A DNA stretch of 64,000 nt, from positions 17,052,001 to 17,116,000 of the forward strand of contig CM075987.1 of NCBI GenBank assembly GCA_038087875.1, written 5' to 3'. Below, piece after piece: positions 1 to 64,000 of the stretch. Position numbers and translations under genes: made by a program. The first letter of the stretch is position 1, and each line of letters opens with the position of its first letter. This DNA comes from Malacoraja senta (lineage: Eukaryota). The notes under the pieces were generated by a model. That model saw nothing but the letters and a program-made list of their open reading frames with translations, searched no databases and had not been told where the DNA came from.

Positions 1-358
1 CTTGGTTTCTTTCCACCGCGGAATTCACCTGGTGCAGGCCCCCATGGACCCCCTGGGCGAATACCCCGACCGTTTTGATGACATTTTGGGCAAACTGTGA
101 CTATAAAATCATTGTCGACCCGGTCGTTCGACCGGCCCACCGCGTCTCCTTCGCTATGAAGGGCCGCGTGGATCTACTCAGCGTGATATGGTGACCATGG
201 GCATCCTCAAGGAGGTGAGCGCTCCCACCAGGTGGGTCTCAAACATGGTTGTCGCTGCCAAGAAGGATAAGAGCGAGATCCGGATCTGCATTAACCCAAA
301 GGACCTGAACCTGGCCATCAAGCGCCCGCACTACCCCATGCGGACGGTGGAGGACGTG
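1..358 (+). pseudogene. Ty3/Gypsy reverse transcriptase N-terminal fragment
   Basis: Translates (with breaks) to GILKEVSAPTRWVSNMVVAAKKDKSEIRICINPKDLNLAIKRPHYPMRTVEDV, a typical Gypsy RT N-terminus; ends abruptly in a purine tract. Confidence 0.85.
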
Positions 359-1722
359 GGGTGAGGAGAGGGAGATGGAGAAGGGGAGGAGAGAGGGGTG
401 GGCGAGGGGGAGAGAGGTGTGGGGGAGGGGGGGAGGGAGGGAGAAGAGCGTGGAGGGAGGGGGGGGAGGGGTGGGGGGAGAGGGGAAATAGTGGGAGGGA
501 GAGTGGAAGGGGGAGGGGGAAGGGTAGGGACAGTCCATCTGTTCCCCATTCCCTATCACCCCCAATCCTCTTTCTCTATTCCCACACACGTGATGACGCG
601 CTTCGACACAGGCTGCGGGGTTGGGGGGGAGGGGATGGAGCTGGGGCTTCTGCAAAGTCTGCAAAGTCATATGTAAATGGATCCATTCCGATTGGACATC
701 TGTGAGCATTGGGCATTGTGACATCTCACGATGGAACCTTGACTAACATTCTATGGCTGGCTGAGAGCTGGTTTTTTTTAACATTTGGGGGTGGGGGGAG
801 GGGAGAAGGATTTTATTAAAACGTGTACATAAAAACGACGGAATTTAATCAGGAGTGGTTACTCGTAAAGAAAAGTGAAATCTCTAACGAAATGGAAATA
901 AATCTCGGCGTTTCTGCGTGCGGTGTTGGCGTAGCGAGGAATCAAATGCTGCTGGAAGAGAGCAGGTGGGGGAGAGGGAGGGGGAGGAGAGTGGGGAGTG
1001 GTAGGAGAGTGGGGAGGGCAGGAAGGGGGGAGAGGGGGGGAGGCGATGTTAGAGGTGGAGAGAGGGGATGAGGGGAAGGGAGAGGAGTAGGGGGAAGAGA
1101 GGGAGGGGAGGGAGGGGGAGAGGAGAGAGATGGGGAGGGAGAGTGGAAGTAGGAGGGGTAGGGACAGTCCATCTGTTCCCCATTCCCTATCACCCCCAAT
1201 CCTCTTTCTCTATTCCCACACACGTGACGACGCCCTTCGACACAGGCTGTGGGGGGGGAGGGGCTGGGCTGTGGCTGCTGCAAAGGCATATCTAATTGGA
1301 TCCATTCCGATTTGTCATCTTTGAGCATTGGCATTGTGACATCACAAAACGGAACCTTTATTAACATTCTATTGCTGAGAGCTGTGATTTTAACATTTTG
1401 AAATTTCCCCATTCCCTATCACCCCCACACACGTGACGATGCCCTTCAGAATCTTTACTAACATTCTATGGCTGAGCTGTTTTTTAAAACGTTTTGTAAT
1501 GTTTGGTGGGGGGGGGGGAGAAGTATTTTATTTTAAAAGGTGTACATAAACACGACCAAATTTAATCAGGAGTGGCTATTCGTAAAGATAATGTAATCTG
1601 TTTAGAAATGGAAAAAAATATCGGCTTTTCCGCGTGCTGTGTGGGCCTAGGGCTGTATCAAAGGGGAATTTTGATGCCGGACGGACGGCCGGACAGCCAC
1701 AGAGTTTTATATAATAGATAGA
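1..1722 (-). mobile_element. Non-autonomous Helitron-like element, 5' part (3' end outside window)
   Basis: Minus strand begins TCTATCTATTATATAAAACTCTG; shares ATAAAACTCTG and GATGTCACAATG with the complete Helitron at 39381-40131; internal module repeated at ~526, ~1161 and ~1405. Confidence 0.6.
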
Positions 1723-1758
<36 letters not shown>

Positions 1759-1949
1759 TCTATCTATTATAAAAATATATAGGGACAAAACATAGAAACA
1801 AGGCAAGAGGAGTCGGACTTCCATCACTGTGCTGCACAAATAAATTAATCAACCTTACCCTATGACAATAGAAACAAGACGAAAATAATGCCACATATTC
1901 AACCGTGTATATGGTCAATGAAATTAAGATATATATGTAAAACATATAT

Positions 1950-2221
1950 ATGGAAACAGGCCCTTCAGCCCACCAAGTCCACAGCAACCAGCAATCTACC
2001 ATACACCAGTTCTATCCGACACGTCAGGGACAATTTACAGAAGCCAATTAACCTACAAACCTGCACTTCTTTCAGATGTGGGAGAAGCCGGAATATCCAG
2101 AGAAAACCCATGTGGTCATAGGGAGAATGTACAAATTCTGTACAGACAGCACCCATAGTCAGGATCAAATCTGGGTCTGTGGTGCTTTAAGGCAGCAACT
2201 CGACTGCTGCGCCACCGTGCC
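1950..2221 (-). mobile_element. tRNA-derived SINE (HE1/V-SINE-like)
   Basis: Minus strand GGCACGGTGGCGCAGCAG head, degenerate B box, conserved core and CR1-like tail GGGCTGAAGGGCCTGTTTCC. Confidence 0.85.
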
Positions 2222-2344
2222 ATCCCATTAAATTCTTTTTACTGTAATATATTATAATGTCATGTCAATAAAGGTGAATACATAATTCTGATTTTGTTGG
2301 ATAACACACATCTCCAGTCATTGTATTTTAGGGCTGGTTTTCAA

Positions 2345-2482
2345 CCTCTTCAGTCTGAAGGTCTCGACCCGAAACGTCACCCATTCATTCTCTCCAGAGA
2401 TGCTGCCTGTACTGCTGAGATATTTCCAGCTTTTTGTGTCTATCTTCAGTTTAAACCAGCGCCTGCAGTTCCTTCCTACTCT
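2345..2482 (+). mobile_element. Penelope-like terminal repeat fragment
   Basis: GGTCTCGACCCGAAACGTCACCCATTC...GATGCTGCCTG motif shared with the GIY-YIG-linked copies at 46255-47420. Confidence 0.7.
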
Positions 2483-2759
2483 CTTTGTTAAGCAAAACAG
2501 GTCCTATTCTCATAATATTATTCACCTCCGTTGCTGCAGAGAATATAATCCCAGTTATCAAATCTTTCTTCAAAGTGAAAAAAAATTTCCAGCCCTGCCA
2601 ACATCTTCATAAATCGTCCCTGGATCCTCTCCAGAGCAATGTGTCATAGTCTTACAGCATGGAAACAGGCCCTTCATCCCAACTTGTCCACACAGATCAA
2701 GATGCCCCATCTAAACTAGTCCATTTATCCGCATTTGGCCCGTATCCCTTTAAATCTTG

Positions 2760-3096
2760 TGTGTGTAATGGTGTGTGTGTCAGTGTGTGTTAGATTGTGT
2801 GTGAGTGTGTATCAGTGAAGCGGTGACAACATCCGGAGTGAGCGGAGACTTGGCGATGTCCGGGGAGCGTCTCCCTCTCCCTCCCCCCCCCCCCCCCCCC
2901 GGGAATGCGTGCCCGCCCAGGTCCGGGGGAGGTGAGGGACAGTGACCCGGGGGTCGGACATCGGAGCGGAGCCTTAGCCCGAGATTCATCCCCGCAGCTC
3001 CGGAGGCGGCACTGACGCCCCCACTCATCCGATTCCCCAAAATCATCCCTCGGGCTGGGTTGGACCCCTTCGCGGGCCGGTAGTTTGACACCCCTG
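2760..3096. mobile_element. hAT-like DNA transposon, one end only
   Basis: Ends GCGGGCCGGTAGTTTGACACCCCTG (CAGGGGTGTCAAAC-type TIR) followed by CTTTAAAC; partner TIR not seen. Confidence 0.6.
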
Positions 3097-3297
3097 CTTT
3101 AAACCAATGCCCTCTAGTTCTTGAATCACATATCCTGGGAAAAAGACTGCATTCACCTTATATATTCCACTCATGTTTTTTTTTATCACCTCTAAAGCAA
3201 TTTTTGCTTTATTTTGAACTTCCAGCACCTGCAGATTTTGGTTCATGAATGTCAAATTGAATCATTAGTACTGCAGTTACATTTCCATTTTAAATGA

Positions 3298-3496
3298 TTA
3301 AGAAAGAACTGCAGATGCTGGAAAAATCGAAGGTAGACAAAAATGCTGGAGAGATTCAGCGGGTGAGGCAGCATCTATGGAGCGGTAGACAAAAATGCTG
3401 GAGAAATACTTGAGTCTGAAGAAGGATCTCCACCCGAAACGTCGCTCCATAGATGCTGCCTCACCCGCTGAGTTTCTCCAGCATTTTTGTCTACCT
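3298..3496. mobile_element. Penelope-derived fold-back fragment with hammerhead-like core
   Basis: GGTAGACAAAAATGCTGGAGA and its reverse complement flank CTGAAGAAGG...CCGAAACGTC (3416-3443). Confidence 0.7.
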
Positions 3497-3499
3497 TGG

Positions 3500-3765
3500 C
3501 ATTTAAATAGTGTGCGATGGGCTTAAGTCAATCAAATTGCTTGTTCTTTATGGGAAACCCGCCGACAGAAAACTGTTCTCATTGGTGAAAGTGGAGAAGG
3601 GCTGGAAGCCTTGGGCGAATTGAATTGTTCGTGACTTTATTTATTTATTTATTATTCTTATTTTATTTTAATTTTGAGCGTGAGAAATTCTGTGATCAGT
3701 CAGAGCGTGAGAATTTCGTGAAATGCGAGAGTCTCACGCTCGATGCGTGAGAGTTGGCAGCCCTG
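3500..3765. mobile_element. hAT-like transposon end
   Basis: Subterminal GCGTGAGA repeats, ending GAGTTGGCAGCCCTG. Confidence 0.55.
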
Positions 3766-4263
3766 TAAGAATAAAGCGTAGATTATTTTCTAAATGGAGA
3801 GAGAATCCAGAAATCGGAGGTGCAAAGGGACTTGGGAGTGCTGGTGTAGTATTCCCAAAAAGTTAATCTGCAAGTTGAATCAGCAGTAAGGAAGGCAAAT
3901 TCAATGCTAGCATTTATATCAAGAGAACTGGAATATAAAAACAGAGATGTAATGTTGAGGCTCTATAAGGCGCTGGTCAGGCTGCATTTGGAGTACTGTG
4001 AGCAAATTTGGGGCCCATATCTGAGAAAGGATGTGCTGGCTCTGGAGAGGGTCAGAGGAGGTTTACAAGAATTATTCCAAGAATCAGTGGGTTAGCATAT
4101 GATGAGCATTTGACGGCACTGGGCCTGTACACGCTGGAGTTTAGAAGGTTGAGGGGTTCCTCATTGAAACTTACAGAATAGTGAAATGCATAGATAGAGT
4201 GGATGTGGAAAGGATGTTTCCACTGGCGGGAGAGTCTAGGACCAGAGGTCATGGCCTCAGAAT
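3766..4263 (+). mobile_element. CR1 LINE ORF2 fragment
   Basis: LYKALVRLHLEYC motif. Confidence 0.9.
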
Positions 4264-4264
4264 G

Positions 4265-5487
4265 AGACAATAGGTGCAGGAGTAGGCCATTCAGCCCTTC
4301 GAGCCAGCACCGCCATCCACTTTGATCATGGCTGATCATCCACAATCGGTATCCTGTTCCTGCCTTCTACCCATATCCCCTGACTCCGCTATCTTTAAGA
4401 ACTTTATCTAACTCTCTCTTGAAAGCATCCAGAGAATTGGCCCCACTGCCTTCCGAGGCAGAGAATTCCACAGATTCACAACTCTCTGTGTGAAAAAGGT
4501 TTTCCTCATCTCCGTTCTAAATGGCTTACCACTTATTCTTAAACTGTGGCCCCTGGTTCTGGACTCTCCCAACATCGGGAACGTGTTTCCTGCCTCTAGC
4601 GTGTAAAAAACCTTAATAATCTTATATGTTTCAATAAGATGCCCTCTCATCCTTCAAAATTCCAGAGTGTACAAGCCCAGCAGCTCCATTCTATCAACAT
4701 ATGACAGTCCCGCCATCCCGGATATTAACCTCGTGAACCTACACTGCACTCCCTCAATAGCAAGAATGTCCTTCGTTAAATTTGGAGACCAAAACCGCAC
4801 ACAATACTCCAGGTGTGGTCTCACTAGGGCCCTGTACAACTGCAGAAGGACCTATTTGCTCCTATACTCAACTCCTCTTGTTATGAAGGCCAACATGCCA
4901 TTCGCTTTCTTCACTGCCTGCTGTACCTGCATGCTTACGTTCGGTGACTGATGAACAAGAACCCCCCGATCTCGTTGTACTTCCCCTTTTCCCAACTTGA
5001 CACATTCAGATAATAATCTGCCTTCCTGTATTTGCCATCAAAGTGGATAACCTCACATTAAACTGCATCTGCCATGTATCTGCCCACTCACACAACCTGT
5101 CCAAGTCACCCTGCATCCTCATAGCATCCTCCTCACAGTTCACACTGCCACCCAACTTTGTGCCATCTGCAAATTTTCTAATGTTTACTTTTAATCCCTT
5201 CATCTAAATCATTAATGTATATTGCAAAATAGCTGCGGTCCCAGCACCGAGCCTTGTGGTGCCCCACTAGTCACTGCCTGCCATTCTGAAAGGGACCCGT
5301 TAATCCCTACTCTTTGTTTCCTATCTGCCAACCAATTTTCTATCAATGTCAGTACCCTATCCCCAATATCATGTGCTCTAATTTTGCCCACTAATCTCCT
5401 ATGTGGGACTTTATCAAATGCTTTCTTAAGTCTAGGTACACTACATCCACTGGCTCTCGCTTGTCCATATTCCTAGTTAAGTCCTCA
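4265..5487 (-). mobile_element. CR1 LINE 3' portion
   Basis: [19 protein letters not shown] and FFTQRVVNLWNSLP motifs plus the conserved 3' UTR. Confidence 0.9.
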
Positions 5488-6213
5488 ATTAAAGGGCATT
5501 CTTTTAGAAAGGAGCTGAGGAAGAACTTCTTTAGTCAGAGGGTAGGTAATCTGTGGGAATCATTTCTACAGAGGGCTGTGGAGGCCGAGACAGTGGATAT
5601 TTTTAAGGCAGAGATTAGCGAATTCTTGATTCGAACGAGTATCAAGGGTTATGAGGAGAAGGGGATTATGAGGAAAATGGGATTATGAGGCAGAGATCAG
5701 CCATGATTGAATGGTGGAATAGACCCGATGGGCCGAATGGCTTCATTCTACCCCTGTAACTTGTGAACTTGTTTATCTGACCGGTGGTTGGTAAGATTTT
5801 AGAGTCCATGTAAAGGATGAGACTACGGAGTACTTAGAAGTATGCGATAAAATATGCCGAATTCAGCATGGCTTTGTGAAGAGAGATCTTGCCTGATGAA
5901 TCTGCTGGAATTATTTGAAAAAGTAAATAGCAGGACAGGCAGTGGATGTTGTTTACCTGGATTGTCGGAAGGCCTTTGATAAGATGCCACACGTGAGGCT
6001 GCTAAGGGAGATGAGAGCCCACGGTATCAAAGGGAAGATACTAGCATGGATAGCAAGTTGGCTGGATGGCAGAAGACAAGAGTGGCAATAAAGGGGATTT
6101 TTCTGGTTGGCTGCCAGTGACTAGCGGAGTTCTGTAGGGGTCGGTGCTGGGGCCGCTACTCTTCACGTTGTATATTAATGATTTGGACGAGGGGGTTGAA
6201 GGCTTTGTGGCCA

Positions 6214-8532
6214 CACTTCAGTGTTTTTAACACCAGCCTACAGACCTCTGCAGAAACAAACTAGAGCAGAGAGAAAACATACCAGGGTCTGGCCAGAGGG
6301 AGCAGCCTCAGCACTGCAGGATTGCTTCCTGCACATTGACTGGGATGTGTTCAGGACAGCGGCATCCTATGATGACCTCATCAACATCGAGGTGTACGCA
6401 GAGACTGTAACCAGCTACATTGCCAAGTGCACCGAGGATGTCACTATCATGAAAACCTTCACTGCACGTGGAAACAAAAAGCTATGGATGACAGCAGAGG
6501 TGCGCTCGCTGCTGAGGGCTCGTGATGCAGCCTACAGAGCCGGTAACAGAGCCGCTCTTCGATCTAGCAGGACTGCACTGGAAAAAGGAATCAGGGCAGC
6601 GAAACGTGCCTACGCGGGGAAAATCCAGGGACACCTCTGTGACACAGGAGACACCAGGAGGAAGTGGAAGGGAATCCAAACACTGACGGGGTACAAGGCA
6701 AGGCAGCAGGTAACTGACACGGATTCTTCTCTCCCAGATGAACTGAACAACTTCTTCGCTCGTTTTGATGCAGCAAACACCACACCCAAGGGGAGAGCCA
6801 GCCCTGCTTACAAACCGACCAGCCAGTCCTGACCATAGAACGATGGACACACGGAGAATCCTGTCTAAGGTCAACCCGTGGAAAGCAGTCGGACCCGATA
6901 ACATCCCAGGACGTGTGCTTAAGGAATGTGCTGAGGACGTTAGCATATGTGCTAACAGACATCTATAACATCTCCCTCAGTCAAGCCATTGTCCCCACAT
7001 GCCTCAAAACGTCTACAATAATCCCCATAGCGAAGAAACCAGTTGTGCCTGCCTAAATGACTACCGCCCTGTCGCCCTGACCCGAATAATAATGAAGTGT
7101 TTTGAACGCCTGGTGAAACCCCACATTACTGCCAGCCTCCCCTCATCGTTAGACCCACTCCAGTTTGCCTATCGCCCCAACCGTTCCACAGAGGATGCCA
7201 TCTCTACCACGCTGCACACAGTACTCACGCATCTGGAAAACAGAAACACATACGCCAGAATCCTGTACATTGACTTCAGCTCAGCGTTCAACACCATCAT
7301 CCCACAGAGACTTGTGGAGAAACTAACCCTGCTGGGCCTCAACACCACCCTGTGTCACTGGATCTTGGACTTTCTGACAGAGAGACCGCAGTCAGTCCGT
7401 GTTGGCAAGAACACTTCAGGCTCGATCACGCTGAGCACCGGCTCACCTCAAGGCTGTGTGCTCAGCCCGCTGTTGTTCACATTGCTCACACATGACTGTG
7501 CTGCCAGATTCAGGGACAATAAGATCATAAAATTCGTGGATGACACAACAGTGGTGGAACTCATCAGCGGAGATGATGAATCAATGTACAGGGAGAAAGT
7601 AAAACAACTAGTGGACTGGTGCGGCAAAAATAATCTAGAATTAAATGTCGACAAAACAAAGGAGATGGTTGTCGACTTCAGGAGGGCGCAGCCAAAGCAT
7701 ACATCCCTTAACATCAGAGGCGCCACAGTGGAGAGAGTGGAGAGCATAAAGTTCCTCGGGGTGCAAATTACAGACAGCCTCACCTGGTCCAGGAACACCA
7801 CTGGGACCGTCAAACGGGCCCATCTGCGACTGCACTTCCTGAGGAAACTAAAACAGGCCTCACTCCCCACCAACATCCTCAGGACTTTCTACAGGGGTAC
7901 GGTGGAGTCTGTACTCACGTACTGCATAAATACGTGGTACTCCACCTGCAACTGCTCAGACAGGAAGGCTCTGCAGAGGGTAGTGAGGGGAGCAGAGAGG
8001 ATCATTGGCATCTCCCTACCCTCGGTACAAGAACTGTTCCAGAGCCGCTGTCTGAAAAAAGCTCAGAGAATTGCTAAGGACAAACTGCACCCCCTCCACA
8101 CACACCTGGATCTCCTGCCATCAGGCAAGAGATATTGCAGCATCAAAGCCTGGACTACAAGACTGCTAAACAGCTTCCTGCCATATGCTGTGAGGCTGCT
8201 AAACAGCCACTCTGTACTCAGTCACCTGATTCTGCGGCTTGGCACGGACACTTTAATAACTGGCACTGGCCACTTCAATAACTGGCACTGGCCACTCACA
8301 TCAGCTGCCCCGGACATGTTTATGATTGGTTTTACTGTATTTTAACGTTGTTTTTACCTACTTTTTAACTATTTATACTGTTCCATCAGGGACTGGATTG
8401 TTTTTAGTGTTATGTGTGAAATGTTTTAAATTTCATGTGCAATGCTCCGGTATTCCCTGGGAAACGTCTTTTCATTTTGCACTGTACAACTGTTGCTTGC
8501 AAGATGACAATAAAGGTTGATTGATTGATTGA
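6214..8532 (+). mobile_element. Rex1/Babar-type LINE, 5'-truncated, frameshifted RT
   Basis: [49 protein letters not shown] and KFVDDTT motifs; AATAAA then (GATT)n tail. Confidence 0.92.
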
Positions 8533-8678
8533 AGTTTGCGGATGATACGAAAATAGGTGGAAGAGCAGGTAGTGTAGAGAACGCAGGGACTCTAGAAGGA
8601 CTTGGACAGGTTGGTAGATGGAATATAGTGTAGCAAAGTGTGGAGTCATGCATTTTGGTAGTAGGAATAAAGGTATAG

Positions 8679-8962
8679 TGTGGCGTCAGCTAATACACAG
8701 ACCATTTATGGTCGAACCCTCGTCAGTAGCTACGAGGGCTGGCACGTGACGTCACGGCCTAGGGGAGTGTCCTGCTACTTAAGCTTATCTCACCTTGAGA
8801 TCCAGGCAGTCCACAGTAGCTGAGCCCGAGAGAACAACCTCGCTCAGCTACAGCAGCAATGATAATTACGTTAGCGGATTAACTTAACATGTAACACCTG
8901 AATAAACTATCGTTTGAACCTGCCCGAAGTCTGGCCTTATTCACCACGTTTGCTGCGCTACA
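8679..8962 (+). mobile_element. Solo LTR (284 bp)
   Basis: TGTGGCG...CGCTACA termini, 4-bp TSD ATAG (8675-8678, 8963-8966), AATAAA at 8901; interrupts a contiguous CR1. Confidence 0.85.
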
Positions 8963-9540
8963 ATAGATTATTTTCTAAATGGAGAGAGAATCCAAAACTG
9001 GAGGTGCAAAGGGACTTGGGAGTCCTGGTGCAGGATTCCCACAAAGTTTATCTGTAAGTCGAATCGTAGTGAAGAAAGCAAACTCAATGCTAGCATTTAT
9101 TTCAAGAGGGCTGTAATGCTGAGGTGTATAACACAGGGTGTAATGCTGAGACTCTATAAGGCGCTGGTCAGGCTGTATTTGGAGTATTGTGAGCAATTTT
9201 TGGCACCATATCTGAGGAAGGATGTGCTGGCTCTGGAGCGGATCCAAGGGAAGTTTACAAGAATGATCCCAGGAATGAGTAGGTTAACATATGATAAGCG
9301 GTTGACTGTACTGGACTTGTACTCATAGAAACATAGAAAATAGGTGCAGGAGTAGGCCATTCTGCCCCTCGAGCCATCACTACCATTCAATATGATCATG
9401 GCTGATCATCCAGAATCAGTACCCTGCTCCTGCTTTCTCCCATATGCCAACATTCCGTTAGCCCTAAGAGCTATATCCAATTCTCTCTTGAATACCAGTG
9501 AATTGGCATCCATTGCCTTCTGTGGCAGAGAATTCCATGA

Positions 9541-12500
9541 TTCTCCACACCACCCTGGCCACGCACTCATTTCACCATTGCCATCGGGAAGAAGGTACAG
9601 GAGCCTGAAAACTGTAACGTCCAGGTTCAGGAGCAGCTTCTTCCCTACAGCCATCCCTAAGAATAAACATTTAAACCTCAAATAAGCTCAGAACTACAAT
9701 TGACTATTATTGTAGTGTATATATGGTGTGTGTGTGTGTGTGTGATATGTTACATATATGTGTATATATATATATATGTATTTGTATATATGTATTTGTA
9801 TATATGTATTTGTATATATGTATTTGTATATATATATGTATTTGTATATATATATGTATTTGTATATATATATGTATTGTATATATATAGTATTTGTATA
9901 TATATATGTATTTGTATATATAGGTATTTGTATATATATATGTATTTGATATATATATATGTATTTGTATATATATATGTATTTGTATATATATATGTAT
10001 TTGTATATATATATGTATTGTATATATATATGTATTTGTATATATAATATGTATTATATATATGTATTTGTAAATATATATGTATTTGTATATATATATG
10101 TATTTGTATATATATATGTATTTGTATATATATATGTATTTGTATATATATATGTATTTGTATATATATATGTATTTGTATATATATATGTATTTGTATA
10201 TATATATGTATTTGTATATATATATGTATTTGTAATATATATGTATTTGTATATAGTATGTATTTGTATATATATATGTATTTGTATATATATATGTATT
10301 TGTATATATATATGTATTTGTTTATATATATGTATTTGTATATATATATGTATTTGTATATATATTTGTATTTGTATATATATATGTATTTGTATATATA
10401 TATGTATTTGTATATATATATGTATTTGTATATATATAATGTATTGTATATATATATGTATTTGTATATATATATGTATTTGTATATATATATGTATTTG
10501 TATATATGATATGTATTTTGTATATATATATGTATTTGTATATATATATGTATTTGTATATATATATGTATTTGTTAATATATGTATTGTATATATATAT
10601 GTATTTGTATATATATATGTATTTGTATATATATATGTATTTGTATATATATATGTATTGTATATATATATGTATTTGTATATATATATGTATTTGTATA
10701 TATATATGTATTTGTATATATATATGTATTTGTATATATATATGTATTTGTACTACTATATATGTATTTGTATACTATATTCTTTGTATATAATGTATGT
10801 ATATATATATGTATTTGTATATATATATGTATTTGTATATATATATGTATTTGTATATATATATGTATTTGTAAATCTATATGTATTTGTATATATATGT
10901 ATTTGTATATTATAGTATTTGTATATATATATGTATTTTGTATATATATATGTACTTTGTATATATATATGTATTTGTATATATATATGTATTTGTATAT
11001 ATATATGTATTTGTATATATATATGTATTTGTACTATATATATGTATTTGTAATATATATATGTATTTGTATATATATATGTATTTGTATATATATAGTA
11101 TTTGTATACTATATATGTATTTGTATATATATATGTATTTGTATATATATATGTATTTGTATTATATATGTATTTGTATATATATATGTATTTGTATATT
11201 ATAGATGTATATTATGTATTTGTATATATATATGTATTTGATATATATATATGTATTTGTATATATATATGTATTTGTATATATATATATGTATTTGTAT
11301 ATATATATATGTATTTGTATATATATATATGTATTTGTATATACTATATATGTATTTATATTATATATATATTATGTATTTGTATATATATATATATGTA
11401 TTTGTATATATATATATATGTATTTGTATATATATATATGATTTGTATATATATATATGTATTTGTATATATATAATATGTATTTGTATATATATATATG
11501 TATTTGTATATATATATATGTATTTGTATATATATATATGTATTTGTATATATATATATGTATTTAATATATATATGTATTGAATACTATATATGTATTT
11601 GTATATATATATATGTATTTGTATATATATATATGTATTTGTTATATATATATGTATTTGTATATATATATATGTATTTGTATATATATATATGTATTTG
11701 TATATATATATATGTATTTGTCTATACTATATTCATGTATTTGTATATTATATATGTATTTGTATATATATATATGTATTTGTATATATATATATGTATT
11801 GGTATATAGTTATATATGTATTTGTATATATATATATATGTATTTGTATATATATATATATGTATTTGTATATAATATATATGTATTTGTATATATATAT
11901 ATATGTATTTGTATATATATATATATGTATTTGTATATATATATATATGTATTTGTATATATATATATATGTATTTGTATATATATATATATGTATTTGT
12001 ATATATATTATATGTATTTGTATATATATATATATGTATTTGTATATATATATATATGTATTTGTATATATATATATGTATTTGTATATATATATATATA
12101 TGTATTTGTATATATATATATATGTATTTGTATAATATATATATATGTATTTGTACTATATATATATATATGTATTTGTATATACTATATATATGTATTT
12201 GTATTATATATATATGTATTTGTATAGATATACTATGTATTGTATAATATATATATGTATTTGTATATATATAATGTATTGTATATAATATATGTATTTG
12301 TATATATATGTATTTGTATATATATGTATGTGTATATATATGTATGTATATATATGTATTGTATATATATGTATGTGTATATATATTGTATATATGTAGT
12401 ATATATATGTATGTGTATATATATGTATGTGTATATATATGTATGTGTATATATATGTATGTGTATATATATGTATGTGTATATATATGTATGTGTATAT

Positions 12501-13440
12501 ACTATGTATGTGTATATATATGTATGTGTATATATATGTATGTGTATATATATGTATGTGTATAATTTATATATGTATATGTGTATATATATATGTATGT
12601 GTATATATATGTATGTGTATATATATGTATGTGTATATATATGTATGTGTATATATATGTATGTGTATATATATGTATGTGTATATATATGTATGTGTAT
12701 ATATATGTATGTGTATATATATGTATGTGTATATATATGTATGTGTATATATATGTATGTGTATATATGTATGTGTATGTGTATGTATATGTATGTGTAT
12801 GTGTATGTATGTGTATGTATATGTATGTGTATGTATGTGTATGTGTATGTATGTGTATGTGTATGTATATGTATATGTATGTGTATGTGTATGTATATGT
12901 ATGTGTATGTATATGTATGTGTATGTATGTGTATGTGTATGTGTGTGTATGTGTGTGTATGTATATGTATGTGTATGTATATGTGTATGTATGTGTATGT
13001 ATATGTATGTGTATGTATATGTATGTGTATGTATATGTGTATGTATATGTGTATGTATGTGTATGTATGTGTATGTATGTGTATGTATGTGTATGTATGT
13101 GTATGTATGTGTATGTATGTGTATGTATGTGTATGTATGTGTATGTGTATGTATGTATGTGTATGTGTATGTATGTATGTATGTGTATGTGTATGTATGT
13201 ATGTGTATGTATGTATGTGTATGTGTATATTTTTATATATATTTTGTATATGTATATATGTGTGTATATCTATATATATCTATATATATACACACACACA
13301 CACAGACACAGACCTTTTTTTTCCTCTTTCGTTTATTATATTGTTTACAGTGTACTATGTTTACATATTCTGTTGTGCTGCAGCAAGTAAGAATTTCATT
13401 GTTCTATCTGGGACATATGACAATAAAACACTCTTGACTC
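9541..13440 (+). mobile_element. Rex1-type LINE 3' end whose UTR hosts the giant microsatellite
   Basis: HPGHALISPLPSGRRYRSL motif at left, AATAAAACACTCTTGACTC tail at right; splits a minus-strand CR1 3' end. Confidence 0.75.
9725..13310. repeat. ~3.6-kb compound TA/TG microsatellite
   Basis: GTATTT-GT(AT)n units of 18, then 20, then 22 nt, a 16-nt GTATGTGTATATATAT zone, then GTAT/GTATGT mixtures. Confidence 0.98.
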
Positions 13441-13809
13441 ATGAGATTCACTACTTTTTGGTTGAAAAGGTTTTTCATCAACTCAGTCCTAAATGGCCTA
13501 CCCCTTATTCTTAAACTGTGGCCCCTGGTTCTGCACTCCCCCAACATCGGGAACATTTTCACTGCGCCTAGCCTGTCCAAACCCTTAAGAATTGTAAATG
13601 TTTCTATAAAATCACCTCAGCGTTCTAAATTCCTGTGAATATCGCTGGAATTTAGGATGAGGGGGAACTCATTGAAACTTTCCGAAGCAAGTACACTTAA
13701 GTACACTCCAGCATTCAATCATGGCAAAGACCAGCCATGATTGAATGGCGGAGTACACTCGATGGGCCGAATGGCCTAATTCTAGGCAATTCTGGATTTA
13801 GTGTTATGT

Positions 13810-13919
13810 TGTGGCGCCACAGATATATATATATATATCTGGGAGAACCTTCCCCAGTCGCGTGTGAGCTGTTTAACACCATAAAGATCACTTTGTTTCA
13901 CAACACATGTCTCGCTATA
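13810..13919 (+). mobile_element. 110-bp miniature solo LTR
   Basis: TGTGGCG...CGCTATA termini, TSD ATGT on both sides; removing it restores CR1 AILDLVLCNEPDL. Confidence 0.7.
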
Positions 13920-14239
13920 ATGTAATGAACCAGATTTGATAAGGGAACTCAAGGTAAAGGAACCATTAGGACGTAGCGACCACAACATGATGTTTTAATC
14001 TGAAATTTGAGAGGGAGAAGGTGAAATCGGATGTGTCCGTATTGCAGCCAAGCAAAGGGGACTACAGAGGCATGAGGGTGGAGCTGGAGAGGTGGAACAG
14101 CAATGGCAGGAATTTATGGGAATAATTTGAGGAAGGACATCCTTGTGATTGAGGCAGTACAGCATAGGTTCACGGGATTAATCCCTGGGATGGCAGGACT
14201 GTCATATGAGGAAAGATTGGAAAGACTGGGCTTGTATTG

Positions 14240-15069
14240 AATGAATGAATGAATGAATGAATACTTTATTGTCATTATAACATGTAAACATGTACAACGA
14301 AATTAAAAATGCCAACCAGTCAGTGCACCATTCACACATTATCTAAAAGCTAACGATACGTAAAAGAGAAATATCTAAAATAAACAACTAAAATAAATAA
14401 CATGAAAAAAACCCAAGCATAAACACACAACCATACATTCTTCTGTCGATTTCACAGTCCCTTTGGTGTGTAGCGCACCTGCGCTCATTTGGTGGCTACA
14501 TTAAGTGTAGTTATTGCTGTGGGATAAAAACTGTTTTTGAGTCTGTTTGTCCTTGTCCTCATTGTTCTGTACCGTCTGCCTGACGGCAACAGTTCAAACA
14601 GGGAGTGTCCGGGGTGGAAAATGTCCTTTATGATGTTCTGGGATTTTTTGAGACAGTGGGAACTGTGTAAGTTCACCAAGGTGAGGAGAGGGCAGCCGAC
14701 AATCTTCTGGGCGTTGTCAATAGCCCTCTGGAGCGCTTTCCTCTTAGCCACTGTGCAGCTGGTGTACCACACGCATACACAGTATGTTAAGATGCTCTCT
14801 ATGGAGCACCGATAAAAGGATAGCAGCAGTCTCTGGGTGATGTTGTTCTTCCTGAGCACCCTCAGGAAGTTCAGTCTCTGCTGGACCTTTTTCAGCAGCG
14901 CAGAGGTGTTCACGCTCCATGTCAGGTCCTCCTCAATGTGGATTCCCAGGAAGCGGAAATCCGCCACCCTCTCCACACAGTCCCCTCTGATGATTAGTGG
15001 TGTAATGTCCGTTTTCTTCTTCCTGTAATCTATTATGAGCTCCTTGGTCTTTGAGGTGGTGAGGAGCAG
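14240..15069 (-). mobile_element. Rex1-type LINE (continues at ~18530-18850, split by a CR1)
   Basis: FRFLGIHI, ESILTYC and LPSGRRYR motifs; upstream part has [11 protein letters not shown] and KFADDTTVVGLI; (ATTC)n tail. Confidence 0.88.
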
Positions 15070-15312
15070 GTAACAATCTCGGGATTACTGCCTGTACCAC
15101 GCGACAGTGAGAGTAGGAATGGAGCGAGGTGGAGGATAAATGCGTGGCTGAAGGACTGGTGCAGAAGGCAGGGATTCAAATTTCTGGATCATTGGGACTT
15201 CTTTTGTGGAAGGTTCGACCTGTACAAAAAGGATGGGTTGCACTTGAACCTGAGGGGGACCGATATCCTGGCGGGAAGATCTGCAAAGGCTACTGGGGAG
15301 ACTTTAAACTAG
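15070..15312 (+). pseudogene. CR1 ORF1 C-terminus, SGNH esterase-like domain (not in ORF track)
   Basis: Open frame VTISGLLPVPR...INAWLKDWCRRQGFKFLDHW...KDGLHLNLRGTDILAGRSAKATGETLN*; DGLH matches SGNH block V. Confidence 0.85.
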
Positions 15313-18300
15313 AATGGTTGGGGGGAGGGACTCAAATAGAGAATGCTATTAGACAGTGTGTGAGGCAGGAGGCAGAGAAGGAAAGCACTCAGACCCAACA
15401 TGTAGGGGGGAAAGAAGAAAACAATAATAAACAGAGAATAAGAGGTGGTGAGGTTCTTAAATGGGTGAGCAGAGAAACAGAGGGGTGTAAAATGCGGGCG
15501 GAAGCAATAGGTACCAAGGTGAAAGGTAAAAGTGGCAGGCAGACAAATCCAGGGCAAAAATCAAAAAGAGCCACTTTTCAACATAATTGTATAAGGGGTA
15601 AGAGCGTTGTAAAAACAAGCCTGAAGGCTTTGTGTCTCAATGCAAGGAGCATTCGTAATAAGGTGGATGAGTTGAACGTGCAGATAGCAATTAATGATTA
15701 TGATATAGTTGGGATCACGGAGACATGGCTCCAAGGTGACCAAGGCTGGGAGCTGAACATCCAGGGATATTCAATATTCAGGAGGGATAGAGAGAAAGGA
15801 AAAGGAGGTGGGGTAGCGTTGCTGGTTAGAGAGGAGATTAACACAGTGGAAAGGAAGGACATTAGCCTGGAGGATGTGGAATCGGTATGGGTAGAGCTGC
15901 GAAACACTAAGGGGCAGAAAACGCTGGTGGGTGTTGTGTACAGGCCACCTAGCAGTAGTAGTGAAGTTGGGGATGGCATCAAACAGGAAATTAGAAATGC
16001 GTGCAACAAAGGCAAAACAGTTATAATGGGTGACTTCAATCTACATATAGATTGGGTGAATCAAATTGGCAGGGGTGCTGAGGAAGAGGATTTCTTGGAA
16101 TGTATGAGGGATAGTTATCTAAACCAACATGTAGAGGAACCAACGAGAGAGCAGGCTATTCTAGACTGGGTATTGAGTAATGAGGAAGGGTTAGTTAGCA
16201 GACTTGTTGTGCGTGCCCCCTTGGGCAAGAGTGATCATAATATGGTTGAGTTCTTCATTAGGATGGAGAGTGACATTGTTAATTCAGAAACAACGGTTCT
16301 GAACTTAAAGAAAGGTAACTTTGAGGGTATGAGACGTGAATTGGCCAAGATTGACTGGCAATTAGTTCTAAAAGGGTTGACGGTGGATATGCAATGGAAG
16401 GCATTTAAAGACTGCATGGATGAACTACAAAAATTGTTCATCCCAGTTTGGCAAAAGAATAAATCAAGGAAGGTAGTGCATCCGTGGATAACAAGGGAAA
16501 TCAGGGATAGTATCAAAGCAAAAGATGATGCGTACAAATTAGCCAGAAAAAGCAGCATACCAGAGGACTGGGAGAAATTCAGAGACCAGCAGAGGAGGAC
16601 AAAGGGCTTAATTAGGAAAGGGAAAATAGATTATGAAAGGAAACTGGCAGGGAACATAAAAACTGACTGCAAAAGTTTTTATAGATATGTGAAGAGAAAG
16701 AGATTAGTTAAATCAAATGTAGGTCCCTTGCAGTCAGAAACAGGTGAATTGATCATGGGGAACAAGGATATGGCAGACCAATTGAATAACTACTTTGGTT
16801 CCGTCTTCACTAAGGAAGACATAAATAATCTGCCGGAAATAGCAGGGGGCCGCGGGTCAAAGGAGATGGAGGAACTGAGTGAAATCCAGGTTAGTCGGGA
16901 AGTGGTGTTGGGTAAATTGAATGGATTAAAGGCCGATAAATCACCAGGGCCAGATAGGCTGCATCCCAGAGTACTTAAGGAAGTAGCTCCAGAAATAGTG
17001 GATGCATTAGTGATAATTTTTCAAAACTCTTTAGATTCTGGAGTAGTTCCTGAGGATTGGAGGGTAGCAAACGTAACCCCACTTTTTAAGAAGGGAGGGA
17101 GAGAGAAAACGGGGAATTACAGACCAGTTAGTCTAACATCGGTAGTGGGGAAACTGCTAGTCAGTTATTAAAGATGGGATAGCAGCACATTTGGAAAGTG
17201 GTGAAATCATTGGACAAAGTCAGCATGGATTTACGAAAGGTAAATCGTGTCTGACGAATCTTATAGAATTTTTCGAGGATGTAACTAGTAGAGTGGATAG
17301 GGGAGAACCAGTGGATGTGTTGTATCTGGACTTTCAGAAGGCTTTCGACAAGGTACCACATAAGAGATTAGGATACAAACTTAAATCACACGGTATTGGG
17401 GGTTCAGTATTGATGTGGATAGAGAACTGGCTGGCAAACAGGAAGCAAAGAGTAGGAGTAAACGGGTCCTTTTCACAATGGCAGGCAGTGACTAGTGGGG
17501 TACCGCAAGGCTCAGTGCTGGGACCCCAGCTATTTACAATTTATATTAATGATCTGGACGAGGGAATTGAAAGCAACATCTCCAAGTTTGCGGATGACAC
17601 TAAGCTGGGGGGCAGTGTTAGCTGTGAGGAGGATGCTAGGAGACTGCAAGGTGACTTGGATAGGCTGGGTGAGTGGGCAAATGTTTGGCAGATGCAGTAT
17701 AATGTGGATAAATGTGAGGTTATCCACTTTGGTAGCAAAAACGGGGAAGGCAGACTATTATCTAAATGGTGGCCGATTAGGAAATGGGGAGATGCAGCGA
17801 GACCTGGGTGTCATGGTACACCAGTCATTGAAAGTAGGCATGCAGGTGCAGCAGGCAGTGAAGAAAGCGAATGGTATGTTGGCCTTCATAGCAAGAGGAT
17901 TTGAGTATAGGAGCAGGGAGGTTCTACTGCAGTTATACAGGGTCTTGGTGAGACCACACCTGGAGTATTGCGTACAGTTTTGGTCTCCAAATCTGAGGAA
18001 GGACATTATAGCCATAGAGGGAGTGCAGAGAAGGTTCACCAGACTGATTCCTGGGATGTCAGGACTTTCATATGAAGAAAGACTGGATAGACTTGGCTTA
18101 TACTCGCTAGAATTTAGGAGATTGAGAGGGGATCTTATAGAAACGTACAAAATTCTTATGGGGTTGGACAGGCTAGATGCAGGAAGATTGTTCCCGATGT
18201 TGGGGAAGTCCAGGACAAGGGGTCACAACTTAAGGATAAGGGGGAAATCCTTTAAGACCGAGATGAGGAAAAACTTTTTCACACAGAGAGTGGTGAATCT

Positions 18301-18427
18301 CTGGAACTCTCTGCCACAGAGGGTAGTTGAGGCCAGTTCATTGGCTATATTTAAGAGGGAATTAGATGTGGCCCTTGTGGCTAAAGGGATCAGGGGGTAT
18401 GGAGAGAAGGCAGGTACGGGATACTGA
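15303..18427 (+). pseudogene. CR1 ORF2 (AP endonuclease + reverse transcriptase), two frameshifts
   Basis: CLNARSI, GITETWL, MGDFN, SDHN; NYRPVSLTS, LDFQKAFDKV, PQGSVLGP, KFADDT; breaks near 17160 and 17745. Confidence 0.93.
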
Positions 18428-19342
18428 GTTGGATGATCAGCCATGATCGTATTGAATGGCGGTGCAGGCTCGAAGGGCCGAATGGCCTACTCCTGCACCT
18501 ATTTTCTATGTATCTATGTATCTATGTATTCTCTCCACGCCACCCTGTCAGCTGCTCCACCTCATCCCTGTAGGCGTACTCATCCCCCCAGAGATGAGCC
18601 CCACCACGGTGGTGTCATCCGCAAATTTGACAATGGTGTTACTGTGGTGGGCGGGGGTGCAGTCATATGTATAGATGGTGTAAAGCAGGGGGCTCAGCAC
18701 GCAGCCCTGTGGAGAGCTGGTACTGAGGCTGAGGGCCGTGGATGTGTGATGACCCACTCTGACTCTCTGACTGCGACCCGACAGGAAGCTCTTTACCCAC
18801 ATGCAGGTGGTGTGGAAGTCCCAGGTCCCCCAGTTTGTCCACCAGTTAGAAGGATGAGAGGGATCTTATAAAAACATAAACAATTATAAAATAACTGGAC
18901 ACGCTAGATGCAGGAAAAAATGTTCCTAATGTTTTGGGGAGTCCAGAACCAGGGGCCACAGTCTAAAAATAAAGGGGAGGCCATTTAAAACTGAGATGAG
19001 AAAACACTTTTTCACCCAGAGAGTTGTGAATTTGTGGAATTCTCTGCCATAGAAGGCAGTAGATGAATTTAAAAGAGAGTTAGATGGAGCTCTAGGGGCT
19101 GGCTCGAAGGGCCAAATGGCCTCCTCCGGAACCTATTTTCTATGTTTCTAATCCAGAAGATGCAGGATCTTTTCACTCCAAACAGGAAGAAAGATTCTAG
19201 GGGGAGAAAGAGGTGACCGTGGCTGACAAGGGAAGTCAAGGACAGTAAAAACTAAAAGAGAAGGCGTATAACATAAGTAAGATTAGTGGGAAGCCAGAGG
19301 GTGGGGAAGCTTTTAAAGAACAACAGAAGGTAACTAAAAAGG

Positions 19343-20445
19343 CAGCCTTCAATACGATAGTCCCCACCAGACTTGCTGAGAAGCTGCTGGAACTGGGGCT
19401 TAACATCCCCCTGTGTGCCTGGGTTCTGGACTTTCTCACCGCCAGGCCCCAGGTAGTCAAGATGGGAGGAAATACATCGAACACCCTTACCCTGAGCACA
19501 GGATCCCCCCAGGGTTGCATCCTCAGCCCCCTACTGTACTCCCTGTACACACATGACTGTGTGGCTAGGTTCAGCTCCAACTCTATAATCAAGTTTGCTG
19601 ATGACACTGTGATGGTGGGCCTGATCTCCGATAACAATGAGAAGGCCTACCGGGAGGAGGTGGCTGACCTGGCACAACAGCCACAACAGTCAGGACAACA
19701 GCCTCCTCTTGAATGTCATAAAAACTAAGGAGCTGATTGTGGACTTTAGAAGGGCACAACATCCGAGGACGTACACGTCACTGGAGATAAATGGGGCTAC
19801 TGTGGACAGGGTGAGCTGCTTTAAATACCTGGGAGTCCCCATCACACAGGATCTGACATGGACATCACGCTGTCGCACTAGTGAGTAAGGCAAGGCAGCG
19901 CCTTTACCACCTCAGGCAGCTGAGGAAATTCAGAGTCTCTCTGAGGATCCTTCAGTGCTTCTACTCTGGGGCTGTAGATAGCATCTTGTCCGGCAACATC
20001 ACAGTCTGGTTTGGGAACTGCTCTGCCCAGGACAAGAAGGCACTATGGGAACTACACTCGTCCCCCCTGCAGGAACTATACATTAGAAGGTGCAGAACCA
20101 GAGCCAGCAACATTATGGGGGACCCCTACCACCCCAGCAACGGACTGTTCCAGCTGCTACGGTCAGGCATACACCTCCGCTGTCACGCTGTGCAAACAGA
20201 GAGGATGAAATGGAGTTTCTTCCCACAGGCCATCAGGACTGTAAACTCTTATCTCACCAGGGACTAACTTGCTGTACCAATTTACTGTTGGGTTGTGTCT
20301 TTTTTAAATTGCTGATTTTTTTCTAATATGTAAATACTGGTTCTGTTCTATTCTGTTCTGTTTTTGCACAATCCGCAGGCATTGCCACTTTCATTTCACT
20401 GCACATCTTGTATGTGTATGTGACAAATAAACATGACTTGAGATG
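19343..20445 (+). mobile_element. Rex1-type LINE fragment
   Basis: [18 protein letters not shown] and KFADDT motifs; AATAAA...GACTTGA tail. Confidence 0.88.
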
Positions 20446-20559
20446 AAATACGAAGATAAGCCAGCCAATAATATAAAAGAGGATAGCAAAGAGTATATAA
20501 AGAGTAAGAAAGAGGCAAGAGTCCCGTCAAGCACCCATCATATGTTAACCCCACATCCA

Positions 20560-20965
20560 CTCCATCCAGGCCTTTCAATATTTGGTATGTTTCATCCTTC
20601 TAAACTCCAGCGAGTACAGGCCCAGTACCATCAAACACTCATCATATGTTAACCCATTCATTCCTGGGATCATTCTCGTAAACCTCCTCTGGACCCTCTC
20701 CAATGCCAGCACATCCTTCCTCAGATTTGAGGCCCAAAACTGCGCACAATACTCCAAAGGCAGTCTGATCAGCGCCTTATAGAAACTCAGCATTACATCC
20801 CTGTTTTTGTATTGTAGTCCTCTCCAAATAAATGCTAGCATTGTGTTTGCCTTCCGTATTACCGATTCAACATACAAATCAACTTTTTGGGAATCCTGCA
20901 CCAGCGCTCCCAAGTCCCTTTGCACCTGTGATTTCTGAATTCTCTCCCCATTTAAAAATAGTCTA
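20560..20965 (-). mobile_element. CR1 fragment
   Basis: QRDLG and LERVQRRFTRMIPG motifs. Confidence 0.85.
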
Positions 20966-21039
20966 CACCTTTAGTTTCCTGAAGCTGAGGACCAGCCCGT
21001 TCATCTTGCTGACATTGGAGGAGAGCTTGTTGTCTTGAC

Positions 21040-21475
21040 ATCATGTTCTCTATTTGTTGCTGTACTCACCCCATCAGTCGTCGCAGACAACATATAATCC
21101 TCCGACGTTTTCGCCACCTCCAACGGAATCCCAACACTAGTCACATCTTCCCATCTCCACCCCTTTCTGCCTTCCGCAGAAACCGTTCCCTCCGCAACTC
21201 TCTGGTTAACATCCCTTCCCTCCCCAGGTACCTTCCCCTGCAACCACGGAAGATGCAACACCTGTCCCTATACCTCCTCCCCTCGACTCTGTCCGGACAG
21301 TCCTTACAGGTTAGGCAGAGGTTCACTTGCATCTCATCCACTGTATCCGTTGTGCAAGATGTGGACTCGTACATCAGCGAGACCAAACGCAGACTGGGCG
21401 ATCATTTTGCTGAACACCTTCGCTCAGTCCGCCTGGACCTACCTGATCTCCGAGTTGCTGGACACTTTCATTCTG
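21040..21475 (+). mobile_element. Penelope-like element, Cys-linker and GIY-YIG fragment
   Basis: AFRRNRSLRNSLV, PGTFPCNHGRCNTC (shifted frame) and YISETKRRLGDHFAEH. Confidence 0.85.
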
Positions 21476-22449
21476 CGTCAAGTCCTGGAAACATCCTCAT
21501 AAATCTTCAATGAAATCTTTCTAGCTTAACATTTCCTATGACATGGTGCCCAAAACTGAACACAATACTCCAGATGTGGCCTCACCAATGTCTTGTACAA
21601 CTGTAACACAACCTCCCAACTTCGTCACTCACTACTCTGACTGTTAAAGGCCAATGTGCCAAAAGCCTTCTTTGACCACCTTCAAGGAACCATGCACCTT
21701 CTCTAGATCCCACTGCTCCACAGCACTCCCCAGAGCCCTACAATTCACCGTGTAGGTCCTGCCCATGTTAACTTCCCAAAATGCAATAACTCACACTTTT
21801 CTGTATTAAAAACCATTCCTCAGCCCACCTGACCAAGATCCTGCTGCAATTTTGATAACCTTCTTATCAAGAAGGCAGAGATATTAATCTAATTAATCAA
21901 GTACTCATCTGTTTTTACTGAGAAGTTCATGGAAGCTCAGGAATTGAGGCAGAGCAGTTGTGATTATATAACAATTGCTAAAGAGGTTTTATAGTGCAAT
22001 GGGGTGGATAAATCCCCAGGCCTAACTAGGTGCATCCTTGGACCCTGTGGGAAGGGTCTCAGACTATCTTTGATCAGACTTTACTGGCTTTAGCTTGTCC
22101 TAAACATTATTCACATTCTTCGCTTTATCATGTATCTGTACACTGTGGACGGCTCGATTGTAATCATGTATTGTCTTTCCGCTTACTAGTTCACACGCAA
22201 CAAAAGCTTTTCACTGTACCTCGATACACATGACAATAAACTAAAGTCCTAGGAATGAGTAGAATATGAGAACGAGCTGTTGACGGCACTGGGCCTGTAC
22301 TCGCTGGAGTTTATAAGAATGAGGGGGGGATTTCATTGAAACGTACAGAAATAGTGAAAGGCTTGGATAGAGTGGATGTGGAGAGGATGTTTCCACTGGT
22401 GGGAGAGTAGGACCAGAGGTCATAGTCTGAGAATTAAAGGATGTTCTTT

Positions 22450-22970
22450 TAACATAGAAACATAGAAAATAGGTGCAGGAGGAGGCCATTCAACCCTTCA
22501 AGCCAGCACCACCATTCATTGTGATCATGGCTGAACATCCACAATCAGTAACCTGTGCCTACCTTCTCCCCACATCCCTTGATTCCACTAGCCCCAAGAG
22601 CTCTATCTAACTCTCTTTTAAATTCATCCAGTGGCCTCCGCTGCCTTCTGTGGCAGAGAATTCCACAAATTCACAACTCTCTGGGGGGGAAATGTTTTTA
22701 TCATCTCAGTTTTAAATGGCCTCCCCTTTATTCTTAGACTGTGGCCCCTGGTTCTGGACGCCCCCAACATTGGGAACTTTTTTCCTGCATCTAGCTTGTC
22801 CAGTCCTTTTATAATTTTATATGTTTCTATAAGACATCCTCTCATCCTTTTAAATTCCAGTGAATACGTCTTTCCAATCTTTCCTCATATGTCAGTCCCG
22901 CCATCCCGAGGATTAACCTCGTGAACCTACGCTGCACTGCCTCTATAGCAAGGAAGTCCTTCCCCAAAAA
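22450..22970 (-). mobile_element. CR1 3' end
   Basis: RTRGHSLRI and QRVVNLWNSLP motifs, 3' UTR and tail. Confidence 0.85.
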
Positions 22971-23524
22971 AGGAGATGAGGAGGAATTTCTTTAGTCAGA
23001 GGGTGGTGAATCTGAGGAATTCTGTGGAGGCCAAGTCAGGGGATATTTTTAAGACAGAGATAAATAGATTCTTCATTAGTACGGGTGTCAGGGGTTACGG
23101 GGAGAAGGCAGGAGAATAGGGTTACGAGGGAGAGATGGATCTGCCATAATTGAATGGCAGAGTCGACTTGATATGCCAAATGGCCTAATTCTGCTCCTAT
23201 CACATGACCTTGAAAAGTCAAACTAAACTCAAACTCAAGCCAGGGGGGTTAAGTTCCGGAAGGCTGGATGGGGGCTAATGTTGTACCATTATTTAAGAAG
23301 GGCAGCAAGGACAAGCATGGGAACCACAGATTCCTGCCCCACCTTCATCGATCACCTTTATCACCTCATCAAAAATCTCTAGCAACTTCGACACGACCTG
23401 CCGTGTACAAAGGCACGCTGACTGTCCCTAATTAACCCATTCTCCTCCAAATGGGAGTAAAGCTTATCCCAAAATATCCTCTCCAATAGTTGCTCTACCA
23501 CTGACGTGAGGCTCACTGGCCTAT

Positions 23525-24184
23525 AATAAGCGAGTTCAGTATTCTGAAAAATGCAAGGAATCATGGGATTTGTCAAAGGTCACTCGTGATAAACATTCTC
23601 GGCAGATGTGCTGGTGCATGGATACAGACCTGCGTTTCATCCGTAGTCAGGATCGAACCCGGGTCTCCGCGGCTGCAAGCGCTGTTGAATTGCTACTGGG
23701 CCGTCCCCGTCCCCTCCCTACTGTTCCATCCCTGTCAGGGGGCGGCCGGAGATGTCCGAGGTGACTCGAGACTGACTGGACACCGGCCCGGAGCAGTGGC
23801 GGTCCAGGCTTACAGCCAGCGCGGAGAGGATGTGCTAACTCCAGCTCAACTCTGCCCCGCCGGGTAGCCCCGGACTGACAGGACACTGGCTTCAGAGCAG
23901 TGGAATTAGCGCTTCTTCTCCGCACCGGCTGTAAGTCTGGGCCGCCACCGCAACGTCACCCCGGACATCTCCGGCCGCCCTCGGACAGGGATGGGACACT
24001 CGGGAGTGGACGGGACGTTCCAGTAGCAATTCAACAGCGCTTGCAGCCCCGGAGACCCGGGTTCAATCCTGACTACAGATGAAACGCAGGTCTGTATCCA
24101 TGCAGCAGCACAGCTGCCGAGAATGTTTATTACAAGTGACCTATGACCTGGGCATGCGCAAGTGGAATACTGAACTTGCTTATT
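23525..24184. mobile_element. Fold-back (palindromic) MITE-like element
   Basis: 20-bp outer TIR (19/20 match) and ~260-bp inner inverted arms (23577-23843, 23899-24142). Confidence 0.8.
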
Positions 24185-24523
24185 CTTTTCCTGGCCACAT
24201 CATTTTAGTCCTTCTAATTGCCTGCTTGAGTTCTTGCCTTCTTTCTTTATATGGATTATGCGCCGGTAGATAAGGGTCGGTCTTGCCATCAGTTTTGTCA
24301 CAGACATGGTGTGCTGTACTGTTCTGTTTCATTTCTAACTGTTTCTGATGAAAGGTCTTGGGGAAAAACAACCGTTATTTGTGTTTCTGTATCCATTGTT
24401 CTTGCCTGATCTGCTGAATATTTCCCTTAAGTTCTGTAGAAGTCATGGCTGATTAATTTTTGCCTTATTCCACCTTTGCTTATATTGTAACTATGCTTTG
24501 CTCTTGTCCTTCTCTTTGCCAAG

Positions 24524-24668
24524 GAACTCCACTTTGGCTTGTAATACTGCTGGTACTCATCCTGGTTCTGCTTATCGTGAATGGAATCTTGACGTTATTC
24601 ATATGCAAGAAGTGGCGTAGATCTGTTTCAAGAGCAACAATAGCTACTGTCGTCTAGAAAACTTTGAG
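24524..24668 (+). CDS. Orphan exon encoding a transmembrane helix and stop-transfer of a probable type I membrane protein
   Basis: Polypyrimidine tract + AAG acceptor, GAG|GTAAGT donor, phase 1 start; TPLWLVILLVLILVLLIVNGILTLFICKKWRR. Confidence 0.65.
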
Positions 24669-24691
24669 GTAAGTTGTCATTCAATGCACAA

Positions 24692-25095
24692 CAGTTTAGA
24701 AGGATGAGAGGGTATCTCATTGAAACATATAAGATTGTTAAGGGTTTGGACACGCTGGAGGCAGGAGACATGTTCCCGATGTTGGGGGAGTCCAGAATCA
24801 GGGGCCACAGTTTAAGAATAAGGAGTAAGCCATTTAGAATGGAGACGAGGAAACACTTTTTCTCACAGAGAGTGGTGAGTCTGTGGAATTCTCTGCCTCA
24901 GAGGGTGGTGGAGGCAAGTTCTCTGGATGCTTTCAAGAGAGAGCTAGATAGGGATCTTAAAAATAGCGGAGTCAGGGGATATGGGGAGAAGGCAGGAACG
25001 GGGTACTGATTGGGGATGATCAGCCATGATCACATTGAATGGCGGTGCTGGCTCGAAGGGCCGAATGGCCTACTCCTGCACCTATTGTCTATTGT
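24692..25095 (+). mobile_element. CR1 3' end
   Basis: FFSQRVVSLWNSLP motif, 3' UTR, TATTGTC tail. Confidence 0.88.
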
Positions 25096-25299
25096 TTTAC
25101 TAGCGTACTAGCCAAATGTCTGTGCACTACTTTTGATCGGCCAATATTCTGGTGCAGATCTCGGAAGAACAAAGACTGCACCCCTTCCTCCCTCCCTCAC
25201 TCCCCATCCCCCGTGTTCCTCCTCTACCTGCCCCCTCCCCATGCCTTGTTCTAGTATCTTTGCTCCCTCCCTGTCCCTGTGTGTGTGTGTGTGTGTGTG

Positions 25300-25560
25300 T
25301 GAGTGAGTGCTGCCGCTGGGCGCGGCGCTGCTGTGGGAGTTTGAGGCGTGCCGGCGTTGCCTCTTGCACACAGTGAGTGAGTGAGTGTGACGGCCGGGCG
25401 GCATTGTGGTTGGCGGCGGGGCGGAGGCGGCCTGCGGACCGGGCCGGGAGCGCGGGAGCCGGGGGAGCGGGAGCGGTAGCAGGAGCTGGTCGGTCAGTCA
25501 GAGCGCCACACACACGGCCCTCGCATTCCCACAGCACGCACTCACTCACCCGGTTGTTGA
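25300..25560. promoter_or_regulatory. CpG-island-like segment, candidate MOGS promoter/non-coding exon 1
   Basis: CpG-dense, GGGGCGGAG GC box, tandem GTGAGT donor-like sites at 25373-25386; MOGS ATG exon has a splice acceptor, implying an upstream exon. Confidence 0.4.
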
Positions 25561-26367
25561 TAAAGCTGCTCGGAAGATAGACCGTAGGTGGATTGTCAAA
25601 CATACGTGTATTTCTTGTCCGATCGTTTGCATCTTTTTTAAGCTCAGTAGTTGCAGAGGACTTGTTGAACAAATGAAGGGGTCTGTGCCCGAGCGGCCAC
25701 TCGCAGCCATCAGTCTGCAGTTATTTGCCTGCCTTTTTTGCGATGCATTTGGAGATTTTCACATTGCAAGGCGCATGACAAAGTAGTTTGCAGATGGTAT
25801 ATAAACTGTCCAAGTAGCCTGCGGGGAAATGACCATGGTCAGTGAAGCAAACATAAGGCAAAGAGATTCAGTCCAAAGCATGATGAGATAGATCATGCAT
25901 TTGAGGAAGTGCCACGCAACTAGAGAATCCTTGGCCAATAGCAGGACATTGAGTAACGTGGAGCAACACAACCACACCTGACCTATGTGCACAGATCATC
26001 TACAAAGCAAGTCAGCTCACCATGGAGGTTACAACTCAGACAGGTAGCTCACCATTTTCAGCCAAGGCATGGAACAAAGAGCTTACACTAACACTGCACA
26101 GCAGTTTGTCTGCAACTTGAATAATATGTCACAACACTACAGGAAATATGTTACTGCATATGTGAAGGCAGGTTCTCTGGCTGCTTTCAAGAGAGAGCTA
26201 GATAGCAGAGTCAGGGGATATGGGGAGAAGGCAGGAACGGGGTACTGATTGGGGATGATCAGCCATGATCACATTGAATGGCGGTGCATATGTGATGGTT
26301 CAGAAGAGATTTATGAGAATGTTGCTAGGACTGGAAAATGTTAGCAACGAGGAAACTCCTGAATCTT

Positions 26368-27100
26368 GGACAATAGGTGCAGGAGTAGGCCATTCGGCCC
26401 TTCGAGCCAGCACCGCCATTCAATGTGATCATGGCTGATCATCCCCAATCAATACCCCGTTCCTGCCTTCTCCCCATATCCCCTGACTCTGCTATCTTTA
26501 AGAGCCCTATCTAGCTCTCTCTTGAAAGCAGCCAGATAACCTGCCTTCACCGCCCTCTGAGGCAGAGAATTCCACAGACTCACCACTCTGTGAGAAAAAG
26601 TGTTTCCTCGTCTCCGTTCTAAATGGCCGACCCCTTAGTCTTAAAATGTGGCCCCTGGTTCTGGACTCCCCAACATCGGGAACATGTTTCCTGCCTCTAG
26701 CGTGTCCAAACCCTTAACAATCTTATATGTTTCAATGAGATCCCCACTCTTCCTTCTAAACTCCAGAGTGTACAAGCCCAACCGCTCCATTCTCTCAGCA
26801 TATGACAGTTAACCTTGTAAACCTATGCTGCACTCCCTCAATAGCAAGAATGTCCTTCCTCAAATTAGGGACCAAAACTGCACACAATACTCCAGGTGTG
26901 GTCTCACTAGGGCTCTGTATAACTGCAGAAGGACCTCTCTGCTCCTATACTCGACTCCTCTTGTTATAAAGGCCAACATGCCATTCACTTTCTTCACTGA
27001 CTGCTGTACCTGCATGCTTACTTTCATTGACTAATGAACAAGGACCCCCAGATCCCGTTGTACTTCCCCTTTTCCGAACGACGCCATTTAGATAATATCT
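26368..27100 (-). mobile_element. CR1 3' portion
   Basis: Reverse complement of LVRPHLEYC through the 3' UTR. Confidence 0.88.
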
Positions 27101-27309
27101 TGACTTCTTAACTAAGAAAGGATAATAGTGGCATGAAAAGCAGTCCTGTCGACTTCATGGGATGAGAGGATTGTCTAATCAAGAGAGACTGTACAGGGTA
27201 TTTTGAGTTTAGAAGAATGTTCTTAGGTTTAGGTTTATTATTGTCACATGTACTGAGATACAGATGAAAACCATGTACCTGTCCAAGGATCTTTTAAATG
27301 CTATCATGC

Positions 27310-27715
27310 ATTTAGAAGGATGAGAGGGGATCTTATAGAAACATACAATTCTTAAGGGATTGGACAGGTTAGATGCAGGAAAAACTTTCCTGATGTTGGG
27401 GGAGTCCAGAACCAGGGGTCACGTTTTAAGAATAAGGGGTAGGCCATTTAGGACTGAGATGAGGAAAAACTTTTTCACCCAGAGAGTTGTAAATCTGTGG
27501 AATTCTCTGACACAGAAGGCAGTGGAGGCCAATTCACTGGATGTTTTCAAGAGAGAGTTAGATTTAGCTCTTAGGGCTAACAGAATCAATGGATATGGGG
27601 AAAAAGCAGGAACGGGGTACTGATTTTGGATGATCAGCCATGATCATATTGAATGGCGGTGCTGGCTCGAAGAGCCGAATGGCCTACTCCTGCACTTAGT
27701 GTCTCTGTTTCTATT
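27310..27715 (+). mobile_element. CR1 3' end
   Basis: FFTQRVVNLWNSL...GEKAGTGY*. Confidence 0.88.
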
Positions 27716-29006
27716 GAAGTGCTTGTCTCAACTACCTCCTCTAGCAGCTCATTCCATATAACCACCACCCTCTGAGTAAAAAAGTTGCCCCTCGCCTTAA
27801 ACCCATGTCCTCTGGTTCTTGATTCCCTTACCCTGGATAAAAGACTCTGCATTCACCCTATCTATTCCTCTCATAATTTTTTACACCTCTTTAAGATCAC
27901 CCCTCAGCCTCCTGCACTCATAGGAAGAAACGTCTTAGCCTTATCTTTCTCCCTATAGCTCAGCGCCTCTAGTTCTGGCAACATCCTTGTAAATCTTCTC
28001 TGCACCTTCTAGCTTAACGACATCCTTAACGACATAGGGCGACCAAACCTGAACGCAATTCTCCAGACACGGCCTCACCAACGACTTGTACAACTGGATC
28101 ATAACATTTATACTCAATATCCTGACTGATGAAGGCCAATGTGCCGAAAGCCTTCTTTACTTCCTCTCTACCCGTGAAGCCACTTTCAGAGAACTATGTC
28201 CCTGCACTCCTAGATCCCTCTTTTCTACAACACTCCCTCGGGCACCTGCCATTCACTGTGTAGATCCTGTCCTAGTTTGATTCCAAAATGCAACACCTCG
28301 CACTTATCTGCATTAACCTCCATTAGCCATTCCCTAGTCCACTTTGCCTGCTGATCAAGATCTTGTTGTAATTTTTGATAACCACCTTCAGTCCACAATA
28401 CCACCTACGTTAATGTCATCTGCAAATTTACTAATCATACCTTGTACATTCTTATCCAACCCATTATTATAAATCACAAATTGCAGTGTCCAGCATCAAT
28501 CCTTCAGGCCCACTACTAATCACAGCCCTCCATTTGAAAAATAACCTTCTATCACCACCCTTTTCTTCCTTCCATGAAGGCAATTCCGTATCCAGTTAGC
28601 GATCTCTCCCTGGATCCCATACGATCTAACCTTCCAGAGCAATCTTATCAAAGACCTTGCTGGTCCATATAGACAACGTTTAAAGCCTTGCCGTTGTAAA
28701 CATTCTTGGTTACTTAAAAACTCAACTTACAGGGAGAGGTTGGATACTTTGATAAAGTCCCCCATGATAGTCTGCTGGGTTTGGAGGTATTACAGGGATT
28801 GGAGGTATTAATTACAGGGTGAGATTGGACAGACTTGGATTGTTTTCTGTGGAACGTCAGAAGTTCTGTGGAGACCACATATTATGAGAGGCGTTGATAG
28901 GTGGAACCTTTTTCCAAGGATGGAAAAATCAAATGCGGTAACAGTCAAGACTGAATAATGAAATGAGTTGGAACTGTGTCTGGCTATGCAGTCATTGGTA
29001 TAGAGT

Positions 29007-29403
29007 GAGTAGACCGGGGGGGCTGAGCACCCTACCTTGAGGTGCTCCTGTGAATAGACCAGGGGGCTGAGCACCCTACCTTGAGGTGCTCCTGTGAATA
29101 GACCAGGGGGTTGAGCATCCTACCTTGAGGTGCTCCTGTGAATAGACCAGGGGGCTGAGCATCCTACCTTGAGGTGCTCCTGTGAATAGACCAGGGGGCT
29201 GAGCACCCTACCTTGAGGTGCTCCTGTGAGTAGACCAGGGGGCTGAGCACCCTACCTTGAGGTGCTCCTGTGAATAGACCAGGGGGCTGAGCATCCTACC
29301 TTGAGGTGCTCCTGTGAGTAGACCAGGGGGCGGAGCACCCTACCTTGAGGTGCTCCTGTGAATAGACCAGGGGGCTGAGCATCCTACCTTGAGGTGCTCC
29401 TGT
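29007..29403. repeat. 44-bp minisatellite, ~9 copies, derived from Rex1 RT
   Basis: Unit GAATAGACCAGGGGGCTGAGCACCCTACCTTGAGGTGCTCCTGT; reverse complement encodes TGAPQGRVLSPLVYS. Confidence 0.95.
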
Positions 29404-30349
29404 GCTCTGTTGATGAGGAAGTCGAGGATCCCGTTGGAAAGGGATGCGCAGAGATGACTGAGCATGTGTTTACCGTTTACACAATGCTGTTGAACACCGA
29501 TGAACAAAGCGGAACGTATGTGTCAGCAGGGCAAAGTGTAAAGGAGATGTGTGGTGTACATTTATTACACGGAGCCTGGCAGCTTCCCGGCACTCGCTGC
29601 CAGGGATGGTGGTTGAGGCAGATAACGATAGTGGCATTTTAGAGATTTTTAGATAGGCATATTGATATGCAGGGAGAGGAAGGGTCGGGATAATGTGCGT
29701 GTAAATAAGTGATGGTCATGGCATCATGTTCAGCACAGACATTGGCGGCCTGTAAGAGAGGCAAGTTTTTTTACAGAGTGTTGTGTGTGCCTGGATCACA
29801 CTGTCGGGAGAAGTGGTAGATTCATTCCTACATTTAAGAGGCTTTAGGAGAAGCACACGGGCATGCAGGGAATGGCAAATATGGATTGAGAAATTTGAGA
29901 GCAATCTGAAGGGTGCGTTTTTTCCACAGCTGGAACATTGAATAATGCAACACAAGAACTGGTCTTTCAACCCACCTTGACTGCATTGGTCATAATGCCA
30001 AACTAACTAATCACATTAAGTTGCAAAAGGTGCAGAAGAGATTCTCCAGGATGTTACATTGTTTTGTGGGCTTGAGATATGATGAGGATGGATAAAGGTG
30101 GTGAATTTGTGAAATTCATGGCCACAGACAGCTGTGGAGGCCAACGCATTGGGTGTGTTTAAGACGGAGATTGATGGGTTCTTGATCAGGAAACGTGTCA
30201 AAGGTTACAGGGGGAAGGCAGGAAAATGGGGTTGGTATTGAGGTGTTCTGAGTGGGGCGTTTTTTCTTTGAACGATTGGAGTCTGAGGGGTGACCTTATT
30301 GTGGTGTACCCATGAGGGAAGCATAGCAGTAGCTCACAAATTGGAAGGA

Positions 30350-31666
30350 AACATAGCAACATAGAAAATAGGTGCAGGAGTAGGCCATTCGGCCCTTCGA
30401 GCCTGCACTGCCATTCAATATGATCATGGCTGATCATCGAACTCAGTATCCTGTACCTGCTTTCTCTCCATACCCACTGATCCCTTTAGCCACAAGGGCC
30501 ACATCTAACTCCCTCATAAATATAGCCAATGAACTGGCCTCAACTACATTCTGTGGCAGAGAATTCCAGAGATTCACCACTCTCTGTGTAAAAAATGTTT
30601 TTCTCATCTCAGTCCTAAAAGATTTCCCCTTTATCCTTAAACTGTGACCCCTTGTTCTGGACTTCCCCAACATCGGGAACAATCTTCCTGCATCTAGCCA
30701 GCCCAACCCCTTAAGAATTTTGTAAGTTTCTATAAGATCCCCCCTCAATCCTCTAAATTCTAGCGAGTACAAGCCGAGTCCATCCAGTCTTTCTTCATAT
30801 GAAAGTCCTGACATCCCAGGAATCAGTCTGGTGAACCTTCTCTGCACTCCCTCTATGGCAAGAATGTCCTTCCTCAGATTAGGAGACCAAAACTGTACGC
30901 AATACTCCAGGTGTGGTCTCACCAAGACCCTGTACAACTGCAGTAGAACCTCCCTGCTCCTATACTCAAATCCTTTTGCTATGAATGCTAACATACCATT
31001 CGCTTTCTTCACTGCCTGCTGCACCTGCATGCCTACTTTCAATGACTGGTGTACCATGACACCCAGGTCTCGTTGCATCTCCCCTTTTCCTAATCGGCCA
31101 CCATTCAGGTAATAGTCTACTTCCCTGTTTTTGCCACCAAAGTGGATAACCTCACATTTATCCACATTATACTGCATCTACCAAGCATTTGCCCACTCAC
31201 CCAGCCTATCCAAGTCATCTTGCAGCCTCCTAGCACCCTCCTCACAGCTAACACTGCCCCCCAGCTTCGTGTCATCCGCAAACTTGGAGATGTTGCATTC
31301 AATTCCCTCGTCCAAATCATTAATATATATTGTAAATAGCTGGGGTGTCTCAGCACTGAGCCTTGCGGTACCCCACTAGTCACTGCCTGCCATTCTGAAA
31401 AGGACCCGTTAACTCCTACTCTTTGCTTCCTGTCTGCCAGCCAGTTCTCTATCCACATCAATACTGAACCCCCAATACCGTGTGCTTTAAGTTTGTATAC
31501 TAGTCTCTTATGTGGGACCTTGTCGAAAGCCTTCTGAAAGTCCAGATATAACACATCCACTGGTTCTCCCTTATCCACTCTACTAGTTACATCCTCAAAA
31601 AATTCTATAAGATTCGTCAGACATGATTTACCTTTCATAAATCCATGCTCACTTTGTCCAATGATT
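30350..31666 (-). mobile_element. Young CR1, RT to 3' tail
   Basis: ORFs 31117-31707 and 30443-31177 carry RT motifs. Confidence 0.93.
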
Positions 31667-31969
31667 TGGAGTGATGGGAAGGTAGAGGTTAGGGTCAGTA
31701 GACTCAAATTAAGTCAATAGACTGCACCGCCATTCAATGTGATCATGGCTGAACATCCCCAATCAGTACCCCGTTCCTGCCTTCTCCCCATATCCCCTGA
31801 CTCTGCTATTTTAAGAGCCCTATCTAGCTCTCTCTTGAAAGCATCCAGAGAACCTGCCTCTGAGGCAGAGAATTCCACAGACTCACGACTCTCTGTGAGA
31901 AAAAGTGTTTCCTCGTCTCCGTGAAATGAAAGACAGGCAAGGAGGGGTGAAGGAATATGGTGACACTGA

Positions 31970-33960
31970 TAGGCTGAAGTGTGTTGTGTTCAATGCAAGG
32001 AGTATTGTGTTGAGCAGTTGAGCTTGGAGCCTGGATCAGTGTTTGGGACTATGATGTTGTGGCCATTGGGAAACATGGTTGTGAGATGGACAAGAGTGCA
32101 GCTGAATGTTGTGGAGTTTCCATGTTTCACACGTGATGGAGAGCGAGGTAAAGAGGTGGAGGAGTTACATTACTGATCATGGAGACTATCACGGCGGCAC
32201 TCAGAGAGGACATACTGGATGGTTCATCCACTGAGGTGGTGTGGCTGCAGTTTAGAAACAAGAAAGGTGAGAGCACTCTAATGGGATTGTACTATAAGCC
32301 CAGGGAACTTGGGCAGTCAATGGAGTCAGTGTTATGGTCGAGGGGTTGCTGAAGGTCCTAACATGTATAAATCTAGACAAATATCCCGGAGCTGATCAGA
32401 TCTATCCGAGGACTCTGTGGGAATCTAGAGAGGATAGTGCTGCGGTAAAGTTTTTGCCTCACAGCGCCAGAGACCTGGGTTCGATACTGACAACGGGTGC
32501 TGTCTGTGAGTTAATTGGCTTTGGTAAAATTGTAAACTTGTCCCCAGTGTGTAGGATAGTGCTAGTGTACGGGGATTGCTGGTCGGCACGGACTCGCTGA
32601 GCCAAAGGGCCTGTTTCCACACTGTATCTCTAAACTAAACTAAATTGCAGGTGCCCTGGCTGAGATTTATGTCATTAAATACGGGTGAGGTGCCAGAAGA
32701 CTGGAGGGTGGCAAAGGTTGTACCTCTAATGTAAGAAGAGTTGCAGGGAAAAGCCTGGGAGCTACAGGCCAATGAGAAAGTACTATAGAGTATTCTGAGG
32801 ATAAGATATACATGCATTTAGATGGACAGGGGCTGATTAGGGATAGTCAGCATGGTATTGTACATAGGAGATTGCGTCTCATGAATCTGATTGTTTTTTG
32901 GAAGATGTAACCAAAACGGTTGAAGAGGGCAGAGCTGTAGACATTGTGTATATGGATTTCAGCAAAGCATTTGACTAGGTTCCGCAGGTTCGGCTGCTCT
33001 AGAAGGTCAGATCCCATGGCATTCAAGAGGAGCTTGGGATAGAAAATTGGCTTCATGGAAGGAAGCAGAGGGTGATGGAAGGTTGCTTCTCGGACTGGAG
33101 GCCTGTGACTAGTGGTGTGCTTCTGGGTTTGGTGCTGGGCCCATTGCTGTTTGTCATCTATATCAATGATTTGCATGAAAACGTTCAAGGCATGATTAGC
33201 AAGTTTACAGATGCCACTAGAGTGGGTGGTATTGTGGATAGTGGAGATGGTTGTCAAAAATTGCAGTAGGATCTTGATCAGTTAGGCAAGGGGCTGAGTA
33301 ATAGTTGATGGAATTTAATACAGAGAAATGTGAGGTGTTGCATTTTGGTAAGTCTAACCTGGGCAGGAGCTACACAGTGAATGGTAGGGCTCTGGGGAGT
33401 GTTGGAGAGCAGAGAGATCTAGAAGTACAGGTACATAGTTCCATGAAAGTGGCATCACAGGTAGATAAGGTGGTCAAAAAGGCTTTCAGCACATTGGCCT
33501 TCATCAGTCAGTGTATTGAGTATAGAAGTGTGGAGGTCATGTTACAATTGGACAAGACATAGGTGAGGCCATATTTTACAATATTGTGTTCAGTTTTATG
33601 CACCCTTTTATAGAAAATATGTTATTAAGCGTGCAGAGAAGATTAACGAGGATGTTGCCAGGAGTCGAGGACCTGATCTACAGAGCGAGGTTGAGAAGGC
33701 TAGGACATTATTCCTTGGAGTGCAGGAGAATAATGGGTGATCTTATAGAAGTGTATAAGATCCTGAGAGGAATAGATAGGGTAGACGCACAGAGTCTTTT
33801 ACCCAGAGTAGAGGAATCCCAAACCAGGGGATGTAGGTTTAAGGTGAGTGGGAAAAGATTGAATAGGAAACTGAGGGGCAGTAGGTATATAGAATAAGCT
33901 GCCACAGAAGATAGTTGAGGCAGGTACTTTCACAACATTTAAAAACCTTTGGACAGGTAC
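31970..33960 (+). mobile_element. Older degenerate CR1 (APE remnants and RT) with a SINE at ~32436-32645
   Basis: VFNARSI remnant, VTSGVLLGLVLGPLLFVIYINDL, EFNTEKCEVLHFG; SINE B box GGTTCGATAC. Confidence 0.8.
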
Positions 33961-33977
33961 GTAGGAAAGGTTTTGGA

Positions 33978-34429
33978 CAGGGGTCAGCAACCTACGGCCC
34001 CCGGGCCGAATGCGGCCCGTAACCCAAATCATTGGCAGGCGGATTTTTTTTCCTGTAATCATCCGGCCCGCCGAGCGCCCCGCAGCAGCGGGCCGAGCTC
34101 TGGCTGTGCCGTATCCTGCGCAAAGCCGCCGGCACAGCCGCGCACTTTCTGTGAACACGTTTAAGAAAGAACTGCAGATACTGGAAAAATCGAAGGTAGA
34201 CAAAAATGCTGGAGAAACTCATCGGGTGAGACATGCAAGGATTGCATGAGGCTGCCTCACCCGCTGAGTTTCTCCAGCATTTTTGTCTACCTGTGAACAC
34301 GTGATTTGATGTCTGCCATCCAGGGCGGGATGGGGGCGGGACCCATGTGTACACGTGATAGATGAGGCCCGCCATCCACTCACAGACATACGTCCCGGCT
34401 CCAATGCAGAACAAGGTTGCCGACCCCTG
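33978..34429. mobile_element. Non-autonomous hAT element with nested Penelope-derived fold-back (34161-34290)
   Basis: TIRs CAGGGGTCAGCAACCT / AGGTTGCCGACCCCTG; degenerate 8-bp TSD GTTTTGGA/CTTTAGGA; nested insert flanked by CTGTGAACACGT. Confidence 0.85.
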
Positions 34430-35839
34430 CTTTAGGATATGGGCCAAACGCAGGTAGATGGGACTAGTGTCGAGGAGTTGCAGACAGCTGAGGAAAGCTA
34501 TCAGAACATACAGCGGGATATAGAGCAGCTGCAGAAATTGCAGGTGGAGTTTAACCAGCAAGTGTGAGGTGTTACACTTATGGAATACAAGGGGAGAGAG
34601 TATGCAGTTGATGGCAAGATCCTTAATAGCATTGATATGCAGAGGGATCTGGGAGTCCAAGTTCATAGCTCACTGAAGGTAGCAATCCAAGTACATATGA
34701 TGGTTAAGAAGGCATGTGGTATGCTTGCCTTCATTGCTGGGGGCATTGAATATAGGAGTTCCTTCTTCTTGTCGAGTCCACACACAAGATTAGAAGTTGT
34801 TCAGCTAGAGCTGAATACACTTCTCGGCATCTGCATACAATAGTGTCTGTCTTGTCGCTTCTTGTGCGTGGTGGTGGAAAGATTGGTGGAAACGGTCGCG
34901 ACGTGAATGCTCTTTCATTGACCCCAAATTATAAGTCATGAAGTGCTGTATAAGACTTGGGTCGTATTTGGAGTGTTGTGTGCAAGTCTGGTCGCCCCAT
35001 TGTGGGAAAGATGTGGAGGCTTTGGAGAGGGTGGAGGAGGTTTACTTGAATGAATGAATGAATACTTTATTGTCATTATAACATGTAAACACGTATAACG
35101 AAATTAGAAATGCCAACCAGTCAGTGCACAAATTTTCTTAGCGCAAAAGTCTAAGATAAACAACTAAAATAAATAACATGAAAAAAACACATTCTTCTGT
35201 CGATTTCCCAGTCCCTTTGGTGTGTAGCGCACCTGTACTCATTTGGTGGCTACATTAAGTGTATTTATTGCTGTGGGAATGTTACTGGGATTAGAGGGTT
35301 ACAGCTACAGGAGAAGTTGAATAGACTTGGATTGTTTTCTCTACAACATCAGAGGTTGAGGGAGATGATAGAAGTGTATAAAATGATGCGGGGCGTAGAT
35401 AGTGTAGGCAGTCAGAACCTTTTCCCCAGGGTGGAAAAGTTCAAAACTAGAGCCATAGCTATAAGGTAAGAGGGGAAAGGTTTAATGGAGATGTGCCGGG
35501 GAAATGTTTTACACAGAGAGTGGTGGGTGCCTGGAACGCACAGCCAAGGCTGGTGGTGGAGGCAGATATGATAGTGGCGTTTAAGAGGCTTTTAGATAGG
35601 CACAAGTTAGTGTGTGGAATATTTGGATCATGTGGTGTCAGATAATACCTGTTCAGCTAGACATCATGTTGGGCACATAGTGGGCTGAAAGGCCCGTTCC
35701 TCAGCTCCACAGTTGTTCTATGCTCCATGGGCTTGAACATAAAGGGTCCCAGATGGAATATGGATCACTAAACCAGTTTGCTGATAAGGGATTGTATTGG
35801 TGAGGGCAGACTTTGTCCTTTATTACATGTATTCAGTGG

Positions 35840-36105
35840 CTCCCTTCGGCTCACCAAGTCCACACTGACCAGTGTTCCCTGCACACTAACACTATCCTAC
35901 ACACACTAGGGACAATTTACAATTTTACCAAGCAAATTAACCTACAAATCTGTACATCTTTGGAATATGGGAGGAAACTGGAGTACCCGGAGAAAACCCA
36001 CGCAGGTCACGGGAAGAACGTACAAACTCCACACAGTCAGCAGCCATAGTCAGGATGGAACCCGGGTCTCTGGCGCTGTGAGGCAGCAACTCTACCGCTC
36101 CGCTA
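35840..36105 (-). mobile_element. tRNA-derived SINE (HE1/V-SINE-like)
   Basis: Same family as 1950-2221; similar copies at ~45715-45860 (-) and ~46028-46255 (+). Confidence 0.8.
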
Positions 36106-36842
36106 CCTTGTGATAACAGCTGGGAAGAGACTGTTCCTGAATTTGGAGCTATACATTTTTTCCTCTTGCCTGATGGGACAGGGGAGAAGAGGGAGTCCGG
36201 GATTATGCTGCTGGCCTTGCTGTGAGCATGAGATATAAATGGCGTCAATGGAAGGAAGGTTGGTTTGTGTGATGGTCTGGGCTGTGTCCACAATTCTCTG
36301 CAATTTCTTGAAGTCTTGGATGGAGCTGTTCCCAATCCATGCTGTGATGCATCCTGATAAAGCACATCTGTAGCAGTTGGTGAAAGTCATTAAGGACATG
36401 CCAAACTTCCTAAGCCCAATAAGGAAGTAGAGGCGTTGGTATGCTTTCTTGGTCATTGCTTCAAGATGATGTCCCATACAAGTTGCTGGTGATATTTACT
36501 CCTAGAAACTCAAAGCTTTCAACCATCTCTACTTCAATTAGTCACATATTGTGAGCCATGGGGCCTGCTCCTCTGCTCCACTTCTCTGCATTCCACGTCT
36601 ACCTGATCTTCACCTTTCATCATTTTATATATTTCTATCAGATCGCCCCTTGGCCCCTCAGCCTCCCCTGCAGAGAAATCAGTCCAAGTTTGTCCATCCT
36701 CCTCATAGCTCATACCCTCCAGGTGAACCTCTTCTGCAGTCTCTCAAAAGCCTCCACATCATATAGTGTGGTTACCAGAACTGCACTCAATACCTTAAAT
36801 ATGACCAAACTAAAATGTGATACAGCTGTACCATGAGTTGCC

Positions 36843-37503
36843 AAATGCTTTAGAGCACATGGTATTGGGGGTAGGGTGTTGACATGGATAGAAAATTGGT
36901 TGGCAGACTGGAAGCAAAGAGTAGGAGTGAACGGGTCCTTTTCAGAATGGCAGGCAGTGGCAAGTGAAGTGCCGCAAGGCTCGGTATTGGGGCCGTAACT
37001 GTTTACCATATATATTAATGATTTGGAAGAGGGAATTAGGAGCAACACTAGCAAGTTTGCAGATGACACAAAGCTGGGTGGCAGTGTGAACTGTGAAGAG
37101 GATGTTAGGAGGTTGCAGGGTGACCTGGACAGGTTGAGTGAGTGGGCAGATGCGTGGCAGATGCAGTATAATATAGATAAATGTGAGGTTATCCACTTTG
37201 GCGGCAAAAACAAGGGGGCAGATTATTATCATGGTCATTTAAGACTGTGAGAAAAAACTTTTTCACCCAGAGAGTTGTGAATTTGTGGAATTCCCTGCCA
37301 CAGAGGGCAGTGGAGGCCAAGTCACTAGATGGATTTAAGAGCGAGTTAGATAGAGCTCTAGGGGCTAGTGGAATCAAGGGATATGGGGAGAAGGCAGGCA
37401 TGGGTTATTGATAGGGGACAATCAGTCATGATCACAATGAATGGCGTTGCTGGCTCGAAGGGCTGAATGGCCTCCTCCTGCACCTATTTTCTATGTTTCT
37501 ATG
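36843..37503 (+). mobile_element. CR1 with internal deletion
   Basis: SKFADDTKLGG segment joined directly to the FFTQRVVNLWN 3' end. Confidence 0.85.
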
Positions 37504-38043
37504 CTTTACTCAATGCCCATAATGATGAAGGCAAGCAGGTTGGATGGCTTCTTAACAAACCTACACATTTGTGTTGCCACGTTGTTATAGACTTACAGTA
37601 GATGTGCTGGGCAAGTTATTTTGTACTGAAAGTGTGGCAGGTGCATGGAACGCCTGGCAAATTCCTCCTTATCACTCTATGTCTACTTGTGTTGCCTCAT
37701 TTAGGGGGCTATGGGTTTGCACCCCAAGATCCTCTGTACATCAATGGTCCTAAGGGTCCTGTCCTCTTACATATAGTTAGATACTTGATAGTCTGCATGG
37801 GCATGTGGATATTTTTCCCAGACATCAAGTGAATCTGTTGTCCATGGCGAATGCTGAAGGGCCAGTTTGTAAGCTGCACAACTCCAGCTGTGAAGAGATC
37901 AGCATTTTCATTTGACTTTATGTTTATTTTTTTAATTTAGTTTCTAAGAGATCCTAATATTCCATGTAATCTGTTTGAAGAATTGGCAGTTTGAATTGAT
38001 GAAAGGTTTGAAATATCTTCTTTCCCCCCCCCCAGAGTAAAGC

Positions 38044-38403
38044 ATGGCTCGGCAGAGGCTGAAGAAAGAAAGGTTGCTCGATTCAAAAGTGGATGGGAAA
38101 AATGGAAAGAATGCAGGAATTCACAAGAAGGTGCCACCTAAAGAAAAGAAGAAGAAGTCAATTTGGGGAACTTTTTCATCAACATTGCAATTGTCTTGTG
38201 TACTGTGAGCTGCGTCTGGTTTTGCTATGCTATTTACATGAGATCCTGGTTTGCGAACAGAATCATAACACCTCACCCTTCGTTAAGGATATTGAACAGC
38301 AACAGCTCCAATCATGCCTTGTCACCAGAAAAATACTGGGGATCGTACCGCCCGCAGGTCTACTTTGGAATGAAAACACGGAGTCAGAAATCAATTGTAA
38401 CAG
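38044..38403 (+). CDS. MOGS: Mannosyl-oligosaccharide glucosidase, first coding exon (exon 38036-38403), apparent 1-nt frameshift
   Basis: MARQRLKK basic N-terminus, type II TM helix, YWGSYRPQVYFGMKTRS (human FWGTYRPHVYFGMKTRS, from memory); acceptor at 38034-35, donor GTAAAG at 38404. Confidence 0.92.
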
Positions 38404-38732
38404 GTAAAGTTAATCTGTTGTCGGTGGCAAATGCTTTTTCCATTCCTGTGTTTGCAAATGACTCTTTCATTTTGCTAAGTGTAATTTATCACTGGCATTT
38501 ACATGATGTACTGAAACATCAGATTTATTGGTGCAAAAACTTTTATAGATTTTTCATAACATAACTTTTATTCAGTTCTCAAAAACCAATAAATTTTTTT
38601 TCTGCAAAATTGTTGCTTGTTTTGGGGGAAATTCTGAATTGAGGAAAAGCTGGGCATGTTTAACTAACCTGCTGGGAGTTTTAAAAAGTCAGGCGGGTGC
38701 GAGAGCAATTATAATTGCAAGGAAAGAATTTT

Positions 38733-38833
38733 AACGGGTCTGAAGAAAGGTCTCAACCAGAAATGTCACCCATTCCTTCTCTCCAGAGATGCTGCCTGTC
38801 CCGCTGAGTTACTCCAGCATTTTGTGTCTACCT
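38733..38833 (+). mobile_element. Penelope-like terminal repeat with type I hammerhead-like motif
   Basis: GGGT-CTGAAGA-stem-GAAA-TGTC-ACCC; flanked by 16-bp direct repeats at 38705 and 38834. Confidence 0.7.
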
Positions 38834-39380
38834 GCAATTATAATTGCAAAATACACTCAATGGCCAAGGTTTCACAATTGCAGGTATGTTACAATAAATG
38901 GAAAGTTGAATCGTGTAAAGCAGAGCATGATTAGAATATCTAGGGTCTAAAACGAACAATATAACTAACATCTCCCAAATGTTTTAACAAAGCACGACAT
39001 TGAGAAAGAGCTCATCTGCTTGAGGAGAATCAGCATTGCTGTACATGGGAAACTAATCATGCCTCATAAATCTTCGTTTTAAGGAGGTAACCAAGAGGAT
39101 TAATTAGGGCAGGCTGGTTGACGTTATCTAGATGGACTTTAGGAAAGCATTTGACAAGGTTCATGGTAGGCTAGTCTGGCTGGTTAGATCGCATGGAATT
39201 CAGGAAGGGCTGGCTAATTGAAAATATAAGCTAGACACAAAGCTGGAATAACTCAGCGGGACAGGCAGCATCTCTGGAGAGAGGGAATGGGTGACATTTT
39301 GGGTTGACACCCTTCTTCAGATTGAAGAAGGAGGCTGGCTCTGTTTTTCCTGGAACAAAGAGCCCTGAGGTGTAATATTA

Positions 39381-40131
39381 TCTCTATACTTATAAAACTC
39401 TGATCTTTGATGTGTATTTATTTGTGTGTAATCACATCTTTGTGAAAAAACAACGCGGTAACGGTAAATTTTTTACATATTCCAGTAGATTTTTCCCGTG
39501 GAGTCCAAAACCGCCTTATCTGAAAATGTCATGCTTTATTTCTCGTTATTAATGAAAATGTTCAAAAATCTGACAAAACTTTGAGCTGTCTTCTGCTGAT
39601 GATGTCACAATGGATCTGCTCCCTGTGCCGTCTTCCACGCGCTGCGAGTGACGTCAGCCCCCCCCGAACCACTCCCCCCCCCCTCCCGGTTATTCAAGAG
39701 ATGCAGAAAGAACGAGCAAGTCGGGCCCTGTACTCGCCCCGGGTCGGTGCATGGTGGGGAGGTTGCTGTCGCAGGCCGAGCCCGGCGACTGGATGAGGGC
39801 AGAAGCAGAGCCTGGAGCTCTGGAGCAAGGGAGTATTACGTTCGGGAACAAGCCCTCCCCTGTGACGCCACGCGGCCCCCCCACCCGCCCTCCATGCTTC
39901 TGCCCCCGCCCTCCCTCTGCCCCCGCCCTCCCCTCCTCCTGCACTATCTCCCTCTCTAGCCTCGCCTGCGAGTTGGGGGCTATGCATGAGTGGATAGGGC
40001 GGGGGATGGTGTAAAAGGAGCGAATGAATAATATTAATATAATATCAAGGGAGGTGGTTAGTGTGTGTGACGCCGCAGGCCGTGCCCCCCCCCCAACGGG
40101 GACGGGACCCAACGGGTCCCACTTGGTCTAG
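39381..40131 (+). mobile_element. Complete non-autonomous Helitron (751 bp)
   Basis: A|TC start, GGGACCC-AAC-GGGTCCC hairpin (40104-40120), CTAG|T end, no TSD, splits a CR1 fragment. Confidence 0.9.
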
Positions 40132-40639
40132 TAGTTTATAAAATCATAAGGGGCATAGATACGGTAGATAGTAATAGTCTTTTTTCCAGGGCGGGGGAAT
40201 ATAAAACTAGATTCCCTGCCCTAGAAAATTACAAATCTAAACTTTTTTTGATTGACTAAAGTTTTTTATTTGAGAAGGCAGGACATTTAAAGAAGCAGGC
40301 ATCTGATTAGCAGACGAAGAGACAGAGTGGCCAATAAAAGGAAGACAATGTTTCTAAGAGTGGCCATGTTGGGAGAGAGGCTGCATGGAGTGGAAGTGCT
40401 CTGTTGAGGCTAAGCTCTGACTGAAGCTTTGGCGAGGAGTGCAGAGGAGAGGGTAACGGTTGGTTACGCTGTGGTCTTTTCCCACGTAACTCTTCTAAGG
40501 TTGAGGTTCGTTGAGGTGGCTGGGGGAATATTGGAATGCTCCACCTGCAGGATGTTGGCAGTCAGGGGTTCCTGTGCCCCTGACGACTGTGCAGAAAGCA
40601 TGTTCAGCTGCAGCTCCTTCAGGACCTCATTAAGACATA

Positions 40640-42430
40640 TTAATGTAGATTAATCATTTGGATGAGAGGATTGAAGGCTTTGTGGCCAAGTTTGTAGATG
40701 ATACGAAAATAGGTGGAGGGGCAGGTTGAGTAGGGAAAGCAGGGACTCTGCAGAAGGACTTGGACAGGTTGGGAGAGTGGGCAGAGAAGTGGCAGATGGA
40801 ATATAGTGTAGCAAAGTGTGGAGTCATGCATTTTGGTAGTAGGAATAAAGGCGTAAATTATTTTCTAGATGGGGAGAGAAATCGGAAGTGCAAAGGGACT
40901 TGGGAGTGCTGGTGCAGGATTCCCAAAACGTTAATCTGCAAATCAAATCGATAGTAAAGAAAGCAAACTCAATACCAGCATTTATTTCGAGAGGGCATGA
41001 ATCCAAAAACAGGGATGTAATGCTGAGGCTCGTAAAGGTGCTGGTCAGGCAGCATTTGAAATATTGTGAGCAATTTTGGGTACCATATCTGAGGAAGGAT
41101 GTGCTGGCTCTGGAGAGGGTCCAGGGGATGATCTCAGGAATGAGTGGTTAACCTATGATGACTTGGACAGGTTGGGGGAGTGGGCAGATGCGTGGCAGAT
41201 GAAGTTTAATGTGAGGTTATCCACTTTGGTATTAAAAACAGGAAGGCAGTTTACTATCTAAATGGCGTCAAGTTGGGAAAAGGGGAAGTACAATGGGATC
41301 TGGGGGTCCTTGTTCATCAGTCTGAAAGTAAGCATGCAGGTACAGCAGGCGGTGAAGAAAGCAAATGGTATGTTGGCCTTTATAACAAGAGAAATCGAGT
41401 ATAGGAACAAAGAGGTCCTTCTGCAGTTGTACAGGGCCCTAGTGAGACCACACCTGGAGTATTGTGTGCAGTTTTAGTCCCCTAATTTGAGGAAGGACAT
41501 TCTTGCTATTGAGGGAGTGCAGCGTAGGTTCATGAGAGAAACATCCTCTCCACTCTATCCAAGCCTTTCACTATTCTGTACGTTTCAATGAGGTCCCCCC
41601 TCATTCTTCTAAACTCCAGCGAGTACAGGCCCAGTGCCATCAAACACTCATAGACAATAGATAATAGACAATAGGTGCAGGAGTAGGCCATTCGGCCCTT
41701 CGAGCCAGCACCGCCATTCAATGTGATCATGGCTGATCATCCCCAATCAGTACCCCGTTCCTGCCTTCTCCCATATCCCCTGACTCCGCTATTTTTAAGA
41801 GCCCTTTCTAGCTCTCTCTTGAAAGTATCCAGAGAACCTGCCTCCACCGCCCTCTGAGGCAGAGAATTCCACAGACTCACCACTCTCTGTGCAATTTTGC
41901 TCCCCTAATTTGAGGAAGGATATTCTTGCTATTGAGGGAGTGCAGCGTAGGTTTACAAGGTTAATTCCCGGGATGGCGGGACTGTCATATGCTGAGAGAA
42001 TGGAGCGGCTGGGTTTGTATACTCTGGAGTTCAGAAGGATGGGAGGGTCTTATTGAAACATATACGATTATTAAGGGTTTGGACACGCTAGAGGCAGGAA
42101 ACGTTCCCGATGTTGGGGGAGTCCAGAACCAGGGGCCACAGTTTAAGAATAAGAGGTAAGCCATTTAGAACGGAGACGAAGAAACACTTTTTCTCACAGA
42201 GATTTGTGAGTCTGTGGAATTCTCTGCCTCAGAGGGCGGTGGAGGCCGGTTCTCTGGATGCTTTCAAGGGAGAGCTAGATAGGGCTCTTAAAGATAGTGG
42301 AGTCAGGGTATATGGGGAGAAGGCAGGAATGGGGTACTGATTGGGGATGATCAAGCCATGATCATATTGAATGGCGGTGCTGGATTGAAGGGCCGAATGG
42401 CCTACCCCTGCACCTATTGTCTATTGTCTA
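40640..42430. mobile_element. Mosaic of CR1 fragments in both orientations
   Basis: Several RT and 3' UTR segments; inverted 3' ends at ~41650-41890 and ~42190-42430. Confidence 0.85.
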
Positions 42431-42952
42431 AAATGGTTTATACGGCACATCTGTAGAAGAATAAAGTCCTAGCCTGCTCAACCTCTCCCTATAGCTCAGG
42501 TCCTCGAGTTCTGACAAGATCCTTGTATGTTTTTTCTGTTTCCTTTCCATCGTAGCAACATCTTTCATAAAACAGGGTGACCAAAGCCAAACACACTATT
42601 CCAAATGTGGCTCACCAATGTCTGGTAAGCTGGAGCATAACCTCCCAACTTCTATGCTCGGTACACTGATTAATAAAGGCCAATGTGCCAAAAGCCATCT
42701 TGACCATCCTATCTCCCTGTGACACCACTTTCAAGGAACTGTGCTCCTAGATTCCTCTGCTCTACAACACTCCCCGTGGCCCTGCCATTCACCCCTAGAT
42801 CCCTCTCAGGGCTCGATATTTGCGGTTGCTCGGTTGCCAATGGCAACCTACAGTCCCGCCGGGCAACCTAGTAGCCATGCTATTTTGCCCGGCTTGGCAA
42901 GCACCCGGGACACCTATCGTTTAATTCTGAGCGTACCCCCCACCCCCCCTCT

Positions 42953-44047
42953 ATAGAGAACTGGCTGGCAGACAGGAAGCAAAGAGTAGGAGTAAACGGG
43001 TCCTTTTCAGAATGGCAGGCAGTGACTAGTGGGGTACCGCAAGGCTCAGTGCTGGGACCCCAGCTATTTACAATATATATTCATGATTTGGACAAGGGAA
43101 TTGAATGCAACATCTCCAAGTTTGCGGATGACACGAAGCTGGGGGCCAGTGTTAGCTGTGAGGAGGATGCTAGGAGGCTGCAAGGTGACTTGGATAGGTT
43201 GGGTGAGTGGGCAAATGCATGGCAGATGCAGTATAATGTGGATAAATGTGAGGTTATCCACTTTGGTGGCAAAAACAGGAAAGTAGACTATTATCTGAAT
43301 GGTGGCCGATTAGGAAAAGGGGAGATGCAACGAGATCTGGGTGTCATGGTACACCAGTCATTGAAAGTAGGCATGCAGGTGCAGCAGGCAGTGAAGAAAG
43401 CGAATGGTATGGTAGCATTCATAGCAAAAGGATTTGAGTATAAGAGCAGAGAGGTTCTGGAGTTGTACAGGGTCTTGGTGAGGCCACACCTGGAGTATTG
43501 CGTACAGTTTTGGTCACCAAATCTGAGGAAAGACATTCTTGCCATAGAGGGAGTACAGAGAAGGTTCACCAGACTGATTCCTGGGATGGCAGGACTTTCA
43601 TATGAAGAAAGACTGGATAGACTCGGCTTGTACTCGCTGGAATTTAGAAGATTGAGGGGGGATCTTATAGAAACTTACAAAATTCTTAAGGGGTTGGACA
43701 GGCTAGATGCAGGAAGATTGTTCCCGATGTTGGGGAAGTCCAGAACAAGGGGTCACAGTTTAAGGATAAGGGGGAAGTCTTTTAGGACCGAGATGAGAAA
43801 TCATTTTTCACACAGAGAGTGGTGAATCTGTGGAAATCTCTGCCACAGAAGGTAGTTGAGGCCAGTTCATTGGCTATATTTAAGAGGGAGTTAGATGTGG
43901 CCCTTGTGGCTAAAGGGATCAGGGGGTATGGAGAGAAGGCAGGTACAGGATACTGAGTTGGATGATCAGCCATGATCATATTGAATGGCGGTGCAGGCTC
44001 GAAGGTTCGAATGGCCTACTCCTGCACCTATTTTCTATGTTTCTATG
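42953..44047 (+). mobile_element. Young CR1, RT to 3' tail
   Basis: ORF 43022-43825 with PQGSVLGP and KFADDT. Confidence 0.93.
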
Positions 44048-45280
44048 TCTCCGCCCGCCATCCGTATCCGTGTCCGGGTTTCGGGTCTCAGCCCGCTCCT
44101 CATCCACCGGCATGGTAGGCCGCCTTACACATGCGCACTGCCACGGCCTGCACATCCTCCCCCCTGCACATGCGCACTGCCACGGCCAGATCCTATAGCA
44201 AGGATCTTTTGCCAGCACATCATCGGCCGTGGTTGTGCACATGTGCCGCCCTGCACATGCGTACTGCCACTGCAACTGGTCGCCATCGCCCACTTTCTCC
44301 CTCCCTTTGCATTGTGGGAGTTCTGGCCGCCATTGCTGTCCGGTCGCCGCCTCGCCGTGACCGCTGAAAACCAACGCAGAATCACTCGCTGGAGCTGGAG
44401 TAACTCCCTGGAATAACTCTTGCTTCTTGGTTTCCTGGTCCTCCAAAAATATTCAAAATGGAATTTAAACAGGAGTGGACCCACCACCACCAAACTCCAA
44501 ACTCTGAACAATAACAGCCTATTGCATTTTATCTGTTTATTTACTGTGTATATATATATGGTCTATGGTATATAAACACACTGAACTTTTATCTCCTGTT
44601 CTGTATTATTTTACATATTCTGTTGTGCTGCAGCAAGCAAGAATTTCATTGTCCTATCTGGGACACATGACAATATAACTCTCTTGACTTGGACTTAAAC
44701 AAAAAAGGGTTCTTGGGGAAAAAAAGAGCTACCTGAAGTTTAGTTGCTTCTGGTTGGGTACCTATAGTAGGGTGAAGACTATTCCATGCTTTAATGGTGC
44801 GGGGGAACTCCATGGAGCAGCCAGCATCTCTGGATAGAAGAAATTGGGTGATGTTTCGGGTGGAGACCCTTCTTTACATTTCCTCTGGTTTTAGTGTTTT
44901 TAGTTTAATTTAAAGATACAGCGTAGAAACAGACCCTTCAGCCCACCGAGTCCACGCCGACCACCGATCACCCGTACACTAGTTCTATCCCACACATTAG
45001 CGACGTGAGTCAAGAGTCAAGAGTGTTTTATTCTCTCACATCCCAATGAAATCCTTACTTGTAGCAGCACAACAGAATATGTAAACATAGTACTCTGTAA
45101 ACAATGTTATAAACGTGAAAACAAAACGGTGTATATTTATATATGAATATATAACTATACACACACACACACAATTTCCCTCCTGGGATTAATAAAGTTC
45201 TATCGTATAGTATCGTGTGTGTAGGAAGGAACTGCAGTTGCTGGTTTAAACTGAAGATAGACACAAAAAGCTGGAGTAAA

Positions 45281-45385
45281 GCGGAAGTGGCCGGGGGGGA
45301 AGGAGGGAAGCATTTGGCGCGTGCGCTGCGAGGCAAGCGAGGCAGCAGCAGGAGGAGGCCGGAGTAAGATGGCGGAGTGAGGTTG
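45281..45385 (+). promoter_or_regulatory. Housekeeping-promoter-like motif cluster
   Basis: GCGGAAGTG (ETS, 45281), GCGCGTGCGC (NRF1-like, 45317), AAGATGGCGG (YY1, 45366). Confidence 0.45.
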
Positions 45386-46254
45386 GAGGTGGGGGCACTG
45401 CGGGGAGAGAGGGGGCCGGGGGGATGAGGGCCTGAGAGGAGAGAGAGGGGGTGCAGGGGTCACCAAGAGGTCCAGGTTGAGGGGGAAGGGGGGGGATGAG
45501 GGGCCTGAGGGGAGAGAATGGGGGGTGCGGGTGTCACTGGGGTACAGGGGTCACTGGGAATAGGGGTGCCGGGGTCACCAGGTCTGGTGCTGGCTTGAAG
45601 GGCCGAATGGCCTCCTCCTGCACCTATTTTCTATGTTTTCTTGTAACTCAACAGGTCAGACGGAATCTGGACAAAAGGAAAATATTACGTTTTGGGTTGG
45701 GTCTGAAAAAGGTTCCTGCACACCTTTGGAATGTGGAAGGAAACAAGAGCACCCGGAGAAAACCCATGCGATCAAAGGGAAAAGGAGCAAACTCCATACA
45801 GACAGCACCCATATTCAGGATCAATTCCGGGTCTCTGGCACTTTTAGGCAGCAACTTTATGGCCAATGTACAGCCCCATAGTCTTGAACTATATTAAAAC
45901 ATACAGTAGCTGTAAAGGAGGACATAGCGTCACATAGAGATTTAAGACTGAAAATGGATAGTTTCTTTTTTTTTAGTAACCAAAGTTATCAACGTATAAT
46001 GTTTTGTGTGTTGGAAAATAAAATATAGTGGCACAGCTGGTGGACTTGCTGTCTCACACGCCAGAGATCTGTGTTCGATCCTGTCCTCAGGCACTGTCTG
46101 TGTTGAATTTGCACATTCTCCCTGCAAGCATGTAGGGTTCCTCCCACATCCCAAAGATGCATTGGCTTTGTAAGTTAACTTGTCTCTGTAAAATTGTCCC
46201 TAATGTGTAGGGAGTGGGTGAGGAAAGTGGGACAACAGAACTTGTGTGAATGGG

Positions 46255-47420
46255 TGGACAAAAATGCTGGAGAAACTCAGCGGGTGAGGCAGCATCTATG
46301 GAGCGAAGGAAATAGGCGACATTTCGGGTCAAGACCCTTCTTCAGACTGATGTGAGGGTGCGGGGGGATGGGAAGAAGAAAGGAAGAGGCGGAGACTGGG
46401 CTGAGGGAGAGCTGGGAAGCGGAGGAGAAAGCAGGGACTACCTGGAATTGCAGAAGTCCATTTTCATACCGCTGGGGTGTAAACTGCCCAAGCAAAATAC
46501 GAGATGCTGCTCCTCAAATTTACGGTGGGCCTCACTCTGGCCATGGAGGAGGCCCAGGACAGAAAGGTCGGATTCGGAATGGGAGGGGGAGTTGAAGTGC
46601 TGAGCCACCGGGAGATCAGCTTGGTTATTGCGAACCGAGCGGAGGTGTTAGGCGAAGCGATCGCCAAGCCTACGCTTGGACTCACCGATGTAGAGCAGCT
46701 GACACCTAGGGCAGCGGATGCAATAGATGAGGTTGGAGGAGGTGCAGGTGAACCTCTGCCGCACCTGGAAAGACGGCTTGGGTCCTTGAATGGAGTCAAG
46801 GGGGGAGGTAAAGCGACAAGTGTAGCATTTCCTGCGGTTGCAAGGGAAAGTGCCAGGAGAGGGGGTGGTTTGGGTGGGAAGGGACGAATTGACCAGGGAG
46901 TTACGGAGGGAGCGGTCTCTGGAAAGCCGACAGGAGAGGGAGAGGAGATGGGAGGATGTGGCCAGTGGTGGGATCCGGTTGGTAGACAACGCTGGAGAAA
47001 ATCAGCGGATGAGGCAGCATCTATGGAGCGAAGGAATAGGCGATATTTAGGCTCGAGACCCTTCTTCAGACTGATGGTGGGGGGGGGTCGGGAAAAAGAA
47101 AGGAAGAGGCGGAGACAGTAGGCTGTGGGAGAGCTGGGAATGGGAGGGGAAGGAGGGAGAAAGCAAGGACTACCTGAAATTGGAGAAGCCAATGTTCATA
47201 CCGCTGGGGTGTAAACTGCCCAAGCGAAATATGAGGTGCTGTTCCTCCAATTTGCAGTGGGCCTCACTCTGGCCATGGAGGAGGCCCAGGACAGAAAGAT
47301 CAGATTCGGAATGGGAGGGGAAGTTGAAGTGCTGAGCCACCGGGAGATCAGGTTGGTTATTGCAAACTGAGTGGAGGTGTTGTGCGAAGCAATCGCCAAG
47401 CCTGCACTTGGTCTCACCGA
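46255..47420 (-). mobile_element. Penelope-like element, partial tandem (two 3' units)
   Basis: PCNRRKCYTC and IYCIRCPRCQLLYIGESKRRLGDRF (GIY-YIG); each unit ends in a hammerhead-like repeat. Confidence 0.9.
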
Positions 47421-47785
47421 CCTTGATCATACGCTGAATAATCCAACCAGATTTTTGTTTGGAAGTGGAAAGAAATAATAGAAATTGCAACGTGTAAAAA
47501 GTGATGAGATACTGTATTATAATGTTGCTGCATGTCATTGTGGTATATATCATGTCTTGATTGGTGAATATGTTTAGTTTGTGACTTTATTTGAAGCAGA
47601 AATAATATGTGAATGCGTCATCGACCATAATTCTGACTGGTAGCTACGCACTTCGTCCGAGCACATTATCGCACGTGTCATGCAAATCGTCTTAAATGAC
47701 CACCTAAACTGTCATTTGCCAACCTAAAAAGCTGCCTAGGTTGCCTGGCTGGCAACAGGTGGGAAAAAGTTAAGTGAGAGCCCTG

Positions 47786-48145
47786 CCGCTGCTCTACAAC
47801 ACTCCCCATGGCCCTGTGTTCACCCCTAGATCCCTCTGGTCTACAACACTTCCCATGGCCCTGTGTTCACCCCTAGATCCCTCTGCTCCACAACACTCCC
47901 CATGGCCCTGTGTTCACCCCTAGATCCCGCTGCTCTACAACACTCCCCATGGCCCTGTGTTCACCCCTAGATCCCTCTGCTCTACAACACTCCCCATGAC
48001 CCTGTGTTCACCCCTAGATCCCTCTGGTCTACAACACTCCCCATGGCCCTGTGTTCACCCCTAGATCCCTCTGCTCCACAACACTCCCCATGGCCCTGTG
48101 TTCACCCCTAGATCCCTCTGCTCTACAACACTCCCCATGGCCCTG
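47786..48145. repeat. 47-bp minisatellite, ~7.5 copies, derived from CR1 ORF2
   Basis: Unit CTGCTCTACAACACTCCCCATGGCCCTGTGTTCACCCCTAGATCCCT; reverse complement encodes RAMGSVVEQRDLGV. Confidence 0.95.
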
Positions 48146-48984
48146 CCTTCCCAAAATGCAACACTGCACTTCTCTGTGTTAAAGTTCACAAACCATTTCT
48201 CAGCTGAGAAATTTTTGATAACCATCTTCACTGTCAACGATGACATCCACATTTGCATCATCTGCAAACTTGCTAATCATGCCTTGTATATTCTCATCCA
48301 AATCGTTAATATAAAGCACAAATAGCAAAGGGCCCAGTACTGATCCCTGACGCACACCACTAGCCGCAGGCCTCTCTGAAAACTAACCTTCCACCATTAC
48401 CCTCTGCTTCCTTCCATGTAGACAATTCTCTGTCCAGTTAGCTAGCTCTTCCTGAATCCCATGCAATCTAACCTTCCAGAAAAGGAACCATTAATTGCCT
48501 TGCTGAAGTCCATATAGTTATTTGCCCTCATCAACCTGTCTAAGTTACCTCAAGAGGGATAAGGATGGCAAAGTAAGGCAACTTTGGGTGACCAAGGGGG
48601 CTGAAAATGTGGTCAAAAAGAAAAGGAAGTGTATGCAAGGTTTAAGAGGTTGGAATCAGACAGTGCCTTCAAGGAATGTAAAGAAAGGAAATAACTCAAC
48701 TGGGCGATTAGAAGGGCCAAAAGACCACAACTAAATGGCCTTTGTGAGTCGGGTGAAAGAAAATCCCAAAGCTTTTTACACCTATATATTAAAAACCAGA
48801 TAATCGAGGAGAAGGTAGGGCTGCTGAAGGATCAAGCAGGGAATTGGTGTTTGGAGTGCAGTACATCAAGGTGTCAGCTTGGACTTCATTCCTTGGAGCG
48901 CTGGAATATGAGGGGTGTCAGGTCATGAGGGATTAGATAGGGTGGATGCACTGTATTTTACCCAGAGTAGGGCAATCAAGAACT

Positions 48985-49294
48985 CTGTCCTGGGCCTCCT
49001 CCATGGCCAGAGTGAGTCCCACTGTAAATTGGAGGAGCAGCACCTCATATTTCACTTGGGTAGTCGACACCCCAGCTATGAACATTGACTTCTCCAATTT
49101 CAGGTAGTCCCTGTTTTCTCCCTCCTTCCCCTCTCCTTCCCAGCTCTCCCACAGCCCTCTCTCTGCCTTTTCCTTTCTTCTTCCCCCCACCTCCACATCA
49201 GTCTGAGGAAGGGTCTCGAACCGAAACGTCACCTATTCCTTCACTCCATAGATGCTGCCTCACCCGCTGAGTTTCTCCAGCATTTTTGTCTACC
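48985..49294 (+). mobile_element. Penelope-like 3' fragment
   Basis: KLEEQHLIF motif followed by CTGAGGA...GAAACGTC (49203-49230). Confidence 0.85.
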
Positions 49295-49502
49295 AAAGAA
49301 CTAGAGGATGTAGCTCTAACGTGAGGGGAAATATTTAACACGAACCTGAGGGGCAAAAGGACTATGTGATGGAAGGGTATGTCGCAGAGCTTGAGCAGAA
49401 TGCTGCAGGACCTCAGGCTCGCTGGCATTGGTTGTAAAACCATAAGTGTTGCGAGGCTTCAGCAAACTTGTCAACGATGACTTACGTGTCAAACACTGAT
49501 TG

Positions 49503-49520
49503 TGCCAGTAGGGGGCAGTC
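49503..49520 (+). promoter_or_regulatory. Candidate CTCF site
   Basis: TGCCAGTAGGGGGCAGTC fits the CCASYAGRKGGC consensus. Confidence 0.5.
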
Positions 49521-50247
49521 AAAGCAAACGGTGCTTCTAAACGTGGATAGGCGATCTTTGAGCCCTTCTGCACACTACAATTGGTGCTTGTCAGCTGTCC
49601 AATCTGTCTCTCGAGCACAGCAAACCCTTGTTATTCCTGACCTCTATGTAACAGATTTTAGTTATAGTGGACAGATCTACAGACCCTCACACCAGCAGGC
49701 CGACACCACCCTCGGCCTGCACCACTCCCACCCTGGCCAGGTAAGTCTCACCCCCCCACCATCTTCTGGCCCGCATAGCCACTTCCAGGGTGTGCCTGCC
49801 ACCATTACGGCCACTTCCAGGGCCTACGTTACGGCCACTTCCAGATGTCTGCGTTACGGCCACTTCCAGTGTGTGCCGGCCACTGGCAGGCCGCGACCAA
49901 TGGCTCCAACCCTCGTTGTTCCCCTGCCACCAGCTGGCTGGGGCCATCAACTCACCTGGATTGCAGGCCCAGTGCATGGGAAGGTTTAGAGGGATATGGG
50001 CCAAATGCAGGCAACTTGGCGTGGACAAGATGGCCAGAGAGCCTGTGTCCATCTGTACAGTTCTGTGACGTACTGCTGGCCTAGTTAATTGACCATGTAC
50101 TTACATTTTAACTTTCTGTGATGTGTGTGTGTGTAAGGATACCCAGATCCTGCTAAACAGAAATACTTTTCTTTATCTTATTAGTTCAAAACTGTCTGCC
50201 TTTACAATTTTTCTACTGATCCTGTTTGAATTTATTTTTAAATGTAG

Positions 50248-50468
50248 GGTTGATGTGGCTGCAGCAGTTCAAAGCAGAGGTGAACCTGCGCCATACATGC
50301 GAGCAGGGTGATCGGCTGCCCAGCTATGGATGGCTCATGCACGACGGCATCAACTTTGGAGTGCAGGAAGTTACGGAGAACGATTTCACTTTAACAACGG
50401 AGTTTGTGAAACGTCATGGTGGGCGGCATGGCGGAGACTGGACGTGGAGAATCACTGCCAAGCCACAG
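50248..50468 (+). CDS. MOGS: MOGS second coding exon
   Basis: GLMWLQQ...LRHTCEQGD...YGWLMHDG...TTEFVKRHGGRHGGDWTWRI; TAG acceptor, GTATGT donor; phase matches the previous exon. Confidence 0.96.
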
Positions 50469-50742
50469 GTATGTTGCTGTCGCCATCAATCAGCACTGAA
50501 GCTTCGTATCGAGAAGCTCCACGCCCGCGTCTTTTTTAAACATGTTTTTCCAAGCGATATAAAAGCACTTCATCTCTTCAGAAGTCAATGATGATTGTTT
50601 AGTACCACAATCCACATCTCTGCAGCAGTTGCCCTCTTCTCACTATTTCTCCAAATGCATCCCTTGGGCCATCAGCTGCAGGTATCCTGATTGATAATCC
50701 GACTGCAAACTAATCCTGCTAATCCCTTTTAGGTTGAATTAA

Positions 50743-50979
50743 GGGCCTGTCCCACTTGGCAAATTTTTCTTTCAGCGACTGCCGGCATCGTTGACTGACA
50801 TATCAGGTCACCGAAACGTCGCGACGGTGATGCGCCGTGACACAATGTGATAGCGTATGACGCGCGGTGTTTTTTCGAGTGTCGCAACGTTTTTTTTGTT
50901 GCCGGTGGATTTTGAAATGTTCAAAATCTTTTTGTGACACTGATATGTCGCCGAAGAAATCGCCAAGTGGGACAGGCCC
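50743..50979. mobile_element. MITE
   Basis: TIR GGGCCTGTCCCACTTGGC / GCCAAGTGGGACAGGCCC with TTAA on both sides; superfamily uncertain. Confidence 0.85.
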
Positions 50980-51399
50980 TTAAGTGAGCAGGCATGGCGC
51001 AGTTCAAGAAGTGCATTCGCATTTGGAACAGCTTTGTAAATGAATACGTTTTTCACACAATAGCTTATTCTGTCTCTTTCCCACCCCACCTTGTTAAAGC
51101 CCATATTGTATCCTAAAATGATAGCAGAGCTGAAGGTAAAGGTCACCCAGAAACGATTGAATCCAAGTGAAATACCAATGGTTCCGGCATTCATTACAGG
51201 TCAGCCATCTCCAGGGACAGCTTTGCCCATTACGGCCCACTTTGGTGCTGCTTTGTATTTTTTAAGATTGCTTAGACGATGTAGAAACATAGAAAATAGG
51301 TGCAGAAGTAGGCCATTCGACCCTTCAAGCCAGTACCCGCCATTCAATATGATCATGACTGATCCAGAATCAGTACCTTGTTCCTGCTTTCTCCCCATA

Positions 51400-52622
51400 T
51401 CCATATAACCATATAACCATATAACCATAACAGCACGGAAACAGGCCATCTCGGCCCTTCAAGTCCGTGCCGAACATTTTTTTAAATTTTTAAAAAAATT
51501 AAAAATAAATACTCCCCCCTAGTCCCATCTACCTGCACTCAGACCATAACCCTCCATTCCTTTCCCGTCCATATACCCATCCAATCTATTTTTAAAGGAT
51601 AACATCGAACCTGCCTCCACCACTTCCACTGGAAGCTCATTCCACACAGCTACCACTCTCTGAGTAAAGAAGTTCCCCCTAATGTTCCCCCTAAACTTCT
51701 GTCCCTTAATTCTCAAGTCATGTCCCCTTGTTTGAATCTTCCCTACTCTCAATGGGAAAAGCTTATCCACGTCCACTCTGTCTAACCCGCTCATAATTTT
51801 AAAGACCTCTATCAAGTCCCCTCTTAACCTTCTGCGCTCCAAAGAATAAAGACCTAACTTGTTCAACCTTTCTCTGTAACTTAGTTGCTGAAACCCAGGC
51901 AACATTCTAGTAAATCTCCTCTGTACTCTCTCTATTTTGTTGACATCCTTCCTATAATTAGGCGACCAAAATTGTACTCCATACTCCAGAATTGGCCTCA
52001 CCAATGCCTTGTACAATTTTAACATTACATCCCAACTTCTATATTCAATGCTCTGATTTATAAAGGCCAGCACACCAAAAGCTTTCTTTACCACCCTATC
52101 TACATGAGATTCCACCTTCAGGGAACTATGCACAGTTATTCCTAGATCCCTCTGTTCAACTGCATTCCTCAATTCGCTACCATTTACCGTGTACGTCCTA
52201 TTTTGATTTGTCCTTGCCGAGATGTAGCACCTCACATTTGTCAGCATTAAACTCCATCTGCCATCTTTCAGCCCACTCTTCCAAATGGCCTAAATCTCTC
52301 TGTAGACTTTGAAAATCTACTTCATTATCCACAACACCACCTATCTTAGTATCATCTGCATACTTACTAATCCAATTTTCCACACCATCATCCAGATCAT
52401 TGATGTACATGACAAACAACAGTGGACCCAACACAGACCCCTGAGGCACCCCACTAGTCACCGGCCTCCAACCTGATAAACAGCCATCCACCATTACTCT
52501 CTGGCATCTCCCATTCAGCCACTGTTGAATCCATCTTGCTACTCCACCATTAATACCCAACAATTGAATCTTCTTAACCAACCTTCCATGAGGAACCTGG
52601 TCAAAGGCCTTACTGAAGTCCC
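51400..52622 (-). mobile_element. CR1 of a second subfamily with (ACCATATA)n tail
   Basis: DFSKAFD, PQGSVLGP, KYADDT and FFTQRVVAVWNELP; different 3' UTR. Confidence 0.9.
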
Positions 52623-53293
52623 TTGATTCCATTAGCCCTAATTGACTAATGTGAATTTCCTTCAGTTCCACCGTCACACTAGATCCTCGGTCCCCAAGTA
52701 TTTCTGGGAGATTGTTTGTGTCTTCCTTCGTGAAGACAGAACCAAAGTACTTGTTTAACTGGTCTGCCATTTCCTTGTTTCCCAATTATAAATTCACCTG
52801 TTTCTGACTGTAAGTGTCCTACATTTGTCCATTAAACTTTTCCTCTTCACATATCTAAAGAAGCTTTTACTGTCAGTTTTTATCTTCCCCGCAAGCATTC
52901 TTGCTCCTCTTAATTAACCCCTTTGTCATCCTCTGTTGAATTCTAAATTTCTCCCAGTTCTCTGGTTTGCTGCTTCCTCTGGCCAATTTATGTGCCTCTT
53001 CCTTAGATTTAACACTATCCCTAATTTCCCTCATTAGCCACGGTTGAGCCAATGTTTTATTTTTACCCCCGACAGGGATAACTCATCCATGTGGTCTTTA
53101 AATCTTTGCCATTGCATATCCGCCGTCAACCCTTTAAGTATCATATGCCAGTCTATCCTAGCCAATTCCCGTCTCATACCATCAAAGTGACCTTTTTTTA
53201 AGTTCAAGACCCAAGTCTCTGAATTAACCGTGTCACTCTCCATCCTAATGCAGAAGTCCACCATATTATGGTCACTGTTGCCCAAGGGGCTTT

Positions 53294-53877
53294 TGTTACG
53301 ACTCCCGAATGCAGGTACTTCAGAGTCGCGTAACATAATTCAAAAACCAGGTTCAAGTTCAAAAATAGCTTTCATTATTTCAATGGAACACAAAACCCAA
53401 ACCTGATTCAAACAACCCAGTCAGGGATATGGATGGACTAACAAACAATTTAACAGTGCTCCAGCCAGCCACGTGATGGACCGTCGAACCGGAGACTCTA
53501 AGACCTGCCTAAAGAGATATAACCCTTAAACAAAATACACCAAAACTCTGTGGTAATCCCATATCCGTCCCAATTCAATATTTGTTAAGTAGTAATGGTG
53601 AAAGTTCACAAAGTTCTATGCCATGTGGCCAGGCCTTCCGCAGCTCCCACCAGCAGTCAGCTCACAAGTCAGGGTCGACGAAGAAGAGAGGGAATTCTGG
53701 GAGTCTCTGGTATTTATGCTTCAGATGAGTCACCCGTCACCTGACGCAGCTTGGCCAATCGGGTACAGGAGCCTTTTAACCCCTTGATTCCAGACTCACA
53801 GCCACAAGGCCTGCACTCGGGAGAGAAACAGAGAAAGGTAAGTACATAGCATTCACCAGGGGGGGAAGCGCCTAACA
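53294..53877 (-). repeat. 3' LTR
   Basis: Direct repeat of 60692-61271; preceded on the minus strand by GGGTGGGGG (PPT-like). Confidence 0.95.
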
Positions 53878-53962
53878 CCCCCACCCAAAGATACTGAATA
53901 AGTTTCGGAAGAAGAGAGAAAAAACACCACCAAATCCCAGAAACTATTCAGGAGCTAAAATA

Positions 53963-56900
53963 CTACTGGCGCGACAAGGCGTCAGCCAAGACATTATCCT
54001 TGCCACGGATATGCCTGACCTCCAGGTTACATAGATACATAGAAAATAGGTGCAGGAGTAGGCCATTCGGCCCTTCGAGCCTGCACCGCCATTCAATATG
54101 ATCATGGCTGATCATCCAACTCAGTATCCCGTACCTGCCTTTTCTCCATACACCCTGATCCCTTTAGCCACAAGGGCCACATCTAACTCCCTCTTAAATA
54201 TAGCCAATGAACTGGCCTCAACTACCCTCTGTGGCAGATAGTTCCAGAGATTCACCACTCTCTGTGTGAAAAAGTTTTTCCTCATCCTTAAGCTGTGACC
54301 CCTTGTCCTGGACTTCCCCAACATCGGGAACAATCTTCCTGCATCTAGCCTGTCCAACCCCATAAGAATGTTGTACGTTTCTATAAGATCCCCTCTCAAT
54401 CTCATAAATTCTACGGAGTATAAGGCAAGTCTATCCAGTCTTTCTTCATATGAAAGTCCTGACATCCCAGGAATCAGTCTGGTGAACCTTCTCTGCACTC
54501 CCTCTATGGCTATAATGTCCTTCCTCGGATTTGGAGACCAAAACTGTACGCAATACTTCAGGTGTGGTCTCACCAAGACCCTGTACAACTGCAGTAGAAC
54601 CTCCCTGCTCCTATACTCAAATCCTTTTGCTATGAAAGCTAACATACCATTCGCTTTCTTCACGGCCTGCTGCACCTGCATGCCTACTTTCAATGACTGG
54701 TGTACCATGACACCCAGGTCTCGCTGCATCTCCCCATTTCCTAATCGGCCACCATTTAGATAATAGTCTGCTTTCCTGTTTTTGCCACCAAAGTGGATAA
54801 CCTCACATTTATCCACATTATACTGCATCTGCCAAACATTTGCCCACTCACCCAGCCTATCCAAGTCACCTTGCAGTCTCCTAGCATCCTCCTCACAGCT
54901 AACACTGCCCCCCAGCTTAGTGTCATCCGCAAACTTGGAGATGTTGCCTTCAATTCCTTCATCCAGATCATTAATATAAATTGTAAAAAGCTGGGGTCCC
55001 AGCACTGAGCCTTGCGGTACCCCACTAGTCACTGCCTGCCATTGTGAAAAGGACCCGTTTACTCCTACTCTTTGCTTCCTGTTTGTCAGCCAGTTCTCTA
55101 TCCACATCAATACTGAACCCCCAATACCGTGTGCTTTAAGTTTGTATACTAATCTCTTATGTGGTACCTTGTCGAAAGCCTTCTGAAAGTCCGGATACAA
55201 CACATCCACTGGTTCTCCCCTATCCACTCTACTAGTTACATCCTCGAAAAATTCTATAAGATTCGTCAGACATGATTTACCTTTCGTAAATCCATGCTGA
55301 CTTTGTCCAATGATTTCCCCACTTTCCAAATGTGCTGCTATCCCATCTTTAGTAACTGACTCTAGCAGTTTCCCCACTACCGATGTTAGACTAACTGGTC
55401 TGTAATTCCCCGTTTTCTCTCTCCCTCCTTAAAAAGTGGGGTTACGTTTGCTACCCTCCAATCCTCAGGAACTACTCCAGAATCTAAAGAGTTTTGAAAA
55501 ATTATCACTAATGCATCCACTATTTCTGGAGCTACTTCCTTAAGTACTCTGGGGTGCAGCCTATCTGGCCCTGGTGATTTATCGGCCTTTAATCCATTCA
55601 ATTTACCCAACACTACTTCCCAACTAACCTGGATTTCACTCAGTTCCTCCATCTCCTTTGACCCGCGGCCCCCTGCTATTTCCGGCAGATTATTTATGTC
55701 TTCCTTAGTGAAGACGGAACCAAAGTAGTTATTCAATTGGTCCGCCATATCCTTGTTCCCCATGATCAATTCACCTGTTTCTGACTGCAAGGGACCTACA
55801 TTTGTTTTAACTAATCTCTTTCTCTTCACATATCTATAAAAACTTTTGCAGTCAGTTTTTATGTTCCCTGCCAGTTTTCTTTCATAATCTATTTTCCCTT
55901 TCCTAATTAAGCCCTTTGAATTTCTCCCAGTCCTCTGGTATGCTGCTTTTTCTGGCTAATTTGTACGCATCATCTTTTGCTTTGATACTATCCCTGATTT
56001 CCCTTGTTATCCACGGATGCACTACCTTCCCTGATTTATTCTTTTGCCAAACTGGGATGAACAATTTTTGTAGTTCATCCATGCAGTCTTTAAATGCCTT
56101 CCATTGCATATCCACCGTCAACCCGTCAACCGTCAATCCAGGTTGTAGTCTTGCAGCTGCAAACTCCAGCTCATTAACCGCCGGTTCTTATTCTTCATAC
56201 TATGCAAAAATACCAACGGATTATGATCCGTGAGTACGATGACAGGGATATTTGAGGAGCCAACATAAACCTCGAAATGATTCAGAGACATTAAAATAGC
56301 AAGGGCCTCTTTCTCAATGGTGGAGTACCACTTCTGATGACGATTAAACTTCTTGGAGAAGTACGAAACTGGATGCTCCACCCCATCTGAATCATCCTGT
56401 AGAAGAACTCCCCCAACCCCACGATCACTTGCATCCACTGCCAGCTTAAATGGACGCTCAAAATCAGGTGCCGCAAGCACAGGTGCGCGCACCAGAAGAC
56501 TTTTAGTATGATCAAAGGCTTGTTGACACTCTGCGGACCACACAAAAGCTACCTTCGGACTCAGCAAATCCGTCAAAGGGGCAGCCACCGCAGAGAAGTT
56601 TGGACAGAATCCTCTATAGTACCCAACCATAGCCAGATACCTACGCAGTTCAGTCCTCGAGGTTGGAGCAGGAAATGCGACAATATGCCCCACCTTTTCC
56701 TTGAGAGTGCGAACCTGACCCCGGCCCACCACCTTACCCAGATACGATACCATGGCCTGGCCAAACTCACACTTCCCCAGATTGATCGTTAGGTTTGCCT
56801 CCGCTAGACGATGAAATACCTCCTTCAGATGACCGATGTGTTCAATCCACGACCTGGAGCACACAACCAAATCATCAAGGTATGCCTCACAGAAGGATAA

Positions 56901-59427
56901 ACCAGACAATACAATGTTCACCAACCGTTGGAAGGTTGCCGGCGCATTGCGCATCCCAAATGCCATTACTGTGTACTGAAGAAAGTTATCAGGCGTAACG
57001 AACGCAGAGATCTCCCTCGCCCGCCTAGTCAAAGGAACTTGCCAATTCCCTTTTAACAAGTCCAACTTAGACACAAAAGATGCACTTCCCACACGATCCA
57101 CGCAATCCTCCATTCGTGGGAGAGGATAGCCATCCGGCTTAGTTACCCCATTCACTTTCCGAAAGTCCATGCAAAACCTGTCCTCCCCATTAGCCTTCGT
57201 AGCCAGTAGACACGGAGAACTCCACGGACTACAACTGGGTTCAGCAATGCCATGCCGCAGCATATAGTCAACCTGACTCCCTAGACGATGACGCCTGTCA
57301 GGGTTGACCCGATACGGATGCTGTTTAATTGGCTGCAGCACCGGCCACGTCAATGTCATGCTGCAGCACAGACGTCTGAGAAGGCACATCCGAGAACAGT
57401 GACCCATTTGACTCCACCAAAGCAAGCAGATCACCCCGCTGACTTTCAGTCAAATGAGACAACCGCAAGGGAAGCGACTCCAAAGCCTCAGAGTTACACA
57501 GCCTTCCCTGCGTCACTGCCACAGACAACGGTGCCTCACCCACATCACCACCCGTGTCAGGGGGCAGCACCACTGCAGCCAAAACAGGCTTAGACGAAAC
57601 CGAAGGACACAGCACCTCCCCATCAACCTCCACAGGCTCCTGCTCATGGTACTGCTTCATCATGTTGACATGACAGAGCTGAGTCTTACGCCTTCGATCA
57701 GGGGTACCAATAATATAATCCCTTTCACCAACCTTCTTAACCACCTGATAGGGACCGCTATACCGAGCCTGCAGACTGGAACCAGGAATAGGCAACATCA
57801 CCAGGACCTTCTCACCTGGAGAAAAATTCCTACTAGAAGCCTTCCTGTCGAACCACCCCTTCATCCTAGACTGAGCAGAAGCCAGATTACCCATTGCCAG
57901 TTCGCATGCCCTCTTCAGTCTAGTCCGAAAGGTACAGACGTGGTCTAAAATACTCCGTTTATTGTCCTCCTGCAACCATTTCTCCTTTAGGACCCTCAAC
58001 GGACCACGTACAGTATGCGCAAACACCAGGTCAGCAGGACTGAACCCTAAAGACTCCTGCACGACCTCACGCACCGCAAACATAACTAGATGAACCCCCT
58101 CATCCCAGTCTTTTTCAAACTCCAGGCAGTAAGTCCTCAACATAGATTTCAAAGTCTGGTGAAACCTCTCGAGGGCTCCCTGGCTCTCAGGATGATACGC
58201 ACTGGAGTAACAATGCTTAATATCTAACAACTTCATTACCTGACCAAAGACCTTCGACATGAAGTTGGAACCTTGGTCACTCTGCACAACCTTGGGCAAA
58301 CCGAACAACGAAAAAACTTAGTGAGAGACTTCACAATGGTAGGGGCAGTAATTCTACGCAAAGGGACCACCTTTGCGGGTAGACGCACACATAATTGTCA
58401 ATAAAAACTTGTTGCCCACCTTTGTCCGAGGTAGAGGACCTACACAATCAACTAGAATCCGCTCAAACGGCTCACCGACCACAGGGATTGGATATAAAGG
58501 CGCAGGAACAATCGATTGGTTCAGCTTTCCTGCCACCTGGCAAATGTGACAACACCTGCACTGCTGTTTCACGTCCTTTTTCAAACCTTGGCCAAATTTT
58601 TTTTCGTAAGATCCGGCCATACGTCTTATTGACCCCCAAATGTCCACCCAGAGGACCATCATGAGCCAAACCGAGTATCTCTTCCCTATACTGACGAGGT
58701 ATCACAATCTGATCAACCACGCTCCAATCATCATGCCCAGATATATCCAAGGGAGACCACTTTCGCATCAGTAAGCCCTCCCTTAGAAAATACCCCTTTG
58801 CTGTGGAATCCATATCCCCCTCAGGCACGCGCAGTCGAACAGATCAGATAAACCTGGATCGCTCTTTTGCTCCTCAACCAGCCGGTCACGTGACAGCGAC
58901 ACCGGCCCATTTCCAGACACTATCCCATCTTGAGATATAGAAACACCCTTCACAACACAGGATCCCTCATCCTGATCCCCAAAAATGCTCTCACTCAGGT
59001 CCACTACATCCTCAAACTTCGCCTGGCTCTTAGCCATAGCCCTCGTGACAGCACAAGCTGCGAAGATGCTCGGATGCTGCATAGCCAATCTATCAGGACT
59101 CTGCACCATCGGAACAGCCGTCACCTCAGGAGTAACTAAAACTCTACCTCCTGCCAAGTCATTCCCCAAAATTACAGAAACTCCCCCAACGGGAAAACAC
59201 GGCCGTAACCCAACAGTTACCCGGCCTGAAACCAACTCGGACTCGAGACTCACGGTATGCAAAGGCACTACCATGTCATCCATCCCGAATCCTACCACAG
59301 GGACACTTGACCCAACCGATGATTCCCCAGAAAACGGCAGTACACTCTCCAATATAAAGGACTGAGTAGCACCAGTATCACGCAAGTTGGATACTGGAAC
59401 TCTATCACCCCCATCCTCCAAAACCAT
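53963..59427 (-). pseudogene. Gypsy pol: protease, integrase, RT, RNase H (frameshifted, CR1-interrupted)
   Basis: LRDTGA; HDGPLGGH..CHIC, VDCVGP, SDQGSNF, QGALER; YLDD; VDAS, EKEAL, TDHNPL; resumes after the CR1 as EVRHIRGKDNVLADALSRQ*. Confidence 0.93.
54029..56136 (-). mobile_element. Young 5'-truncated CR1 inserted in the Gypsy RNase H
   Basis: 8-bp TSD TCCAGGTT (54021-54028, 56137-56144); 418-aa RT ORF. Confidence 0.95.
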
Positions 59428-60524
59428 GCATGATGAACGTCAACCTTATCAGCTCGGACCTCCCCCTGTATCAACGTGCTGCCACTTGCAGGCACAGAAA
59501 CACCTTTGACATTGCCACCGGCGACACCACCACGATCAACCGGCCATGCACCAAAACTATAGGAGCGCCCACCAAAATCAGTTTTATGAGTCAATGCATA
59601 CTCATCTGCCAACACCGCGGCCTTAGACACCTCATTCACCTTCTGCTCATTAAGGTAATAGTAACCCTCTCAGGGAGACAGTTCTTAACGTCTTCCATAA
59701 TTATCAAGGCCCGCAGTTGCCCAATATCCTTCACTCCTTGAGAAGTGCACCACCTGTCAAAAAGTGCCTCCTTCTCCCTAGCAAACTCCACATAAGTCTG
59801 ACTATCAAACTTCCTAAAGCGCTGGAATTTCTGCCGGTATGCCTCTGGAACTAATTCATAAGCCCTTAATACTGTAGACTTCACACACTCATAGTCCAGA
59901 CTGCTTTCAACAGACAAAGCCGAGTACACCTCCCGTGCTTTACCCACAAGGACACACTGCAATAGCAAGGTCCACACGTCCCCAGGCCACTTCAAGGACA
60001 AAGCCACCCGTTCAAACACTGTGAAAAACTTGTCTACATCCTTCTCACTAAAGGTGGGAACCAGGCGGATGTTCTTGCTCACATCAAACTCCCGTTCCCT
60101 AGAAGAAACCCGGGAGGCATCCCCTTCCTTCTCCCGCAGCCTAATCTCTGCCCGCTTGGTTTCCTCCTCAGCCACCCGCAGCTGAATCTCAGCTCTTTTG
60201 GTCTCCTCCTCTGCTCTTTTGGTCTCCTCCTCTTGGGAGACTCTTGGTCTCCTCTCTCATTGCCAGCTCTAACTCCTTCAACCTAATGACTGCCTCCATG
60301 TCCTGACCAGGCTGAACAGAAGGTGTGGGACAGTCTGCATAGTCAGGCAAAACCCCACCCTCCACCAACGCAGCCCACAACACCGACTTAATGGACTGTT
60401 TCTTTGAATGTGGGTTAATAGGCACTTCATAGTTCTCTGTCAGAAAAATCAAATGCTCCTTCGTACATCTATCAAACAACTCCCGACTAGGAGCTTCAAT
60501 AAATTCCTTCCCTTTAAACTCCAT
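59292..60524 (-). pseudogene. Gypsy gag with SCAN-like capsid C-terminal domain (frameshifted)
   Basis: FFTVFERVA..KWP..W..LLQ..L.GKA, YELVPEAYRQKF, LIIMEDVKNCLP. Confidence 0.85.
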
Positions 60525-60675
60525 ATCAAATGTAGCACCAAACCACCAGCTAAACCCTGGGCACCAATGCTACCACAAACAGGGATGAAAAAAATTTCCT
60601 CACACCACAGACTTCCTTAGTCACCAGAAGCCTACCAAAAAAAAACCCCAAAACGTCTAGGGTCCTCTAAACTTA

Positions 60676-60688
60676 GGACGAGCCCCCA
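60676..60688 (-). promoter_or_regulatory. Primer binding site, tRNA-Pro
   Basis: TGGGGGCTCGTCC, 3 nt after the 5' LTR; first 13 nt of the known Pro PBS TGGGGGCTCGTCCGGGAT. Confidence 0.9.
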
Positions 60689-60691
60689 TTT

Positions 60692-61271
60692 TGTTACGAC
60701 TCCCGAATGCAGGTACTTCAGAATTCAAAAACCAGGTTCAAGTTCAAAAATAGCTTTAATTATTTCAATGGAACACAAAACCCAACCCTGATGCAAACAA
60801 CCCAGTCAGGGATATGGATGGACTAACAAACAATTTAACAGTGCTCCAGCCAGCCACGTGATGGACCGTCGAACCGGAGACTCTAAAACCTGCCTAAAGA
60901 GATATAACCCTTAAACAAAATACACGAAAACACTATGGTCATCCCATATCCGTCCCAATTCAATATTTGTTAAGTAGTAATGGTGAAAGTTCACAAAGTT
61001 CTATGCCATGTGGCCAGGCCTTCCGCAGCTCCCACCAGCAGTCAGCTCACAAGTCAGGGTCGACGAAGAAGAGAGGGAATTCTGGGAGTCTCTGGTATTT
61101 ATGCTTCAGATGAGTCACCCGTCACCTGACGCAGCTTGGCCAATCGGGTACAGGAGCCTTTTAACCCCTTGATTCCAGACTCACAGCCACAAGGCCTGCA
61201 CTCGGGAGAGAAACAGAGAAAGGTAAGTACATAGCATTCACCGGGGGGGGGGGGGGGGGAAGCGCCTAACA
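60692..61271 (-). repeat. 5' LTR
   Basis: Direct repeat of 53294-53877; minus-strand CATAAATA and ATTAAA; TGAGTCA and CCAAT motifs. Confidence 0.95.
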
Positions 61272-61723
61272 GCTTTGCACAACAAGATTGCTAATTAATC
61301 CTTCCTCATTACACAATACCCAGTCTAAGATGGCCTGTACTCTAGATGTTAACAAAGTGTCATTGTTCCAATCACAGTGCATCTGACAATTAAACAGTCT
61401 TGATACTCTGACGGATATTTATAAATGATGGTTTGGCGTATGTCCCTAATAGGTATGACTTTTGCATGGTTTGGAGTGACTAGCTATTTTGTTTTTTAAG
61501 CACAACCATGAATAGACAATAGGTGCAGGAGTAGGCCATTTGGCCCTTCGAGCCAGCACCGCCATTCAGTGTGATCATGGCTGATCATCCACAATCAGTA
61601 CCGCGTTCCTGCCTTTGTCCCTTATCCTTTGACTCCGCTATACTGGGCGTGTGAAATTATAAATGTATTATAATTTCAATTATAATTTTGATGTGAATTT
61701 AATGGGTGCTTTCATTTTCTCAG

Positions 61724-61917
61724 AGCTCTGCTCCAGAGAACCCAGTGATATCCCTGTTGTTTTACGTTGCAACTGATGGACAGGGAGACCTGCTGCCACA
61801 CATTGAGGAGAAGAAGAAGCTGGTCGCTGTGTCAGGCTCATCAGAAGACTTGGGAACATTTACAATCACTTTCCTGCCACCAACTGATGTTAAATCCAGA
61901 AACGGCAAATATGCCAG
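61724..61917 (+). CDS. MOGS: MOGS third coding exon
   Basis: PVISLLFYVATDG...SGSSEDLGTFTITFLPP (human LVSLFFYVVTDG...SELGDFRFTLLPP, from memory); TCAG acceptor, GTGAGG donor. Confidence 0.93.
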
Positions 61918-62304
61918 GTGAGGTTGCCTCTCGTGATCAACCAGCCTGTAAACAGGGTGGAAGTCCATATATATTCAACAAGCTGTTAGATTCATCTGCA
62001 TTTGCTTATTTATGGTATGACATTTTTGGATATTTTGAAGCTATATTCTTTATAGGTTTTACAGTGAGGTCAATTAGTGTTGAATGTAGAACAGTATTGT
62101 AAGGGAACGGGCCCTTCAGCCTACCATGCTTTGCAGATCTTTATGCCTGCCTGTGAACTTTATCTCTCTGTTCCCTGCCTGCTCATGTGCCTGCCACTGC
62201 CATCAAATCAGTTTTCACCACTTCCCCTTGCATTGAGTTGCAGGCAAACTCTATTAAAAAAAATCGCCACATATATATATTCTTTAAACTTCCCCCCCCT
62301 TCCC

Positions 62305-62815
62305 CATGCTAATGGCATGTTGGCCTTCATAACAACAGCAGTTGAGTATTGGAGCAGAGGCCCTTCTGCAGTTGCACAAGGCCCTTGTGAATCCACACCT
62401 GGAGTATTGATGTGCAGTATTGGTCTCCAAATTTGAGGAAGAACATTCTTGCTATTGAGGGAGTACAGCGTAGGTTCACGAGGTTAATTCCCTGGATGGC
62501 GGGACTGTCATATGTTGATAGAATGGAGCGGCTGGGCTTGTATACTCTGGAATTTAGAAGGATGAGAGGGAATCTTATTCAAACATATAAGATTATTAAG
62601 GAATTGGACACACTAGAGGCAGGAAACATGTTCCCGATGTTGAGGGAGTCCAGAACCAGGGGCCACAGTTTAAGAATAAGGGGTAAGCCATTTAGAACGG
62701 AGATGAGGAAAACCTTTGTGGTACTGATTGTAAATGATCAGCCAAGATCATATTGAATGGCAGTGCTGGCTCGAACGGCTGAATGGCCTACTCCTGCACC
62801 AATTGTCTACTGTAT
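62305..62815 (+). mobile_element. CR1 3' fragment
   Basis: IEGVQRRFTRLIP and RTRGHSLRI motifs. Confidence 0.88.
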
Positions 62816-62984
62816 CTCACCTTAAGGTGATTCCCCTAGTATTTAACATTGCCATGCTGGGACAAAAAGATTATGACCGTCTACCTTATCTATGCCTCTT
62901 GTAATTTAATAAACATCTATCAGATCATCCCTCAGTCTTCAACACTCCAGAGAAAACAATTAGCGTTTGTCTAACCTTTCCTGA

Positions 62985-63868
62985 TAGAAACATAGTAAAT
63001 AGGTGCAGGAGTAGGCCATTCGGCCCTTCGAGCCTGCACCGCCATTCAATATAATCATGGCTGATCATCCAACTCAGGAAGAAACCTGCCTTCTCTCCAT
63101 ACCCCCTGATCCCTTTAGCCACAAGGGCCACATCTAACTCCCTCTTAAATATAGCCAATGAACTGGCCTCAACTACCCTCTGTGGCAGAGAGTTCCAGAG
63201 ATTCACCACTCTCTGTGTGAAAAATGTTTTTCTCATCTCGGTCCTAAAAGATTTCCCCCTTATCCTTAAACTGTGACCCCTTGTTCTGGACTTCCCCAAC
63301 ATCGGGAACAATCTTTCTGCATCTAGCCTGTCCAACCCCTTAAGAATTTTGTAAGTATCTATAAGATCCCCCCTCAATCTTCTAAATTCTAGCAAGTACA
63401 AGCAGAGTCTATCCAGTCTTTCTTCATATGAAAGTCCTGACATCCCAGGAATCAGTCTGGTGAACCTTCTCTGTACTCCCTCTATGGCAAGAATGTCTTT
63501 CCACAGATTTGGAGACCAAAACTGTACGCAATACTCCAGGTGTGGTCTCACCAAGACCCTGTACAACTGCAGTAGAACCTCCCTGCTCCTATACTCAAAT
63601 CCTTTTGCTATGAATGCGAACATACCATTCGCTTTCTTCACTGCCTGCTGCACCTGCATGCCTACTTTCAATGACTGGTGTACCATGACACCCAGGTCTC
63701 GTTGCATCTCCCCTTTTCCTAATCGGCCACCATTCAGATAATAGTCTACGTTCCTGTTTTTGCCACCAACGTGGATAACCTCACATTTATCCACATTATA
63801 CTGCATCTGCCATGCATTTGCCCACTCACCCAGCCTATCCAAGTCAACTTGCAGCCTCCTAGCATCCT
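62985..63868 (-). mobile_element. Young CR1 3' portion
   Basis: ORF 62925-63938 matches the other young copies. Confidence 0.92.
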
Positions 63869-64000
63869 GATAGTTAACACCTTCTAATCCAGGCATCATT
63901 CTTGTAAACCTCTTCTGCACCCTCCAAAGCCTGCACATACTTCGTATAATAGAATTGCATGCAAAACCCTAAATACAGAATCATCAACGTTTTATACAGG

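Follow-up and report, generated by a model that had tools for sequence, protein, structure and literature searches.

The window analysed here, a stretch of 64,000 nucleotides from Malacoraja senta, carries on its plus strand a 5'-truncated copy of a CR1 LINE (15068-18528, ends judged by eye). What remains of ORF1 is its last 80 codons (15070-15312), which belong to an SGNH/GDSL esterase domain and end in Leu-Asn-stop. ORF2 contributes an APE-type endonuclease domain (15639-16238; Pfam Exo_endo_phos, E 2.2e-13) and a reverse transcriptase together with the C-terminal part of the protein (17161-18427; Pfam RVT_1, E 1.3e-25), and the copy closes with a CR1-type 3' UTR and 8-nt tandem repeats, three units of which occupy 18504-18527, with neither poly(A) nor an LTR. 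The ORF1 fragment matches Pfam Lipase_GDSL_2 with an E-value of 6.6e-7, which lies under the curated cut-off for such a fragment, and the profile of the ORF1 family matches the ZfL2-1 esterase 4C1B (E 1.4e-35). The closest named homologues of the copy come from Leucoraja erinacea (89% for ORF1 and 95% for the endonuclease). The element is a CR1-clade LINE with an esterase ORF1 and with APE endonuclease and reverse transcriptase in ORF2; the CR1 label is based on this architecture and on homology to ORF1s of turtles, lizards and birds, the accompanying tree being a quick one without named CR1 references.

The copy is dead, since it is truncated near 15068 with most of ORF1 missing, lies inside another LINE, and has an ORF2 broken by two frameshifts, near 17157 and 17750. 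The surrounding element is on the minus strand, and the insertion has no clear target-site duplication; the flanks at 14485-15071 and 18528-18865 are the reverse transcriptase region of that LINE, interrupted by the CR1 copy, with short microhomologies and a Pfam ALKBH8_N match that we take to be typical of Rex1-like elements. At about 10000-13300 the window also contains a 3-kb AT-rich low-complexity tract of simple repeats with extreme GC skew.

The ORF1/ORF2 junction in the window and in relatives

ORF1 ends in T TTA AAC TAG, as the first-pass annotation of the window had read it. The slippery heptamer U UUA AAC (15303-15309) lies in the ORF1 phase, is kept in relatives, and is directly adjoined by the UAG stop codon (15310-15312); in the -1 frame the same bases read Phe-Lys-Leu. 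The placement of ORF2 in exactly this frame also held, the frame staying open over 15117-17171, where the earliest ATG in frame lies at 15492. Between the ORF1 stop and 15640 the -1 frame contains no stop codon, versus 10 and 9 in the other two frames. Thus an X XXY YYZ heptamer in the upstream frame is combined with a downstream ORF in -1, the arrangement of canonical programmed -1 frameshifting (PRF). UUUAAAC is the heptamer of coronaviruses, and UUUUUUA, which is found in some of the relatives described below, is that of HIV-1. Downstream lie a GG (15316-17), a GGGGGG tract (15320-15325; hereafter G6), which after its 10-nt spacer is a candidate linear 3' stimulator, and a CCCAAC (15394-99). 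Within the window alone the 10-mer at the junction occurs at chance frequency (4 matches with no more than one mismatch versus 4.27 expected) and no second copy reaches the junction, so that its excess over chance comes only from relatives.

The reading that we favour, with a probability of roughly 0.85, is that LINEs of this esterase-ORF1 CR1 type would make an ORF1-ORF2 fusion by programmed -1 frameshifting. A ribosome at the last two ORF1 codons would hold UUA in the P site and AAC in the A site. Most ribosomes would proceed to the adjacent stop and release ORF1p, and a minority would slip by -1 in tandem and continue through an unstructured linker of 35-110 residues into the endonuclease and reverse transcriptase. 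The fusion would then arise at a fixed low ratio, as in gag-pol, and would presumably serve as the working ORF2 protein.

Relatives were collected by scanning GTDB with an endonuclease-motif pattern that is blind to the junction, which yielded 41 loci, mostly host DNA in bacterial assemblies. An esterase ORF1 end is visible in twenty of them, and 8 break off before reaching that point; L146 has an ORF1 of undefined type, 11 loci carry a different ORF1 or consist of one ORF, and 1 is not a LINE. Comparing the junction across these relatives, a check of the kind that the first-pass annotation had proposed, bore out both heptamer and phase: a canonical heptamer stands at the ORF1 end in 19 of the 20 esterase-ORF1 junctions (14 UUUAAAC and 5 UUUUUUA), against a background of 65 in-phase heptamers among 13,238 ORF2 codons (0.5%), and the -1 frame is open to endonuclease motif I in 13 of the 20, with no in-frame ATG before motif I in 12 of these 13. 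The remaining seven junctions are out of phase or broken, as are 7 of the 18 copies of an invertebrate family, most with visible indels. Conservation is seen at the nucleotide level, as in canonical -1 PRF. The heptamer sequence varies (UUUAAAC, UUUUUUA, AAAAAAC) while its position holds: UUUUUUA sits one codon before the ORF1 stop, and in L146 A AAA AAC is separated from the stop by one codon, ORF2 follows in -1, and another stop immediately precedes the heptamer. Of the 9 non-esterase junctions listed, none combines a heptamer at the ORF1 stop with -1 phase.

The junction loci form seven lineages in a quick endonuclease-region tree without named references, with endonuclease identities of 34-52%; the heptamer is present in 7 of 7 and in phase in 6 of 7, counts that do not represent independent events because the lineages share descent. 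L167, a single copy, has heptamer and G6 one base out of phase and a usable ATG. Related junctions were found in invertebrate-type contigs as well, and one invertebrate family provides 18 copies, with the heptamer intact in 17, G6 in 15, and a -1 frame that reaches motif I without Met in 11. Many GTDB representative genomes contain animal LINE DNA, and one 17.8-Mb assembly holds at least 18 copies of one CR1 family. A metagenome scan with an ORF1 pattern returned one CR1 (L037, sturgeon-like) among the matches listed (114 loci); it carries UUUAAAC, with only 5 open codons preceding. No relative was found in viral contigs (several scans, one of which gave 19 chance loci), in plasmids, in GTDB scanned with an ORF1 alignment, or, beyond the centre genome, among 399 scored genomes of one order. 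Eleven further loci (L178, L180, L182, L184, L186, L188, L190, L198, L204, L209 and L210) were set aside, having esterase matches but no endonuclease past the stop.

Two loci serve as natural controls and are consistent with the frameshifting reading: L163, which the quick tree, built on short rows, puts within the same clade (SH-aLRT 88), has a different ORF1, no heptamer and its own ATG, and L212, a zebrafish-L2-type esterase element, has neither Leu-Asn nor the heptamer. Other junction types were seen besides. In the LINEs L200, L205 and L208 an esterase ORF1 ends in a long tail; ORF2 lies in -1 phase at the ORF1 stop, where a canonical heptamer is missing, and in the tree L200 and L205 group apart. 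ORF1 and ORF2 share one frame, with one stop between them and no AUG before motif I, in L139, L171, L138 (UGA-C) and L155 (UAG-G), junctions that look like stop-codon readthrough in other LINE clades. L145, L169 and L172 have a single long ORF in which a Cys-rich, PHD-like region is fused ahead of the endonuclease.

ORF1 ends, start codons and alternative routes to ORF2

The protein databases contain the same junction. Among the first 26 homologues of ORF1, 23 are unfused, of which 22 end in Leu-Asn and one in Ile-Asn, with variation in the three preceding residues; the remaining three continue in the -1 frame after a slip and read FKL at this position. Wider searches gave 274 ORF1-like proteins, of which 224 could be anchored and 185 end 22-33 residues past the DGLHL motif. 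The last residue is Asn in 153 of the 185 (101 LN, 42 GN), such ends being favoured in these counts because the search profiles included them. A residue whose codons allow only a purine as third base precedes LN in 2 of 101 proteins and GN in 41 of 42 (40 Gln), and after thinning to 55% identity the figures are 1 of 28 versus 5 of 5. This split matches the demands of U UUA AAC and G GGA AAC, where GGGAAAC is read from proteins only, DNA for the Gln-Gly-Asn families having turned up in none of the scans made. Named species whose ORF1 ends in LN include sawshark, rays, sturgeon, eel, elephantfish, poison frog, turtles, alligator, lizards, a snake and the barn swallow. In a further group, seven proteins show Lys-Asn at roughly this position, and their ORF1 continues for some 5-11 residues, an arrangement that would fit A AAA AAC. 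All six slipped database proteins (from ray, skate-type, turtle, anole and invertebrate sources) read FKL-x-x-x-G.

ORF2 could instead be made as a separate protein by termination-reinitiation at an AUG or non-AUG codon, as proposed for L1, SART1 and ZfL2-1, with Leu-Asn kept for the sake of the protein and the G-tract holding the ribosome. We judge this improbable. Reinitiation is a described LINE mechanism in the passages available from PMC3708506 and PMC5009743. Its account of the G-tract draws on the stop codon that directly follows the heptamer, as the distance from this stop to G6 is likewise constant at 7 nt. A protein-level need for Leu-Asn was rejected, since ZfL2-1-type esterases function without it. 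Reinitiation does not predict fixed codons, yet T TTA AA is found in every DNA and slipped-protein case; nor does it predict the coupled switch to Gln-Gly-Asn, a UUUUUUA placed one codon before the stop and followed by a hairpin, or the -1 phase.

Start codons bear on the same question. No conserved AUG overlaps or lies near the ORF1 stop, and none precedes motif I in 12 of the 13 in-phase junctions and in L037, which before motif I has no in-frame ATG and no CTG, GTG, TTG or ACG, the common near-cognate starts. The first Met falls 8-30 residues past the motif-I Asn in L037, L135, L157, L148, L140, L153 and L162. This Asn, at 15639 in the window, aligns with Asn14 of the human L1 endonuclease (alignment to 1VYB/2V0S, E 0.007), presumably an active-site residue; a product begun at the first AUG would therefore lose the first endonuclease strand. 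The absence of an AUG is by itself not diagnostic, because L174, a LINE without esterase whose ORF2 lies in +1 phase with 65 open codons, has neither a heptamer nor an AUG before motif I. Linker ATGs do occur and favour reinitiation: they are present in the window family, L156 (two), L146 (one), L167 and many shark families.

In the window family, the first part of the -1-frame linker (15313-15463) is common to a sister family, which matches the window to 15463 and then runs directly into endonuclease motif I, as seen from loose ends behind 15463 in X1 (10 contigs), X3 (36 contigs) and X21 (307 reads). The window family has about 165 nt more, in frame (15464-15638), and its first ATG (15492-15494) sits inside this extra segment, 180 nt past the ORF1 stop and 49 codons before motif I. 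The ATG is conserved within the family, and the database proteins P0309 and P0310 share its Met. The A-rich linker of X21 shows a net difference of 6 nt (by eye), which keeps the frame upstream of any ATG. Most of the shark and ray ORF2 predictions retrieved have a linker Met at unrelated positions, from a search that can return only proteins with such a Met. Reinitiation could thus add to or replace frameshifting in the window-family and shark/ray lineages. Across 15464-15638 the window family looks chimeric, with the ORF1 and linker of the sister family running in frame into a second linker and endonuclease, and a third linker type joins at 15454 in the sequencing runs matched to the window. 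For the window family, variation between copies was assessed from four sequencing runs. Among the 40 variants listed (a further 114 stand outside this set), none falls in 15282-15323 and none makes a -1-frame stop past the heptamer, which is a weak result.

A third route, from a spliced or shorter RNA in which the UAG would act as 3' splice site and the G-run as splicing element, appears very improbable. In its favour, a YAG with a G-run behind it looks like a splice acceptor carrying an hnRNP H/F site, and TAG stands at the junction in five families. Against it, L167 and the P0022 family have TAA as their stop, the UUUUUUA class has its stop one codon later, and the putative splice site has no pyrimidine tract. 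In X21 RNA no read covered any of the 15 joints listed (16 joints and 792 loose ends lie outside that set), and no common molecule start was found. Reads of X21 are about equal on both strands, and element-specific transcription was not seen.

Sequences 3' of the heptamer

A heptamer without a stimulator gives little frameshifting, and the lack of 3' structure in the UUUAAAC class counts against the frameshifting reading. The first-pass annotation had offered two stimulators for the window, pairing of the G-tract with CCCAAC and a G-quadruplex. The stem is part of the minimum free energy fold, but with z = -1.19 it was equalled in 21 of 200 shuffles; it has no counterpart in other UUUAAAC lineages (z -1.0 to +1.6) and is broken in the X21 sister family (loose-end consensus, by eye). 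Two UUUAAAC lineages have a single nearby G-run, too few for an intramolecular G-quadruplex. Nor did folds computed without pseudoknots show a stem-loop 5-9 nt downstream in the window or the UUUAAAC class, and C-runs, as possible pseudoknot partners, are absent nearby; an Rfam scan returned nothing above the gathering threshold. Accordingly, of what the first-pass annotation had claimed, -1 frameshifting into ORF2 draws strong comparative evidence, over a range far beyond one CR1 family, while the stimulators suggested with it are unsupported.

The relatives point to two other arrangements. In UUUUUUA and AAAAAAC elements, a hairpin with best z of -1.7 to -3.2 begins 8-13 nt downstream; L140 and L156 differ in it by an A-U against a C-G pair (by eye), and it would be the stimulator in these elements. 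UUUAAAC elements are unstructured here. Exactly 10 nt separate the heptamer from GGGGGG in the window, L037, L135, L157 and L148, and in L167 the tract lies at +9 to +14; in this class the unstructured G6 would take the hairpin's part. Bases flanking G6 are unrelated between lineages, and G6 occurs only 1-3 times per 3.5-4.3 kb of these elements. Third codon positions in the tract are G too, so that the constraint acts on the RNA. What is found, therefore, is a conserved linear motif about 10 nt past the shift site with no structure, as in protein-stimulated PRF.

G6 probably acts on the shift, and it is a candidate for a new type of stimulator. More tentatively, it may act through a bound protein, likely at the mRNA entry channel. 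It could also act, the shift itself being real, through an RNA structure, either an intermolecular G-quadruplex or long-range pairing with a pyrimidine motif in the 3' UTR, an idea that we regard as unlikely. In the window, L157, L148 and L168, part of the 3' UTR ranks within the top six duplex partners of G6 (-14 to -19 kcal/mol), and the highest G4Hunter scores are 1.4-1.5 for the window and L148. These duplexes are, however, rich in G-U pairs, were scored without shuffle controls, and rank first in only one of the four elements; they show no covariation, as the Gs never change. G4Hunter values are about 1.0 in L135, L157 and L167. A search for a conserved C-rich partner of G6 found none.

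Relation to known systems and implications

The CR1 junction resembles the canonical -1 PRF of retroviruses, LTR retrotransposons and coronaviruses in that a heptamer ends the structural ORF and the enzyme ORF follows in -1 without a start of its own, and, in the UUUUUUA and AAAAAAC elements, in the hairpin 8-13 nt downstream. It differs in that CR1 is a non-LTR retrotransposon lacking a protease that would release the enzyme, and in that the UUUAAAC class, including the window, has no 3' structure. L1, SART1 and ZfL2-1, for which termination-reinitiation is proposed, share with CR1 a bicistronic LINE RNA from which little ORF2 product is made; they differ in making a separate ORF2p, and the ZfL2-1-type locus L212 lacks the heptamer.

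The closest parallel to G6 comes from PRRSV. According to the part of PMC4937337 consulted, its nsp2 -2/-1 PRF has no obvious downstream structure and depends on a linear C-rich motif 11 nt past the shift site, with a 10-nt spacer and activity at 9-11 nt, and binding of this motif by PCBP and viral nsp1-beta was shown experimentally. The spacing of G6 equals that of the C-rich motif, an analogy only; unlike PRRSV, CR1 has a G6 as its candidate motif, and a heptamer for tandem slippage.

Among LINEs, Dictyostelium TRE5-A and TRE3-A are said in a passage of PMC5911963 to need a -1 frameshift for ORF2; they are likewise APE-type LINEs with a -1 shift, of another clade and with another ORF1, and that passage gives neither heptamer nor stimulator. 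SART1 reinitiates through UAAUG (PMC3708506, in part), L1 ORF2 is thought to start independently of AUG (PMC5009743, in part), and a +1 shift or readthrough has been suggested for Paramecium LINEs (PMC5405496, in part). The term 'CR1' is absent from the full text of PMC5009743. CR1 subgroup 7, type IVB, as described in the accessible parts of PMC4120745 and of a 2026 chordate CR1 survey (bioRxiv 10.64898/2026.01.13.699120), has the same zinc-finger/coiled-coil/esterase ORF1, APE-RT ORF2 and short 3' tandem repeats; in those parts, in contrast to the reading given here, the two ORFs are treated as separate and the word 'frameshift' is absent, as is 'translat' from the main text of the survey. 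Within the portions of the literature searched, which include PMC11835228, bioRxiv 788562, PMC3905857, PMC4255032, PMC2734521 and PMC8392823 and extend to sources other than the CR1 papers of 1997-2003, no report of frameshifting in CR1 was found. We put the chance of an earlier passing remark in Haas 1997, Kajikawa 1997, Poulter 1999 or Kapitonov and Jurka 2003 at about one in three; the breadth of the feature, the heptamer exchange and G6 are unlikely to be in those papers already.

The mechanism of -1 frameshifting is itself known. What is new here is a deeply conserved feature that probably places it in a LINE clade not known to use it, together with a candidate stimulator. The fullest version of this proposal, that CR1 has made an esterase-fused endonuclease and reverse transcriptase by a -1 shift since before the vertebrate/invertebrate split, the shift in most lineages being driven, with no part for RNA structure, by a bare G6 at the entry channel of the ribosome bound by a host G-run protein or by ORF1p, is on present evidence somewhat unlikely to hold in every part. 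Translation of LINE ORF2 is usually explained by reinitiation, and CR1 is the dominant LINE of many vertebrate genomes. If CR1 does use a conserved, gag-pol-like frameshift, annotation of ORF2 would change in reptile, bird, amphibian, fish and invertebrate genomes, where first-AUG models cut into the endonuclease; a membrane-binding esterase would be tethered to the reverse transcriptase; the natural frameshift cassettes known would grow by thousands, each of 40 nt; and G6 would represent a new kind of stimulator. Should the shift also be driven through a protein bound to G6, CR1 would be a case of protein-controlled frameshifting outside viruses, through which the host or the element itself could tune retrotransposition.
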